A DNA stretch of 63,987 nucleotides, the filler included, from assembly GCA_964501035.1 (NCBI GenBank). It is 9 parts of 9 records of this genome, joined end to end, with 100 filler letters (N's around TTAATTAATTAA, not from the genome) between each part and the next. Parts side by side here need not be neighbours in the genome. Positions count along the whole stretch, not along the records: positions 49,082 to 55,465 come from CAZCRK010000073.1; 8 more parts are not named here. One strand, 5' to 3'. The notes under the pieces are model-generated. The model saw only the letters and a list, made by a program, of their open reading frames with translations, had not been told where the DNA came from and ran no database searches. A program made the translations under genes and the position numbers. The first letter of the stretch is position 1, and each line of letters opens with the position of its first letter. Of the stretch, positions 1 to 63,987 are shown piece by piece.

Positions 1-56
1 GTGTTACCACGAATATCACCAACAGTTGGATTTATTTGCCCAAAGGCTATTTTCAT
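1..56 (-). CDS. nadE: Glutamine-dependent NAD+ synthetase, N-terminus (runs off window)
   Basis: Manual translation MKIAFGQINPTVGDIRGN matches the typical N-terminus of the nitrilase domain of NadE; its ATG directly follows the asnS stop. Not in the ORF track. Confidence 0.75.
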   Translation of the reverse strand, partial: MKIAFGQINPTVGDIRGN

Positions 57-1349
57 TTATGGTTTTAATCGTCCCATGGTTCGGGCGAAGGGGATAGTTT
101 CTCTGATATGTGGTAAATTACAAATCCATGCAACAACACGCTCTATACCCATCCCAAAACCGGAATGTGGCACTGAACCATATCGCCTTAAATCCAAGTA
201 CCACTCATAATCTTCTTGATTTAACTCCTCGTTTGCAATGCGTTCAAGCAGAATATCAATATCAGTTTCTCGTTCTGAACCACCTACAATTTCACCGTAC
301 CCCTCTGAAGCAAGTATATCCATTCCCAATACTACTTTGTCATTTTGAGGGTCACGTTTCATATAAAATGCTTTTATGTCTGACGGAAACCTGTGCACAA
401 TAACTGGTTGATTATACTGCTCAGCAATGAATGTTTCATGAGGAGCACCAAAATCATCACCCCACTCAAAGTCAATACCTCCATCGTTTAAAAGTTTGAC
501 TGCTTCAGTATAACTTATCCGAGGAAATGGTGCTTTAATATTTTCAAGTTTAGAAATATCTCGTTCGAGTATTTCAAGTTCTGTTCGTTTATTTTTCAAT
601 ACTCGTTGAATAATAAACTCGATGAGTTTTTCAGCCCACTCCATATCTTCTTCAATTTCACAGAATGCAATTTCGGGTTCTACCATCCAAAATTCAGTTA
701 AATGACGACGAGTTTTGCTTTTCTCTGCTCTAAATGTAGGTCCAAAATTATAATGACGACCATGTGCCATAGCGGATGCTTCACCATACAATTGTCCTGT
801 TTGAGCCAAATATGCTGTTTCCTCAAAGTATGCTGTGCTAAACAGTGTTGATGTACCCTCAGCTGCGGATGGTGTGAAAATGGGTGAATCTACCAAGGTA
901 AAATCATTGGAATCAAAAAAATCCCGTACTGCCTTTATTATCTCATGTCGTACACGTACAATTGCATGTTGCCTTTTTGAACGTAACCAAAGATGACGGT
1001 GATTCATTAAAAAGTCTGTACCATGTTCTTTAGGAGTAATTGGATAATCAGTACTAATATGGATGACAGTTAAAGATTTTACTAAAATTTCATACCCACC
1101 AGGAGCACGATCATTTTTTACAACTTCTCCTGTTACAGAAAGTGAAGACTCTTGTGTTAGTTTTTTAAATTCTTCGAATTGATCTTCCCCAACATCATTT
1201 TTTACTACTATACATTGGATAATCCCAAATCCATCCCGAAGCATGAGAAAACCAATTTTTCCACTTCTTCGTGAATTATACACCCACCCATTTAACTTTA
1301 CTTCTTGTCCTTCAAATTCACTAATTTTATGTATTCTTGCTACTTGCAT
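57..1349 (-). CDS. asnS: Asparagine--tRNA ligase
   Basis: OB-fold N-terminus ([20 protein letters not shown]), class II motif 2 [21 protein letters not shown], motif 3 [15 protein letters not shown]. Confidence 0.95.
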
Positions 1350-1371
1350 AAACTTCCTATATAATTTTCAA

Positions 1372-1953
1372 CTACCACGTTGAAGTTATCTCATTTCCAA
1401 TTCGTTCTGTTAATTTTCGTACGGCTATCTTAATTGCACTATCTCTAGGTGGGCCTATTTCATCATCATCTTCACTATCAATTAATCCATCATTATCATT
1501 ATCAATTTTATCTGAATTAATATCAACACCGGTTCCATAAGCACCCCATTCGCTCATATCTTTTTCAAATAGAGGGGTATTGTTGATTAAATCATACCAT
1601 ACTACTTTTGCCTTAATTGTTATTTTCCATTCTTCAACTTGCTCGTAATTTTGACCTGATTCAAGTGTGTATGTATAGGGTTTATCTGTTATTGATTTGA
1701 CTGACACATCTAATTGACTATCTGCAAACTCACGAGATACTAATTCTAAAACATTTTCATTAATCATTAACTCATTAAGTTGTGAGTTCATAAGTTCTGA
1801 AATTGAAAACTCTGTAGATTCATTAATTACTGGCGAAACTGAAATGCTCTGTATATGTGCTGGTAAAGACCCCTTTAGAGAATAAAACCCACATCCAACC
1901 CATACTATTGAGAAGCTCAAAATAAATATATTTATGATTAATTTAATATTCAT
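1372..1953 (-). CDS. lptE: LptE-family LPS assembly lipoprotein
   Basis: Lipobox-like VGC followed by GFYSLKGSLPAHIQSISV, C-terminal ITSTW; sits downstream of a sigma-54 activator as in FCB bacteria. Confidence 0.75.
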   Translation of the reverse strand: MNIKLIINIFILSFSIVWVGCGFYSLKGSLPAHIQSISVSPVINESTEFSISELMNSQLNELMINENVLELVSREFADSQLDVSVKSITDKPYTYTLESGQNYEQVEEWKITIKAKVVWYDLINNTPLFEKDMSEWGAYGTGVDINSDKIDNDNDGLIDSEDDDEIGPPRDSAIKIAVRKLTERIGNEITSTW

Positions 1954-3180
1954 TTACTTACTATTTTTTCTGTCAATTCCATACTCATTTATTTTACGAT
2001 ACAGGGTTCGTTCAGAAATATGTAATGCACGAGCAGTTTTTCTTCGATTACCATTTAACTTCTCCAATGTTCTCTCAATTATTTCCTGTTCCATTTCGCT
2101 CATTGTAAGCTCACCAACCGCTTCATCCTGTATTCCTTTAACCTGTCCATCTTCAATATCGACTAAATTATCCCTATCAATATTACCAACATCTGACCCA
2201 CTAGTTGGAAGAAATAATGCAGGATTTGCAGGTTGCATTTCTTCAGGAGTAATTTTCTTTGTACCTAAGAGCATTTGTTTGATTTCGTTTACATCCTGTC
2301 TGAGAAATAATAATTGTTTTAAAATCAATTCTCTTTCAACTTTGTCAGAATCACTATCTACAAAAACTGGCAAATTTGTGTTTGAAGCATATGTATTTTT
2401 TCCAAAATGTTTATTCACAATTTCTTCAGTTATTCGTTCACCTCTATTCATAACTAACAAGCTTTCGACAGTATTTTTCAACTCTCGAATATTACCTGGC
2501 CATGAGTGATTTTTCAATGCAGTCACTGCCTCTTTGCAAAACCCTTTGAAAGGGATGTCATTTTTTGCAGTGAACTGAAGTCCAAATCGTTCTGCATACA
2601 GATGTAAATCGCTTAAATGTTCTTTTAATGCAGGTACATGCACATTTATAGTTTTTAAACGAAAATACAAATCTTGCCGAAAATTACCATTTTTTACTTC
2701 ATCTGCAAGATTCCTATTTGTTGCAGCCACAATTCTGACATCCACTTTATTTGTTTTAGTATCTCCCACTTTCATAAACTCACCTTGTTCAATAACACGA
2801 AGTAATTTTGCTTGAGTTTCAAGTGGAAGTTCACCTATTTCATCTAAAAATATTGTGCCTTTGTGTGCTGCCTCAAAATATCCTTTTCTAGCTTCAGTAG
2901 CACCTGTAAATGAACCTTTTTTATGACCAAACAATTCGCTTTCTATAATGCCTGCAGGAATAGCAGCACAATTGACAGTTATTAATGATTCAAATTTACG
3001 ACGACTGTTTTTGTGAATAGCTTTAGCAACCATTTCTTTTCCGGATCCTGAATCGCCAGTCACTAAAACTGAAATATCTGTATTGGCAACTTGACCAATT
3101 AAAGTTAACATTTCGATTATTTGTTCAGATTCGCCAATTATCCCTACTGAACGACGGATTTTTTCAATATCAATTATCAT
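1954..3180 (-). CDS. Sigma-54-interacting AAA+ transcriptional regulator with Fis HTH, no receiver domain
   Basis: GDSGSGKE Walker A, ESELFGHKKGSFTGA, FLDEIGE, WPGNIREL, C-terminal HTH ARALHISERTLYRK. Confidence 0.92.
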   Translation of the reverse strand: MIIDIEKIRRSVGIIGESEQIIEMLTLIGQVANTDISVLVTGDSGSGKEMVAKAIHKNSRRKFESLITVNCAAIPAGIIESELFGHKKGSFTGATEARKGYFEAAHKGTIFLDEIGELPLETQAKLLRVIEQGEFMKVGDTKTNKVDVRIVAATNRNLADEVKNGNFRQDLYFRLKTINVHVPALKEHLSDLHLYAERFGLQFTAKNDIPFKGFCKEAVTALKNHSWPGNIRELKNTVESLLVMNRGERITEEIVNKHFGKNTYASNTNLPVFVDSDSDKVERELILKQLLFLRQDVNEIKQMLLGTKKITPEEMQPANPALFLPTSGSDVGNIDRDNLVDIEDGQVKGIQDEAVGELTMSEMEQEIIERTLEKLNGNRRKTARALHISERTLYRKINEYGIDRKNSK

Positions 3181-4463
3181 TGTTTACCCTCATTTAGGTA
3201 TTTCAACCCTCTTTGACCAATATCTTTGCGATAAAATTTACCACTAAAATCTACTTTTTCTACAATTCTATATGCATCTTGGATTGCAGAAACAAGGTTA
3301 TTACCAAACCCAACTACATTTAACACACGTCCACCGGATGTAACGATTCTACCATTTTCTTTTTTTTGTGTACCTGCATGAAAAACTAAATCACCATCCA
3401 TATTTTCTAAACCATGTATCTCCATTCCTTTTGGATATGAAGCTGGATAACCTTCTGCAGATAACACAACGGTAACTGCAGTTTTTGTGGAAATTTCTAC
3501 ATTATACTCTACTAACTTTCCATCGGTGGCTTTGGAAAGCAACTCATATAAAGATGATTTTAACAATGGAAAAACAACTTGTGTTTCTGGATCACCCATT
3601 CGCACATTAAATTCAATCACAAATGGTTCTTTATTGACAATCATAATCCCAGCATATAAAAAGCCAACAAATGGATTCCCTTTATCTACCATTGCATCTA
3701 ACGTGGGTTTAATAATTTGTTGGCTTACTTTTGAAATCATATCAGGTGTCGATAATGGAGTTGGTGAATATGCACCCATTCCACCCGTGTTTGGACCTAA
3801 ATCACCATCATAGGCTCTTTTGTGATCTTGAGCAGAATTTAAAATTACAAAGTCATTCCCGTCGCATACTGCAAACACAGAAAGTTCTTCACCAATTAAA
3901 CATTTTTCAACAGATACTTCATTACATGCTTCGCCGAAAGCGGCGTCATCATACATTACTTTCATCGCATCATTAAACTCAATTTCAGTATGGCAAACAA
4001 GCACACCTTTTCCTGCTGCTAATCCATCAGCTTTCAAAACGATTGGTAGTTCAAGTATTTCTTTAACTCTTTCTGCTTTATCTCTTGTATTACAAGAATA
4101 ATACTCAGGTTGTGGAATATTATATTCCTTCATCACATCTCTAGCAAAAAGCTTACTACTTTCTAACTGAGAGGCAAATTTATTGGGACCAAAAATACGT
4201 AAACCTTCAGCATTAAATGCATCAACAATTCCTTCTGACAATGGTGCTTCTGGACCAACAATTGTCAAATCGATATTGTTTTGTTTCGCAAATTCAATAA
4301 CGGTTTGATGATTGGAAATATCTAAACCAATATTAGTAGAAATTAAGGCAGTACCTCCATTTCCTGGCGCACAAAAAATTTGACCTACATTTTGATCTTC
4401 ATGCAAAGATTTTACGAATGCATGCTCTCTACCACCACTACCAATTACAAGTATATTTTTCAT
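3177..4463 (-). CDS. purD: Phosphoribosylamine--glycine ligase
   Basis: ILVIGSGGREHA, APGNGG, KADGLAAGKGV, QDHKRAYDGDLGPNTGGMGAYSP, TSGGRVL. Start moved to ATG 4463. Confidence 0.96.
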   Translation of the reverse strand: MKNILVIGSGGREHAFVKSLHEDQNVGQIFCAPGNGGTALISTNIGLDISNHQTVIEFAKQNNIDLTIVGPEAPLSEGIVDAFNAEGLRIFGPNKFASQLESSKLFARDVMKEYNIPQPEYYSCNTRDKAERVKEILELPIVLKADGLAAGKGVLVCHTEIEFNDAMKVMYDDAAFGEACNEVSVEKCLIGEELSVFAVCDGNDFVILNSAQDHKRAYDGDLGPNTGGMGAYSPTPLSTPDMISKVSQQIIKPTLDAMVDKGNPFVGFLYAGIMIVNKEPFVIEFNVRMGDPETQVVFPLLKSSLYELLSKATDGKLVEYNVEISTKTAVTVVLSAEGYPASYPKGMEIHGLENMDGDLVFHAGTQKKENGRIVTSGGRVLNVVGFGNNLVSAIQDAYRIVEKVDFSGKFYRKDIGQRGLKYLNEGKQ

Positions 4464-4464
4464 T

Positions 4465-6462
4465 TTATTTTTTTCCATATTCAATTTTAACTTGATCAAT
4501 CTGATCGCGCAATATTGCCGCATCTTCAAACTGAAGATTACGTGCACATTTTAACATTTTTCTTTCTAGTTGTTTCACAATATCATTCAACTCAATTTCT
4601 TCTAGAGAATTTACATCAATCTCTGGGAGTTTATCGGGTGTATACGATTCCTTCTCATCAGCAACGGCTGTACTGAGTTTGATATCATCTACAGATTTAT
4701 AAACAGTTTTCGGATTAATTTTATTTACTTCGTTGTATTCTTCTTGTAATTTTCGCCTTCTATTGGTTTCGTCTATTAAATGCTGCATAGATTTAGTAAT
4801 TCGGTCACCATATAGAATTACTTGTCCATTTATGTTTCGAGCTGCACGCCCTGCTACTTGCATTAATGAAGATTTTGACCGCAAAAATCCTTCTTTGTCA
4901 GCATCTAACACAGCAACCAGTGAAACCTCAGGCAAATCTAATCCTTCGCGAAGTAGATTTATACCCACAAGAACATCAAACTCCTTTAATCGAAGTCCTC
5001 TAAGAATTTTGACCCGTTCTATAGTATCAATCCCACTATGCATATATTCCGCTTTAATCCCCACACCCTTTAAAAATTCTGTCAAATCCTCAGACATGCG
5101 CTTGGTTAGAGTAGTTATCAACACTCTCTCATATCGTGAGACAACTTTTTTTACTTCACCAATCAAATCATCAATTTGCCCTTTAGTTGGTTTTAGTTTT
5201 ATGCTTGGATCCAACAAACCAGTGGGGCGAATAATTTGCTCAACAATTGCACCACCTGTTTTGTCCAATTCATAATCTCCAGGGGTAGCGGATACAAAAA
5301 TTAGCTGACCAACTTTTTCTTCGAATTCATGAAACTTCATAGGTCTGTTATCAAGTGCTGATGGCAGTCTAAACCCATGCTCTACTAAAGTATCTTTGCG
5401 TGCCTTATCACCGTTATACATAGCACGTATCTGAGGTAAAGACACATGGGATTCATCAATTATCATCATAAAATCACCTGGAAAAAAATCTAAGAGAGTG
5501 TTTGGACGCTCTCCAACTTTTCGGCCATCTAAGTGCCTCGAATAATTTTCAATGCCTGAGCAATACCCAAGTTCAGTCATCATTTCTAAATCATAAAGTG
5601 TACGTTGCTCAAGCCTTTGAGCTTCAAGTAATGCACCATTAGCACGCAAATCTTTTAATCTGTCATATAACTCAACTCTGATATCATCCATCGATCGTTT
5701 TAAGTTTTCTTCGGTTGTGACAAAGTGTTTTGCAGGATACACATACAACTCATTTTGAGTGCGAACTACTTCACCAGTTAAAGGATGAAAAAAACTAATA
5801 GATTCAATTTCATCACCAAACAATTCAATCCTAACTGCTTGTTCATCATATACAGGAAAAACTTCAATTACATCGCCACGTACTCGAAATGTACCTGGTT
5901 CTAAAATTAAATCATTCCGAACATAATGAATATTCACTAATTGTTTTAGAAATTCTTTGGTATTAATTGTGTCACCATTCGAAATATGCACTAATAAATT
6001 TTTATACTCATCGGGCGATCCTATACCATAAATACAACTCACACTGGCAATTATTATAACATCTTTCCGGGAAATTAACGATGTAGTAGCTTTTAACCTA
6101 AGCCTATCAATCTCTTCATTAACTGACGAATCTTTTTCAATGAATGTGTCTGTAACAGGCATATATGCTTCTGGTTGATAATAATCATAATATGAAATAA
6201 AAAATTCAACAGCATTTTCTGGAAATAGAGATTTAAATTCACCATATAACTGTGCTGCTAATGTTTTGTTATGTGATAAGATAAGTGTTGGTCGCTGTAC
6301 TTCCTGGATAACATTTGCCATAGTAAATGTTTTACCTGAACCTGTTATCCCAAGCAATACTTGATGTTTCTCTTTATTATTCAACCCATTGACAATAGAT
6401 TTTACTGCATTTGGTTGATCACCAGCAAGTTGAAATGGTGATTGTATATTAAAACATGACAT
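4465..6462 (-). CDS. uvrB: Excinuclease ABC subunit B
   Basis: [54 protein letters not shown]-terminal UVR motif [11 protein letters not shown]. Confidence 0.98.
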
Positions 6463-6556
6463 ATTGACCTATAATTTACAATCTTTAGTCAATAAAATAA
6501 AATGTCAATATTGCATATTTTCAATAATATTTAAATTTCAATTAGAAGTTAAAATC

Positions 6557-7126
6557 TCATCGACTTCTTCTCAATATTTGACTTTCATACATTGATTTTA
6601 GATTTAGAGACTCCATAGATAGTGGGATTACTTTTACAAAGCTATCTCTTATTCCATTGTCCCATTCTTTTAATATATTATCAGCTAATGGTGATCTTGT
6701 ATGAAATTTATGGCTTCTAATCATTCTCCAAAGTAAATTAATATCAGATTGATTAAGTTGTTCTAGTTTAACATATTCTTTGTTAATATTTTCTAAATTC
6801 TGCTTTGAAGAATAATATATATACGTAACTCCTCCTGTCATTCCAGCACCATATACACGATATTTAATATTTCCCTTAAATCCACCTGATCCGTGCAAAA
6901 ACATAATTTCTCCAGACAACCTTGTGCCCACTGCTCTATCTGTATTTTGGATTGGTTTCTTTATGACAGCATATCCCTGTGTCATAATTGCCAAACGAAC
7001 TTCATCAAAATGTATTTTAGAATGAGGTGAAGTTTGAATAATTTTTCCCGTTGGATGCACTGCAAGCTTCTTCCCCTCTTTACCAAGTAAAACCTTGCTT
7101 AAATCCAATCTATGTGGGCAGGTCAA
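6557..7126 (-). pseudogene. gltB: Internally deleted C-terminal remnant of glutamate synthase large subunit (GXGXG domain)
   Basis: LDLSKVL, IQNTDRAVGTRLSGEI, GAGMTGGVTYIY, HTRSPLADNILKEW and FVKVIP are GltB C-terminal motifs; the beta-helix repeats and all upstream domains are missing; TTG start lies only 12 bp from the divergent msrA ATG. Confidence 0.7.
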
Positions 7127-7138
7127 ATTTATAGAAAT

Positions 7139-7663
7139 ATGGAAAAAGCAACTTTAGGTGCAGGATGTTTTTGGTGTATTGAGGCAATTTTTAAAGATTT
7201 AAATGGAGTATATCACGTAGAACCAGGCTATTCTGGAGGTATAATAGAAAATCCTACATATGAAGAAGTCTGCAAGGGAAGCACAAATCATGCAGAAGTG
7301 TGTAGAATTTTATTTAATCCTAGCTTAATCAAATTTTCACAACTTTTAGATATGTTTTGGTCAATTCATGATCCCACCTCGTTGAATAAACAAGGTGAGG
7401 ATATTGGCACTCAATATAGATCCGTCATTTTCACACATACAGATATTCAAAGAGAAATTGCTAAGGCATCATTAAAACGGATGGATGAAATGAATGTGTA
7501 CTCTAAAACTATTGTAACAGAAATTTCTCACCTTGAAAACTATTACCCTGCTGAAAATTATCATTATGATTATTACAAAAATAATCCAAACAACCCATAT
7601 TGTTCTCTTGTTATTAAACCAAAAGTAGATAAATTTAAGAAATGGAGAAGTAATGAAAACTAA
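7139..7663 (+). CDS. msrA: Peptide methionine sulfoxide reductase A
   Basis: GAGCFWCIE, GYSGG, NPTYEEVC, HDPTSLNKQGEDIGTQYRS, NPYC. Start set at ATG 7139. Confidence 0.95.
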   Translation: MEKATLGAGCFWCIEAIFKDLNGVYHVEPGYSGGIIENPTYEEVCKGSTNHAEVCRILFNPSLIKFSQLLDMFWSIHDPTSLNKQGEDIGTQYRSVIFTHTDIQREIAKASLKRMDEMNVYSKTIVTEISHLENYYPAENYHYDYYKNNPNNPYCSLVIKPKVDKFKKWRSNEN

Positions 7664-8003
7664 AATTGAATGGTTAGAAATTCCAGCCCCAGATTTAGAC
7701 AAAGCAAAATCGTTTTACAGCATAGTATTTAATTGGACTATGGAAGAATATACGCCTGAATTTTGCGTGTTTAATTTAGAAGGATTTCATGGTGGTTTAA
7801 ACAAAAACAGGAAACGAATTGCAAAATCTGAAGGAATTATTTTTTCAATTTCCGTTGACGATATAAATACTACATTAGATAAAATTGTTAAACATGGTGG
7901 TAAAATCATAGAAAAGAAATATGAAATTGGAAAAGATATTGGATTTGCAGCAATGTTCAGTGACCCAAATGGAAACCATATTGAATTATGGTCAAAACAA
8001 TAA
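7653..8003 (+). CDS. VOC/glyoxalase family protein
   Basis: WLEIPAPDLDKAKSFYSIVFNW, VDDI, GGKI, FSDPNGNHIELW. Confidence 0.88.
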   Translation: MKTKIEWLEIPAPDLDKAKSFYSIVFNWTMEEYTPEFCVFNLEGFHGGLNKNRKRIAKSEGIIFSISVDDINTTLDKIVKHGGKIIEKKYEIGKDIGFAAMFSDPNGNHIELWSKQ

Positions 8004-8010
8004 ATTTTAC

Positions 8011-9186
8011 TTAAACACTGCTTTTTAGTTTTTCAGCAATATGAACAGGAAAGTTTGTTTTTGATATAATTTCATCTATGCTTGAATTTTGAATTGCTTC
8101 AATGGAATCAAAATTTTCCCATAGAACCCTAAGACGTTTTGGTCCAATACCTTGAATATCTTCGAACTGAGATTTTATCATTGCTTTACCTCGTCGATTT
8201 CTATGAAAAGATATAGCAAATCTGTGAACTTCATCACGAATTTGTCTCAACAAAAACAATCCAGGTGATGTTTTTGCAATGTTCTGTGGATCAGACATAT
8301 TTGGTTTAAATACTTCTTCTAATTTTTTAGCTAGACCAATTATCGGAATAAAATCTAAACCCAATTCATCCATGGCTTGCTTTGCTGAAGACAATTGTCC
8401 TTTACCTCCATCAATTACAATCAAATCAGGCAAAGTTGATTTCTCCTTCAACACACGTGTGTATCTCCGACTTACGACCTCTTTCATTGAAGCAAAATCA
8501 TCAATTCCATCAATTGTTTTTATTTTATATTTTCTATATTCAGATTTTCTAGGTTTACCTTCTATAAAACAAACCATTCCAGCTACAGGATGTGCACCCT
8601 GAATATTAGAATTATCAAATGCTTCAATTCTTCTTGGGGGAACGCTCAAACCCAAATCTTCTTGGAGTTGAGCAACCATCTTAGGAACTAATTCTTTTTG
8701 CCGTGTTTTCCGAATGATTAACTCATTTAATAATAAATCTGAATTTCTTCTACACATTTTAACTAACTTTTGCTTTTCACCTTTTTGTGGAACTACAATA
8801 TGAACACGCCTACCTTTTTCATGGGTGAGCCATAATTCTATTTTAGGTAACTCATCAGTTTTATGCTCAACTAATATTTCTTTAGGGATATCTGATGTTG
8901 TGGAATAATACTGCATTAAAAATTGTGTTAAAACTAAAATTTCATTATCAGATGGATGGATTTTAACTGGAAACTTTTCACGACCTATCAAATTCCCATT
9001 TCGAATACGCATTACCACTCCAATTGCCAAGGTATTTTCTTGTGAAGTTGTTATAATATCTTGATTTTTGAAATCTTGTGTCAGTTTCTTTTGCCTTTTA
9101 GTAAACTCTCGAATTGCCAACAATTGATCTCTATAATGTGCCGCACTTTCAAATTCTTTTTTATGACTTGCAATATCCATTTGTGA
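8011..9186 (-). CDS. uvrC: Excinuclease ABC subunit C, C-terminal part (5' end in gap)
   Basis: FESAAHYRDQ, RIEAFDNSNIQG, DDFASMKEV, PDLIVIDGGKGQLS, RDEVHRFAISFHR, HhH GIGPKR. Confidence 0.95.
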   Translation of the reverse strand, partial: SQMDIASHKKEFESAAHYRDQLLAIREFTKRQKKLTQDFKNQDIITTSQENTLAIGVVMRIRNGNLIGREKFPVKIHPSDNEILVLTQFLMQYYSTTSDIPKEILVEHKTDELPKIELWLTHEKGRRVHIVVPQKGEKQKLVKMCRRNSDLLLNELIIRKTRQKELVPKMVAQLQEDLGLSVPPRRIEAFDNSNIQGAHPVAGMVCFIEGKPRKSEYRKYKIKTIDGIDDFASMKEVVSRRYTRVLKEKSTLPDLIVIDGGKGQLSSAKQAMDELGLDFIPIIGLAKKLEEVFKPNMSDPQNIAKTSPGLFLLRQIRDEVHRFAISFHRNRRGKAMIKSQFEDIQGIGPKRLRVLWENFDSIEAIQNSSIDEIISKTNFPVHIAEKLKSSV

Positions 9187-9187
9187 T

Positions 9188-9287
9188 NNNNNNNNNNNNN
9201 NNNNNNNNNNNNNNNNNNNNNNNNNNNNNNNTTAATTAATTAANNNNNNNNNNNNNNNNNNNNNNNNNNNNNNNNNNNNNNNNNNNN
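9188..9287. other. Artificial contig-join spacer (N44-TTAATTAATTAA-N44); equivalent spacers at 18344-18443, 27409-27508, 34713-34812, 41886-41985, 48982-49081, 55466-55565 and 61807-61906
   Basis: Identical 100-nt layout at each site, with a linker giving stops in all six frames; genes are truncated at the edges. Confidence 0.97.
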
Positions 9288-9289
9288 AA

Positions 9290-9946
9290 TCAGTTTCAAT
9301 TTTTAATGGTATAACTGAAAAGCAAATTGATGAAGTAGATTTAGTTTGTACAACAAGGAAATACCCCAAAAACAGTATGATCATATTGGAAGAAGAATTT
9401 GGGGACGTTGTATTTATTGTTATGACAGGAACTGTAAAGATAACTCGGGTCAATGATGAAGGTAAAGAGGTCATTCTTGCTTTACTTGGTGAAGGTGAAA
9501 TATTTGGCGAAATGGCAATTTTAGATGGTGAGGCGCGTTCCGCTAATGCTTTAGCTCAAGAGGATTGTGAACTTGTTGCGATAAATAGTGAAGAGTTTCT
9601 CGCAGTATTAAAAAATAATTTCCAAATTTCATTTAATTTAATGGGTGAATTAGCGCTTAGAATTCGAAAATCAGATCAACAGATTGAAGCATTATCTTTA
9701 TCTGATGCAGAGCATAGAATAGGTGTATCAATCTTAAATTTAGCGGAGGATATGGGAATTATTCGAAATGGTCAAGTAACAATACAGAATTTACCCTATC
9801 AACAAGATATAGCAAATATGTCTGGAACTTCACGAGAAACGGTGTCGCGTATTTTAAGATTATTTGAGAAAAAAAATATTGTGACAAAAGAAGGTCATAT
9901 ATTGGTTATTCCAAATTATTCAAATTTTAAGAGATATTTTGGATAG
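9290..9946 (+). CDS. Crp/Fnr family regulator (5' partial)
   Basis: cNMP-binding FGEMAILDGEARSANA and HTH QQDIANMSGTSRETVSR; frame is open back to the gap. Confidence 0.92.
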   Translation, partial: SVSIFNGITEKQIDEVDLVCTTRKYPKNSMIILEEEFGDVVFIVMTGTVKITRVNDEGKEVILALLGEGEIFGEMAILDGEARSANALAQEDCELVAINSEEFLAVLKNNFQISFNLMGELALRIRKSDQQIEALSLSDAEHRIGVSILNLAEDMGIIRNGQVTIQNLPYQQDIANMSGTSRETVSRILRLFEKKNIVTKEGHILVIPNYSNFKRYFG

Positions 9947-9969
9947 TTAGCTCATACTAGGAGCGTTGA

Positions 9970-10155
9970 ATGAAAGAATATAAATTTGAATCTGTGAGTC
10001 AGATGTTAAGTAGCAAAAAATTTACAGATAAAGTTAATAATTTACTAAATGATTATTCCGAAAACGGGTGGGATTTAGAAAAAATGAAACATGGGTGGAA
10101 TAATTGGTTGTCATCTACCTTATATTTTGTATTTTCTCGAAACAAAGAGAAATAA
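9970..10155 (+). CDS. Small DUF4177-like protein
   Basis: MKEYKF...LNDYSENGWDL...FVFSR pattern; AGGAG RBS upstream. Confidence 0.7.
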   Translation: MKEYKFESVSQMLSSKKFTDKVNNLLNDYSENGWDLEKMKHGWNNWLSSTLYFVFSRNKEK

Positions 10156-10215
10156 CCTTACATCTTATAAATTATTCTTTCTAGTTAATAAAACGAAATT
10201 CCGTAATTTATCCCT

Positions 10216-11154
10216 GTGTACACACCATTAATACAGGGTTTATCCATAAAAAATAAACAAGCGATAGCGCGCTCAATTTCTGTTGTTGAAAATGAAAAAC
10301 ATAACAGCAGAGATTTTTTGTCTCAAATTTACCCCAAAACAGGTAATGCTTATAGAATTGGAGTTACTGGTCCTCCTGGTGCTGGGAAAAGCTCACTGAC
10401 AGATCAATTAATTCAACAATTTAGAGAAGAAGAAAAATCCGTTGCTGTTGTTGGAGTTGATCCTTCAAGTCCATTTTCTGGGGGAGCATTATTAGGCGAT
10501 CGAATTCGCATGACACGGCATTTTAGTGACGACAAGGTTTTTATTCGAAGTATGGCAAGCCGTGGAGGGCATGGTGGACTTGCTCAAAAAACTCAAGAAG
10601 TGGGTGATGTTTTGGATGCAGCAGGATTTGATGTTATCATTTTTGAAACTGTTGGTGTGGGACAAGTGGAGCTTGATGTTGTTCAAGCAGCGGATAGTGT
10701 ACTTGTGGTGTTAGTACCTGAATCGGGTGATGATATTCAAATGATGAAAGCAGGGTTAATGGAAATAGCCGATATTTTTGTCATTAATAAAGCAGATAGA
10801 TCAGGTGCAAATAAACTTTTTATTTCAATACAAAATCTTTTATCAACCATTCAACATGATGAAAATAATTGGCTTCCAAATGTTGTAAAAACAATTGCTA
10901 CAGAATCATCTGGGGTTTCGGAATTAGTATGTGAAATTCAAAAACATCAGAATTTTATACATGAAACAGGTATTTGGAAACAAAAATTAAATGAACGCTA
11001 TGCCCGACAAGTGAATGAATTGATTTCTCAAAAACTACAATCTACATTTTGGATAGAATCAAAACAAAATTTACTTCAACAAAAATTAAAAGAAGAAAGA
11101 ACTACTAGATTATCACCACAAGAATTAGCGAAAGAATTACTTAATAATGCCTAA
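10216..11154 (+). CDS. meaB: Methylmalonyl-CoA mutase-associated GTPase MeaB/ArgK
   Basis: GVTGPPGAGKSS, VDPSSPFSGGALLGDRIRM, ETVGVGQ, KAGLMEIADIFVINKAD. Confidence 0.95.
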   Translation: MYTPLIQGLSIKNKQAIARSISVVENEKHNSRDFLSQIYPKTGNAYRIGVTGPPGAGKSSLTDQLIQQFREEEKSVAVVGVDPSSPFSGGALLGDRIRMTRHFSDDKVFIRSMASRGGHGGLAQKTQEVGDVLDAAGFDVIIFETVGVGQVELDVVQAADSVLVVLVPESGDDIQMMKAGLMEIADIFVINKADRSGANKLFISIQNLLSTIQHDENNWLPNVVKTIATESSGVSELVCEIQKHQNFIHETGIWKQKLNERYARQVNELISQKLQSTFWIESKQNLLQQKLKEERTTRLSPQELAKELLNNA

Positions 11155-11878
11155 CCAACATACTGAAATGCCATTTTGGGATCATCTAGAAGAATTAAGA
11201 TGGCGTTTGATAAAAAGTATTATTTTTGTACTTATAGGGGCTTTTATTTCATATTATTATTCTGACAAAATAATGGATTGGTTAATTGTTCCTACGAAAA
11301 ACTTATCTATCGATTTACATTTGCAAGTTTTAAAAGTCACAAGCATGTTTACAATTAAACTGAGTATAGCAATTATGGGTGGATTAGTACTGGGTTTACC
11401 CGCCATTATTTATCAATTTTGGAAATTTATTTCACCTGCATTTGAAAAAAAACATGATATTACATTATTATTTACTTTACTTTTTTCCTCTATATTTTTC
11501 TTAATTGGTATGCTGTTCGGATACAATGTTATTGTTCCATTCAGTTTAGGTTTTTTTACGTCTTTAACTGCTGGTAGTTTAGATATAGCATACAATTTTA
11601 CTTTAGAGGGATACCTGGTATATGTTATGTGGCTACTTTTTGCATGTGGACTTGTATTTCAACTTCCAGTGATTTCTACATTTTTTACACGAATTGGATT
11701 GCTTACAGCAGACGGATTAAGGAGAAACAGAAAATTTGCAATTGTAGTGTTTTTAGTTTTGAGTGCAGTTTTAACACCACCTGATCCATTGAGTCAGGTT
11801 ATGATAGTTGTTCCGTTATTACTACTGTATGAGTTCAGCATTTTTTTAAGTTTGGTAACAAAGAAAAAGTCTAATTAG
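11147..11878 (+). CDS. tatC: Twin-arginine translocase TatC
   Basis: EMPFWDHLEELRWRL, YQFWKFISPA, FQLP, LTPPDPLSQ, LLYE. Confidence 0.96.
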   Translation: MPNQHTEMPFWDHLEELRWRLIKSIIFVLIGAFISYYYSDKIMDWLIVPTKNLSIDLHLQVLKVTSMFTIKLSIAIMGGLVLGLPAIIYQFWKFISPAFEKKHDITLLFTLLFSSIFFLIGMLFGYNVIVPFSLGFFTSLTAGSLDIAYNFTLEGYLVYVMWLLFACGLVFQLPVISTFFTRIGLLTADGLRRNRKFAIVVFLVLSAVLTPPDPLSQVMIVVPLLLLYEFSIFLSLVTKKKSN

Positions 11879-11879
11879 T

Positions 11880-12857
11880 ATGAAGCAGATGTTAGAAAAG
11901 TTGAATAGTCCAATAAAATCTGATATGCAAGAATTTCAAAAATCTTATAAAGATTCATTGAAATCTGATGTAAAGTTGATTGATACAGTTATTCAATATA
12001 TTTCTAAAAGAAAAGGCAAACAATTACGTCCAAGATTATCTCTTTTATCTGCAAGAATGTGTGGAGAACCAAACGAGTTAACCTACAAAGCTGCATCCAT
12101 GGTAGAAATTTTACATGTAGCAACACTTATTCATGATGATGTTGTTGATGATGCAGATTTACGACGAGGATGGCCATCTGTAAATCGAATATGGAAAAAT
12201 AAAATATCAATTTTAGTGGGTGATTTTATGTTCTCGAAAGCACTTGCAAATATGATAAAATTAGATAACCTGAAAGCAATTTCAATACTATCAAATATTT
12301 CTGAAAGATTAAGTGAGGGTGAAATACTCCAAATTGAAAAAGCCATAAAAAAAGATATAACTAAAGACATATATTTCAAAATGGTGAGTGATAAAACAGC
12401 TTGCCTGTTTTCAGCTGCGTGTGAATTGGGAGCTTTAACAACATCTACTGATAAAAAACATCATTCAATTATGGCAGAATTTGGAATGAAGTTAGGCATT
12501 GCATTTCAAATAAAAGATGATTTGTTTGATATTATAGGATCAGTCGCAGATATTGGAAAACCTATTGGCTTTGATGTGAAAAAAAATATGCTTACGCTTC
12601 CCATGATTCATATGTTATCTAAGTATGAAGGAAACAAAAAAAAGCTCATTCAACAGAAGTTGAAAAAAATTGCCAAACGTAAAGATATAAAAAAACTAAG
12701 AGAAATGGTTGAAGCATCAGGTGGAATAGAATATGCTAAAAATCATATTATCAGAATTTCTGATGAAGCAAGACAATTATTAGATGTTTTTCCAAAATCA
12801 GAATACAAAAATGCATTAAATAGTGCGCTAGATTTTAACATTGAACGGATTAAATGA
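11880..12857 (+). CDS. Long-chain polyprenyl diphosphate synthase (IspB/HepT-like)
   Basis: GKQLRP, first Asp-rich motif LIHDDVVDDADLRRG, KTA, second motif FQIKDDLFD. Confidence 0.92.
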   Translation: MKQMLEKLNSPIKSDMQEFQKSYKDSLKSDVKLIDTVIQYISKRKGKQLRPRLSLLSARMCGEPNELTYKAASMVEILHVATLIHDDVVDDADLRRGWPSVNRIWKNKISILVGDFMFSKALANMIKLDNLKAISILSNISERLSEGEILQIEKAIKKDITKDIYFKMVSDKTACLFSAACELGALTTSTDKKHHSIMAEFGMKLGIAFQIKDDLFDIIGSVADIGKPIGFDVKKNMLTLPMIHMLSKYEGNKKKLIQQKLKKIAKRKDIKKLREMVEASGGIEYAKNHIIRISDEARQLLDVFPKSEYKNALNSALDFNIERIK

Positions 12858-13465
12858 TAAAATTTAAACTTAGAAAAAAAATTAGGAAAAAACGCCTTCA
12901 AACTCGGCAAGATAGAATAATGACACTTGCAAATGCAATCAGTATTAGTAGAATTCTAATGTCTGTTCCACTGGTTTCATTTTTAGATAGTATTGCTCAA
13001 AATCCTGAACCCTATAAATACTACTGGGTGTTCGGAATTGTACTTTATATTGCATTTTCAGATTTCTTAGATGGATATGTTGCACGAAAGGCAGACGAAA
13101 TTACAAACTTTGGAAAGTTGATTGATCCTGTTGCGGATAAAATATGCATGATGGTTGTTTTACTCTACTTAATATTTACTTTAAAAACTCCATTTTTAAT
13201 ATTCTTTATATTGCTTTCACTTCGAGATATTTTCCTCATTGTTATCGGTGTCTATTTAATTAATTCTCAAGATGAAGTGTTTCAATCGAATTGGACTGGA
13301 AAATGGTTTGTAGGTATTTCAGCAGCGATGATGGCAGTTTTTGTGTTTGAATTTCCACCGTTTATTCAATGGTCATTGTATACGGTTTCAACTGTATTAA
13401 TGGTTATAAGCACATTCCAATATGTTAAATATTACCTTAGCTATTTTAAAAAGTTAGAAAATTAA
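12854..13465 (+). CDS. CDP-alcohol phosphatidyltransferase (PgsA-like)
   Basis: DFLDGYVARKADEITNFGKLIDPVADK signature; multiple transmembrane segments. Confidence 0.9.
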   Translation: MIKFKLRKKIRKKRLQTRQDRIMTLANAISISRILMSVPLVSFLDSIAQNPEPYKYYWVFGIVLYIAFSDFLDGYVARKADEITNFGKLIDPVADKICMMVVLLYLIFTLKTPFLIFFILLSLRDIFLIVIGVYLINSQDEVFQSNWTGKWFVGISAAMMAVFVFEFPPFIQWSLYTVSTVLMVISTFQYVKYYLSYFKKLEN

Positions 13466-14370
13466 TGATATCAATTTTTAAAAAGACATTTAAAGGCTTA
13501 ACTAAAACCCGAAGTAAGATAGCAAATGCTTTTGTTGGAATAGTAGGCAAAAGTTATTTAAACCCAGAAGATATTGATTCACTTGAAGAAGCATTGCTAC
13601 AATCTGATATGGGTTGGGAATTAACAGATTACATAATTGAAAAAATCGGTGAATCTGACAAAAAAGGGTTAGATTGGACTGAACGATTTTTTCAATTAAT
13701 GACTTCAAAATTAGCTGGCAAGTACAAAGCTAATCCCCTAAAAAAGGTTATTTTGGTTGTTGGTATTAATGGAACAGGAAAAACTACCTCTTCAGCAAAA
13801 TTAGCTGGATATTTTTCTAACAATTCATCTTCAGTATCACTCGTTGCAGCAGATACGTATCGAGCAGCAGCTGTTGAACAAATTCGCCAATGGTCACATA
13901 AGTTAGGCGTGCAACTTGTGGCAAATGAAGGAAGTGCAGATCCGGCATCTGTTGCGTTTGATGGTGTTAAATCTGGATTAACCAATAATATTGAAAAAAT
14001 TATTGTAGATACAGCAGGTAGGTTACACACATCTCCCAATTTAATGAAGGAATTGGAAAAAATTTATCGTGTGTCTCAAAAGCTAACAAATGAGATGTCT
14101 GTCCTTATAACAATTGATGCCAATACAGGCCAAAATGGACTCACCCAGGTGAAAGAGTTTGGAAAATATCTACCAATTGATGGAGTTGTTTTAACTAAAA
14201 TGGATGGAACAGCACGGGGGGGGATTGCAGTTTCTATAATGCATGATTTGAACCTACCTATTTATTTTATGGGGGTAGGAGAACAAATAGATGACTTGAT
14301 TCCTTTTAGTCAAGATGATTATTTAAAAGGGCTTATTGGGTTGGATAAAGAATCGCTAGTCAATGAATAA
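13465..14370 (+). CDS. ftsY: SRP receptor FtsY
   Basis: GINGTGKTTSSAKLA, DTYRAAAVEQ, DTAGRL, TKMDGTARGG, GVGEQIDDL. Confidence 0.96.
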   Translation: MISIFKKTFKGLTKTRSKIANAFVGIVGKSYLNPEDIDSLEEALLQSDMGWELTDYIIEKIGESDKKGLDWTERFFQLMTSKLAGKYKANPLKKVILVVGINGTGKTTSSAKLAGYFSNNSSSVSLVAADTYRAAAVEQIRQWSHKLGVQLVANEGSADPASVAFDGVKSGLTNNIEKIIVDTAGRLHTSPNLMKELEKIYRVSQKLTNEMSVLITIDANTGQNGLTQVKEFGKYLPIDGVVLTKMDGTARGGIAVSIMHDLNLPIYFMGVGEQIDDLIPFSQDDYLKGLIGLDKESLVNE

Positions 14371-15655
14371 AACGGTATCATTAATTAGTTTAGGATGTGC
14401 TAAAAACTTGGTTGACTCTGAGGTATTAGTTGGCGGATTAAAGCACGAAAAATACTCAATTATTACGGACTCAAATGAAGCTGATATTGTGATAATTAAT
14501 ACGTGTGGCTTTTTGGATACTGCACGTGAAGAGTCGATTGAAATTATTTTAGAATCAGTGGAATTGAAAAAGAGTGGAAAAGTTAAACAATTAATTGTGA
14601 TGGGTTGTTTTTCTGAACGATATAGTGATGAACTTGTCAAAGAGTTACCCGAAGTAGATGCTTTCTTTGGCACGAGTGACCATGCTGAAATTCTTTCATT
14701 TATTACGGGTAAAAAATATAATAGAGAAAATCCAGATTACTTTCGTTCACTATTAACACCAAAACATTATGCATACTTAAAGATTGCTGAAGGATGTGAT
14801 AACGGATGTTCATTTTGCTCAATACCCATAATGAGAGGAATGCAAAAAAGCCAATCACTTGAATGGAATGCTTTAGAAGCGCAACGCTTGGCTGATAATG
14901 GTGTAAAAGAATTGTTAATAATTGCTCAAGACTCAACCTCATATGGATGGGATTTAGACCCAAAAGTTCATTTGCATGAGTTAATGCAAGTATTGAATAA
15001 TACAAATGGTATTGAGTGGATTCGTTTGCATTATGCACATCCATCTCATCTGCATAGAGAAATGATAAAACAATTTAATCAATTAGATAAATTAGTTCCA
15101 TACATAGATATTCCTATTCAGCATGGTTCAGATTCAATGCTTCGATCTATGAGGCGTGGTTTAAGTGTAGATGGAATCCGGAAACGATTAGAAACACTTC
15201 GCACTATTTGTTCTGACATTGCAATAAGAACATCTGTGATTGTGGGGTACCCCGGTGAAACAGAAACAGATTTCAAACAATTACTTGATTTTGTTGAAGA
15301 AATTCAATTTGATAGATTGGGTGTGTTCACATATTCTGAGGAGGAGGGTACATATGCAGCAAATGCATTGGATGATAACATTCCCAAGGAAGTTAAAAAT
15401 GAACGATTAGAAGCAGTAATGTTGCTTCAACAGAATATAAATTTACAAAAAAACAAAGAGAGAATTGGTAAAATTGAAAAAGTAATAGTTGATGCTCAAA
15501 TTGAAGAAAATTGGTCATTAGCTCGTTCCTATAGAGATGCACCCGAAGTAGATAATTATGTTAAAATTCCAAAATCTTTACCCGTTGGAGAATTTGTAAA
15601 TGTAAAAATTACTGAAGCATTTGAGTATGATGTAATTGGAGAGGAAGTAGAATGA
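14363..15655 (+). CDS. rimO: Ribosomal protein S12 methylthiotransferase
   Basis: SLGCAKNLVDSE, NTCGF, radical SAM CDNGCSFC, DAPEVD, C-terminal TRAM domain. Confidence 0.95.
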   Translation: MNKTVSLISLGCAKNLVDSEVLVGGLKHEKYSIITDSNEADIVIINTCGFLDTAREESIEIILESVELKKSGKVKQLIVMGCFSERYSDELVKELPEVDAFFGTSDHAEILSFITGKKYNRENPDYFRSLLTPKHYAYLKIAEGCDNGCSFCSIPIMRGMQKSQSLEWNALEAQRLADNGVKELLIIAQDSTSYGWDLDPKVHLHELMQVLNNTNGIEWIRLHYAHPSHLHREMIKQFNQLDKLVPYIDIPIQHGSDSMLRSMRRGLSVDGIRKRLETLRTICSDIAIRTSVIVGYPGETETDFKQLLDFVEEIQFDRLGVFTYSEEEGTYAANALDDNIPKEVKNERLEAVMLLQQNINLQKNKERIGKIEKVIVDAQIEENWSLARSYRDAPEVDNYVKIPKSLPVGEFVNVKITEAFEYDVIGEEVE

Positions 15656-16080
15656 AGAAACAACCCTTTACAATACTTGGAGTAGAACATGTCGCCATTG
15701 CAGTAGAAGATTTAGGTGAATCTGGAAAATTATTTTCTGAGATTCTAGGTATATCAAAATCATCACAAGAAAATATTCAAGATCAAAAAGTTGTTACAGA
15801 TATTTTTGAAACCGGAAATAGTAAAATCGAGTTATTAAAAGCAACCTCCTCAGATTCTCCGATTTCAAATTTTATCAACAAAAGGGGGCAAGGGATACAT
15901 CATATTGCATTCAAAGTCGATGATATTCAATCAGCGTTAGATTACTGTGCTTCTATGGGTATTGTTTTAATAGATAAAGTTCCAAGAATTGGTGCTGAAG
16001 GGTTGCTTATCGCTTTCCTTCATCCTAAATCAACAAATGGTGTGTTAATTGAACTTTGTCAGGAGCCTAAACATGAATAG
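15652..16080 (+). CDS. mce: Methylmalonyl-CoA epimerase
   Basis: EHVAIAV, KIELL, GQGIHHIAF, FLHPKSTNGVLIELCQ. Confidence 0.93.
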   Translation: MKKQPFTILGVEHVAIAVEDLGESGKLFSEILGISKSSQENIQDQKVVTDIFETGNSKIELLKATSSDSPISNFINKRGQGIHHIAFKVDDIQSALDYCASMGIVLIDKVPRIGAEGLLIAFLHPKSTNGVLIELCQEPKHE

Positions 16081-16465
16081 AAAACGATTTATAATGTATA
16101 TTGCTCAATTTCCTTTTTTATCTGCATTGGCAACAATGTTTGGGTTTATTCAACCATCAATACATTACTTGTTAAATCAATTTTCTATAGCAGGATTGCA
16201 ATATTATATAGATAAGAATAAAATAAATACCTTAAAAGAAGGGGATATTATTCAATTACAATCTGACCCTGAAAATGAATATGATAGTTATGCAGTAAAA
16301 TTGCTCAAAAATCAGACATTAATTGGATATGTACCTCGTTCAGATAATAAGCATATTTTCAGATTGTTAAAACAAGGTGTCAATTTGCATTGTGAAATTA
16401 TTGATGTAAACCCAAATGAAGTTGCTTGGAAACAATGTAGAGTTAAGGTAGAATTGGTGGGATAA
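16073..16465 (+). CDS. Stand-alone HIRAN domain protein
   Basis: IAGLQYY, DPENEYDSYAV, IGYVPR HIRAN motifs; start set at ATG 16073. Confidence 0.85.
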   Translation: MNRKRFIMYIAQFPFLSALATMFGFIQPSIHYLLNQFSIAGLQYYIDKNKINTLKEGDIIQLQSDPENEYDSYAVKLLKNQTLIGYVPRSDNKHIFRLLKQGVNLHCEIIDVNPNEVAWKQCRVKVELVG

Positions 16466-16560
16466 CTGATTTTTGTATGAAAAAATATTATAAAATAATC
16501 GTAAATTTTAGACCCGCTGTGGATGGCGATTTAGTTAAAAGAAATTTATAAGGACTTTTT

Positions 16561-16995
16561 ATGGTGAAATGGGATAAAACTACATTTATAAAATGTGCTA
16601 AGGATAATTGTGAACCAAGAATTTCAAATATAATTCTTGATTTAATCAAATTTGCTGAAACAGATGCTGATATTGTTGCATGGGGTAGAGGTGAAGGATA
16701 TGGAACTATGTCATTTAAATGCAAGTCGGACGATTATGGTCTCCTTCCAATTTTTCACTTAACCACAAATGGACAAATAAAATTTCAACTGAATTTTCTT
16801 CGTGGTAAAGTACGTAAAAAAGAAATAATTAGAGATTATCAATTAAAATTGGAATCCAATTTTATGATGGATTTTGACGAAGAAGATTACCCCTCTGATA
16901 TTTTTCACAGTTTGGATGATTTGTTTTGTATTAAATCAGAAGTTGATAAATTTATGCATACAATCAAGGGAATCTCAGCACGCCTACATCAATAA
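16561..16995 (+). CDS. Hypothetical protein
   Basis: 144-aa ORF with AAGGA RBS in operon orientation; no family recognised. Confidence 0.7.
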   Translation: MVKWDKTTFIKCAKDNCEPRISNIILDLIKFAETDADIVAWGRGEGYGTMSFKCKSDDYGLLPIFHLTTNGQIKFQLNFLRGKVRKKEIIRDYQLKLESNFMMDFDEEDYPSDIFHSLDDLFCIKSEVDKFMHTIKGISARLHQ

Positions 16996-17003
16996 TAGTT
17001 AAA

Positions 17004-18343
17004 ATGATTATAAAAACTTTATATGTTAAAACCTTAGAATTTTCTAAGGTTTTTTCTTTCCTTCTATTTTTATCTACAGGTCTGTACTCTCAACAAACTG
17101 GAACTATTCGTGGAACTGTTCATGATTCTGAAACAGCTATTGCATTAGTAGGAGTAAATGTGTTCATTGAAAATTCTAACGTAGGAGATGCAACGGATAT
17201 CGATGGATATTTTGAAATTAATAATATCCCTGTAGGGACTCAACATTTACAAGTTCATATGATAGGGTATGAAGAAAAAACGTACTTAAACCTATTGGTT
17301 TCACAAGCACGCCCGATTGAGTTAGAAATTTCACTCAAACCAAAACCCATTGAAATGGGTGCAGTAGAAGTCAAAGGAAATACATTTAGCAAATCTTCTG
17401 GAGCAACATTGAGTACATTTAATGTAGATCAAGCTGAATTGAGAAGTGATCCTGTTGGTGTTTACGATGTACAACGCATGGTTATTAATTTGCCATCGGT
17501 TTCAACTGCATCAGATCAAGAAAACGAAATTATTGCTCGTGGAGGCCTGCCTGGTGAAAATTTATTTTTAATGGATGGTATTGAAATTTCCAATCCGAAT
17601 CACTTTGGTATGGATGGAGCTGGCGGGGGACCCATTAATATGGTGAATCCTTTATTTGTGCGAGAAATTGAATTTACACCTGGAGCATTTTCTGCAAAAT
17701 ATGGTGATAAAGCAAGTAGTGTGATGGACGTCTCATTAAGAAATGGGTCTCGAAAATCATTTGAATATGATGCAAATGTAAGTATGGCTGGTGCAGGGTT
17801 AAATATCGAAGGTCCTATTGAAAATGGACGAGGTTCTTTTTTAGCAAGTTCAAATTGGAGTTACCTAGATTTAATTTTAACAAGTATTGGTTTAACTGCA
17901 GTACCAAAATATAATAATCACCAATCTAAAATAGTGTATGATTTAGATAAAAATAACCAACTAACATTCAATACCCTTTTAGGATTTGATGCTATCCATA
18001 TTCAAGGTGGCGATGATGTGGTTTCTCGAGGTGCAGAATCTGTTGACCACAAAGGCAATACTATTGTGGCAGGTATTGGATTAAGAACCATCTTAAATTC
18101 AAATAGTTATAGAAAAATATTATTGTCTCAAGTATTTAACAATTATAACAATATTGTATATGATTATCCAGATAAAAGTAATCCGTGGTACACAATAAAT
18201 AATGCAAACAAAGAAACTACTTTCAAATCTGAATGGGTATTTAACTTACGTTGGGGACAACTAATAACGGGAGCTATCATTAAACATAATAACTCAAATT
18301 ATGACGAATGGGCTGAAGCAGATACAATTTATTCTTATGATAC
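17004..18343 (+). CDS. TonB-dependent receptor with N-terminal carboxypeptidase-regulatory-like domain (3' partial)
   Basis: GTIRGTVHDSET...GVNV...TDIDGYFEI; plug motif IIARGG..ENLFLMDGIEISNPNHF; GAFSAKYGDKASSV. Confidence 0.9.
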
Positions 18344-18443
18344 NNNNNNNNNNNNNNNNNNNNNNNNNNNNNNNNNNNNNNNNNNNNTTAATTAATTAAN
18401 NNNNNNNNNNNNNNNNNNNNNNNNNNNNNNNNNNNNNNNNNNN

Positions 18444-18476
18444 ACCCACCAATTTGGCCTCAGCTTCAAGTTTTAA
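18444..18476 (+). CDS. C-terminal strand of an outer-membrane beta-barrel, PorV/PorQ-like (fragment)
   Basis: Reads THQFGLSFKF-stop, an alternating beta-signal ending in Phe; only 10 codons are visible. Confidence 0.45.
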   Translation, partial: THQFGLSFKF

Positions 18477-18574
18477 CGTATTGTTACAAAATTGAACTTT
18501 AATTAATCGGTTTTTAATATTAACTTCGTCTGCGGATAGATAGTAAAATTTTATTTTAATAGAAAGGAAAGAAC

Positions 18575-21238
18575 ATGAAAAAAGTTATTATTAGCTTAAT
18601 TGTTGGTGTTAGTATGAGTATGTTTTTGTTTGCGTTAGAGAAAAACATGCCTTTAGATACTCCAACAGCTTTAAGTACTAGCTCAAATCCACATGCTGTG
18701 GTAATTGAGCAAGACTCTCAAACAATTCAATCAAGTACTAGAGAAGAAATTGAATTATATCACGAAGATTTCGAAGGTGATCTGAGCGGATGGGTATATA
18801 GTTCTGGTTGGGAGTTAACTGAATCAGATTATCATAGTGAAACTCATAGTTTCTTATCTCCAAATACGGATGCTACACAAAATGGAGCATGGGATTTGCT
18901 ATCACCACAAATTGAACTACCTGTAATGGGTGATGGTGAAATCATGCATTTTAAATTCTGGCTAAAAACAGATACGCCAGACGTTGATGGTAATGGTGAT
19001 GATTATTTAGATGATTATTATAGTGTGTCAATAATGGATGTGGATGCTTTGGCGTGGCACGAAACAGATTTTGGTTCATCAGATGGAAGTAACTACTGGT
19101 GTGGTGATGAAGAATTAGAAGGATATATGGATAGCTGGATTCAATTCTTAGATATGCCTGCTGTTACTATTCCAGAATCTGGATATACATTGACCGCAAA
19201 TATGAAGTGGGGAATTGAAGACCCAGCAGGTGCTGTTGTTTCTGGTTCTTGTACGGATGGTTGGGATGCTGCAAATGTGCAAATTTCAACAGATGGCGGT
19301 GAAAACTGGGAATTATTAAACGGTTCGGACCCATACGACTTTGATTGTGGTTATGGTTGGATTTGGAATTCACCTGAATATGATACAGGCGGTTCACTAA
19401 ATCACTTAGCTTCAGGTTGGGGTGGACAACAAGGTTGGCATGATGTATCATTTAATCTAGATGCCTATGCTGGACAAGAAGTTATTGTTCGATTTGCATT
19501 TGGTTCTGACCCTGCATATTCAACAATTGATGATGCAACTTTAACAGGTTTATTTGTAGATGATGTACGAATTGAAGGTGCAACTTCACTATTAGATTGC
19601 TCTGCAAATGCAGAATGTGAAACAAACACAACTGGTGCAGTTTGGGTAGATCAATTTTATGATTATGGTGATGAAACACAACCAGGTTATCAAACTTGGA
19701 CTGAATATCTACCTGGATATCCATTCAATGGAAATGTATTTTTAGATATTAGTGATTTTGCTGGTAAAACAGTTACGTTCCGCTTCCAGTCACGTTATGA
19801 TGAAGATCATGATGGTGGACAAGGAGTTGGTATTTTTATTGATGATTTTACCATTTATAAAGAGTCCAGTGGTAGCTTCCCAGCTCCATGGGATTTAGTA
19901 GGAGAAGGTTTAGATAATGAAGTTGCACTATCTTGGTATGATATGAATGCTTCAGGTTCAGGTGAGATGGCATATGATAATGATTCATTTAATCCTGACG
20001 ATGGTATAATTTTAAGTGGTGATGGGTCTGCGTTTGCTGGTAATGTGATCAGTATTGCTGGTCCTTCAACCGTATACTCTGTTTCTGTAAATAATATTAA
20101 TGCTGCAGGCGCTATAACAACTATTGCAGGTTTTGGTACTATTGGTGCTTTATATAACTCTGAACCAATGTATGAAATGGAAGTTACCATGGATGCTGAA
20201 GGTTGGAATACATTTGATGTTTCTGATTGGGCGTTCAATAATAGTTTTATTATTGCCTATACATTTTCTGCTGATGTTTCAGCAGCCCTTGATGTAACCG
20301 CTGAAGGTGACCAGAGTATGGTCATGCTTGGTGGTGGTTGGGATTCATGGAATGAAACTGCTGCTGAAGCTGGTTTGCCTGCTGGTGTTTGGGGTGTTCG
20401 TGCTGATGTTGTTTGGGATGGTGCTGGTGTAACATACAATGTGTATCGTGATGGTGATGCAATTGCTTCTGGTTTAAGTGATAGCAATTACTCAGATTTT
20501 GATGTTGAAAACAATCTGCCATATGAATATGCAGTAAGTGCTACGTATTCTGAAGGTGATGAATCTGAAGTATCTGCTTCAATTACTGTAATTCCTCAAC
20601 CTCAAACTGTGCATGAGTTATCTCATGATGATGGTTCTGCTGAAGAAGGGTTTAATGCTGGGTCTGGTGATTTTTCTGCTGTGAAATACACTGCAAATGG
20701 ATCTGAAGATTTAGTACGATTCAAATGGTATCAAACCGAAGATGCTGGTGCATTTTACTTGAAAATATTTGCAGATGCAGATGGCATGCCAGGTGATGAA
20801 ATTTATAGTACAGTAGTTGCTGGTGGTTTAGTAATGGGTTGGAACGAGAAAGACCTATCAACAACTGGATTATCTGTAGAAGGTGATTTTTGGATTGGAA
20901 CTAAAGAGTTTAGTTCTACCTCACCATATGGTTTAGATACAAGTTCAGATGCAGGAGTATCATATACTCGTCAAGGTAGTAATGGAAATTGGACTCCAAT
21001 TGCCGGAAACTTAATGCTTCGTATCTTCCTAGATATGGGTGAAATGCCTGAATGTAATTTGGGTGATGTAAATGCTGATGGTGTTATTAATGTATTAGAT
21101 ATCGTTAGTGTTGTTAGTTTTATCATGGTTACAGATACACCAACTGATTCTGAAGCATGTGCTTCTGATATGAATGGTGATGGTGTAATTAATGTTCTAG
21201 ATATTGTTGCCATTGTTGGCGTTATTATGGGTGGATAA
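18575..21238 (+). CDS. Secreted multidomain protein: MAM/cleaved-adhesin-like beta-sandwiches, FN3, C-terminal type I dockerin
   Basis: Signal peptide; VQISTDGGENW...LDAYAGQEVIVRFAF..DDVRI; FN3 YNVYRDG..YEYAVSATY; duplicated GDVNADGVINVLDIV / SDMNGDGVINVLDIV. Confidence 0.85.
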   Translation: MKKVIISLIVGVSMSMFLFALEKNMPLDTPTALSTSSNPHAVVIEQDSQTIQSSTREEIELYHEDFEGDLSGWVYSSGWELTESDYHSETHSFLSPNTDATQNGAWDLLSPQIELPVMGDGEIMHFKFWLKTDTPDVDGNGDDYLDDYYSVSIMDVDALAWHETDFGSSDGSNYWCGDEELEGYMDSWIQFLDMPAVTIPESGYTLTANMKWGIEDPAGAVVSGSCTDGWDAANVQISTDGGENWELLNGSDPYDFDCGYGWIWNSPEYDTGGSLNHLASGWGGQQGWHDVSFNLDAYAGQEVIVRFAFGSDPAYSTIDDATLTGLFVDDVRIEGATSLLDCSANAECETNTTGAVWVDQFYDYGDETQPGYQTWTEYLPGYPFNGNVFLDISDFAGKTVTFRFQSRYDEDHDGGQGVGIFIDDFTIYKESSGSFPAPWDLVGEGLDNEVALSWYDMNASGSGEMAYDNDSFNPDDGIILSGDGSAFAGNVISIAGPSTVYSVSVNNINAAGAITTIAGFGTIGALYNSEPMYEMEVTMDAEGWNTFDVSDWAFNNSFIIAYTFSADVSAALDVTAEGDQSMVMLGGGWDSWNETAAEAGLPAGVWGVRADVVWDGAGVTYNVYRDGDAIASGLSDSNYSDFDVENNLPYEYAVSATYSEGDESEVSASITVIPQPQTVHELSHDDGSAEEGFNAGSGDFSAVKYTANGSEDLVRFKWYQTEDAGAFYLKIFADADGMPGDEIYSTVVAGGLVMGWNEKDLSTTGLSVEGDFWIGTKEFSSTSPYGLDTSSDAGVSYTRQGSNGNWTPIAGNLMLRIFLDMGEMPECNLGDVNADGVINVLDIVSVVSFIMVTDTPTDSEACASDMNGDGVINVLDIVAIVGVIMGG

Positions 21239-24200
21239 TTGAATTACATTACAAAAAGTAACTTAAGTAAGTTAATCCTGGGACTCCTTATTGGAGTCTC
21301 AGGATTCATATTTGCAGCAGAATCTGTTGTAAGTGAAGATGCATTTTTATTTTGCTTGAAACCATCTGTTCAACCCTTGCAGATTTCTCGAAGTGGTGAT
21401 GTTGTGACAGTAGACAATGATGAGCTAAATAGATATTTTGATGCAAATGGAATAGAAAACATTGAACCTTGGATTCGCCATGCAACTGATATGGATAGAG
21501 ATGGCGAAATCTATTTAAACAGAATTTATAGAGCATATGTAAATGAAGATTTTAGATCATCTATTGAATTTGTTTTAGATGGTATGAATTATTTATCATC
21601 AGTTTTGTATGCTGAATCAGAGTTTATTAGAAAACCAACGTATCAACCCAATGATCCATTATATGATATGCAATGTAGTCTGCCAGCGGTAAAGACAGAT
21701 AAAGCATGGGATTTTTGGGATATACCTGAAGGTATAGTTCCGGAAGGACAAGAAGTAATACTGGCTTCTGTGGATACTGGTGTAGATTATACGCATCCAG
21801 CTTTACAAAGTAGTATTTGGATAAATCAAGCTGAAGTACCAGGATTTATGTTTGAAGCAGGTGTTGATTCAAACTTTGATGGTTCAATTGATGCTGATGA
21901 AGTTGTTGCATTTTTATCTGAAAATGGAATGGATATCAATGAAGACGGAGCTATTAATTTACAAGATGCTCTCGGTGAAGGGTCTCCTTTTAATGACGGA
22001 ATTGATGGCGGTAGTAATGGATATATTGATGATTTAATCGGATGGGATCCTGCAAGTACTAGTTCAGGGTCTTGGGATGAAGATAATGACCCTATGCCAA
22101 AAGAGGGCGTGGCGAATAATAGTACATGGGCTCATGGTACTCACGTTGCTGGGATTCTTGCAGCAACCACTGACGATAATTTTGGAATTGCTTCCACAGC
22201 ATATAGTGCAAAAATAATGTGTGTAAAAGGATCATTTGATAGTCAAAATGGTGAGCCAGGTATTAACAATGGGTATGATGGTATTACCTATGCTGCTAAA
22301 GCTGGGTATTATGCCGGAACGTTTACAATTATTAATAATAGTTGGGGTGGTGGCGGATTTTCTAGTAGTGAAAATTCGGTAATCAATAATGCACATAATA
22401 CTTATGGTGCCATTATTGTGAGTGCAGCAGGAAATGGTGATGATATAGGGGGCGAAGATTATGCGTCTCATTATCCATCATCGTATGATAATTCTATGTC
22501 TGTATGTGCAATGGGTTGTGCTGGCACATGGGGTCATTGGGCAACATTTCACTCAACTGTAACAATAGGTGCTCCCGGTGAATCTGTATATTCTGCAATT
22601 ATTGGTGGTGGATATGAATCTTGGGATGGTTCATCAATGGCGAGTCCAAATGCTGCATCTTGTGTCGGTTTGCTTAAAGCTTATTATCCCGATTGGACCA
22701 ATGATCAATTAATACAAAGAATTTATGATTCTGCGGATAGATTCGTTTATGATTTAAATCCAGAATATGAAGATTGTAATGGGTATAGTGGGACGGATTG
22801 TTTAGGTGCTGGCATGGTGGATGTGTATAAAGCAATTGGCATGGATTTTTCACCTGCTTTTGCTTTAGAAAATTTTGACTATTCTGAAAGTGCTGGTGAT
22901 GGAGATGGGGTATTAAATCCAGGAGAAACGGGTCAAATTTCTATATCACTGTACAATATTGAAGAGTGGACAAATGCAACCAATACATCAGCAACACTTT
23001 CTACCGATAATGAAAATGTTGTAATTGTATCAAATACACAAAATTATGGATCTGTAGGTACAGGTGAAACAGTTACACGTGATTTCATGATTGCTTTATC
23101 TGATGAGATTGAACTAGGTATTATTACTTTTACATTAGATATTTCAGCAACTGGAGCGGATGGATACGAGTATTCAAGTACAGAAGAAATTGAAATATTT
23201 ATCTCTCTCATCCAAGAACACTTTCCATTTTCAGCCAATCAAGAAGTTAAATCAAGTCCTTTGGTTGTGGACCTGAACAATGATGGTGTGAAAGAAATAG
23301 TGTTTGGTGATTATAGTGGAATTGTGCATGTGATTTCAGGAGGTGTTGAACTTGAAAATGATACATTTCCATTTGATACAGGAAATCAAATATGGGGCTC
23401 TGTTGCTTCGGCTGATCTAGATAATGACGGCATGGTGGATTTTGTGGTTCCATCTAAAAGCAAAATGTTATATATTTTTGATATTAATGGTTTAAAAACA
23501 GAGTATGATGCAGATAAGTACCTAATGGGTACTCCAGCAATTGGTAACCTAGATGACGATGAAGATTTAGAGATAGTGTTTGGTGGATATTCACCGAGCA
23601 ATAAAATTTTTGCTATTAACCATGATGGAACAGATGTAAGCGGATTCCCGTTTGAATTAGGTGAAAAAACAAAAGCGGGTGTTTCGCTTGCAGACTTTAA
23701 TGGTAATGGAAAAGATGACATTGTCTTTGGTACGGATAGTGATAACGTGTATGTTATTTTAGATGATGGAACGGTGGCTTCGGGTTTTCCTGTAGGATTG
23801 CCAGATAAAATTCAGTCTGATCCTGCAATACTCAAGTATAATGGTGAGCTTGTAATTTTTACCGGTAATAAAGATGACAACTTCTACGCAATAAACACTG
23901 ATGGTAGTGTTCGATTTGCAACAATAACAGATGGAAATGTATATACGTCTCCATCATTTTTAGAAACTGCTGACGGGTTAGCCATATTTTTTGGATCGGC
24001 AGACGGTTATATTTATGCTGTTGATTTAGATGGAAATGCAATATCACCTTGGCCAATGGATACAGGATCTGATATTGTGGGTTCCATTATTTTTGCTGAT
24101 TTAGATGCAGATGGTGAAAATGAAATTATAGCAGTGAATGATCAAGCTAAATTGTTTGCATATCATCAAGATGGAACTTTGTTTACCCATTTTCCAATCA

Positions 24201-24598
24201 TTTATGAATTCCCTTTTACTAGTGCGCCTATTGTTAATGATGTTGACGACGATGGTGATTTAGAGATTATTGCAGGTTGTTCTGGAAATGTTGTGGCATT
24301 TGATATAAAAGATGAAAGCACTCCTGAAACATCTTGGTCTATGTTTAAAGGTAATAATCAAAGAACTGGTTATTTTATATATGAGGAAGAAAGCTGTGCT
24401 TCACCTGAGTTAGGTGATTCTAACTGTGATGGCATCATAAATGTACTAGATATTTTGATTACAGTAAATATTATTGTTGATGGAGCATCAGGTTCCAGTA
24501 GTTACGAATTATGGGCTGTGGATATTAATTCAGATTCAGTAATTGATATACTTGATATTGTGACAATGGTGAATATTATTATGAATGGTAATGATTGA
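21239..24598 (+). CDS. Secreted S8 (subtilisin-like) serine protease with FG-GAP/VCBS repeats and C-terminal dockerin
   Basis: Triad VDTGVD / HGTHVAG / GSSMASP, oxyanion AAGN; repeats such as SSPLVVDLNNDGVKEIVFG; dockerin GDSNCDGIINVLDI / DINSDSVIDILDIV. TTG start abuts the upstream stop. Confidence 0.92.
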   Translation: MNYITKSNLSKLILGLLIGVSGFIFAAESVVSEDAFLFCLKPSVQPLQISRSGDVVTVDNDELNRYFDANGIENIEPWIRHATDMDRDGEIYLNRIYRAYVNEDFRSSIEFVLDGMNYLSSVLYAESEFIRKPTYQPNDPLYDMQCSLPAVKTDKAWDFWDIPEGIVPEGQEVILASVDTGVDYTHPALQSSIWINQAEVPGFMFEAGVDSNFDGSIDADEVVAFLSENGMDINEDGAINLQDALGEGSPFNDGIDGGSNGYIDDLIGWDPASTSSGSWDEDNDPMPKEGVANNSTWAHGTHVAGILAATTDDNFGIASTAYSAKIMCVKGSFDSQNGEPGINNGYDGITYAAKAGYYAGTFTIINNSWGGGGFSSSENSVINNAHNTYGAIIVSAAGNGDDIGGEDYASHYPSSYDNSMSVCAMGCAGTWGHWATFHSTVTIGAPGESVYSAIIGGGYESWDGSSMASPNAASCVGLLKAYYPDWTNDQLIQRIYDSADRFVYDLNPEYEDCNGYSGTDCLGAGMVDVYKAIGMDFSPAFALENFDYSESAGDGDGVLNPGETGQISISLYNIEEWTNATNTSATLSTDNENVVIVSNTQNYGSVGTGETVTRDFMIALSDEIELGIITFTLDISATGADGYEYSSTEEIEIFISLIQEHFPFSANQEVKSSPLVVDLNNDGVKEIVFGDYSGIVHVISGGVELENDTFPFDTGNQIWGSVASADLDNDGMVDFVVPSKSKMLYIFDINGLKTEYDADKYLMGTPAIGNLDDDEDLEIVFGGYSPSNKIFAINHDGTDVSGFPFELGEKTKAGVSLADFNGNGKDDIVFGTDSDNVYVILDDGTVASGFPVGLPDKIQSDPAILKYNGELVIFTGNKDDNFYAINTDGSVRFATITDGNVYTSPSFLETADGLAIFFGSADGYIYAVDLDGNAISPWPMDTGSDIVGSIIFADLDADGENEIIAVNDQAKLFAYHQDGTLFTHFPIIYEFPFTSAPIVNDVDDDGDLEIIAGCSGNVVAFDIKDESTPETSWSMFKGNNQRTGYFIYEEESCASPELGDSNCDGIINVLDILITVNIIVDGASGSSSYELWAVDINSDSVIDILDIVTMVNIIMNGND

Positions 24599-24703
24599 TA
24601 CGAATTATTACAATTTAATATTTGGTAAGTTATAAAGATATTATTAAAATTCACTATTGTATTGATTAAAGATTTAACAAACAAACTCAAAGAAGGAGAT
24701 AAA

Positions 24704-27208
24704 ATGAAAAGAATAATTACAACTGCATTGCTGTTAACTATGAGTTTCAGTGTTGCGTTTGGTTATGTTAAAAAAGTACCTGTTGACCAGGTAAAAGTCA
24801 AACAAGCAAAACGTGTAGAACCAGCACCAACGGGTCAAGTACACAATGCTAATTTACTACCAACACCTACTCATAATAATAGAAACAGTTCAAGTTTTAC
24901 CTTGATTGATTCTTCTACGAATGGTTTTGGTATGGTTGCTTCAGCAACAAGACCTATCGTTGTAACTGAAGATGATAACTGGTTTATTGCATATAGACAA
25001 TATGCTGGTGCAAATACTACCCATGGTCAGCTAGGTGCAGCTTATTCTGAGGATGGTGTAGATTGGACTTCTTACAATAATATTAATTCTAACGGAAATC
25101 CTCCTTGGGGTGGATCTGGCTTGGCCCAAGCGCGTTACCCAAGTGTAATGGCTTCTGATGAATATCCATTTGCGGTATGGACTGAATATACTGGTTTAGG
25201 TACAAACGGTAGTTATGGTGGATTTTTACACTATACATACGATGAATTTGGTTGGGATGGTGGCTCTTTTGTGTATCCCGAAGCACTAGATGCACAACAC
25301 AACTATGACAAAGATCAATGGGTCCCTTCTGCTGAAATGTCTTTTAACGAAGATGAAGGTATGTATGTAGCAAATGTTGTGTACAATGATTGGACACGGA
25401 GTAGCCGTTGGATATTACATAGTGAATACTATGAAGATGGGTATTTAATTTTTGGTGAAGAATATGAAATTCTTTCAGAAACTGATGGTTGTTTGTCAGG
25501 TGCAACTGACGATGGATCGTATAACTCATCAGCAGTTGTAAGTATGACACCAGATGGATTAGGTATGGTTGGTATGGTTGGATTGTTTGCTGGCGGAATT
25601 GATGATGCAAGCGAAATCAATAATGACCATACAGCTCTCTTTAAATTAACTGACAATCATGGTGTTTCTTGGTATGGTGACGATAATAGTTGTGGATATT
25701 ACCATATTCCTGAAGAAGTATTCTCTGATATTATTTCTACTAATTTTAGTGACCCTTATGTGGATGAATGTGAAGGTACTGAAACTGCTATGAATAGTGT
25801 ATGGACATATTATGAATTTGATATGAAAGTAGATGCAAGTGGTAACCCTCATATTGTTATGAGTGTAATGCCTTGTGACGATGAATTCTGTTACTACTTA
25901 GATAATACTGGTTTTTACCATTTTACAATTGACAGGGATTACTTAGATAATCCTGGTCAAATTAATACATCTACAGGATGGAACTGGTCATTTGTAATTA
26001 ATGGTAGCCAAACTTGGATGTTCCAAGATATGGCTGCTAATTCATACATTTGGAATTCTCAAGCAAGTATAACTTTTAGTCGCGACAATGAAGACATTGT
26101 TTTTATTACAACTAATATGGCAGAAGTTGGCGAAATAGAAGGATATGATGAAGCGGATCCATTTGACTGTGTAGAGCCTTTTGAATCCTACCCTGAGTGG
26201 AGTCAAGAAATTATGGTGTCAAAATCTGAAGATAATGGTGCTTCTTGGTGGAATCCAATGAGAGCAACTAGTACACCAGATGAAACTGGTGGTATTTGTC
26301 CAGATGGTTACCCAATGTGTGGACCAGAAGAAGAATATCCTCATGCTGCTCACTGGGGTACAGATGACATGGTGTATATCATGTTCCAAATGCCAAATTG
26401 GGATTTCAACGAAATTGGTGATTTAACTGGACCAGATTTTATGAACTTTGTGTATGCAGGTTATGCTGAAGTAACTGAACCTGGTGAAGAATATGGCTCT
26501 GGTGGACCAAGTTGTAATGCAGCTGGTGATGTAAATGGTGATGAAGTGGTGAATATCCTAGATATCGTAGGAATTGTAAATCATATTTTAGGTACATCTC
26601 CTCTCGATGATGCAGTGTTATGTGCTGGTGATTATAACGGTGATGATATTGTTAATATTTTAGATATTGTTGGTATCGTGAACTATATTCTTGGTAATGG
26701 TAGAATGGTTCAAGATGGTTCCTATTCAATTAATGGAAACTCTATGAGTATTACCAATGTTGCTGGTATTCAAGTTGATGGTACATTGGTTTCTGAGGTT
26801 GAAGGTTCAGATCAAGCATATACAGAAAATGGTAAAACAGTTATCTTTAATATGAATGGTAATTTAGAAACGAAGTCATTTACTTTTGATGCTATTTCAA
26901 ATGAAGTGGTTGCAACCTTAAGTGGTGATATCGCTTCAGAAATTAGTCAGTTCTCATTAAGTGCTGCCTATCCAAATCCATTTAACCCAAGCACAATGGT
27001 TAGTTTGAATATACCTACTGAAGGTCATGTTTCAGTGAAAGTGTATAATATTTCTGGACAAACTGTTGCTGTGCTTTCTGATGGATTTATGCAAGCAAAT
27101 AATTATGATTTAACTTGGAACGCAACTGATGTTGCAAGTGGTGTATATTTGGTTCGTGCAGAATCTGCAGGTCAAATTGCTACTCAAAAAGTAATGCTTT
27201 TAAAATAA
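24704..27208 (+). CDS. Secreted Asp-box (BNR) beta-propeller-like protein with dockerin and T9SS type A C-terminal domain
   Basis: AGGAG RBS and signal peptide; Asp-boxes SEDGVDW, TDNHGVSW, SEDNGASW; dockerin GDVNGDEVVNILDIV / GDYNGDDIVNILDIV; CTD AYPNPFNPST...ASGVYLVR...TQKVMLLK. Confidence 0.85.
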   Translation: MKRIITTALLLTMSFSVAFGYVKKVPVDQVKVKQAKRVEPAPTGQVHNANLLPTPTHNNRNSSSFTLIDSSTNGFGMVASATRPIVVTEDDNWFIAYRQYAGANTTHGQLGAAYSEDGVDWTSYNNINSNGNPPWGGSGLAQARYPSVMASDEYPFAVWTEYTGLGTNGSYGGFLHYTYDEFGWDGGSFVYPEALDAQHNYDKDQWVPSAEMSFNEDEGMYVANVVYNDWTRSSRWILHSEYYEDGYLIFGEEYEILSETDGCLSGATDDGSYNSSAVVSMTPDGLGMVGMVGLFAGGIDDASEINNDHTALFKLTDNHGVSWYGDDNSCGYYHIPEEVFSDIISTNFSDPYVDECEGTETAMNSVWTYYEFDMKVDASGNPHIVMSVMPCDDEFCYYLDNTGFYHFTIDRDYLDNPGQINTSTGWNWSFVINGSQTWMFQDMAANSYIWNSQASITFSRDNEDIVFITTNMAEVGEIEGYDEADPFDCVEPFESYPEWSQEIMVSKSEDNGASWWNPMRATSTPDETGGICPDGYPMCGPEEEYPHAAHWGTDDMVYIMFQMPNWDFNEIGDLTGPDFMNFVYAGYAEVTEPGEEYGSGGPSCNAAGDVNGDEVVNILDIVGIVNHILGTSPLDDAVLCAGDYNGDDIVNILDIVGIVNYILGNGRMVQDGSYSINGNSMSITNVAGIQVDGTLVSEVEGSDQAYTENGKTVIFNMNGNLETKSFTFDAISNEVVATLSGDIASEISQFSLSAAYPNPFNPSTMVSLNIPTEGHVSVKVYNISGQTVAVLSDGFMQANNYDLTWNATDVASGVYLVRAESAGQIATQKVMLLK

Positions 27209-27216
27209 CATAATAA

Positions 27217-27241
27217 TGGGGAGGGCAAGGTGCTCTCCCCA
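27217..27241 (+). terminator. GC-rich intergenic hairpin (terminator or mRNA-stabilising stem)
   Basis: TGGGGAGGGCA-AGG-TGCTCTCCCCA forms an 11-bp stem with one G-U pair; no U-tract follows. Confidence 0.5.
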
Positions 27242-27271
27242 CCTAATTAACATAAATAATAGGGGACAATA

Positions 27272-27408
27272 ATGAAAAAAATAATCGTAACAATAACAAT
27301 GGTTGCTTCTATGCTGTTTGCTGAAGATGTAACTTTAGGTTGTTCAAATATTGCTGATGATGGTGCTGGTAATGTAACATTTGATGTACACATGGAAAAT
27401 ACTGCTGA
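27272..27408 (+). CDS. Secreted protein, N-terminus only (possibly cohesin-like)
   Basis: AGGGG RBS; signal peptide MKKIIVTITMVASMLFA followed by EDVTLGCSNIADDGAGNVTFDVHMENTA; truncated by the gap. Confidence 0.6.
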
Positions 27409-27508
27409 NNNNNNNNNNNNNNNNNNNNNNNNNNNNNNNNNNNNNNNNNNNNTTAATTAATTAANNNNNNNNNNNNNNNNNNNNNNNNNNNNNNNNNNNN
27501 NNNNNNNN

Positions 27509-28461
27509 AGGTAGAGAGGCATATCCAAAGAATCAGCAGTATATGCTAAACGATTGGTAATCCAATCTTGCACATATTCAACTGTGCCATATCCATTATA
27601 TACATAATCATACCACTGATTTCGTATCCAAGCAGTATCCAAATCAACTTCAAGTAAGTTGTCAGGATGAAATATTAATGAATCATAGGGAAATGGAATC
27701 CCTGTTGTTCTAATGGGGAAATTTCCAAAACATTTTCCCTGATTTACAAAAATCCACGGTTCGTAAAAATGCACTGTGGGGATAATATTTTCATCTCCAA
27801 GAAGTGCAAGAGTATCCACCTGTCCCCAAACAATAATTGTATGTACGGTATCTACAGTGCGAATAGAATCAATAATTGTTTTAAATGCAAAACGCATTTC
27901 TAACGAGTCTATACCACCTGGTTCATTATAGATTTCATACAACAACGAATCAGGGTGGTAGTCTTTATATCTATTGGCAATATCCCGCCATTGTTTGCCA
28001 ATATATTGAGAAGATGTATCATAATTATTCGAGTTTAACATTGTGTCATCCCACGCCCAATTGTAATAATCTAATACAACTATTAAATCATTGTCCCTGC
28101 AATATGAAATTCCTTCATCGGTATAATCAAAAATGGTAGAATCGGTAGATTCAAATATTGGAGGACAATCCGTAGTATCTACATCCCAGCACCAAGTTGA
28201 ATCATACAAGTTTGGCCACCAATGTGCAAAATCTACTTTAAGTCGTACATGGTCAAAGCCTAACTCCTTCATTAATTGGAAATCATCTGCTGTATATTCT
28301 CTATAATTATCACTATTTGTATTATGAATATGGGTTAACCACCCCTGGGCATTTATACCACTTCCAAGCATATCATATCGTAGTAGTGCATCATCACTAA
28401 TTTGGTTATGAACCAAAGATAGGCATATACAAAAACCACATAAAGCTTGAGTAATTTTCAT
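27509..28461 (-). CDS. Glycoside hydrolase family 5 (3' partial)
   Basis: GIN..GWL, MKELGFDHVRL, acid/base YEIYNEP, TVHFYEPWIFVNQG; cut at MPLY just before the nucleophile Glu. Confidence 0.9.
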
Positions 28462-28554
28462 TTGTTCTCCTAAATTAATCGAATATAATATTACAACAAT
28501 CTAAATAGGTATTTTAAGAAATTTTTTTAAAGCGGTGAAAATTGGATTAACAGA

Positions 28555-29749
28555 TTATTTAATTACCTGTTCTAATTTATCTAACCCCTTGTTTAAAATA
28601 GTCATTTCTGCACCAAAACTAATTCGAGAATAATTATTATATCGTGCAAAGGTTCGTCGTTTCCCAGGATTTACATCAAAAAATGTTCCAGGAACCGTTA
28701 TAACTTTATTTTTGAGTCCGGCTTTGAATAATTCCATTCCATCATTTAAGGGGGTTGGTAAATCTGATACATTCACCCAAATATAAAATGCTCCCATTGG
28801 AATATGTTCAATATTAAATCCCATATTTTGTAATCGACTAATTGCAAAATCACGTTTTTGGATGAAACATTGTTGAAGGGCAGTGGATTCTTGTTTAACA
28901 TAATCAAGTTCTAATAATGGAAGAGTATGATGTTGAAACGGATTACTGGCTCCGCCATCCAAAAATGATCCTGCACTTGCGACTTTTAGAATGACATCTT
29001 TGGGACCAACAGTCCAACTGATTCTCCATCCAGGGTATCTCCAATTTTTGGTTAACCCATCAATAAGAATAACAGGATCGCGATTCACATCGTCAACAAA
29101 CTCAGCACTCGATACTATGTTAACATCTGAATTTCTAACTTTTGGATACACGTAATGCGAATAAAATTCATCAAAAATCATAGTACATTTAAAATCTCGG
29201 GCAATTTCAATTCGTTTAGCTAGTTCATCCCCATATACCAATTGTCCCGTTGGATTACAAGGATTGCTCATTAACATTGCCCCTAGCCCTCTTCCAGTAA
29301 TTTCCTTTTTTAAATCGTGAGATAAAATTTGGTATCCATTTTCAGGTCTAAGTAAAATACCCCATATTGGTATTACCCAAAGATGCTGCCAAACGAGTTA
29401 GTCCTGATCGACCACCACCGGAAATTGATACATTTTCATAGGTATATTTTGATGATTTTCCTTTTCTGAAAGTTTGATTGTAAAACTCAGCAATTTTTTA
29501 TCGAAGTTGTGTAATCCCATCCACTGGAGAATATTCGAAAGAATCAGAATGAATATGAATATCCTGGATTCGCTGATGGCTGTTTGGTAAGACGGTAGTT
29601 TCTGGTGCTCCTTGACCAAGATTTACCCAGTTCGGGTTTCCACGACTAAACCCAACTGAGGATGCCTCACTCATTATGTAAATAACACCCGTTTTTGGGA
29701 TTGGTCTAAAAGCTGGAATAGATTCTTTTGTTGATTGTTTTGATGTCAT
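28555..29749 (-). pseudogene. Class I/II PLP aminotransferase, disrupted
   Basis: N-terminal NLGQGAPE; in-frame TAA at 29498-29500; reading continues KIAEFYNQTFRKGK...GGGRSGLTRLAASLGNTNMG, then frameshifts near 29360 into ILLRPENGY...SNPCNPTG, DEFY and the PLP lysine motif LTKNWRYPGWRISW. Confidence 0.85.
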
Positions 29750-29804
29750 TTAATTAAATATTTCCGACAAGTATTTTTGAATATTAGCAAAAATGTTATA
29801 AAAA

Positions 29805-30983
29805 TCAAATGCCGAAATTTTTTCCAGTTTTAATAAATGCTTCTATTGCTCTGTCTAAATGGTTACGAGTATGTCCCGCACTAATTTGCACTCGAATTCT
29901 GGCTTCATTTTTTGGAACAACAGGGTAGAAAAATCCAATGACATAAATTCCTTCTTTGAGCATATCAGATGCCATATTTTGAGCTAGTTTTGCATCACCT
30001 AACATGATAGGAACTATCGGATGAACCCCCTCTTTTATGTTAAACCCAGCATCTGTCATAGATTGCCGAAAGTACAAGGTGTTTTCTTCCAAAGTATCAC
30101 GTAAATCTGTGGTTTCTGATAGCATATTAATTACTTCAATAGATGCACTCACAATTGCTGGAGCAACTGTATTACTGAACAAATATGGTCGTGAGCGCTG
30201 GCGTAGCATGTCAACAATTTCTTGTGAACCGGATGTAAATCCACCGGACGCACCACCAAGAGCTTTGCCCAAGGTTGAGGTAACAATATCAACACGTCCC
30301 ATTACATTGCAGTGGTCAATTGAACCACGCCCATGTTTGCCAAAAAATCCAGTAGCATGCGAATCATCTACATGAACCAGAGCATTGTATTTTTCAGCTA
30401 AATCACAAATTTCACCTAACTTTGCAACAAATCCATCCATGGAGAATACTCCATCCGTTGTGATTAACCGTGTTTTGGCATCTTGAGTATTTTTCAAAAT
30501 TTCTTCAAGAGCATGCATATCAGAATTTGGATAACGATGCCGTTGTGCTTTACAGAGTCGAACTCCATCTATAATGGAAGCATGATTTAATGCATCAGAA
30601 ATTATTGCATCTTCGGGACCCAGCAGTGTTTCAAATAATCCGCCATTGGCATCATAGCAGGATGTATAGAGAATCGTATCATCCATTTGTAGAAATGTGG
30701 ATAATTTTGCTTCTAATGTTTTGTGAATAGATTGTGTGCCACAAATAAAACGCACTGAGCTTAATCCAAATCCCCATTGGTCTAATCCATCTTGCGCGGC
30801 TTTTATTAAACGCGGATGATTTGACAATCCTAAATAATTATTTGCACAAAAATTGAGTACTTTTTCATTATTTACAGAAATTTCTGCACGTTGTTGAGAT
30901 TCAATAATGCGTTCATTTTTGTAAAGTCCAGCGTCTTTGATAGTCTCAAGTTCTGTTGCCAACATTTGTTTAATTGTATCCAT
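29805..30983 (-). CDS. kbl: Glycine C-acetyltransferase (2-amino-3-ketobutyrate CoA ligase)
   Basis: [70 protein letters not shown]. Confidence 0.96.
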
Positions 30984-30992
30984 TTTCAATCC

Positions 30993-32015
30993 TTAATTTT
31001 TGCGGTAAATTTCTTTAATGTTTGGAATTAAATATTCAGAAAATGCAGAATTTAAATCAAATTTAGGTTTCCAATTCCAATCGGTTCTTGCTTTAGTATC
31101 ATCCACATTTGCTGGCCAACTATCCACAATGGATTGCCTTCTTTCATTTACAGAATATTGGACATCCGCTTGGCTAAAGTATTGTTTAACCAGTGTTTCA
31201 ACATCTTTTGCTGTGGGATTCATTGAGGATATATTGTATGTATGTGTGGTTAAATTTTCTTTGGGTGTACTCATTAATTGTATTGTTGCTTGAATAGCCT
31301 CCGGCATGGTCATAAATGGAATTTGAGTATTTTCTCGAACAAACGAATCATATCTCTTGTTTTGTGCAATTGCATGAATCATTTCCGGGACAAAATCACT
31401 AGTACCACCCGTTGGAATTGTCATTGCACTTATTAATCCGGGAAAGCGAATTGACCTAAAATCGACCAAACCAGGTGTGAAATCTTGGGCTAATCGTTGA
31501 TAATGATTAGCGTAATAATACCCTAAATTTTCACAGTAAAGTTTATTGCAACCATACATTGTTTTTGGTTTTAAATATTCACTCTCTTTGATATCACCCG
31601 CTAATTGCTTTTCACTAATAGAATCTAAGCCATATACTGCAATTGAACTAGGAAAGAAAAACTTAACTGGTTTTCCCAAACTTTTGGATTGGTCAACTGC
31701 TAATCCAAGTAAATTGATAGTTCCCCCAACATTGACTTCATGCGCCATTTGTGGAGAAAATTCTGCTCGTGTGCTGAGCAATGCTGCTAAGTGGTAAATC
31801 TCCCGAACTTCATATTCACTATTTATTTGTTCCAATAGATTTTTATCTAAGATGTTTCCAACAACACCTTCTTGGATGAGTGAATTGATTTGACTATCGA
31901 TTGGTTGAAGGTCTAGAGCTACAATATTGCTTTGTTTGTTTTTGTTCAAAGCAGAAATCAGACCATGTCCAATTTCTCCATTTGCACCTGTTATTAATAT
32001 GATTGGTTTTCTCAT
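30993..32015 (-). CDS. tdh: L-threonine 3-dehydrogenase, SDR/epimerase type
   Basis: GANGEIG, HLAALLS, PSSIAVYG, YGCNK, RFPGLIS..PTGGTSDF, RQSIVDSWP; adjacent to kbl. Confidence 0.85.
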   Translation of the reverse strand: MRKPIILITGANGEIGHGLISALNKNKQSNIVALDLQPIDSQINSLIQEGVVGNILDKNLLEQINSEYEVREIYHLAALLSTRAEFSPQMAHEVNVGGTINLLGLAVDQSKSLGKPVKFFFPSSIAVYGLDSISEKQLAGDIKESEYLKPKTMYGCNKLYCENLGYYYANHYQRLAQDFTPGLVDFRSIRFPGLISAMTIPTGGTSDFVPEMIHAIAQNKRYDSFVRENTQIPFMTMPEAIQATIQLMSTPKENLTTHTYNISSMNPTAKDVETLVKQYFSQADVQYSVNERRQSIVDSWPANVDDTKARTDWNWKPKFDLNSAFSEYLIPNIKEIYRKN

Positions 32016-32114
32016 GTTAAATCCTTATTGCAAAATAAAATACGGGGTATAATTTACCCAAAATTTGCTATTCCTTCTTTGTTTGCATTGAAAAAAACAA
32101 ATAATTTAGTTAAT

Positions 32115-33036
32115 ATGAGGATAGTCTTAAATCTATTAATTTTATCTCTAATTTTATTTAGTTGTGCTGAGAATNNNNNNNNNNNNNNNNNNNNNNNNNN
32201 NNNNNNNNNNNNNNNNNNNNNNNNNNNNNNNNNNNNNNNNNNNNNNNNNNNNNNNNNNNNNNNNNNNNNNNNNNGATATTATTACCTGGAATATTCAAAA
32301 TTTTCCTAAAGAAAATAATACTACGGTATATAAAGTTGCAGATATTATAAATCAATTGGGTGTTGAAATTATTGCTCTTCAAGAAATAGAATCAGATGGA
32401 TATTTCAATAATTTAATCGGTCAATTAGACGGGTGGAGTGGTTTTAAATCAAATTCAGCATCGTACGATATTGATTTAGCTATTCTCTATGATACAGAAG
32501 AAATTACGATGATAACTGAATATGAAATTTTTGAAAATGATTGGTATGCCTTTCCACGTTCACCATTGGTTTTTCATTGTGTATGGGATGGAAACGAAAT
32601 CATCATAATTAATAATCATTTAAAGGCATTTGGTGGTGCAGAAAATGAAGATAGACGAAAAGATGCATGTGAAAAATTAGAAAATTATATTCAAACAAAC
32701 CACCCCAATGATGAGGTTATTATTTTGGGTGATATGAATGATGAACTCACTGACCCCAATTCTTCAAATGTATTTTTAAGTTTTATAAATAATGATGAAA
32801 ATTATCAATTTGCAGATGTATCCATTGCGACAGGTAGTTCGTCAAATTGGTCATTCCCAACATGGCCAAGCCATTTAGACCATATATTAATTACCAATGA
32901 ATTGTTTACTGCATTTGATCAACCCTATTCATTGTGTCAAACAATTATAGTTGAAGATTATTTACAAGGGGGTTGGCAAGAATATGAAAATGATATATCC
33001 GATCATCGGCCTGTCGGCATACGGTTGGAGTTCTAA
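32115..33036 (+). CDS. Endonuclease/exonuclease/phosphatase (EEP) family lipoprotein, spanning a 100-N gap (32175-32274)
   Basis: Lipobox LFSC before the gap; TWNIQNF, ALQEI, HLKA, GDMND, LDHI, SDHRPV after it. Confidence 0.85.
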
Positions 33037-33048
33037 GGTGTTAGGGAT

Positions 33049-34641
33049 CTAACGTGCTACAATAATTCGTTCAATCGATTTCCAAGATTCATTCGAATAG
33101 ACAGAATTTGCTTCAATTACCAGTAAATATTGCCCCACTCTACATTTAATATTTCGCTCATCTTTTCCATCCCACATGAGAATTCCCTCCATTGCGACAC
33201 GGTTACCTTTTGAGATTGTTATCATTTTTCGACCAACAGAATTATAGATATCTGCAAATAAAACAGATTGTGTAAAGGGTAAATGGTACGAAATATATAG
33301 ATTGTCTTCATAACCATCACCATTAGGGGAAAATGGATTAGGTGACATTGAGATAACACCGGTTGCTTGGATACTTTCAATAAATAATGAATTTTGGTCA
33401 TTTGGAGTTGCACCAGTAGGACTAACGGATGTTCCCCAATTGCTTTCATTGTTTGAATCTAAATAATGGGTGATTCGCTCAATTGAATAACCATCACCAC
33501 CGCCCCAATCAGGAGAGTATTGTACATGGTCAATCATGTGACCTGTGGGGTCTAGTAAAAAAATATCATCTCCCAAATTATTGAGCCCCGGAAAGTCAGT
33601 CATGTAAATAAAGTTATCAATGCTATCTTCAGATATCACAATAGCAGTATTTGAAAGTACTTGAATTTCAATTTCTATAGGAGGGTTTGAAACAGTTTCT
33701 TCATCATTCACTGACCAATCCAACAAATCAATTTCATTATTGGTGATATTCATAATTTCAATCCATTCGGGATTCCCCGAAATTGGATCATACATAATTT
33801 CATTGATAAGTACGTCACCATAAGAATATTGCACATTGATGTTTGCAGTAATTGAATCATTTGAATAATTATAGTCATTTTCAGTTATGTGATGAATGTT
33901 ATATTCATATTTCCCAGAAATATTTGTCAAATTATTTAGCTCAATAATTTCTATTTCTTGTGGGTTCAGTGTTGATGTTAACTCCAAATTATCGTTTGTA
34001 AAAATCGAAGAAGTTGCAGAATAAAGTCCATAATTTTGGATATGAATATACAGAGAGTATTCTTCATTGGGTTTTGGGTATTGAGGTTGAATGTAAACGG
34101 AATCTATACCCACATCAACTGTCATAAACTCTACACTATTTGGCAATCCAGGTGTTCCCAAAGAATCAATGCTTTCATGCCAATTTTGTAAAGTGTTAGG
34201 CAGTTCTAATGCAATTTTCTCAAGTGAAAATCCTGCAGTCACACCATCATTCCAACCCATGAATGAAATGGTATCTCCAATATTGGAAATCAAAAACAGC
34301 GAATCTTGAGAGTTTCCAAGCCCATTTCCTATACTTAAATCATCAACATGTATTATGATAGTAGAGTTTGGAATTAAATGATCATAAAATCCATCATAAT
34401 CACCTTCCAATATCAATGCATAATTATTGGGTACTAGCATATAATTATCTGAAAGTAGTTCATCAGTACTTAGTTTATCAACGATTTTCCAATCGGTTAA
34501 ATCAACAGTTTCAGACGAATTGTTTAAAATTTCTATGAATTCATTAGGAGAATCACTTCCTGCTAAATCAAACATAACTTCTGTAAAAATTATTTGGGCA
34601 TAACCAATACTAGTTAGGATAAGGACATTAATTAATTTCAT
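33049..34641 (-). CDS. Secreted protein with two lamin-tail domains and a T9SS/FlgD-like C-terminal domain
   Basis: IIFTEVMFD..NEFIEILN and VLINEIMYDP..EWIEIMN lamin-tail motifs, each ending in GTPG/GATP; C-terminal SPNPFSPNGDG...WDGKD..GQYL. Confidence 0.82.
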   Translation of the reverse strand: MKLINVLILTSIGYAQIIFTEVMFDLAGSDSPNEFIEILNNSSETVDLTDWKIVDKLSTDELLSDNYMLVPNNYALILEGDYDGFYDHLIPNSTIIIHVDDLSIGNGLGNSQDSLFLISNIGDTISFMGWNDGVTAGFSLEKIALELPNTLQNWHESIDSLGTPGLPNSVEFMTVDVGIDSVYIQPQYPKPNEEYSLYIHIQNYGLYSATSSIFTNDNLELTSTLNPQEIEIIELNNLTNISGKYEYNIHHITENDYNYSNDSITANINVQYSYGDVLINEIMYDPISGNPEWIEIMNITNNEIDLLDWSVNDEETVSNPPIEIEIQVLSNTAIVISEDSIDNFIYMTDFPGLNNLGDDIFLLDPTGHMIDHVQYSPDWGGGDGYSIERITHYLDSNNESNWGTSVSPTGATPNDQNSLFIESIQATGVISMSPNPFSPNGDGYEDNLYISYHLPFTQSVLFADIYNSVGRKMITISKGNRVAMEGILMWDGKDERNIKCRVGQYLLVIEANSVYSNESWKSIERIIVAR

Positions 34642-34682
34642 GATTTAAAATACAGAAAAATTTTGGGGTAAAAAAAGAAAAA

Positions 34683-34698
34683 TGTGATTTACATCAAA
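34683..34698. promoter_or_regulatory. Putative CRP-type binding site
   Basis: TGTGA-tttaca-TCAAA matches 9 of 10 positions of TGTGA-N6-TCACA, about 40 bp upstream of the lamin-tail gene. Confidence 0.4.
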
Positions 34699-34812
34699 AA
34701 AAACTTGTGGAANNNNNNNNNNNNNNNNNNNNNNNNNNNNNNNNNNNNNNNNNNNNTTAATTAATTAANNNNNNNNNNNNNNNNNNNNNNNNNNNNNNNN
34801 NNNNNNNNNNNN

Positions 34813-35094
34813 ACACTTACAGACTATTATCAATATCCAATTGATTTAGGACGATTGCAACTGACTGCGCCTGGAGCAGATATTTTAGATGATGTCACAC
34901 AATATACAGATGAGAATGGACAAGTAACATGGGATATTCAGTACACGGATGCGGTAACCCCTCCAACAGGTGTTGATCCACCAATATCATATCAAGATTT
35001 TACATCTACAATAGTTGTTACCTTATTGGATCCATTGCAAACATCTAGCGATCCATTGGATATTTTATTAATTAAGTCACAAATTGACGAATAA
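34813..35094 (+). CDS. C-terminal fragment of an Ig-like (invasin/Big-type) domain protein
   Basis: Frame is open from the gap; TLTDYYQYPI...YTDENGQVTW beta-rich pattern. Confidence 0.5.
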   Translation, partial: TLTDYYQYPIDLGRLQLTAPGADILDDVTQYTDENGQVTWDIQYTDAVTPPTGVDPPISYQDFTSTIVVTLLDPLQTSSDPLDILLIKSQIDE

Positions 35095-35106
35095 TCGAAA
35101 GGTCGT

Positions 35107-36828
35107 ATGAGCAATTTTAATCCTCAATTCGAGAAAATTGGTGATATTTTAGTTTATGAGGGCGTTATCAATGATGACGCCCTTTCTAAAGCACTTCAAG
35201 AACAAAAAAGTAGTAAGGATAAACTAGGTCATGTTTTAATTAAACAAGGCGTTATTACTGAAGATGATTTAGTAAAAGCATATTCACTTCAACTAGGACA
35301 TAAACCTATCTTAGAAGAAGATTTAATGAAAGCTCCATCCGATGTTGTTTCATTACTTCCTGAAGATTTTGCAACTGAAAATAACGTTATTGCTCTCAAA
35401 AAGAATGATACGACTATTTTGGTTGCAATGGAAGACCCTGAAGACTTAGTAACGTTAGATTCTATTCGAAAACTGACCAATCTTTCACCAGAAGTTTTGG
35501 TTGCTGGGCGTTCAGCAATCAAATTAGTGATTGAGCGACTTTACGATAAAATTAAAAAAAGTTCTGAAGTTGATTCTGCAATTTCTAATATCAGTATTGT
35601 TCGAGGTGATGATGAATCTTCTGAAGAAGTTGACCTAGCTACAGAAGAAGTTTCAGCTGAAGATGCCCCGTTTGTAAAACTAGTTAACCTAATATTAGTT
35701 GAAGCAATTAAAGAAGATTCCTCTGATATTCATATTGAGCCATCTAAAAAGGAAGTTTCTGTACGCATTAGGATAGATGGTGTTTTGACAAAAATCATGT
35801 CACCACCTATCACATCTCTGAATGGTATTGTTGCACGTGTAAAAATTCTTTCTCGATTAAATATTGCCGAACATCGTCTTCCTCAAGATGGAAGAATGAA
35901 ATTAAAAATGGGTGATAGAGAAATTGACGTACGTGTTTCTATTCTACCAACCGTACATGGTGAAAAAGTGGTACTCCGTTTATTAGGAAGTGGTGAAAAA
36001 GAAATCACACTTACAACACTTGGTTTCCCAAAATATAAACTTCAAACATTTACAAAATGGATTAATCAACCGTATGGAATGGTATTAATTTCAGGACCTA
36101 CAGGTAGTGGTAAATCAACTACTTTGTATGCATCTCTGTCTGAGATTAATAATGATGGTATAAATATAACCACAGTGGAAGACCCTGTTGAATATCAAAT
36201 ACCAGGAATCAACCAAGTACAAATGCACGATGAAATTGGACTTACTTTTGCCTCTTCCCTGCGCTCTATTTTACGTCAAGATCCAGACGTACTTTTGATT
36301 GGTGAGATTAGAGATAATGAAACAGCTGATATTGCAGTAAAGTTTTCTTTGACTGGACACTTGGTATTTAGTACAGTTCACGCGAATGATGCACCATCAA
36401 CGATAACACGTCTGTTAGATATTGGAATTCCTCCTTTTCTACTTGGCTCAAGTTTGAATTTGGTTATGGCACAACGTTTGATTCGAACCATTTGCCCTAA
36501 TTGTAAAGAAAGTTACACTCCAGATAGTGAAGAACTTGATAGAATTAAGCTCACAAAAGAGCAAATAGGTCAGATAGATTTTAAACATGGGAAAGGCTGT
36601 AGTAAATGTCGTTATACTGGATATAAAGGACGAACTGCAATTCACGAAATCTTAGAGCTAAAACAAGAAATTCGGCAACTAATTTTTAGTAACGCGAACG
36701 AACATGTTATCAAAGACAAAGCAATTGAACTTGGAATGACACCATTAAGAGATGCTGGTATTGAAAAATTGGTGACTGGAGAATCCACAATCTATGAAAT
36801 ATTACGTTCAACAGTAGAGGAATTTTAA
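35107..36828 (+). CDS. pilB: Type IV pilus assembly / T2SS ATPase PilB/GspE
   Basis: MshEN-like KLGHVLIKQG, SDIHIEP, RLPQDGR, GPTGSGKSTTLY, LRQDPD, TGHLVFSTVHAND, Zn-binding CxxC pairs. Confidence 0.93.
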   Translation: MSNFNPQFEKIGDILVYEGVINDDALSKALQEQKSSKDKLGHVLIKQGVITEDDLVKAYSLQLGHKPILEEDLMKAPSDVVSLLPEDFATENNVIALKKNDTTILVAMEDPEDLVTLDSIRKLTNLSPEVLVAGRSAIKLVIERLYDKIKKSSEVDSAISNISIVRGDDESSEEVDLATEEVSAEDAPFVKLVNLILVEAIKEDSSDIHIEPSKKEVSVRIRIDGVLTKIMSPPITSLNGIVARVKILSRLNIAEHRLPQDGRMKLKMGDREIDVRVSILPTVHGEKVVLRLLGSGEKEITLTTLGFPKYKLQTFTKWINQPYGMVLISGPTGSGKSTTLYASLSEINNDGINITTVEDPVEYQIPGINQVQMHDEIGLTFASSLRSILRQDPDVLLIGEIRDNETADIAVKFSLTGHLVFSTVHANDAPSTITRLLDIGIPPFLLGSSLNLVMAQRLIRTICPNCKESYTPDSEELDRIKLTKEQIGQIDFKHGKGCSKCRYTGYKGRTAIHEILELKQEIRQLIFSNANEHVIKDKAIELGMTPLRDAGIEKLVTGESTIYEILRSTVEEF

Positions 36829-38069
36829 TGCCTGACTTTAGCTATATTGCACGCACACCAGAAGGTGTAAGAAAAGAAGGTGTAATAAATGCTTCAAATT
36901 TTAATGAAGCATCCGAAAAACTCCTTTCTGAACAATTGGTCGTTGTCAAACTATCAGAACGAGATACATCCTTCGATTTTATGGGACCTTTCTTAGATAG
37001 ATTAAGTCTTGAAAAAGAAAAATTTAAAAGTAGAGTTCCTTTAAGTATTCTTGTTTTCTTTACACGTCAATTAGCCACTATGTTTGCATCGGGTCTAACA
37101 ATTGAACGTGCATTATATTTTTTAGCTGAAGAGGAAAAAAATAAGAAATTTAAGAAAGTTCTGAAAGAAATTGAAGGTAATATTCGAAAGGGTATGCTTT
37201 TATCAGATGCATTAGAGAGACACCCAGGGGTGTTTACAAATCTATACATTTCACTCGTGAGAGCTGGTGAAGTGAGTGGTAAGTTGTCAGAAACTCTTGA
37301 AGAGTTGTCCCAATACTTAGAAACGGTTGAAGATACTCAACGCAAAGTAAAATCCGCAATGTACTATCCTGTATTTATCATTGGATTCTTAGCATTTATG
37401 TTGTTTGTGACTTTTACTTTTATAATTCCTCAGTTTTCATCTGTATATGAATCTTTAGGGTCTGATCTTCCTTACTATACGGTAGTATTGGTTAATACGG
37501 GTGATTGGTTCCAGGAAAATATTGTAATTGTTATTTTTATCTCTTTAATTGCTATGTTTAATTTATGGTTGTTTACCCTAACTGATACTGGCAGACTGGG
37601 TAAGGATAGAATGATTTTGAAAACCCCTATTTTCGGTCGACTAATCGAACAAAATGTACTTAGCAAATTTTCTAAAACTTTTGGTATTTTGTTAAGTGCA
37701 GGTGTGTCTGTCATGGATGCAATGGGACTCATAAAAAAAGTGGTTGATAATAGAGTGTATGAATTAGCAATTGCAAAAGCATCAAAAAATATTGAAAATG
37801 GTGTGAGCATTTCAGATGCACTTCGTGAAACAGGTGTGTTTCCCCCAATCATGATTCAACTACTTTCAACGGGTGAAGAAACAGGTGAAATAGACAATTT
37901 AGCTCTAAAAGCGTCTGAGTTTTATACCAAACAGGTAAATGCAATTGTTGATAGATTAACATCTATCATTGAACCTGCATTAATTGTTTTTGTGGGTGTT
38001 GTAATTGGTGCTATTGTAATTGTAACATATCTTCCAATCTTCCATTTTGGTACTGCTTTAGCACATTAA
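36828..38069 (+). CDS. pilC: Type IV pilus / T2SS platform protein PilC/GspF
   Basis: FTRQLATMFASGL, AGEVSGKL, KVKSAMYYP, GEETGEID, IEPALIV, YLPIF. Confidence 0.93.
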   Translation: MPDFSYIARTPEGVRKEGVINASNFNEASEKLLSEQLVVVKLSERDTSFDFMGPFLDRLSLEKEKFKSRVPLSILVFFTRQLATMFASGLTIERALYFLAEEEKNKKFKKVLKEIEGNIRKGMLLSDALERHPGVFTNLYISLVRAGEVSGKLSETLEELSQYLETVEDTQRKVKSAMYYPVFIIGFLAFMLFVTFTFIIPQFSSVYESLGSDLPYYTVVLVNTGDWFQENIVIVIFISLIAMFNLWLFTLTDTGRLGKDRMILKTPIFGRLIEQNVLSKFSKTFGILLSAGVSVMDAMGLIKKVVDNRVYELAIAKASKNIENGVSISDALRETGVFPPIMIQLLSTGEETGEIDNLALKASEFYTKQVNAIVDRLTSIIEPALIVFVGVVIGAIVIVTYLPIFHFGTALAH

Positions 38070-38075
38070 AATAGT

Positions 38076-38822
38076 ATGGACCCATACTTTATTTTATTGT
38101 TAGTTCTGGGGTTATCTTTTGGAAGCTTTATTAATGTTGTAATATACCGTTATCCACGTAAGATTTCGTTAATAAAGCCTGGCTCATATTGCCCAAGCTG
38201 TAACTCCCCTATACCTTTGTATCGAAATATTCCATTGTTTAGTTTTATACTACAACGTGGGAAATGTGCACAATGTAACCAATCTATTTCTTTTAGATAC
38301 CCACTTATTGAAAGTTTAATTGCCCTATTTTGGGGATGGGGATATATTGTTTTTCCTAATTATGAAAATGTGTTGTTTATCTTTGTTGCAAGCATTTTAA
38401 CTATTATTTCTCTAATAGATTTAGACACAATGCAAATTCCACTTCCATTCATTAGTATGGCAACTATTAGTATTTTATTTCATGAATATTTTTTTGCTGA
38501 AAATTTCCAATTTGCATTACATGGTTTTATTGCTGGAGTCGGATATTTATCTCTTGTTTTTCTGTTAACTTGGATAATTTTCAAAAAGCAAACATTGGGC
38601 TTTGGTGATTTATTTCTTGTTGCTGTAACTGGTTTGTGGTTGGGAGCTATAAATGTTCTCGTATCAATTTTTATTGGAGCAATTATCGCGATGATAGTTT
38701 GGTTGATTATCTCAATTAAATCTGGATTTGATAGAAATAGACCTATGCCATTTGGACCCTATTTAGCATTTAGTGCCATTTTTGTAAAAATGGTTCATCC
38801 AACACCAATTTTTACTTTTTAA
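38076..38822 (+). CDS. pilD: Prepilin peptidase
   Basis: GSFINVVIYRYP, CPSC..C..C, IDLD, GFGD, PFGPYL. Confidence 0.93.
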   Translation: MDPYFILLLVLGLSFGSFINVVIYRYPRKISLIKPGSYCPSCNSPIPLYRNIPLFSFILQRGKCAQCNQSISFRYPLIESLIALFWGWGYIVFPNYENVLFIFVASILTIISLIDLDTMQIPLPFISMATISILFHEYFFAENFQFALHGFIAGVGYLSLVFLLTWIIFKKQTLGFGDLFLVAVTGLWLGAINVLVSIFIGAIIAMIVWLIISIKSGFDRNRPMPFGPYLAFSAIFVKMVHPTPIFTF

Positions 38823-39579
38823 CTAATAATATTTGTCTTTCTCGTTCAAAGACCATTGCACTAACCGCTGCAGACACGTTTAAAGAATTCACAAATCCTT
38901 GCATTGGAATAGTTGCTTTAAAATCACATGCCTTTAAAATATTTTGGCGGATTCCTTTTCCCTCACTCCCTACTATAATTGCAATTTTTCCAGTTAAATC
39001 AATTTCATACCATGGTTTTGCATCAATACCATTTTCAAGAGCTACTATCCAAAAACCCTGTTTTTTAAGATTATCAATATATTGTTTTAAGTTGCCACAT
39101 TGAATCAAATTTAAATGAACAAATGCTCCTTGGCTTACCTGAAGCACAGTAGGTGTTAATCCAACACTATGATGTTCTGGAAACACTACACCATCCATAC
39201 CAGCACATTCAGCTGTACGTAATATTTGCCCAGCGTTCTGAGGGTCTTCAATATTATCAAGAATAAGCAAGCCTATATTACCATCAATATTTTCATATGA
39301 TTTCGGTTTTTGTAACACAACCCCTTGAAAGTAAATAACAATACCTTGTGTTCTATATTGGGAATATTTTTTTAAATATTTGTCTCTTGGTAATACTTGA
39401 ACCAAATTTGAATATTTATGCAGATAGTTTTTAAACTCACCCTTTTTGGATGCATGCCCTCCATCCATTAATTCAATGGATAAAACAGTGTATTTATTGG
39501 TTTTTAACAGATTCTCACATCCATTAATTCCAAAAATAAAATGACTTGTTTTTCTGTTATGTTTTGTTTGTTTACCCAT
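38812..39579 (-). CDS. rlmB: TrmH/SpoU family rRNA methyltransferase (RlmB-like)
   Basis: LDNIEDPQNAGQILRTA, VGSEGKG, IPMQGFVNSLNVSAA. Confidence 0.88.
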   Translation of the reverse strand: MGKQTKHNRKTSHFIFGINGCENLLKTNKYTVLSIELMDGGHASKKGEFKNYLHKYSNLVQVLPRDKYLKKYSQYRTQGIVIYFQGVVLQKPKSYENIDGNIGLLILDNIEDPQNAGQILRTAECAGMDGVVFPEHHSVGLTPTVLQVSQGAFVHLNLIQCGNLKQYIDNLKKQGFWIVALENGIDAKPWYEIDLTGKIAIIVGSEGKGIRQNILKACDFKATIPMQGFVNSLNVSAAVSAMVFERERQILLVKK

Positions 39580-39643
39580 ATATATTCAAAAACTTACTAC
39601 TTTTATCCATTTGTTTAATAGAAATGATTATGCAAATTTAGGT

Positions 39644-40027
39644 ATGGATAAACGGGGTAAAATTCGCATTGATAAATGGCTTTGGGCTGTGCGTGTATAT
39701 AAAACACGAACACTTGCCAGTGAGGCTTGTAGTTCAGGGAAAGTTAAAATAAGTGGAAAAAGTGTAAAGCCATCGCACTCGGTTGTCATAGGGATAGAAA
39801 TCACTGTCCAAAAAAAATTAATCAAACATCGATTTAAAGTTTTAGGATTGATTGAAAAACGTGTTTCTGCTAAGATAGCATCGGAAAATATTGAAGATTT
39901 AACTCCAGAGAGTGAAACAATTAAATTAAGTATTGCGAAACATCAACCAGTGGCATATCGAGAACGAGGTAAAGGTCGCCCCACTAAGAAAGAACGACGC
40001 AAAATGGATAAACTGAAATGGGAATAA
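39644..40027 (+). CDS. hslR: Ribosome-associated heat shock protein Hsp15 (S4 domain)
   Basis: RIDKWLWAVRVYKTRTLA, GRPTKKERR. Confidence 0.92.
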   Translation: MDKRGKIRIDKWLWAVRVYKTRTLASEACSSGKVKISGKSVKPSHSVVIGIEITVQKKLIKHRFKVLGLIEKRVSAKIASENIEDLTPESETIKLSIAKHQPVAYRERGKGRPTKKERRKMDKLKWE

Positions 40028-40704
40028 AAATTAGTACTGAACTTCAAACTGAATTTGCAAAATTTCAAAATCCTGAAGTTGCTCACGGTCAACAAGCTTA
40101 TATGAAGTCTGCAATGCCTTACTGGGGCATTAAAACTCCAGAAAGAAAAAATATTTGTTCAGAAATATTTAAAAAATATACACCCATTTCTAATAACGAA
40201 TATAAAAATACAGTATTGGAATTGTTTGATAATGCTTCACGACGAGAAGAATGGTATGCAAGTGTTGCTTTTGCATTACGTTTTAAAAAGTATATCCAAT
40301 TTGAAAATATCAATTTGTATCTGTACTTGGTGACTCAAAGCCAATGGTGGGATGTCGTAGATGCAGTCGCTTCAAATCTTATTGGTCCAGCAATGTATAA
40401 CCACCCGCATTTAGAACAAAATTTACAAAAGTGGATTCGTGATGAAAATATGTGGATTCGCCGAACTGCGTTGCTCACGCAACTAAACTATAAATCCGAT
40501 ACAAATTTTGGTTTACTAACACACCTAATTTTACAAGTGAGTCATGAAAAAGAATTTTTTATTCGAAAAGCCATTGGTTGGGTATTACGGGAATATTCTA
40601 AAATAAATCCTGAACCGGTTCAGTTGTTTATTGAAAATAATGCAGATTCACTTTCCCCCCTATCTGTTCGGGAAGGAATGAAAATAATTAACAAACAGAG
40701 GTAA
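40018..40704 (+). CDS. DNA alkylation repair protein (AlkD-like)
   Basis: AYMKS..YWGIKTP, WWDVVD, NMWIRRTA, EFFIRKAIGWVLREYSK, LSVREG. Confidence 0.9.
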   Translation: MGIKISTELQTEFAKFQNPEVAHGQQAYMKSAMPYWGIKTPERKNICSEIFKKYTPISNNEYKNTVLELFDNASRREEWYASVAFALRFKKYIQFENINLYLYLVTQSQWWDVVDAVASNLIGPAMYNHPHLEQNLQKWIRDENMWIRRTALLTQLNYKSDTNFGLLTHLILQVSHEKEFFIRKAIGWVLREYSKINPEPVQLFIENNADSLSPLSVREGMKIINKQR

Positions 40705-40707
40705 TTG

Positions 40708-41885
40708 ATGAGACAAAAATTAATATTGATACTCCTTCCCATTTTGTTGTTTTTAAATTGTGCATATTTTACAAGTCATGGACGTGCATATAAGCAAGCA
40801 GATAAAGCCTATCAATTGGGTGATTACGATTCTGCAGTAGAATCATGTATTGCATCACTTCAAGCAAAAAGAGACTATGATAAATCTTTAACCTTGATGA
40901 ATGAGATTTTCCCAATTGCAGTTAAATCACATATTAGAGCCATTGACCGACTTCCATCTTCTGGAAATGATTTTTATAACGACAAAATAGTTCAGCATTT
41001 TACTGATTTGATTCACTTGGTTGAAATTGTTGAAAATTTAAATCATCCTAAAACTGAAGTATGGTTTTTCAAAGCAAATGTTCAAGATTACTCAGATGCG
41101 TTAAATGAAGCAAAACTCAATGCATCTGAAGCTCATTACAAAGTAGGAAAGACTTACCTAAGTTCAGAAAAAGTAGAAGATTTCCGTAAAGCTGCATATG
41201 AGTTTAAGTTAGCACTATCATTTAATACTCCATATAAAGATGCTCATGAATTATATGCAGATGCTCGAAAATTAGGTACCTTACAAATTGCGGTTTTAAC
41301 TTTTGAAAATAAAAGTGGCAAAAATAAATTCGGTGCAGTTGGTGAAACATTATCAAACAAACTAATTTCTCATTTAATGAATGATAGTCAATTAATGGAA
41401 TTCACCAACTTTGTTAATCGCGATCAAATTGATTTAATTATTGAGGAGTTGAAATTGGGTCAATCTGGATTAGTGCATGATGAATCAATTGTAGATGTTG
41501 GAAATTTGAAAAATGTTGATAGATTAATTAGTGGAGCAATTTCACAAATCATTATTTCACCACCGAATCATAAAAAAGAAAGAAAAACACTAACCAAAAA
41601 CGTTAAAACTGGTTCAGAAGTGTTTACAGATAGTTTAGGGCAACAACAGACTGTCGATATTTATAGTGATGTCAAAGCACATGTTGTTTATCACAATATT
41701 ATTGCAAGTGTTACTGTTACAGCGAATGTTAAAGTAGTTGATGTAGAAACATCATCTTTATTCTTTAATAAGAATATAACTAGGACTATTGATTATTCCC
41801 ACAAATGGGCAACTTACAGAGGTGATTCAAGAGCATTAGATTGGAGCACTCAAATACTTTCTAATAGAAAAGAGAAATCTCCTCC
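40708..41885 (+). CDS. Lipoprotein with TPR-like helices and CsgG/TolB-N-like domain (3' partial)
   Basis: Lipobox FLNC; IAVLTFEN, VNRDQIDLIIEELKLGQSGLV, VKVVDVETS. Confidence 0.75.
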
Positions 41886-42248
41886 NNNNNNNNNNNNNNN
41901 NNNNNNNNNNNNNNNNNNNNNNNNNNNNNTTAATTAATTAANNNNNNNNNNNNNNNNNNNNNNNNNNNNNNNNNNNNNNNNNNNNCTTTAAGAGGCGATT
42001 CCAACTCACAGAACTCTGCAATGCGGGAACGCATAGCGGATACGACGTTATTTTTTGTTATTTTGATTGCTTGGTAAGCTTGCAAAGTATATCCAAATGA
42101 TTCCAGCGAAATTTAGTATCTCATTATTATCAAATTCCTTAAACCACCATTATTAAACCCTTATAATTATATTAATAATTAAGTCTTTAGGCATTTTTAA
42201 TGAATTATAACTAAAAAATAGAACAAAAAAGTTAAATGAAAGATTATT

Positions 42249-43346
42249 CTATTGATAAGATTTGATCTTATCAACGACGTATTTTATTTGTTCTTGAGTT
42301 AATTCAGGGAACATTGGGAGAGACAAAATTCTACTTTGTGCATTGTGCGCATGAGGGAAATCTTCTGAGGTATGTTCTAGGTATTCATACGCATTTAGGA
42401 AAGGTAAAGCCGTAGGATAATGAATTCCTGTTGCAATACCGTTCTCTTTTAAATGGGCTTGTAGCCCGTCCCGGTCTTCATGTTGGATTACAAATAAATG
42501 AAATACGTGTGTCCCATTTGTATCGATTTTTGGAAGAGTAAGGTTTTCATTATCAAGAAGAGTTGAATACGTTGAGGCATGTTGACGTCTTAAATCATTC
42601 CATTGGAGAATATGTGGGAGTTTAACAGATAGCACAGCAGCCTGAAGCCCATCTAATCGACTATTGATACCTTCTATCTGATGATGGTGTTTTTGAAGTG
42701 CGCCATGGTTTGAATACATTTGGATTTTTTCTGCTAGAGAATCATCATTTGTTATAATACCACCCGCGTCTCCATAAGCTCCTAAATTTTTACCGGGGAA
42801 AAAACTAAATGTTCCAATATCACCAATTGTGCCAACTGTTTGATTTTGATATTTTGCAAAATGAGCCTGTGCGCAATCTTCAATAATCTTAAGATCATAT
42901 TTTTTTGCAATCAAATTAATCTCATCCATTGGAGCTGGTTGCCCATAAATGTGAACAGGGATAATAGCTTTTGTATTATTTGTTATTTTTTCTTCAATTT
43001 TTTTTGGATCTATAGTGTAGTAGTCTGGATCTATGTCTACAAAAACAACTTTGGCACCGGTTTGTGTGATTGTTTCAGATGTTGAAATCCAACTCAATGC
43101 AGTCGTAATAACTTCATCACCTGGACCAACGCCCAGCGATTTCAATGAGATGTAGATAGCATCCGTTCCATTTGCACAACTCAAGGTATGTTTTACATTA
43201 TAGGCTTCACTATAAGCTGATTCAAACTCGTTGACGAATCGTCCTTTAATAAATGCGGTATTATCAATTACACTTTGTATTGCTTTATCCATTTCAGGTT
43301 TTAAAGATTGGTATTGTGCCTTGAGATCAACAAATGGGATTTTCAT
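42249..43346 (-). CDS. DegT/DnrJ/EryC1/StrS sugar aminotransferase (WbpE-like)
   Basis: IPFVDLKAQY, NGTDA, IEDCAQAH, SFFPGKNLGAYGDAG, NSRLDGLQAA, LSLPMFP. Confidence 0.94.
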   Translation of the reverse strand: MKIPFVDLKAQYQSLKPEMDKAIQSVIDNTAFIKGRFVNEFESAYSEAYNVKHTLSCANGTDAIYISLKSLGVGPGDEVITTALSWISTSETITQTGAKVVFVDIDPDYYTIDPKKIEEKITNNTKAIIPVHIYGQPAPMDEINLIAKKYDLKIIEDCAQAHFAKYQNQTVGTIGDIGTFSFFPGKNLGAYGDAGGIITNDDSLAEKIQMYSNHGALQKHHHQIEGINSRLDGLQAAVLSVKLPHILQWNDLRRQHASTYSTLLDNENLTLPKIDTNGTHVFHLFVIQHEDRDGLQAHLKENGIATGIHYPTALPFLNAYEYLEHTSEDFPHAHNAQSRILSLPMFPELTQEQIKYVVDKIKSYQ

Positions 43347-43359
43347 TAGAATTATTCGT

Positions 43360-43827
43360 TTACTTTTTTGTTTTAATAATTTTTGCTGGATTACCTACAA
43401 CAATACAATTATCTGGAACATCTTTAGTTACAACAGCTCCTGCACCTACTTCAGCATTCTCTCCAATGGTAACAGGGAATAATGTTGCGTTACTTCCAAT
43501 GATTGCACCTTTTTTAATTGTAGTGCTTTTCCAGTGTTCATTTGAACCGGTTCGTTTAAAGGAAGGTGGCTTCACATCATTAATTGTCATGACCCCATGT
43601 CCAATAAATACGTCATCTTCAATAGAAACAAGTGAGCAAACAAAGGAGTGAGAGGAAATAGTAACATCGTTTCCGACCTTTACTTCACTTTGAATTTCCA
43701 CATAAGAGCCAATATTGCAATTTTCCCCAATTTCACATCCATAAATATTTGCAAATTCCCAAATTTTTGTTCCTTCACCAATTTGAGAATTTTTAACGTT
43801 TGCAGTTTTTTGAATGGAAGGATTCAT
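43360..43827 (-). CDS. Hexapeptide-repeat sugar N-acetyltransferase (WbpD-like)
   Basis: IGEGTKIW, IGENCNIG, GAIIGSNAT, GAGAVVTKDVP, VGNPAK. Confidence 0.92.
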   Translation of the reverse strand: MNPSIQKTANVKNSQIGEGTKIWEFANIYGCEIGENCNIGSYVEIQSEVKVGNDVTISSHSFVCSLVSIEDDVFIGHGVMTINDVKPPSFKRTGSNEHWKSTTIKKGAIIGSNATLFPVTIGENAEVGAGAVVTKDVPDNCIVVGNPAKIIKTKK

Positions 43828-44817
43828 CTATCCTGCTGCTCCAAGGATTCGAACAACACCTTCAGCGTGTGAAGCGTCTGTAATACAATCTGTACCATTT
43901 TGAATGCAATCAAAAAAATGTGCTATTTCATTTTTTAATGGTTCAACCCATTTAATCCTGGGGATGGTTACATCGCCATCGCGATGGTTAAATAAATATG
44001 TGCTTGGATCATCAAAATCCATACGTTCACCTAGAACAGCCATTCTATCAATGCCTTTATCATAGATGGTAATTTTATTTTTAGCAATATCATCATAGAC
44101 GACCATCTTCTTAGATCCCACAACTGTCATTCTCCGGATTTTATGAGGGTCTAGCCAACTAACGTGAATATTTGCCATCACATTCTTTGGATATTCAATA
44201 TTCATAAATACAACATCGTCAACACCATTTTGGACATAATCCATTCCTCTTCGAGATATTGAAATTGGTTGAGGTTCATTAAGCCAGTACTGGACAATAC
44301 TAATATCATGAGGTGCTAAATTCCACAATGCATCTACGTCATTTCGAATACGGCCTAAGTTGACGCGTTGGCTGTAAATATATCGAATGTCCCCTAATTT
44401 GCCAGTATCAATTATTTCTTTCACTTTTAGTACAGCTTCATTGAACAAAAAGGTGTGTCCAACCATGGCAACCAAGTTTTTTTCCTTCGCTAATGCACCT
44501 ATTTGCTTAACCTGATCCACTGACGTCGCCAACGGTTTTTCAACGAGGATATGCTTACCTGCTTTTAAACTTTTCATTGCCAAATCGAAATGGGTTGAAA
44601 CAGGTGTAGCTATGATAATTCCATCAATTGATTCATCATGAATAATGTCTTCTGCATCAACTTTGGTTTCAATTGATGGATAATGTGATGACACAAATTC
44701 TCGTCTCTCTTCAGATAGATCGACAACAGTTTTAACGGTACAACTTGGATTTACTACAAGATTCCTAAGCAGATTAGGACCCCAATAGCCAACACCAATT
44801 TGTGCTAGATTTAACAT
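43828..44817 (-). CDS. Gfo/Idh/MocA oxidoreductase (sugar 3-dehydrogenase, WbpB-like)
   Basis: GVGYWGPNLLRN, HILVEKP, VGHTFLFN, WNLAPHD. Confidence 0.9.
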   Translation of the reverse strand: MLNLAQIGVGYWGPNLLRNLVVNPSCTVKTVVDLSEERREFVSSHYPSIETKVDAEDIIHDESIDGIIIATPVSTHFDLAMKSLKAGKHILVEKPLATSVDQVKQIGALAKEKNLVAMVGHTFLFNEAVLKVKEIIDTGKLGDIRYIYSQRVNLGRIRNDVDALWNLAPHDISIVQYWLNEPQPISISRRGMDYVQNGVDDVVFMNIEYPKNVMANIHVSWLDPHKIRRMTVVGSKKMVVYDDIAKNKITIYDKGIDRMAVLGERMDFDDPSTYLFNHRDGDVTIPRIKWVEPLKNEIAHFFDCIQNGTDCITDASHAEGVVRILGAAG

Positions 44818-46019
44818 GAAATAGGATTTCCTGATAATTCTTTAATAAGGTGAATATATTTCATTTGTTCGTTTTCCCAATTTAGTCGTTGGTTTATATC
44901 TTCTGTCTTTGTTCTTAAACGAATTAATTCTTGGGGAGATTTTATCAATTTAATTAATTGATTTGAAAAGGAATCTGAATCATTATTCTTATAATATGCA
45001 AGCTCATCCGATTTAAAATAATAAGAAATTGGTTTGTTTTTAACCGTGAGGGAAGGAATTCCCATTGCGATATACTCCATAAGTTTTAGCGGGAGCATTA
45101 GGTGAGTTGCCTCAGAATGGATATAAGATACAATCCCTAAGTCAGCTTCTGAAATCTTTTGTGGAATGTCATCCAGTGGGATTTGGCCGTGGTAAAAAAC
45201 TCTATCTGATAAATTTAACTCAGTGATCCAATGATTCAATTCAGGTACACCATCTCCTTTCCCATAAATATCTAATTTGACAGTGTGGTTTAATTGTTTC
45301 AGTTTTTTGATTCCTTCAAGGACCACATCTAATCCAAATCTTTCTGCAATGGTGCCATGATATATCAATTTAAAATCATTATTTTCTTGAGTGGGTAAGC
45401 CTGAGCCAGTTTTTCGAAACAGATTTTTATCAGCGAAATTGGGAATGACGACAAATTTGTGTCGCTTTATTCCATGATGTATCGCAATATGCTCCAAATG
45501 TGGCTCGTGAACCGTGATAACTTTATCAGCTATGTAACTGGCACACTTTTCTTGAAATAGAAGGATACCATATACCAATTTTCCAATAATTGATTTGAAC
45601 TTTGCTAAATAGAGTTCAGGCATTGTATCGTGAATATCTAAAATAATTTTCGATCCGGATAGTTTATTAAATAAAGCTGTAAAAACTAAAAAATCCGGCA
45701 TATTGTGAACATGTATTACAGCGTAGTTCTTATAAAGATTTTTTATAAAAGCAGCTGTAGCTAGCAAAAAAAATTTTAAATATGAAATAATATAAGCCAC
45801 ATTTGAACTACCTCTGTATTGATGTATGTTTAGGTGGAATAGGGAAACGCCATTGACTGATTCAAAATCGGGTTTTCCCGCTTCTTTTAACACAAAACAA
45901 TCTACTTCATATCCGTGTCGAACGAGGGCTTCACCATATCGCCTTACTCTGGGGTCTCTTACATATTCTGTATATGCGACCATTGCAATTTTTGTTTTAA
46001 TATTAATGCTGGTACCCAA
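44811..46019 (-). CDS. Glycosyltransferase family 4
   Basis: DPRVRR, HVHNMPD, YHGTIAERFG, PLKLMEYIAMGIP. Confidence 0.9.
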   Translation of the reverse strand: MGTSINIKTKIAMVAYTEYVRDPRVRRYGEALVRHGYEVDCFVLKEAGKPDFESVNGVSLFHLNIHQYRGSSNVAYIISYLKFFLLATAAFIKNLYKNYAVIHVHNMPDFLVFTALFNKLSGSKIILDIHDTMPELYLAKFKSIIGKLVYGILLFQEKCASYIADKVITVHEPHLEHIAIHHGIKRHKFVVIPNFADKNLFRKTGSGLPTQENNDFKLIYHGTIAERFGLDVVLEGIKKLKQLNHTVKLDIYGKGDGVPELNHWITELNLSDRVFYHGQIPLDDIPQKISEADLGIVSYIHSEATHLMLPLKLMEYIAMGIPSLTVKNKPISYYFKSDELAYYKNNDSDSFSNQLIKLIKSPQELIRLRTKTEDINQRLNWENEQMKYIHLIKELSGNPISC

Positions 46020-46998
46020 GATTAATAATATGGTCTTTTAAATATTCACGAATGATAGATTTTTCTTGGTCGTTCAATTCTTTTTTCCAACGTCCAATGT
46101 TGTGTTTTGAAACATCCAGATTCAAAAGTGAATCATGATACTCAATATTTAAAAAACTACAAACTCGTTTTAATTCGATTTCGGGATTGTTTATTAATGA
46201 TTCAAATTGTAATTCTATAAATGATTCAGGTTTCAGTTGTTCTTTTATTTTTTCCCATCTGGTTAACACGTCGTTTATCCAAGCCACATTCTCTCTGATA
46301 GATGGGCTCCCCCAATCTTTAGTTTTATAAGAACAAACCACATCATGTGGGTCACGGTATATATGGATTAATTTTGCTTGAGGAAGTATATCATGGATTA
46401 TATTAAAATGAATTAAACTCGAAGGTGTATGGTCGATTACAACTTTTGCACGATATAAATCACCTGATTGATTAAAAAAATCCATAATAAATTTTTCAAA
46501 AATTTGATTAAACTCATTTTCTGAAAGGGGAGGGCAGTAAAAAGAATTTTTCAAAAACAAGTTTGTAAATGCATTCTTACCTAAACCTTTTAATATTCCT
46601 TTTTGGAAAACAGTAACCCTTGCTGCCCAACCACTCTTCATATTAAATGTAATTAATTGGTTGGAAATATCATTCACCCAATTTTCATAAAAGTTTTTTC
46701 CTACAATTTCAGCGAGGGCATGATTGGGATACGTCCCTTTATATTTATATTTGAATTTTAAATTATTTAGAAGGACTAAAAATCGATCTATACTTAAATC
46801 CGCTTGAAATTTTGACCAGTCTTGAACCAGTGAATATTTTAAGGATAATATCCCATCTGGATCTGTAATAAATCGTAATTCCTGTGGAAAGGAATAAACT
46901 GTCTCATTTTGGCTTAATATTCTACTAAATATTGTGGTTCCGGACCGACCAGTCCCACCTATAAATACAGGTAAAATTCGTTGGTCTGAATTACCCAT
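46003..46998 (-). CDS. PAPS-dependent sulfotransferase
   Basis: 5'-PSB FIGGTGRSGTT, 3'-PB HIYRDPHDVVCS, FESLINNPE, IGRWK. Confidence 0.88.
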   Translation of the reverse strand: MGNSDQRILPVFIGGTGRSGTTIFSRILSQNETVYSFPQELRFITDPDGILSLKYSLVQDWSKFQADLSIDRFLVLLNNLKFKYKYKGTYPNHALAEIVGKNFYENWVNDISNQLITFNMKSGWAARVTVFQKGILKGLGKNAFTNLFLKNSFYCPPLSENEFNQIFEKFIMDFFNQSGDLYRAKVVIDHTPSSLIHFNIIHDILPQAKLIHIYRDPHDVVCSYKTKDWGSPSIRENVAWINDVLTRWEKIKEQLKPESFIELQFESLINNPEIELKRVCSFLNIEYHDSLLNLDVSKHNIGRWKKELNDQEKSIIREYLKDHIINLGYQH

Positions 46999-48061
46999 GA
47001 ATTAATCCCCTATAAATTTTTCGAATTTCCGCTACTTTTTTGTTCATATCGTATGGGTCATTTGAATTAGTATAGACAGTTTTATCTAATGAAATTTTCC
47101 CACTCCAAAATTTTAATATTAATTGGCACAAAGCGTTACTATCTCCCGGTGGGAAAAAGTATCCATTTTTCCCATCCTTTATCAAAGATTTTAAACCACC
47201 CGTATTTGATGCAAAAACCGGAGTACCACATGCCAATGCTTCAATCGCAACTAAACCGAATCCTTCTTCTAATGATGGAATGATGACTGCATCAGCATTT
47301 CTCATAATTTCAGCGATGTCTGATTGAGACTTTAATCCAAGGAATTCAAAATGGTTTTGAAGTGATTTTTCATTAACCATGGATTTATAGTCGGATTCAT
47401 TTTCACCTGCACCAATCACAGCACATTTTAGATTCAATTCAGAATTTGAAACAACTAAAGATATAGCATTAATCAGTATATTAAGCCCCTTTACAGGAAT
47501 CAATCGCCCTACAAAAATAAAATTATATGAATCTTTTGGTCTTGATTTCAACATACGATTTGTGTAAAAAATAGTTGTATCCACACCCATATCTATCACT
47601 GAAATTTTAAATGGTTGAATCCCAAATTTATTCTCAATCTTTTGTTTCAAGTCTGTACTTACTGCGATGATTTGGTCAGCTTGCATGAGTGTCCACTTTA
47701 TACATAAATACTTCACTGACTTCTTCTTAGTAATTGAATTGATATCACTCCCATGAATAGTTAAAACCATTTTTTTTCTGCGAAACCATTTTGCAGGAAG
47801 AGCAAGAAATCCGGTTGGAAATGCAAAGTGGGCATGGATTAAATCAAATTTTTTTGTAAAAATTGAAATGAGAATCCAACCAATAAATAATAAATATTTT
47901 TTTAAAATTATTACAAGGTTATCATTGCTTCCACCTCCTGTAATGACATTGCTTTCAATTCCATAATTATGCTTTAATAAATCAACATGCTTCTTAATAA
48001 AAATACCAGAATAAGGCTTATAGGAATTTGGATACATATTGGTTGCGACCAGAATATTCAT
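46991..48061 (-). CDS. Glycosyltransferase family 4
   Basis: HAHF, HGSD, FVGRLIPVKG, EGFGLVAIEALACGTPV. Confidence 0.92.
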   Translation of the reverse strand: MNILVATNMYPNSYKPYSGIFIKKHVDLLKHNYGIESNVITGGGSNDNLVIILKKYLLFIGWILISIFTKKFDLIHAHFAFPTGFLALPAKWFRRKKMVLTIHGSDINSITKKKSVKYLCIKWTLMQADQIIAVSTDLKQKIENKFGIQPFKISVIDMGVDTTIFYTNRMLKSRPKDSYNFIFVGRLIPVKGLNILINAISLVVSNSELNLKCAVIGAGENESDYKSMVNEKSLQNHFEFLGLKSQSDIAEIMRNADAVIIPSLEEGFGLVAIEALACGTPVFASNTGGLKSLIKDGKNGYFFPPGDSNALCQLILKFWSGKISLDKTVYTNSNDPYDMNKKVAEIRKIYRGLIHG

Positions 48062-48064
48062 TAA

Positions 48065-48981
48065 TTATACAAAATTAGGTTTAATCGTAGGAGCATGTAC
48101 TGGTTTTTCTTCATCTTTTGTTTTGATAAATCTTCCGTACTCAACACCTAAAAATAGAGCAAAGAGGGTCCCACCCATGGGAGCCGTCACCACATGTCCC
48201 GCAAAGCAACTATACAAAAATATAAAATAAATGATCATGGCATGCCTGCCAGTATCAAACCGGAATAGAATAGGGAATAGGGTCCGAAGGATAGGGATGT
48301 ATACTAAAATAAACCCAGTGATCCCATAGGTTAAAAATATATCTATAAAATCCATCTCACTACCGGTTCTTCCAGCATATTCCATCCCAACTTTTTTCGA
48401 GCGCATGGCGGATCCAAATCCAAAGGCAATATTTTCTGGTTCTTTAAATATATTTTGAAATCCTGTATCTGCCCGAATTGCTCGAGTTCCAGATACGTAG
48501 GAATACCATCTCAATGGAGGGAATTTAATTTCACTATGTTTATTGAAAAAATTAATACTGTGTAAAGCACGATCCTGATATTTGTAAAAAAGAGAATTAT
48601 CAATAAATATAAGAGAATTAAGAGCACCGGTTAAAAATAAAACAACTGTTAGTGTAATCATGAGAGATGTCACAATTTTAAATAAAAGCTTATCATGAAC
48701 TTTGTACGCTAAAAAGTAAAATAGAAAAAAGGGAAAGATGAGAATCACGATAGACCCACTGAAAAAGAGCGCTAAAACTGCAACAGATACGTGGAAAATA
48801 TATACTATATTTTCTTTAATCTTATAGGTGAAATAGATTGTCAATGTGAATCCGAGAATGGCTGTTGAGTTTGAAGCATAAAAGAAACTTTTACTTGCCA
48901 TATAATAAATTGAGTAAGCATTGACTCCTACACCAGATATGTAGCCAAAAAAAATAGCTGAAGTAAAAATGATTAAGTTTG
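48065..48981 (-). CDS. Polytopic membrane protein, O-antigen polymerase/ligase-like (5' partial)
   Basis: Many transmembrane segments, a periplasmic loop with SGTR and FGFG, EMDFIDIFLTYG; lies in a polysaccharide locus. Confidence 0.65.
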
Positions 48982-49211
48982 NNNNNNNNNNNNNNNNNNN
49001 NNNNNNNNNNNNNNNNNNNNNNNNNTTAATTAATTAANNNNNNNNNNNNNNNNNNNNNNNNNNNNNNNNNNNNNNNNNNNNAAAATTTGTTTTTTAAGGT
49101 TTGGGTTGCTTGATAATATTCAGATGAGCTAGTTTCTTGGGACGCCATTGGGACATAATTTGTCCCATGAGACGTAAAACTGAAATACTTAACTACCCGA
49201 TAGCAACAAAC

Positions 49212-49247
49212 AAAAAAAGGGTCATTTCTCTTCGAGAAACAACCCTT
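49212..49247 (-). terminator. Rho-independent terminator after tRNA-Leu
   Basis: AAGGGTTGTTTCTC-GAA-GAGAAATGACCCTT followed by a T-run on the minus strand. Confidence 0.85.
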
Positions 49248-49249
49248 AG

Positions 49250-49331
49250 TGCCGCGAGAGGGGGTCGAACCCCCACGCCGTAAAGCACTGGTTCCTAAGA
49301 CCAGCGTGTCTACCAATTCCACCATCGCGGC
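49250..49331 (-). tRNA. tRNA-Leu (anticodon TAG), CCA not encoded
   Basis: GCCGCGA/TCGCGGC acceptor stem, D-loop GGAATTGGTAGAC, anticodon arm CTGGT-CTTAGGA-ACCAG, long variable arm, GGTTCGA T-loop. Confidence 0.97.
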
Positions 49332-49441
49332 AAAATCCCTACTGAATAGGTCGCAAAATTTAGAACAAATTTCTATTTAGAAAATATATAATTTATGGTA
49401 AAATTTTAAACTTTTGATTTTCTTGCTAACCCGTGCAAACC

Positions 49442-51346
49442 CTATTGCAAAATCCAGTTTACCACTTGCACTATGTCAAGTACATTAACAGCTCCATCAA
49501 AATTGACATCTGCAATGCTAACCTCACAATCTGTAGGGGTGGTGGTAAGTAAAATGATATTGACCATACTAACAATATCTAGTACATTTAAATATCCATC
49601 GCTGTTAATATCCCCTTGCACATCAATATTGCAATCATTTTCAAGAAGGGATGTTATAATATCAATCATCCACTGGGTATCTATTTCATTATTTGCATAT
49701 TGAATAATTCCCTGCTGGTCAATAATAAAATCTCGGGGATACGGCGAACCATCATTGGGAAGATAATACATGTCGTAGGTTTCTCCACCCTGTACACCAC
49801 CTGGACTTCCTGGGTCAAACAGAATTGGGAACGTAATATTATTTTCTTCCACAAACCCATTGATTAGATTTGAATCTGAGGTATTTATAATTCCGAGTAC
49901 TTGTGCTTCTTGATTAAACTCTTGCCAAATGGCTGTTTCTAAATCCGATAACTCCGGACTACAGACAGGTCAGAGTGGTGAGAAAAATATAAGTACAACC
50001 ACTTCATCCAAATGATCTGATAACTGGTAATATCCTGTTCCATTGGCTACAATTTCAAGATTAAAGTCTGGTGCATCATCCCCTACATTTGCGCCAATGA
50101 TATTGCCATTGGTTTCACATTTTAATAATGACTCATCTGCATCATTACTAAAAATTTGATAACTACCAGACGCATTTAATGCACCTGCTGTATAGGTTAC
50201 TTCAATCGTTTGAGATTCACCAGCAGGAATGTTAGACAACTCGGTAGTTTCAAACTCACTATTGGTAGCAAAGGCATCAGAAATTATCGCTTCAGATTGA
50301 CCATTGTTTATAACTTCAAGCGTCATGGTATAGGATTGTCCATTTTCTACAAGTGGGAAGTTGAGTTCATAGGTACTTAAATCTAAATCCGCACCCAGAA
50401 TATTTCCATATTCAAATATTTGAACCGAACCCCATTCCGCTGAATATATAAATTGATTTTTAGATGTGATTGCCATGGGGCGACGAGTTGTATTCTTGTA
50501 TCCAATCAATTCAAGTGTACTTTCATTAAGAGAGATTACTTCAATATCATCCCAATCGCTCACAACAATTTTATCATCAATTATTGTTAGCCGATTCGCT
50601 AGTGCGGATGTATTATACACATCTACAATAGTTGCATTTTCAGAATCAATCCACGCAACTCCATCTGAACCTAAAGCCACGGCTAAAAATTCAGTTCCGT
50701 TGTTATCTTGCCCAAACATAACATCTTTTAAACTGTTTGTAAACGAAACTTCTTGGACAATCGTTGGTTCGTCAAAATTGCTAATATCTACAAATAACAA
50801 ATCTTGCTCGTCTGCAATATATGCGTGAGATTCATTCATGGCCACAGCCCAAGCATTATTGGTTGCTAAAGAATGTATCAAACTTGGGTTTTCAGGTGTT
50901 GCTACATCAAAAAACAAAACGCCATCTGTATGTGCACAAACCGCTAACGTGGTATTTGAAACATCCACGTTTTCTAGAGTCAAATTATTGGTATTATTGA
51001 TATAACCTAGAAAGTTAGGATTATTTGGATTGCTAAAATCAACCATAGCAACTCCATTTTTTGCAGTAAAATATGCAATCGATTGATAGCTTGTAACACA
51101 ATTTGGTTTTGAACCTCCACCACCCCCATTATTTGGGATGTTAAAATGTGCAATATGATTTAACACTTCTGGGTTTGAGATATCATATACTTCCACACCA
51201 CCAACCATCCCAACAACAATGAGAATATCATCCATAATATGGGTATCTAAAATATGGCTTGCTTCGGGGTTGTGGAAATCGTGCAGAGTTAAATTTAGTG
51301 GAAATACAAGTGATACATATGTTAACATAGTCCAAAAATGTTTCAT
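49442..51346 (-). CDS. Putative selenoprotein (634 aa): LVIVD repeats, Ig-like domain, AhpC/TSA-redoxin with UxxC, C-terminal dockerin
   Basis: ORFs 49970-51346 and 49442-49852 are in the same frame, separated only by TGA at 49970-49972; the join reads APDFNL...VVVLIFFSPL-U-PVCSPELSDLE...ITFPILFD...PYPRDFIIDQQGII, a complete redoxin fold. Confidence 0.88.
49933..49968 (-). promoter_or_regulatory. Putative bacterial SECIS hairpin
   Basis: Immediately 3' of the UGA: CUGU/ACAG lower stem, CUG(U)A/UUAG with a bulged U, GUCCGG/UCGGAU upper stem, AGUUA loop starting 16 nt after the UGA. Confidence 0.7.
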
Positions 51347-51618
51347 TAAATCCCCATTACAAATCTATAACGAATGCGATTATGTCGTATTCCATGATGG
51401 TGTCTAAACCAGCGTTTCAACATTTTCTTTTCATGTCGTTTTAAATGTCGATGATGATTTATTACAATGACGGTATGGTCACCATCTGCATATTGATGAG
51501 ACGTAATATTTCTTCCCTTAACAAATGCTTCATCATTCGGATAATGATGATGGTGATGTGTGGTTGAACACGATGTAAAACACAATATACTCAAAAATAA
51601 AAGCAATAATTTCTTCAT
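51346..51618 (-). CDS. Small His/Arg-rich lipoprotein
   Basis: MKKLLLLFLSILCFTSC lipobox, then STTHHHHH; 15 His in 90 aa; AAGGA RBS; its stop overlaps the selenoprotein ATG (TAATG). Confidence 0.75.
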   Translation of the reverse strand: MKKLLLLFLSILCFTSCSTTHHHHHYPNDEAFVKGRNITSHQYADGDHTVIVINHHRHLKRHEKKMLKRWFRHHHGIRHNRIRYRFVMGI

Positions 51619-51666
51619 GATTTTTCCTTTCAAACTAAACTATTTGAAACGTAAACCAATTAAAAG

Positions 51667-53112
51667 TTAACTGCTAATAATAATATTAACCACTTGAATA
51701 ATGTCCAAAACATTGACAATTGAATCTCCATTCATATCAGCAGGTGGTGTTGCTTCAGCAGTTCCCATAACCATATTTACCATACTGACTACATCGAGAA
51801 TATTAATCACTTCATCACCATTGACATCACCCATTAAGAAATTCTCTTGTTCGAGATAGTCTGAAGGATATTTATGTGATCTGGCAATCATTGAAAATAA
51901 TCCTCCATTGTGTTCATAATCCCATACAATATTTCCATTTTCAGCAACTTCAAACATACGGGCTTCAGCTGCAACTGTTACAAACGTATTGCCGTTCTCT
52001 AAACGGAAAGCTCCACTCTGCATTTCTGATTCAAATCCACCTGTGTACATCCATTCCCAATTTTCTGGTCCGTAGGGTTGACCATCTTCAATAATATAGT
52101 TTCCATCTTCATCCATTGGCGGAGTAAACTCAATTAAAGCTGAGCTACTAAATGAATGTGCATTACTAAAACAAAGTAAATTTCCTTCACCAGGATATCC
52201 AGAATCTATCCAATTAATACCATGTTGGTCATTTAACAAATGGTTATTGGAATCACCTCTATCATAGTTTTGCGAATTGCCCCACCTGTATAGAAAATCA
52301 CCACCCTTTCCAGAATTTCCCCCACTATGTGATGCAGCTTCTTCGGTCGTTGTACTATGGTCAATAATATAAATCTCATCCATTGCTCGAGAAGACAATA
52401 CAATTTGATCAAGCTCTGCATTATATGAAATTGCATTAATATGAATCCAATCTGCATGCGCTCCACCTGGACCGCCCGAATTACCCACATTGCCTAAGTT
52501 AATGTTCATTAATTCGGGATGTTCAGAAATAACTCCATAATTTGGTTTAGAGGGGTCAACATCTTGTATAAGATGGTCCCATACATGCCACTCCCACACA
52601 ATATTCACATCATTAGTACCTACCATTTCCAATTCAAAAATGACTTCTCCCCACATTTGATTCAATGGGTTTCCTATATAGGTTCGACCTAAATCATATG
52701 CTTCCGAAGCTGACTTGCGTTCCCATGCAACGACCAGTAAATTCCCATTGGGAAGTGGTTCAATATCATGATGATGTTGAAAATCATTGTTAGAAATTTC
52801 ATATTCCCATAAAATATTTCCATCCCAATCCAAATAATGAAAACCACCACCTACACCACCATTTTCCATAGTTGGATTACTCACTCTGTAGGGATAAAAC
52901 ATGGTACTATCTGTCAATAAATATGCCATGCTTGCTGGTCCTCGGGAATGATCCCATGTATGCAACACATTTTCATTGGAATCCATCAATCTTGTAATTA
53001 TATCGTCATTTCCTCCTGGACCACTTGATTGCGGTGTAAATAGCACAAGTCCATCATAAATGTCCTGAGCAAATATGCTTGAAATGAATAATAATATAAT
53101 TTTAAACTTCAT
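51667..53112 (-). CDS. Aryl-sulfate sulfotransferase (ASST) family protein with C-terminal dockerin
   Basis: QHHHDIEPLPNGN, IVWEW, DWIHINAI, LSSR, NDQH motifs; dockerin GDVNGDEVINILDVV / ADMNGDSIVNVLDII; signal peptide. Confidence 0.85.
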   Translation of the reverse strand: MKFKIILLFISSIFAQDIYDGLVLFTPQSSGPGGNDDIITRLMDSNENVLHTWDHSRGPASMAYLLTDSTMFYPYRVSNPTMENGGVGGGFHYLDWDGNILWEYEISNNDFQHHHDIEPLPNGNLLVVAWERKSASEAYDLGRTYIGNPLNQMWGEVIFELEMVGTNDVNIVWEWHVWDHLIQDVDPSKPNYGVISEHPELMNINLGNVGNSGGPGGAHADWIHINAISYNAELDQIVLSSRAMDEIYIIDHSTTTEEAASHSGGNSGKGGDFLYRWGNSQNYDRGDSNNHLLNDQHGINWIDSGYPGEGNLLCFSNAHSFSSSALIEFTPPMDEDGNYIIEDGQPYGPENWEWMYTGGFESEMQSGAFRLENGNTFVTVAAEARMFEVAENGNIVWDYEHNGGLFSMIARSHKYPSDYLEQENFLMGDVNGDEVINILDVVSMVNMVMGTAEATPPADMNGDSIVNVLDIIQVVNIIISS

Positions 53113-53129
53113 TTTTCTTTCCCCTTTTA

Positions 53130-54110
53130 CTAATATCTAAATAGAAGCGAAGCAGCAGATAATCCTGCACCAGTACCTATCATTAAAATTTTATCACCTC
53201 GTTTAAATGGTTGTTTTTGATATTGCATCGTAAGTGCCATTGGGAGTGATGCAGCCACACAATTACCTGTTTGTGCAACCACATTTACTACTTTACTCTC
53301 GTCAAAACCACCATGTTTTGCATACGCTCTTACTGCCATATTGGATGCCTGATGTGGAATCACCCAATCAATATCATCATGAGATAACTTGCATTTTTCT
53401 AACATTTCTTCAATCATGACAGATACTTTTTTTCGAGCCAATTTATATACTTGAGGTCCCTTCATCGTAAATAAGTTATCTTCTAATCTCATCTTGGGTT
53501 CATGAGGAGGTAAATTCGTGCCGCCACCCCGCAATTCAGTAAGATCTGCTCCACTTGGCCATGTGTTCATTTTCCAATACAATAATTTAGAATTATCAGA
53601 TTGAGCGGGTGCTTCCACAATAACCGATGCGGAACCATCCCCCAATAATGCTGATGATTCAGGTTCATTCAGGTTGCGACCACGTGTTCCTCTATCAGAT
53701 GATACAACGAGAATGCGTTTATACACCCCATTGTGAATAAAATTGGCTGCTGTTTGGAAAGCAACAAGAAATGACAAACATGTGGTGTGAACAGTAAAAG
53801 AGGGAATGCTTTCAAATCCCAATTGTTTTTGAATGAACACAGATGTATCAGGTATCGCTTGTTTTCCAACTCCAGACGCATTGATTACTAAATCAGGTGG
53901 ACTGCCCTTACCTATTGCATCTTTGGAAGAAATTGCACCCATTTCATCTACATCAATTGTAGAAATTCTTTTTTCAAGTACACCCGTTCTGGTATTTATC
54001 CAACGTTCGGTTTTACCAATTTGAGGAGCAAGCTCAGCAGAGGTCTCAATTTTGGGGGGTAAGTATAGTCCAAAACCCGTTATTTTGATATTAAGTGGAT
54101 TGGGTAACAT
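53130..54110 (-). CDS. 3-oxoacyl-ACP synthase III (FabH-like) family protein
   Basis: Cys-His-Asn triad: HTTCLSF, VIPHQAS, TGNCVAASLP; LLGDG; GTGAGLS. Confidence 0.9.
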   Translation of the reverse strand: MLPNPLNIKITGFGLYLPPKIETSAELAPQIGKTERWINTRTGVLEKRISTIDVDEMGAISSKDAIGKGSPPDLVINASGVGKQAIPDTSVFIQKQLGFESIPSFTVHTTCLSFLVAFQTAANFIHNGVYKRILVVSSDRGTRGRNLNEPESSALLGDGSASVIVEAPAQSDNSKLLYWKMNTWPSGADLTELRGGGTNLPPHEPKMRLEDNLFTMKGPQVYKLARKKVSVMIEEMLEKCKLSHDDIDWVIPHQASNMAVRAYAKHGGFDESKVVNVVAQTGNCVAASLPMALTMQYQKQPFKRGDKILMIGTGAGLSAASLLFRY

Positions 54111-55465
54111 CAGAAGAAATACCGTAACTCAAACCGAGTATGTGAAAAATCTTCCATTGGATTAAAGGGGTACTCATTACCTAGAGAATCATCACCACTT
54201 ATTTTGCTTATTGCACTAGAGAGTTTCAAATTTTCATGAATAGTATAAATAGATTCAATTTCAGAAAAGAAACCCGATGATGACGTTAAATCAATCAAAT
54301 TTTTCCAGATGACCTCCAATTCTTTACCACTCTCATCATAAAACAATTTTTTCACATTAAACATAAGTGCTCTATTGGTAAACATTGCAATAGGAGATCC
54401 GGTACCTGGTGTAAAATAATCTTTTGGGTCGATATCAATTATAAAATCTGAGGTAAATTGATTAAAATATTCACTACCTTTAACTGATTTAATTGAATTT
54501 ATAAAATATTGAACATTAAAGTCAAAGTCATACACTGAAAACTCAAGTTGGGCGATATGTTGCATATATTTTGCAACTGTATTTAATGGTAATTGTTCGT
54601 AAATAGACACTTCACATTCACTCTCACTTACCTCAACACATACTCCATCTACCCAACCACATTCATCTTGAAAATTACATGTAAATTCTGAAGCATAAAA
54701 ACTACAGGCATCATCAATTTCATTTGGACAAAGAGTCGCAGAATCATACTCAAAATTTCGTTCTTCTAAATCTGTATCTCTAGTAGAAAAGAGAGCATTT
54801 TCAAAACGAAATGTAACTTCATCTGTCATGACCATTCCACTAAATCCAATTATTTCTGTACTTCTAAAATCTAATACTGTATCACCTTGAAAATTGGTTT
54901 GGGTTTGGTCTGACCAAATATTGACCCCTTTTAAACTAAAGGTTCTATCATGAATATTCAAATATGAGAATGTGAAATCAGAGTTATCAAACGATTTTGA
55001 TAGATAACCTCCAAATTCAAATGGTTGTGTAACTGAGTTTATAATAGGATTTCTGGGCATACCTTCAATACCATCCATGATTGGAAATTCTGAATCATTT
55101 AAGGGTACTCTGTTTGAAATATGATTGGGTAGAATAACAGCTCCAAATTTCCAATCATCAAAATATAAATCAATCGAGGCAGACAATGACCCGATTTTAC
55201 GTTTTGCCCCGGTAGTAAACAGAAAATAATAGTCATAAGCATTTACATTATCTGTTGGATTATTGCCTGTTGCATCCCCCCAAGAATGGATTTGTTTACC
55301 TAATTTTATCTCTCCAAAATTTGTGAAAATATTTAGGTAATATTCCCTAAAATCCAAAGCACCCGTTGATTTAATTCCAAACAAACTATACGTATGAATA
55401 TTTTTATAATCCCTATTGTTTAGTTCAGATACATACGCATCATAAACTCCAGGTCTAAACTCAAA
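54110..55465 (-). CDS. Outer-membrane beta-barrel protein (DUF1302-like) with a Cys-rich insertion (5' partial)
   Basis: REYYL, LGKQIHSWG..NPTDNVN, C-terminal FELRYFF beta-signal. Confidence 0.7.
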   Translation of the reverse strand, partial: FEFRPGVYDAYVSELNNRDYKNIHTYSLFGIKSTGALDFREYYLNIFTNFGEIKLGKQIHSWGDATGNNPTDNVNAYDYYFLFTTGAKRKIGSLSASIDLYFDDWKFGAVILPNHISNRVPLNDSEFPIMDGIEGMPRNPIINSVTQPFEFGGYLSKSFDNSDFTFSYLNIHDRTFSLKGVNIWSDQTQTNFQGDTVLDFRSTEIIGFSGMVMTDEVTFRFENALFSTRDTDLEERNFEYDSATLCPNEIDDACSFYASEFTCNFQDECGWVDGVCVEVSESECEVSIYEQLPLNTVAKYMQHIAQLEFSVYDFDFNVQYFINSIKSVKGSEYFNQFTSDFIIDIDPKDYFTPGTGSPIAMFTNRALMFNVKKLFYDESGKELEVIWKNLIDLTSSSGFFSEIESIYTIHENLKLSSAISKISGDDSLGNEYPFNPMEDFSHTRFELRYFF

Positions 55466-55567
55466 NNNNNNNNNNNNNNNNNNNNNNNNNNNNNNNNNNN
55501 NNNNNNNNNTTAATTAATTAANNNNNNNNNNNNNNNNNNNNNNNNNNNNNNNNNNNNNNNNNNNNAT

Positions 55568-56584
55568 TTGGGATGTGAAAAACGAAATGCTCGAGATATT
55601 TATCAATGGTTAGGAAGAGCTTATATTGAATTAGGAAAGCAAGATAGCGCATCAATGGCATTCAAACAAGGACTAAAATATTTGCCTGATGATGATCAAT
55701 TATTGCAAGTCGCTGCTTGGAATGCAGGAAAAATGAATAATTTCGAAGAACAATTATTTTATCTGGATCGATTACTAAGTTTAGATGAATCAAATACAGA
55801 CGTATTAGAAGAATTATCTGATCTTTACAAAGATAATGAAATGTATGAAGAACAAATTAATGTGCTAAATATATGGTTAGGTATTGATTCTAGTAATAAA
55901 AAAGCCAATGCTGAGAAAAAAGCTGCATATAATGTTTTAGGTAAAGATGAAACTGATGTGGACAAAGAAAGGTGGGAAGCAGATCCATCCAATGTCCAAT
56001 ATGGTATTGATTATGCAAAGGGGTTAAAAGATGCCGGAAACGATGAAAAGGTGGTATCTGTCTGTAATGAATTATTAATGTATGAAAAATACAATGTTAA
56101 AGTACTTCGACTATTAGCAGATGCACATCTAAACTTGTATAATGAAGACGAAGCATTAAAGACGTTTGAAAATCTTTCTAAAGTTGATCCAACTGACCAC
56201 GCTGTTTGTATGGAAATTTCAGAAATTTATGCAAATAAAGAAGACTTTGCATCTGCCTTAGATTGGGCAGAAAAAGCTATTTCAACGAGCGGTGGAAAAG
56301 GTGAAACCTATTTTCAACGTGCTGAAGTATTTTTCTCAATTGCTGAAACGTGTAGCGGAGAAACACTTACATTTTGGGATAAAGTTGTATTCGAAATTTC
56401 TTGGCAGGATTATAATGAAGCAATAAACAAAGGGTATTATAGAGCAAAAACACGTAGAGATTTTCTTGCTGAAAATAATATTACAACTACTTCAGATTGG
56501 TTTATGAGACCAGATAACGAAAAAGAGGTATCCCCACAAGGTGATTGTTATTCCATTATTGACAGAAAAATAAAGAGAAAATAA
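55568..56584 (+). CDS. Tetratricopeptide repeat protein (5' partial)
   Basis: Repeated TPR helices such as WLGRAYIELGKQDSASMAFKQGLKYLP and LLADAHLNL..DEALKTFENLSKVDP. Confidence 0.85.
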   Translation: MGCEKRNARDIYQWLGRAYIELGKQDSASMAFKQGLKYLPDDDQLLQVAAWNAGKMNNFEEQLFYLDRLLSLDESNTDVLEELSDLYKDNEMYEEQINVLNIWLGIDSSNKKANAEKKAAYNVLGKDETDVDKERWEADPSNVQYGIDYAKGLKDAGNDEKVVSVCNELLMYEKYNVKVLRLLADAHLNLYNEDEALKTFENLSKVDPTDHAVCMEISEIYANKEDFASALDWAEKAISTSGGKGETYFQRAEVFFSIAETCSGETLTFWDKVVFEISWQDYNEAINKGYYRAKTRRDFLAENNITTTSDWFMRPDNEKEVSPQGDCYSIIDRKIKRK

Positions 56585-57018
56585 TGAAAATTGCGATAGG
56601 TTGTGACCATGCAGGATTTGATATCAAAGATGAAGTAATAGATTATCTTCAATCTCTCGGGCACACTGTAGAAAACTGTGGAACAAATTCATCTGAATCA
56701 GTTGATTATCCAGTATTTGGTCATGCTGTTGGTGATGCTGTAATTTCAGGTAAAGCAGATTTCGGAATTGTAATATGTGGTAGTGGTATAGGAATATCCA
56801 TTGCTGCAAACAAAATTGAAGGAATACGTGCTGCATTATGTACATCGGTTGAACATGCAAAAATGAGTCGCAAACATAATAATGCAAATGTGTTGGCGTT
56901 GGGATCGCGAATGACAAATCTATCTTTGATAAAAGAAATTATAACTGAATGGTTGTCATCTAACTTTGAGGGTGGCAGACATGAATTGAGAATAAATAAA
57001 TTAGAGAAACAAAAATGA
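56584..57018 (+). CDS. rpiB: Ribose-5-phosphate isomerase B
   Basis: [41 protein letters not shown]. Confidence 0.96.
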
Positions 57019-58307
57019 AAAATCTAATCCAATCTGATTCAGAAATTTATGAATCTATTCAAAGCGAATTAAATCGGCAACAAAATACGTTGGAGCTTAT
57101 TGCTTCAGAAAATTTTACTAGTCCAGCTGTTTTAGAAACGGTTGGTTCTGTTTTGACAAATAAGTATGCTGAAGGATACCCGGGCAAAAGATATTATGGT
57201 GGATGTGAAGAAGTAGATGTAGCGGAAAACATTGCTAGAGATAGAGCAAAAAAACTATTCAATGCAGAATATGCAAATGTGCAACCGCATTCTGGTTCAC
57301 AAGCTAACATGGGTGTATATTTAACATTCCTAAATGCTGGCGATACGGTTATGGGACTAGATTTATCACATGGTGGTCATTTGACACACGGGAGTCATGT
57401 GAATTTCTCTGGTGTATTGTACAATTTTGTATCGTATGGTGTTTCTAAAGACACAGGCAGAGTTGATTTTGAAAATGTAAGAAAGTTAGCCAATGAACAT
57501 AAACCCAAACTAATTGTTTGTGGTGGAAGTGCATACCCTCGTTTCATTGAATTTGCTCAATTTCGAGAAATTGCAGATGAAGTTGGTGCTTTTCTAATGG
57601 CTGATATTGCACATCCTTCGGGGTTAGTTGCATCAGGAATACACCCATCTCCATGGCCATATTGCCATGTTGCAACTACAACTACACATAAAACACTACG
57701 AGGTCCTCGGGGTGGTATGATTTTAGTAGGTAAAGATTTTGAAAATACATGGGGTAAAATTGCTCCAAAATCTGGCCGAGTAAAAATGGTATCAGAACTT
57801 ATTGATGGTGCAGTTATGCCTGGCATGCAAGGTGGACCACTCATGCATGTTATTGCAGGTAAGGCAGTTGCATTTGGTGAAGCTCTCACACCTGAGTTTA
57901 AATCCTATTGTGAAAGAGTTGTAAGAAATGCCTCTACTTTAGCAGATGAATTGTTGCGATATGGGTATGATTTAGTTTCTGGTGGAACCGATACGCATGT
58001 AGTTTTAATTGATATTACCAAATCTGGAGTATCGGGGAAAAAAGCAGAAGTAACTCTTGAAAAAGCGGGAATTACAACGAATAAAAATATGGTTCCATTT
58101 GATGAACGTAGTCCAATGGTTACGAGTGGAATTCGTGTTGGTACACCAGCTATGACTACTCGTGGTATGGGTGAGAATGAAATGAAAACAATCGCTCGTT
58201 TAATGGATTCTGTTATTAAAAATGTGAGTGATGAAATTGTAATTTCAAATGTACGTTCAGAAGTTTCAGATCTATGTGATTCATTTCCATTATATAAGGA
58301 TTTCTAA
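57015..58307 (+). CDS. glyA: Serine hydroxymethyltransferase
   Basis: [53 protein letters not shown]. Confidence 0.98.
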
Positions 58308-58756
58308 TGAAGTGTCCGAAGTGCAATAAAGAAGAATCTAAAGTTGTTGACTCTCGAAGTATTCAAAGTGGTGCTAGCATTCGACGCAGACGTGAATGTG
58401 AATCATGTGCCTATCGTTACACTACCTATGAATACATTCAAGAAAACCCTATAATGGTAATAAAGAAATCGGGTAACAGAGAAGAGTATGATCGTAAAAA
58501 GCTAGAAAGCAGTCTGCATATTGCGTGCAAAAAAAGACCAATCCCCGAAAATGATATTCAAACTTTGTTAAACCATTTTGAAGAAAAGATTAGTGATATA
58601 TCGAATGTTGAAATTTTATCGTCTAAAATTGGTGAAATGGTAATGGATGAATTACGAAAAATAGATAAAGTGGCATTTATACGTTTTGCATCTGTTTATA
58701 GAGAGTTTAAAGATATTGGTGAGTTTAAAGCTCAAATAGAAGACCTACAAGACTAG
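58307..58756 (+). CDS. nrdR: Transcriptional repressor NrdR
   Basis: MKCPKC..VVDSR..IRRRRECESC..RYTTYE, ATP cone, VAFIRFASVYREF. Confidence 0.96.
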   Translation: MKCPKCNKEESKVVDSRSIQSGASIRRRRECESCAYRYTTYEYIQENPIMVIKKSGNREEYDRKKLESSLHIACKKRPIPENDIQTLLNHFEEKISDISNVEILSSKIGEMVMDELRKIDKVAFIRFASVYREFKDIGEFKAQIEDLQD

Positions 58757-58798
58757 CTAATTATTCATTTTCAACAGTTTAACACTCAAAAACCTTAC

Positions 58799-58828
58799 TT
58801 GCAACTTTTTGCTTGAAAGTGCTATAAT
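58799..58828 (+). promoter_or_regulatory. Sigma70-type promoter for the mla operon
   Basis: TTGCAA-18 nt-TATAAT with extended -10 TG; the -10 ends 5 nt before the mlaE ATG. Confidence 0.6.
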
Positions 58829-58833
58829 CTATT

Positions 58834-59607
58834 ATGCTCCGAATACTTTTTTATCCATTTGGTAAGGTAATCGCATTTTTTGAGGGAGTTGGAAAATACC
58901 TTCACTTGATGTCCAAAATGTTTCGGTCATATCGGTCATGGAATCTTTATCTTGGATTTACAGTTGATCATATGATTTCAATTGGTGCACAATCTATCCC
59001 CATAGTAATACTCACAAGTGTTTTTTCTGGAATGGTTACATCCGTTCAAGCTGCTTACCAATTTGAATCTGGGTTTGTACCCAATTGGTTTGTTGGTAGT
59101 GTTGTTGGTGAATCTATTCTTTTAGAATTAGGACCTATGTTAACTGGACTAGTTATGACAGGGCGAGTTGGTGCAACTATCTCAGCTGAAATTGGAACTA
59201 TGAGAGTAACAGAACAAATTGATGCTTTAGAATCACTTTCATTTGACCCAGTTTCATTTCTCATTATGCCACGTATATTAGCTGCAACTATTATGTTTCC
59301 AGTTCTTGTGATTATTGCAGATATTTTTGGTATCACAGGTGGGTTAGTAGCTGCCATAAATTCTATGGATGTCAGTGTATTTGAATTTATGAAAGGATTG
59401 AAACATTGGTTTCGTCCGTGGGATGCTTGGTTTGGATTGATTAAAGGTGTCTTTTTTGGAATTGCAATAACTTCTATTGCTTGTTACCAAGGATTTTATA
59501 CAAAAGGTGGCGCACAAGGGGTGGGTAAATCAACGACAATGACAGTTGTTGCATCTTGCATTGCGATAGTATTTCTAGATTTTATTCTTGCTGCAATATT
59601 ATTATGA
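58834..59607 (+). CDS. mlaE: MlaE ABC permease
   Basis: ELGPMLTGLVMTGRVGATISAEIGTMRVTEQIDAL, GGAQGVGKSTT. Confidence 0.95.
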   Translation: MLRILFYPFGKVIAFFEGVGKYLHLMSKMFRSYRSWNLYLGFTVDHMISIGAQSIPIVILTSVFSGMVTSVQAAYQFESGFVPNWFVGSVVGESILLELGPMLTGLVMTGRVGATISAEIGTMRVTEQIDALESLSFDPVSFLIMPRILAATIMFPVLVIIADIFGITGGLVAAINSMDVSVFEFMKGLKHWFRPWDAWFGLIKGVFFGIAITSIACYQGFYTKGGAQGVGKSTTMTVVASCIAIVFLDFILAAILL

Positions 59608-60347
59608 TTTCCGTAAAAAATATCCATAAGTCATTTTCTGGGAAATTAGTTTTAAATGGAATAAGTATTGATATTAATGATGGTGAATCTGTTGCAATTA
59701 TTGGAAAAAGTGGAATTGGAAAATCTGTTTTGTTAAAACATTTTATTGGTTTGTTATCTCCTGATTCTGGTGAAGTATGGGTTGACGATAATATGATTGA
59801 TTCTTTGTCATTTAGAAAACTTCAAAAAGTTCGATCTCAAATGGGAATGGTTTTTCAATTTGGAGCACTATTTGACTCTATGTCTGTGGGTGAAAATATT
59901 AGTTTAGCCCTTCATAAATTAACAAAAATGAATGAAGATGAAATTACAGATAGAATTCATCAATCGTTAGCTGAAGTTGGGATGGAAAATTCAGAAAAAT
60001 TGATGCCATCTGAGCTATCTGGTGGAATGAAAAAACGGGTGGGGATTGCACGAGCAATTGCAATAAAACCAAAATACATGTTATATGATGAACCAACAAC
60101 TGGACTAGATCCAGTAATGACGGATAGCATAAATAGACTAATTACTAAATTTCAATCAGAGGAAAACATTACATCTATTATGGTTACCCATGAAATGCGT
60201 ACTGTTGAGAATGTTGCATCTCGTGTTATTATGCTTCACGATGGACAGGTGGTTTTTGATGGAATACCCGGAAAAATTAAAGAATCAGACATTCCTGTCG
60301 TACAACAGTTTATTACAGGTGATTCAACAATAGGAGGAGATAAATGA
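59604..60347 (+). CDS. mlaF: MlaF ABC ATPase
   Basis: GKSGIGKS, FQFGALFDSM, LSGGMKKRVGIARA, YDEPTTGLDP; start set at ATG 59604. Confidence 0.94.
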   Translation: MISVKNIHKSFSGKLVLNGISIDINDGESVAIIGKSGIGKSVLLKHFIGLLSPDSGEVWVDDNMIDSLSFRKLQKVRSQMGMVFQFGALFDSMSVGENISLALHKLTKMNEDEITDRIHQSLAEVGMENSEKLMPSELSGGMKKRVGIARAIAIKPKYMLYDEPTTGLDPVMTDSINRLITKFQSEENITSIMVTHEMRTVENVASRVIMLHDGQVVFDGIPGKIKESDIPVVQQFITGDSTIGGDK

Positions 60348-61327
60348 AAATTTCAAAATTGTTTTGGATAGGTTTGCTAACAACGGTATCAATTGTTTCC
60401 TTTGTTATAGGAATTTTATACCTCCAAGATATTACTTTTGATAAATCAAATTATTCGTTTACAATTATATTTGATAATGTACAGGGATTAAATGAAGGTG
60501 ATGATGTTAATATTTTAGGGAAACGAATTGGTAAAGTATCCAATATTAAAATTTTAGGCAAACAAGCTGCTGTTGAAGTGTCTATTGACAATTCATTTGC
60601 GTTAAGTATTCCAATTGATTCTAAACTAGAGGTTAAAAGTGAAGGATTGATGGGGTCTAAGTACATTGCAATTGTACCTGGATTAAATACGGATAAATCT
60701 ATTTTAGCTGGTGAAACAGTTGAAGGGAAGCGGGAGTATGATTTTTCTGAAATTACTCCAGGTATCATACCGCTTACACAAGATTTAGGTGCATTTGCTC
60801 GAAGATTAAAAGCCACATTGGGCGAAGAACAAAAAGATCAAATTAGAACATTAATAAAAAATTTAGAATCCATAACAACTAATTTGGAAAGTTTTTCTGA
60901 AAATCATAAAGAAATTATAACATCTGAAGATAAAGAAAATATCCATGTATTTTTACGAAACTTAACGTCAACATCTGAAGAATTACAAAGTGGAATTAAA
61001 ACGGATATTGAAAAACTAACCAAAATTTTAGATGACATCGAACATGTTTCACGAAAGTCTGGAGATTTATCTTCTACAATTGATAATTTTAAGAAAAGTA
61101 GCCAGTCACTTATGAAAACTACTGAATCACTGGGAACTTCTGCAGACAAGTTAAAAATAATTTTAGACAAAGCAGACATAGGTGATGGGACTCTTTCAAA
61201 GCTACTCAATGATGATTCTGCATACAATAATATGGATAGTCTGTTTATTGATATTCGCACAATTGTACAAGATTTTAAAGATAATCCTTCCAAGTATTTA
61301 AAAGCATACTTCAAGGCTAAAAAGTAA
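60344..61327 (+). CDS. mlaD: MlaD/MCE family protein
   Basis: N-terminal transmembrane helix, FDNVQGL..G..IGKV, GLMGSKYIAIVPG, helical tail with GTLSKLLND. Confidence 0.92.
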   Translation: MKISKLFWIGLLTTVSIVSFVIGILYLQDITFDKSNYSFTIIFDNVQGLNEGDDVNILGKRIGKVSNIKILGKQAAVEVSIDNSFALSIPIDSKLEVKSEGLMGSKYIAIVPGLNTDKSILAGETVEGKREYDFSEITPGIIPLTQDLGAFARRLKATLGEEQKDQIRTLIKNLESITTNLESFSENHKEIITSEDKENIHVFLRNLTSTSEELQSGIKTDIEKLTKILDDIEHVSRKSGDLSSTIDNFKKSSQSLMKTTESLGTSADKLKIILDKADIGDGTLSKLLNDDSAYNNMDSLFIDIRTIVQDFKDNPSKYLKAYFKAKK

Positions 61328-61497
61328 TGGACTCAATACGGTTTAAAGATATTGTCTGTTGCCCATCCTGTAAAGAAGACTTAAATATGGTTGAAGATAA
61401 AAGCAATTTTGAGTGTATGAATTGCAAAGTTAGTTATAAGATTATAGATAATATTCCGGTTTTGCTTGAAGAAAAAAGGGAACCTCATACAAATTAG
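61327..61497 (+). CDS. Trm112/YcaR-like small zinc-ribbon protein (56 aa)
   Basis: Manual translation MDSIRFKDIVCCPSCKEDL...FECMNCKVSYKIIDNIPVLL; start overlaps the mlaD stop. Below the ORF-track size cutoff. Confidence 0.85.
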   Translation: MDSIRFKDIVCCPSCKEDLNMVEDKSNFECMNCKVSYKIIDNIPVLLEEKREPHTN

Positions 61498-61680
61498 TAC
61501 ATTCATATAGAGCTATCAGTTGTATCTAAGGAACGACTGTTAGTAAATTTACGGGATAATTTTAGGAGAGTTTTTATAGACATTTGATAATAGGATTTGC
61601 TTTTGAGTTAACTCGGTGTTAACTCTAACATTGTGGTATATTTAATGATTTGCAATCCTATTGGAAAGTCTAAGTGTAGG

Positions 61681-61714
61681 CCGGACATTTTCAATGGATG
61701 TGTTCGGTTTTTTT
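61681..61714 (+). terminator. Rho-independent terminator-like hairpin
   Basis: CCGGACAT/GTGTTCGG stem followed by T7. Confidence 0.65.
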
Positions 61715-61732
61715 ATTAATTGAAAGGAAGAA

Positions 61733-61806
61733 ATGAATATTTTATTTAAGATTTGTTTAAGTTTGTTATTTTTCACTCAATCATTCGCTGTGGGTGAAGC
61801 AGGAGC
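61733..61806 (+). CDS. N-terminus of a secreted protein, PorV/PorQ-like (fragment)
   Basis: AAAGGA RBS; MNILFKICLSLLFFTQSFA-VGEAGA, which resembles the EAGA..FL.I start of mature PorV-family barrels. Confidence 0.45.
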
Positions 61807-62052
61807 NNNNNNNNNNNNNNNNNNNNNNNNNNNNNNNNNNNNNNNNNNNNTTAATTAATTAANNNNNNNNNNNNNNNNNNNNNNNNNNNNNNNNNNNNNN
61901 NNNNNNAAAACGATATTCATAATTTCTTCGTTTTAATTTGAAAGATCTTTTGATACTATTGTCTAGTAGTGAAATTCTAGAACCAATTATTGTTATTGTA
62001 ATGAAAAACTAGTCTTGTATCTATTTTTATTTTGGTGGAATAAATACCCAAC

Positions 62053-63429
62053 ATGAACATGAAATTATTACTAGTTTTTGTAATAATATCAGCATTAATA
62101 TTTCTAATAACAGTACCAGGTCAAGTCGAATCTCAAGAACTTGTTGAATCTGAATCATCCAATTGGGATAAAAATAAAGAGTTGAAATTATTACGTGTTA
62201 TAGGAGGTACTTGTGTAATCTCACCAGAAATTGGACCTGAAGAACCTGCATCAACAGCAGAGACCTGTGGATTATTTACAGCACCTACAGATCTTGCAAT
62301 AGGTGAATCTGGAAATATTTACGTTGCAGATTATGGAAAGAAAAGAATTCAGATACTGAATCCTCTTGGGCAACTTGTACAAACAATAGATTTGAAAGGA
62401 TCTCCTCATGGCATAACTTTAGACAAAGATGAAAACATCTACGTCACGGAATGGTGGGATTGGGAGGGCGTTGAAAAATTTACAAAAACTGGCGAACCGG
62501 CAACTGATTTTCAGATAGAAGATCAAAGTGTTCTTGGATTACCATCAGACATCATAGTTGATCCAGACGGAATAGTATATGTATTGAAAAGCCATAACAA
62601 TGGCGGCAAGACTTTTAGTGGTATGGGTGTTCATAAAATATCTGCAGATGGAGAATATCTTGAGTTTCTCCCAGTTCCAGAAACAGTTACAGTTCCACAT
62701 TCAGGAGCTTCATTAATGGCAATTGACAAGGAAGGTTATCTGTACCTAGTTGATCAAAAAGGAGCTAATATAATTATTTTAGATCCTTCAAATGGTAATG
62801 TAAAAGTATTAGACTTTGAATATTCTGGGCATGTTCAGGGTATAGCATTTAATCCAGAAGGGTTCATGTTTGTGCCAGACTGGGAGCCTGGGTCATCGCA
62901 TTGCAGTAACTGCCAGGTTGCATCAATTCATGTTTTTGATGAATATCATTTACCGATCACAACAATAGGTGAGTATGGAACAGAAGACGGAAAACTTAAT
63001 GCAACACATGGATTAGAGTTTGATAAAGATGGTAACATGTATGTTCTTGATTATGACAATTCTAGACTTCAAGTTTTTCATATAGATCCCAAAGTGTTTG
63101 GATCATTAATTTATGAAGAAACAGAGAAAATCACTCCCGTACCAACACAATCTGAAATTTCTATTCCAACTTGGATAAAAAATAATGCTGGTTGGTGGTC
63201 TAACGGAGAGATTCCCGACTCTGCATTTGTTTCAGGTATCCAATGGCTCATATCAAATGATATTATGAATATACCATCCACCGAACAGGGAGAGGGTTCT
63301 GATAATGTAATTCCAACTTGGATAAAAAATAATGCTGGTTGGTGGTCTAACGGAGAGATTCCCGACTCTGCATTTGTTTCAGGTATCCAATGGCTCATAT
63401 CAAATGGAATAATGAATATTTCTTCATAA
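62053..63429 (+). CDS. NHL-repeat beta-propeller protein with duplicated thaumarchaeal-type C-terminal domain
   Basis: NHL repeats (PTDLAIGESGNIYVADYGKKRIQ; HGLEFDKDGNMYVLDYDNSRLQVF) and two copies of IPTWIKNNAGWWSNGEIPDSAFVSGIQWLISN. Confidence 0.88.
   Translation: MNMKLLLVFVIISALIFLITVPGQVESQELVESESSNWDKNKELKLLRVIGGTCVISPEIGPEEPASTAETCGLFTAPTDLAIGESGNIYVADYGKKRIQILNPLGQLVQTIDLKGSPHGITLDKDENIYVTEWWDWEGVEKFTKTGEPATDFQIEDQSVLGLPSDIIVDPDGIVYVLKSHNNGGKTFSGMGVHKISADGEYLEFLPVPETVTVPHSGASLMAIDKEGYLYLVDQKGANIIILDPSNGNVKVLDFEYSGHVQGIAFNPEGFMFVPDWEPGSSHCSNCQVASIHVFDEYHLPITTIGEYGTEDGKLNATHGLEFDKDGNMYVLDYDNSRLQVFHIDPKVFGSLIYEETEKITPVPTQSEISIPTWIKNNAGWWSNGEIPDSAFVSGIQWLISNDIMNIPSTEQGEGSDNVIPTWIKNNAGWWSNGEIPDSAFVSGIQWLISNGIMNISS
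63163..63406 (+). repeat. 97-bp perfect direct repeat (63163-63259 and 63310-63406)
   Basis: Identical ATTCCAACTTGG...CATATCAAATG copies encoding the WIKNNAGWW module. Confidence 0.93.
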
Positions 63430-63471
63430 TATTATGTGATTGTTAAATTTTTAATGTAAACTGATTAGTCG

Positions 63472-63987
63472 TTATACTGTTTTATTTTTGAGAAATTTGT
63501 AACTGAAAATTAGGTATATGGCTTGACATGTATTTCCTAATAAAATACCAATAGCTGCTCCATTTATTCCATATAAGGCGGCTAATCCAATAATACTTGG
63601 TATTTGGACAGATACCAAGATAATAGAACCAATTAAAACGAATCTAGTTCTTTCCGTTCCAAAAAATTGTGAATTTAAAATAATTGTAACTGTAAATGGT
63701 ATAATTGCAATACTCAAAATCTGAATGACAGGAACAGCCTCGGTAAATTCGGGAAACAAAACAGGTATCACGATAGGTGATAAAATAATAGCAAGTACAC
63801 AAAGTCCAACAGAGATTAATATTATAATTTTTTTCAAGTTTGTATTAGATTCATTGCGAGCATCTTTTGGTAACAAATATTGATAAAACATAACTGGCAC
63901 AATTTCAAAAATCAACATAAATTGTATACCCAATTGATAATTTCCAAGTAATGCAAAACCAAGCATAGGTGCTACAATTAATTTATC
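63472..63987 (-). CDS. Polysaccharide flippase (Wzx/MATE-like), C-terminal part
   Basis: DKLIVAPMLGFALLGNYQL, LFPEFTEAV, YGINGAAIG; multiple transmembrane segments; runs off the window end. Confidence 0.8.
   Translation of the reverse strand, partial: DKLIVAPMLGFALLGNYQLGIQFMLIFEIVPVMFYQYLLPKDARNESNTNLKKIIILISVGLCVLAIILSPIVIPVLFPEFTEAVPVIQILSIAIIPFTVTIILNSQFFGTERTRFVLIGSIILVSVQIPSIIGLAALYGINGAAIGILLGNTCQAIYLIFSYKFLKNKTV

Follow-up and report, generated by a model that had tools for sequence, protein, structure and literature searches.

A single gene that standard gene callers split probably encodes a large exported selenocysteine enzyme in a marine bacterium

The stretch of DNA analyzed here (the window; 63,987 nucleotides, filler included, from assembly GCA_964501035.1) contains a 458-aa and a 136-aa open reading frame (ORF) on its minus strand. 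These ORFs raise the question of whether they are two genes or one gene in which a UGA codon is read as selenocysteine (Sec, U). The evidence largely supports the second answer, in which both ORFs belong to a single gene whose product is a large exported enzyme with selenocysteine, and standard gene callers divide it. A probability of roughly 0.8 was given to this reading as a whole, namely, one exported 634-residue selenoprotein with SECIS-dependent decoding, surface anchoring, and thiol-disulfide chemistry.

One reading frame with a conserved UGA codon

The minus strand from 51346 to 49445 forms a single frame of 634 codons, in which the sole TGA is codon 459 at 49972-49970 (Table 1). The 458-aa ORF runs to this TGA from an ATG at 51346, which overlaps the TAA of a 95-aa ORF upstream, and the frame beyond the TGA is open to the TAG at 49444-49442. 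The 136-aa ORF is just the portion from the first possible start (GTG 49852), 39 sense codons 3' of the TGA. The layout claimed in the initial annotation, with both ORFs in one frame and one TGA between them, was thus confirmed. With the TGA read as U, a product of 634 residues is obtained in which U459 is the only departure from translation table 11, and the surrounding residues are FFSPL-U-PVC-SPELSD (FFSPL-U-PVCSPELSDLETAIWQEFNQEAQ).

Table 1. Features of the selenoredoxin gene, with positions counted along the window
Feature	Position	Strand	Basis or detail
Whole gene	49442..51346	-	634 codons plus TAG stop (49444-49442); full-length one-TGA matches in relatives
Likely Sec-type signal peptide, about residues 1-17	51296..51346	-	Orthologue N-termini; helix 2-12 in model
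LVIVD-repeat beta-propeller, residues 18-314	50405..51295	-	Pfam LVIVD; all-beta blades, model pLDDT mostly >90
Ig-like beta-sandwich, residues 320-416	50099..50389	-	Pfam HYDIN_VesB_CFA65-like_Ig above cut-off; model
TlpA/ResA-like redoxin, residues 421-570	49637..50086	-	Pfam AhpC-TSA and Redoxin; PDB sequence matches
Sec codon UGA, codon 459	49970..49972	-	Frame translation, homologue conservation, contigs from other studies
Cys462 codon, resolving residue of UxxC	49961..49963	-	Invariant alignment column; Cys in 81/81 distinct sequences
SECIS hairpin	49944..49958	-	5' arm UCCGG 49958-49954, loop AGUUA 49953-49949, 3' arm UCGGA 49948-49944
PYPRDFIID, residues 535-543	49718..49744	-	S534, P535, P537, R538, D539 invariant
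Type I dockerin, residues 578-634	49445..49615	-	Pfam Dockerin_1; three helices in model

The Pfam family AhpC-TSA matched residues 421 to 550 (E = 9.3e-18; 64.8 bits, cut-off 26; profile positions 1 to 123 of 124), and the domain therefore spans the TGA. Redoxin (PF08534) also passed its gathering cut-off, over residues 421 to 557 (50.3 bits, cut-off 26.6). Chance would not be expected to give matches of this kind across the codon. The UGA accordingly falls, as had been proposed, at the first position of a UxxC motif within the AhpC-TSA/Redoxin domain, with U459-P-V-C462 as the active site. The PYPRDFIID motif expected downstream of it was located at residues 535 to 543, which we take to be the cis-Pro loop position of thioredoxin-fold proteins.

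Long matches in related genomes (37 to 80% identity) carried exactly one TGA at the same motif in 25 of 25 cases, in 23 of the 41 genomes of the order. Among public genomes, mostly Neomarinimicrobiota/Marinimicrobia/Fidelibacterota, TGA was present at the same site in 79 of 80 loci; the 25-match and 80-locus sets overlap, and their genomes are kin. The single exception (L078) had TGC (Cys) plus a stem-breaking change of CCG to CAG and was 97.6% identical over 1100 nt to a TGA-bearing locus (L063). Neither TAA nor TAG was found at the codon-459 position among the homologues examined, and none of these was split there into two separate genes by such stops. No full-architecture Cys homologue was found as a single stretch among the best 150 representatives (all at least 329 bits). 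Sec appears to be near-obligate in the propeller-Ig-redoxin family, with Cys forms at 1 of 80 loci. Contigs of three other studies spanned the TGA with 0, 9, and 17 differences elsewhere and zero at the codon, so that the variation at 49970-49972 for which a check had been suggested was not seen in them. From a run labelled metatranscriptomic, which is flagged "probably DNA," only a pair of incomplete contigs was obtained, and adapter sequence stood at the ends of one of them.

In this genome generally, TGA works as a normal stop and terminates 214 of the 1056 long ORFs; the in-frame extension past it is short in most of them. Four of these 214 ORFs (at least 200 aa) had an in-frame extension of more than 100 codons, the selenoredoxin gene among them. 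A sequencing or assembly error, a pseudogene mark, or a Trp or Gly codon under a reassigned code would also present as a bare stop codon, and the G+C content of the genome is low (0.338), as in some code-4 and code-25 lineages. Such explanations have a negligible probability, given this ordinary use of TGA, its recurrence across the public loci and in the contigs of the three other studies, and the alignment of Cys with this residue in solved relatives and in L078.

SECIS hairpin and selenocysteine machinery

The legend to Fig. 2 of PMC13188914 gives, for bacterial SECIS elements, a loop of 3 to 9 nt, an upper stem of 4 to 16 bp, a G in the first two loop positions, a UGA-to-loop distance of 16 to 37 nt, and an MFE of at most -7.5 kcal/mol. 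The hairpin downstream of UGA459 fell within all four published criteria, with a 5-nt loop, a 5-bp stem, and a G at loop position 2 followed by U; the UGA-to-loop spacing was 16 nt, and the MFE was -10.3 kcal/mol (45 nt) or -13.1 kcal/mol (60 nt). Third-position entropy across 81 distinct sequences was 1.93 bits at Pro+1 and 1.95 bits at Val+2 and was 0 at Pro+5 (CCG, 81/81), Glu+6 (GAG, 81/81), and Ser+8 (NCG, 81/81). Stem pairs 16-28, 17-27, and 18-26 were intact in 81/81 sequences, and the closing pair was G.U in all but two sequences, which are kin and have C-G instead; this compensatory change is limited to the one pair and to 2/81 sequences. The case for a SECIS element rests on conservation and not on energy, since the fold of an 86-nt segment was no more stable than its shuffles (z = -0.58; 56 of 200 shuffles as stable or more). 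The frozen synonymous sites support the interpretation that the hairpin acts as a bacterial SECIS element.

These data also bear on whether UGA459 simply terminates translation, which would leave a 458-aa propeller-Ig product and a remainder that is untranslated or made from GTG 49852. Termination is how gene callers read the locus; the selenoredoxin family is present in public protein sets only as pieces of 443 to 485 aa that stop at the TGA, as expected from the claim that gene callers split the gene. Partial termination at Sec codons is, moreover, normal. Termination would, however, break up a folded domain right at the catalytic motif. The alignment also shows protein-level conservation of the codons that separate the TGA from GTG 49852, and a dockerin or T9SS tail is in frame in every complete locus. 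Together with the frozen hairpin and the L063/L078 pair of TGA and TGC loci, this makes termination very improbable. Because the family is cut in two, surveys relying on such gene calls miss its active site and sorting signal.

The four Sec genes that the initial annotation had suggested seeking were all present, with profile matches over curated cut-offs for selD (378.8 bits), selA (523.1 bits), selB (375.2 bits), and tRNA-Sec (selC; 65.8 bits). The selD gene itself contained one TGA, and selA passed its cut-off in 36 of the 41 relatives, including all 21 of high quality. Eleven other selenoprotein candidates were found in the genome, with a hairpin beginning about 7 to 17 nt past the UGA. 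The scan used a six-frame margin filter (a coding-potential filter, which ranked antisense frames highest, was dropped), and 18 candidates were passed to Pfam, of which 7 were set aside. Those rejected included four cases of upstream read-through or in-frame neighbours (sigma/anti-sigma pair L141, AlgH-like L147, RuvB L150, and PFOR L151), two candidates that matched no family (L144 and L148), and one with only a hexapeptide repeat 3' of the TGA (L140). Contig C15 carried a giant frame of 646 + 2146 aa.

Domain architecture and predicted surface location

The order LVIVD-Ig-redoxin(UxxC)-dockerin, as initially proposed, was confirmed by Pfam and by the predicted structure. LVIVD (PF08309) matched residues 164 to 199 (27.4 bits, cut-off 20.2) within a region of consecutive four-strand blades across residues 18 to 314, and a Foldseek search with the whole model returned matches only to generic 7/8-bladed, WD40-type propellers. 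One face of the propeller, bearing SDWDD and AEW, is conserved. The Ig-like HYDIN/VesB family matched residues 320 to 390 (27.1 bits, cut-off 25.5); CARDB and DUF1573 (Pfam) and choice_anch_D (NCBIfam) were all below cut-off for this domain. The best PDB sequence matches of the redoxin domain were 2ls5, 4pq1, and ResA (3c71/1st9), whose CxxC aligns on the UxxC. Dockerin_1 (PF00404) matched residues 578 to 632 (36.2 bits, cut-off 22.9), with two Ca-binding repeats, DINSDGYLNVLD and DVNFDGAVNVLD, legible in the sequence as a duplicated D-x-N-x-D-G-x-x-N-x-x-D. In the alignment, orthologue N-termini consisted of MKK or MRR and a hydrophobic run, followed by a conserved LNLTL.

None of the 8 NCBIfam matches listed for the 634-aa protein was over its cut-off, and the protein accordingly matched no NCBIfam-curated selenoprotein family at that level. 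Another protein of the genome, on contig C8, joins a Sec redoxin to a dockerin and a choice-of-anchor domain; it passed NF053656 (TUGYCR-motif redoxin; 135 bits, cut-off 100), and the C-terminal part of NF045500 (Omp28-related selenoprotein) matched dockerin-like ends on other proteins of the genome. Exported dockerin-bearing selenoproteins are, by these matches, already in the curated library. The architecture had been described as unrecognised; this held for the propeller-Ig-redoxin core, which matched no NCBIfam model over cut-off, and not for the dockerin-like ends, which have precedent on selenoproteins (NF045500).

Among 75 C-terminal tails, 30 had a dockerin, 33 had a T9SS sorting domain, and 12 had neither, with the sorting domain taking the place of the dockerin in other clades. 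In a quick tree of 66 core sequences, the C-terminal types grouped by clade, with several swaps. The genome contained 4 cohesin matches over cut-off (with cohesins on contigs C29, C52, and C9), including a 251-aa protein in which a cohesin is fused to a T9SS sorting domain and a cohesin+LRR+dockerin adaptor, and it contained 34 T9SS sorting domains and SprA over cut-off. The predicted complex of cohesin and dockerin scored 0.38 (best control, 0.02), with runs sharing at least 95% of contacts and a partner pLDDT of at least 84. The mark applied was passed by 116 of 157 solved complexes and by 2 of 215 mismatches, and passes at scores of 0.60 or lower came from only 18 of the 157 solved complexes and from both passing mismatches. 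The pass may also reflect memorisation by the prediction method, since cohesin-dockerin complexes have already been solved. The dockerin of the selenoredoxin may thus pair with a cohesin of the same genome, as the prediction faintly suggests. Of the scaffold-docked arrangement claimed initially, the cohesin genes of the same genome stood and the complex itself was predicted only weakly.

Proposed chemistry and comparison with known systems

From these features, we infer Sec insertion, a surface location, thiol-disulfide chemistry, and a role for the propeller. UGA459 would be decoded as selenocysteine via the hairpin 16 nt downstream, which would recruit SelB with Sec-tRNA(Sec) supplied by the selA, selB, selC, and selD genes of the genome. 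The signal peptide would carry the protein across the inner membrane, and the mature protein would comprise the LVIVD propeller, an Ig-like spacer, a TlpA/ResA-like thioredoxin-fold domain, and the C-terminal dockerin. The dockerin most likely anchors the enzyme on cohesin-bearing proteins of the same cell, among which the 251-aa cohesin protein with its T9SS domain would put it on the cell surface. The corresponding core of other clades bears a T9SS sorting domain of its own. The dockerin forms are without a T9SS signal for passage across the outer membrane. The selenolate of U459, at the N-terminal, attacking position of a CxxC-type motif, would attack a substrate disulfide or other oxidised sulfur, and Cys462 would resolve the mixed intermediate to give an internal Se-S bond, with the propeller as a putative platform for substrate recognition. 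TlpA-type proteins are usually re-reduced by CcdA/DsbD in the periplasm, and we know of no reductant outside the inner membrane.

The same selenoprotein might instead be a cell-surface peroxidase, in which peroxide oxidises U459 to a selenenic acid that Cys462 resolves. GPx-type enzymes use Sec as their peroxidatic residue, the top Pfam family is AhpC-TSA, and weaker PDB matches included the peroxiredoxin-like AhpE Rv2238c and 2ywn; the class is also filed as "Prx-like" in the tables of PMC2398784 and PMC13188914. Peroxidase activity was nevertheless considered unlikely. The peroxiredoxin signature (PxxxT/SxxC) was not kept (of 81 sequences, 49 had Ala and 16 had Ser three residues before U), U occupies the first and not the second position of UxxC, and the best PDB sequence matches were TlpA-like proteins and ResA. 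The residue before U was W in deep clades and P, L, N, M, or G elsewhere (x-U-P-V-C), with S-P-Y-P-R-D invariant where expected, and the deep-clade pattern F-F-A-[ST]-W-U-P-V-C-A-P-E is the WCxxC pattern of TlpA and ResA.

Gene neighbourhoods provided no consistent functional clue, since recurrent neighbours were all clade-specific among the 80 and 104 loci compared. An ASST-like gene was upstream in 17 of 104 loci (at least 52% identity; two overlapping sets) and in 9 of 80 by clustering, which also returned sulfotransferase (8/80) and DUF3179 (10/80) neighbours; the first neighbour cluster had been joined through sorting domains that its members have in common. Directly downstream in 6 of 80 loci was a TlpA-like redoxin of the Cys type that carries a T9SS domain. 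An ASST/DsbL-like functional link was weighed and not taken up. Sec/Cys pairs bind soft metals, and the 95-aa ORF overlapping the start codon in this genome encodes a His-rich lipoprotein whose homologues adjoin the gene in 6 of 104 loci (two overlapping sets), so that UxxC could bind or carry a soft metal, a metalloid, or a sulfur or selenium species in place of thiol-disulfide catalysis. This function is improbable: the His-rich neighbour is not conserved family-wide, no metal-handling family was among the recurrent neighbours, and the oxidoreductase features of the thioredoxin fold are retained.

At least four surface selenoenzyme candidates were found in the genome: the selenoredoxin; a thioredoxin-like protein with a dockerin-like region and a T9SS domain (C27); a beta-helix-CPNU-dockerin protein (C10); and the C8 protein, with a dockerin and a TUGYCR-motif redoxin. 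It is tentatively suggested, as possible more than probable, that Marinimicrobia display a set of selenoenzymes on their surface as an extracellular selenium-based redox system, anchored by T9SS directly or via dockerins on T9SS-anchored cohesins. Such a set could act on marine particles by opening organic sulfur or proteins linked by disulfides, or it could clear oxidants, and Sec would then be kept because over-oxidised Cys is beyond repair outside the cell. Dockerin cargo might, in this scheme, pass through the T9SS while bound to its cohesin.

The dark ocean and oxygen-minimum zones are rich in Marinimicrobia (SAR406), of which hardly any have been brought into culture. In the library searched, no paper was found that joined selenoproteins with LVIVD or Marinimicrobia with dockerins; searches on selenoproteins in Marinimicrobia/SAR406 returned none on this protein, though supplements on selenoproteomes could list the family, and nothing on topic, judged by titles, was found for selenocysteine with dockerin or with T9SS. 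If the assignment is true, a selenoprotein that is T9SS cargo or cohesin docked would place selenium chemistry outside the bacterial cell and link trace selenium supply to particle processing or oxidant resistance. The scarce Cys forms and the recent hairpin-breaking Sec-to-Cys switch offer a natural pair for asking why Sec is kept, and cohesin-dockerin display through T9SS anchors would by itself be notable in a marine bacterium with a small genome.

What is new here is the architecture, the predicted export, and the near-obligate Sec; the class of selenoprotein to which the redoxin is assigned was already known. The earlier statement that UxxC redoxins are a recognised class of marine selenoproteins is borne out by the GOS table of PMC2398784 ("Prx-like 1," 225 sequences), and the review table of 2026 lists Prx-like thiol:disulfide oxidoreductases as "predicted with high confidence" (PMC13188914). 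The selenoredoxin shares with this class the Pfam domain PF00578 and a UxxC with Sec at the first position. In those tables the class is listed by the redoxin domain alone, whereas here the redoxin comes third in a predicted exported protein of 634 aa, after a propeller and an Ig domain and before a surface-anchoring end, and Cys and Sec forms number 2,740 and 225 in the GOS table, in contrast to a single Cys form at 80 loci here (PMC2398784). None of the fusions in section 9 and the Figure S1 legend of PMC2398784 resembles propeller-Ig-redoxin-dockerin.

With TlpA, ResA, and CcmG (DsbE), the selenoredoxin shares the thioredoxin fold and, by prediction, action outside the cytoplasm. Its deep clades have a motif of the WCxxC type, and a P-x-x-F-I-I-D loop falls where the cis-Pro would be expected. 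It differs from them in having Sec for Cys, no N-terminal membrane anchor, a propeller fusion, and a dockerin or T9SS end. Scores for the corresponding NCBIfam models were below cut-off (ResA, 33.5 [170]; StoA, 18.6 [210]; DsbE, 16.6 [359]), so the protein probably works like TlpA/ResA/DsbE, yet it is not filed within those equivalogs. The NF053656 and NF045500 selenoproteins have similar dockerin-type ends, but the propeller-Ig-redoxin core is a separate family. The type I dockerin with two Ca-binding repeats, and the cohesin modules in the genome, recall the cohesin-dockerin system of cellulosomes. Unlike in cellulosomes, the cargo is a redox enzyme and not a glycoside hydrolase, the anchor is T9SS and not an SLH domain or sortase signal, binding is predicted only weakly, and the bacterium, marine and diderm, has a small genome. 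A thioredoxin-like domain is combined with a beta-propeller in NHLRC2-type proteins and with Msr domains in PilB/MsrAB; in these proteins, as in the selenoredoxin, a redoxin shares its polypeptide with a propeller or a catalytic partner, and the domain order and repeat type differ.

Selenocysteine codon and its conservation

Translation of the minus-strand frame from its ATG through an in-frame TGA to a TAG gave 634 residues, with selenocysteine (Sec) at residue 459 (U459) as the sole departure from translation table 11. The context of U459 is FFSPL-U-PVC-SPELSD, and because the AhpC-TSA and Redoxin matches both extend across codon 459, the TGA lies inside the domain. The initial annotation had described two ORFs in one frame, separated by a single TGA at a UxxC motif in the middle of a redoxin, and the ORF layout and Pfam searches bore this out in all details. 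The structure model (AlphaFold2, 24 family members) had a mean pLDDT of 85.1 and a pTM of 0.69.

Features of the selenoprotein gene, its surroundings in the window, and related loci of the source genome (G000; C, contig; L, extracted locus)
Feature	Location	Basis or remark
Contig C73	window 49082-55465	carries selenoprotein gene
Selenoprotein gene	window 49442-51346 (-)	634 residues
458-aa ORF	ATG 51346 to TGA 49972-49970 (-)	TGA is codon 459
Terminal TAG	window 49444-49442 (-)	frame open from TGA to here
Propeller	residues 18-314	AlphaFold2, all beta
LVIVD repeat (one)	residues 164-199	Pfam
Ig-like domain	residues 320-390	Pfam
Beta-sandwich	residues 320-416	AlphaFold2
AhpC-TSA	residues 421-550	Pfam, E 9.3e-18
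Redoxin	residues 421-557	Pfam
Thioredoxin fold	residues 421-570	AlphaFold2, alpha/beta
Dockerin_1	residues 578-632	Pfam
Dockerin helices (three)	C-terminal to thioredoxin fold	AlphaFold2
Stretch matched in run X3	window 49923-49972	Sec codon and hairpin
tRNA-Leu	window 49249-49331 (-)	110 nt downstream of gene
His-rich ORF	window 51346-51633 (-)	95 aa; TAA overlaps selenoprotein ATG
ASST-like propeller	window 51667-53112 (-)	481 aa, own dockerin; directly upstream of gene
C27 tandem pair	G000:C27:1897-3447 and C27:369-1862	both with T9SS sorting domain
C10 exported candidate	G000:C10:3577-4479	beta-helix (NosD-like), CPN-U, dockerin
Giant frame	G000:C15:5561-13939 (-)	646 + 2146 aa, one TGA, Cys-rich context
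Two cohesin modules	G000:C9:623-1375	within frame of at least 2192 aa
Cohesin-T9SS protein	G000:C29:10180-10935 (L122:1408-2163)	251 aa; signal peptide, cohesin, type A sorting domain
Cohesin-LRR-dockerin protein	G000:C52 (L124:1375-2994)	539 aa

The source genome (1.87 Mb, 95.7% complete) contained all four components of the Sec machinery for which a search had been proposed, each above its curated cut-off: selA (523.1 bits), the adjoining selB (375.2 bits), selD (378.8 bits), whose own ORF holds one in-frame TGA, and tRNA-Sec (65.8 bits). Among the 41 genomes of the order, 36 had selA above the cut-off, including all 21 with ≥90% completeness and ≤5% contamination. TGA is not reassigned in this genome: it terminated 214 of 1056 ORFs of at least 200 aa, nearly all of them with short in-frame extensions.

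Searches of 41 genomes (the source genome and 40 relatives) recovered 25 long matches in 23 genomes (37 to 80% identity), each with exactly one TGA, located in all 25 at FF[SA]xx-U-PVC[SAN]PE[LF]SD. A scan of public collections, with one genome per species, found 120 relatives; the best 80 of these, mostly Candidatus Neomarinimicrobiota, Marinimicrobia, or Fidelibacterota by record titles, carried TGA in 79 cases and TGC in one. These counts are not independent, because the sets partly coincide and the genomes are related to one another; 81 distinct 90-nt sequences around the Sec codon were obtained. The expectation that homologues would carry TGA or Cys at this site thus held throughout. The single TGC form (L078) was 97.6% identical to a TGA-bearing locus (L063) across 1100 nt, and their 26 differences included TGA to TGC and CCG to CAG, the latter breaking the stem of the Sec insertion hairpin. 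Contigs of three other studies spanned the codon with 0, 9, and 17 differences elsewhere and zero at 49970-49972, so independent sequence left the codon unchanged. The selenoprotein gene is real, conserved, and mis-annotated.

Sec insertion hairpin

Downstream of the UGA, the consensus was CCN GUN UGY AGU CCG GAG UUR UCG GAY. Among the 81 sequences, all four bases were used at the third positions of Pro+1 and Val+2 (entropy of 1.93 and 1.95 bits), and Pro+5 (CCG), Glu+6 (GAG), and Ser+8 (NCG) were fixed in 81/81; the G+C content of the source genome was 33.8%. Because these frozen sites are synonymous, amino acid conservation cannot be the cause. The frozen bases pair as UCCGG-AGUUA-UCGGA, with three pairs present in 81/81 and U-A in 79/81; the stem is closed by G.U in 79 sequences, and the other 2 have C-G through a double change, which replaces two amino acids as well.

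The consensus bacterial Sec insertion (bSECIS) model, as given in the legend to Fig. 2 of PMC13188914, specifies a loop of 3 to 9 nt with G among its first two positions, an upper stem of 4 to 16 bp, a UGA-to-loop distance of 16 to 37 nt, and a minimum free energy of ≤-7.5 kcal/mol. The hairpin had a 5-nt loop (A-G-U start), a 5-bp stem, a spacing of 16 nt, and energies of -10.3 kcal/mol (45 nt) and -13.1 kcal/mol (60 nt). Two points weigh against it: its size is small, and folding 86 nt around it gave a structure no better than shuffles (z = -0.58). Hairpins in the 11 other selenoprotein candidates of the genome began ~7 to 17 nt past the UGA. The mechanism of UGA459 decoding was well supported. 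Six short contigs from a seawater sequencing run (X3) matched over only the ~50 nt that include the Sec codon and hairpin, with divergent sequence on either side, which fits nucleotide-level conservation of this stretch among co-occurring relatives.

Export, anchoring, and gene neighborhood

Family N termini began with MKK or MRR followed by a hydrophobic run. Of 80 C-terminal tails, 5 were incomplete and excluded; among the remaining 75, Dockerin_1 was found on 30 and a type IX secretion system (T9SS) sorting domain on 33 (32 Por_Secre_tail and 1 CHU_C/FlgD_ig). The other 12 comprised L095, dockerin-like by eye, and 11 (L065 to L070, L072, L079, L080, L087, and L091) with a common GWNLISG...PGNGYW module. 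In one clade, this C-terminal module of ~85 aa stood in place of the dockerin or T9SS domain; it matched no Pfam or NCBIfam family. The exchange of dockerin and T9SS signals on the same core argues for a cell-surface destination, a location that was moderately supported. The source genome encoded 34 sorting domains and SprA above the cut-offs, along with a PorU-like match under its cut-off (308.8 versus 420).

Four cohesin matches were above the cut-off, two in the C9 frame and one each in the 251-aa and C52 proteins. The 251-aa cohesin-T9SS protein is a candidate for anchoring this genome's many dockerin proteins at the surface, and the C52 and C9 proteins suggest that cohesins and dockerins form a multitier system in this marine genome of 1.9 Mb. 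Complex prediction for the cohesin of the 251-aa protein and the selenoprotein dockerin scored 0.38 against 0.02 for the best control (at least 95% of contacts agreeing between runs; partner pLDDT of at least 84). The mark was reached by 116/157 solved complexes and 2/215 mismatches, with only 18/157 solved complexes, and both of those mismatches, reaching it at scores of ≤0.60. The modeled pairing is tentatively suggested, and because this is a textbook pair, the pass may reflect solved complexes already learned by the predictor.

Neighbors of the selenoprotein gene varied by clade. The adjacent 95-aa ORF, lipoprotein-like with a signal peptide, Cys, HHHHH, and several HH/HHH runs, matched no Pfam or NCBIfam family, and its homologues adjoined the selenoprotein gene in only 6/104 loci. 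Adjacency of the arylsulfotransferase (ASST)-like gene was confined to the nearest clade; a PAPS-type sulfotransferase lay farther upstream in 8/80 loci. In one clade (L082, L083, L097, L098, L109, and L116), the gene that begins directly where the selenoprotein gene ends encodes a TlpA-like redoxin of the Cys type (WCTNCQ), which carries a T9SS sorting domain and could be a redox partner. A 99-aa ORF over the tRNA-Leu was rejected as spurious. As the window concatenates nine contig pieces (spacers of 44 N, 12 nt, and 44 N within 9188-61906; one further 100-N gap inside C70), features are not to be read across joins.

Redoxin type and relation to known selenoproteins

A scan of the source genome, with Pfam and NCBIfam checks and candidates counted if the family spanned or abutted U, gave 12 selenoprotein candidates including the protein studied. 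The others were SelD, a thioredoxin-TPR lipoprotein, HesB-like, GrdB/PrdB-like, glutaredoxin, Prx (TPGU), ArsC, and SelW-like proteins, and exported candidates on C27 (thioredoxin-like ATW-U-GPC, dockerin-like region, and T9SS domain), C10, and C8 (choice-of-anchor R, dockerin, and TUGYCR-motif redoxin; 135 bits against NF053656, cut-off 100). No curated selenoprotein model passed for the C10 candidate; 34 of 36 family matches in relatives held one TGA, and the remaining two were fragments ending before the site. The C27 family included many TGA forms with adjoining Cys paralogues: the Sec form, with one TGA, stood in tandem with a 77%-identical paralogue without TGA, and relatives had up to 11 matches in a single genome.

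The best sequence matches among solved structures were TlpA-like (2ls5 and 4pq1) and ResA, whose CxxC aligned with the UxxC, and deep clades showed FFA[ST]W-U-PVC-APEF, a WCxxC pattern. The peroxiredoxin T/S at -3 from U was not conserved (81 sequences). These features suggest a TlpA/ResA-like thiol-disulfide oxidoreductase, although one outside those equivalogs, as scores against the NCBIfam ResA, DsbE, and StoA models were far under the cut-offs.

Among 1.84 billion representative proteins, public pieces of the family were 443 to 485 aa long and ended at profile position 456/457, and the best 150 matches included no full-length single-stretch protein. No NCBIfam model passed for the selenoprotein, and nothing on a selenoprotein of this architecture was found in the paper library searched. 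The redoxin class and marine UxxC selenoproteins are already known: the protein falls within the Prx-like thiol:disulfide oxidoreductases (PF00578, UxxC) as tabulated in PMC13188914 and in Table 2 and section 9 of PMC2398784, and an NCBIfam model already implies dockerin-like ends on selenoproteins. The novelty lies in the family itself, which joins a propeller-Ig-redoxin core, T9SS or cohesin-dockerin export, and near-obligate Sec.
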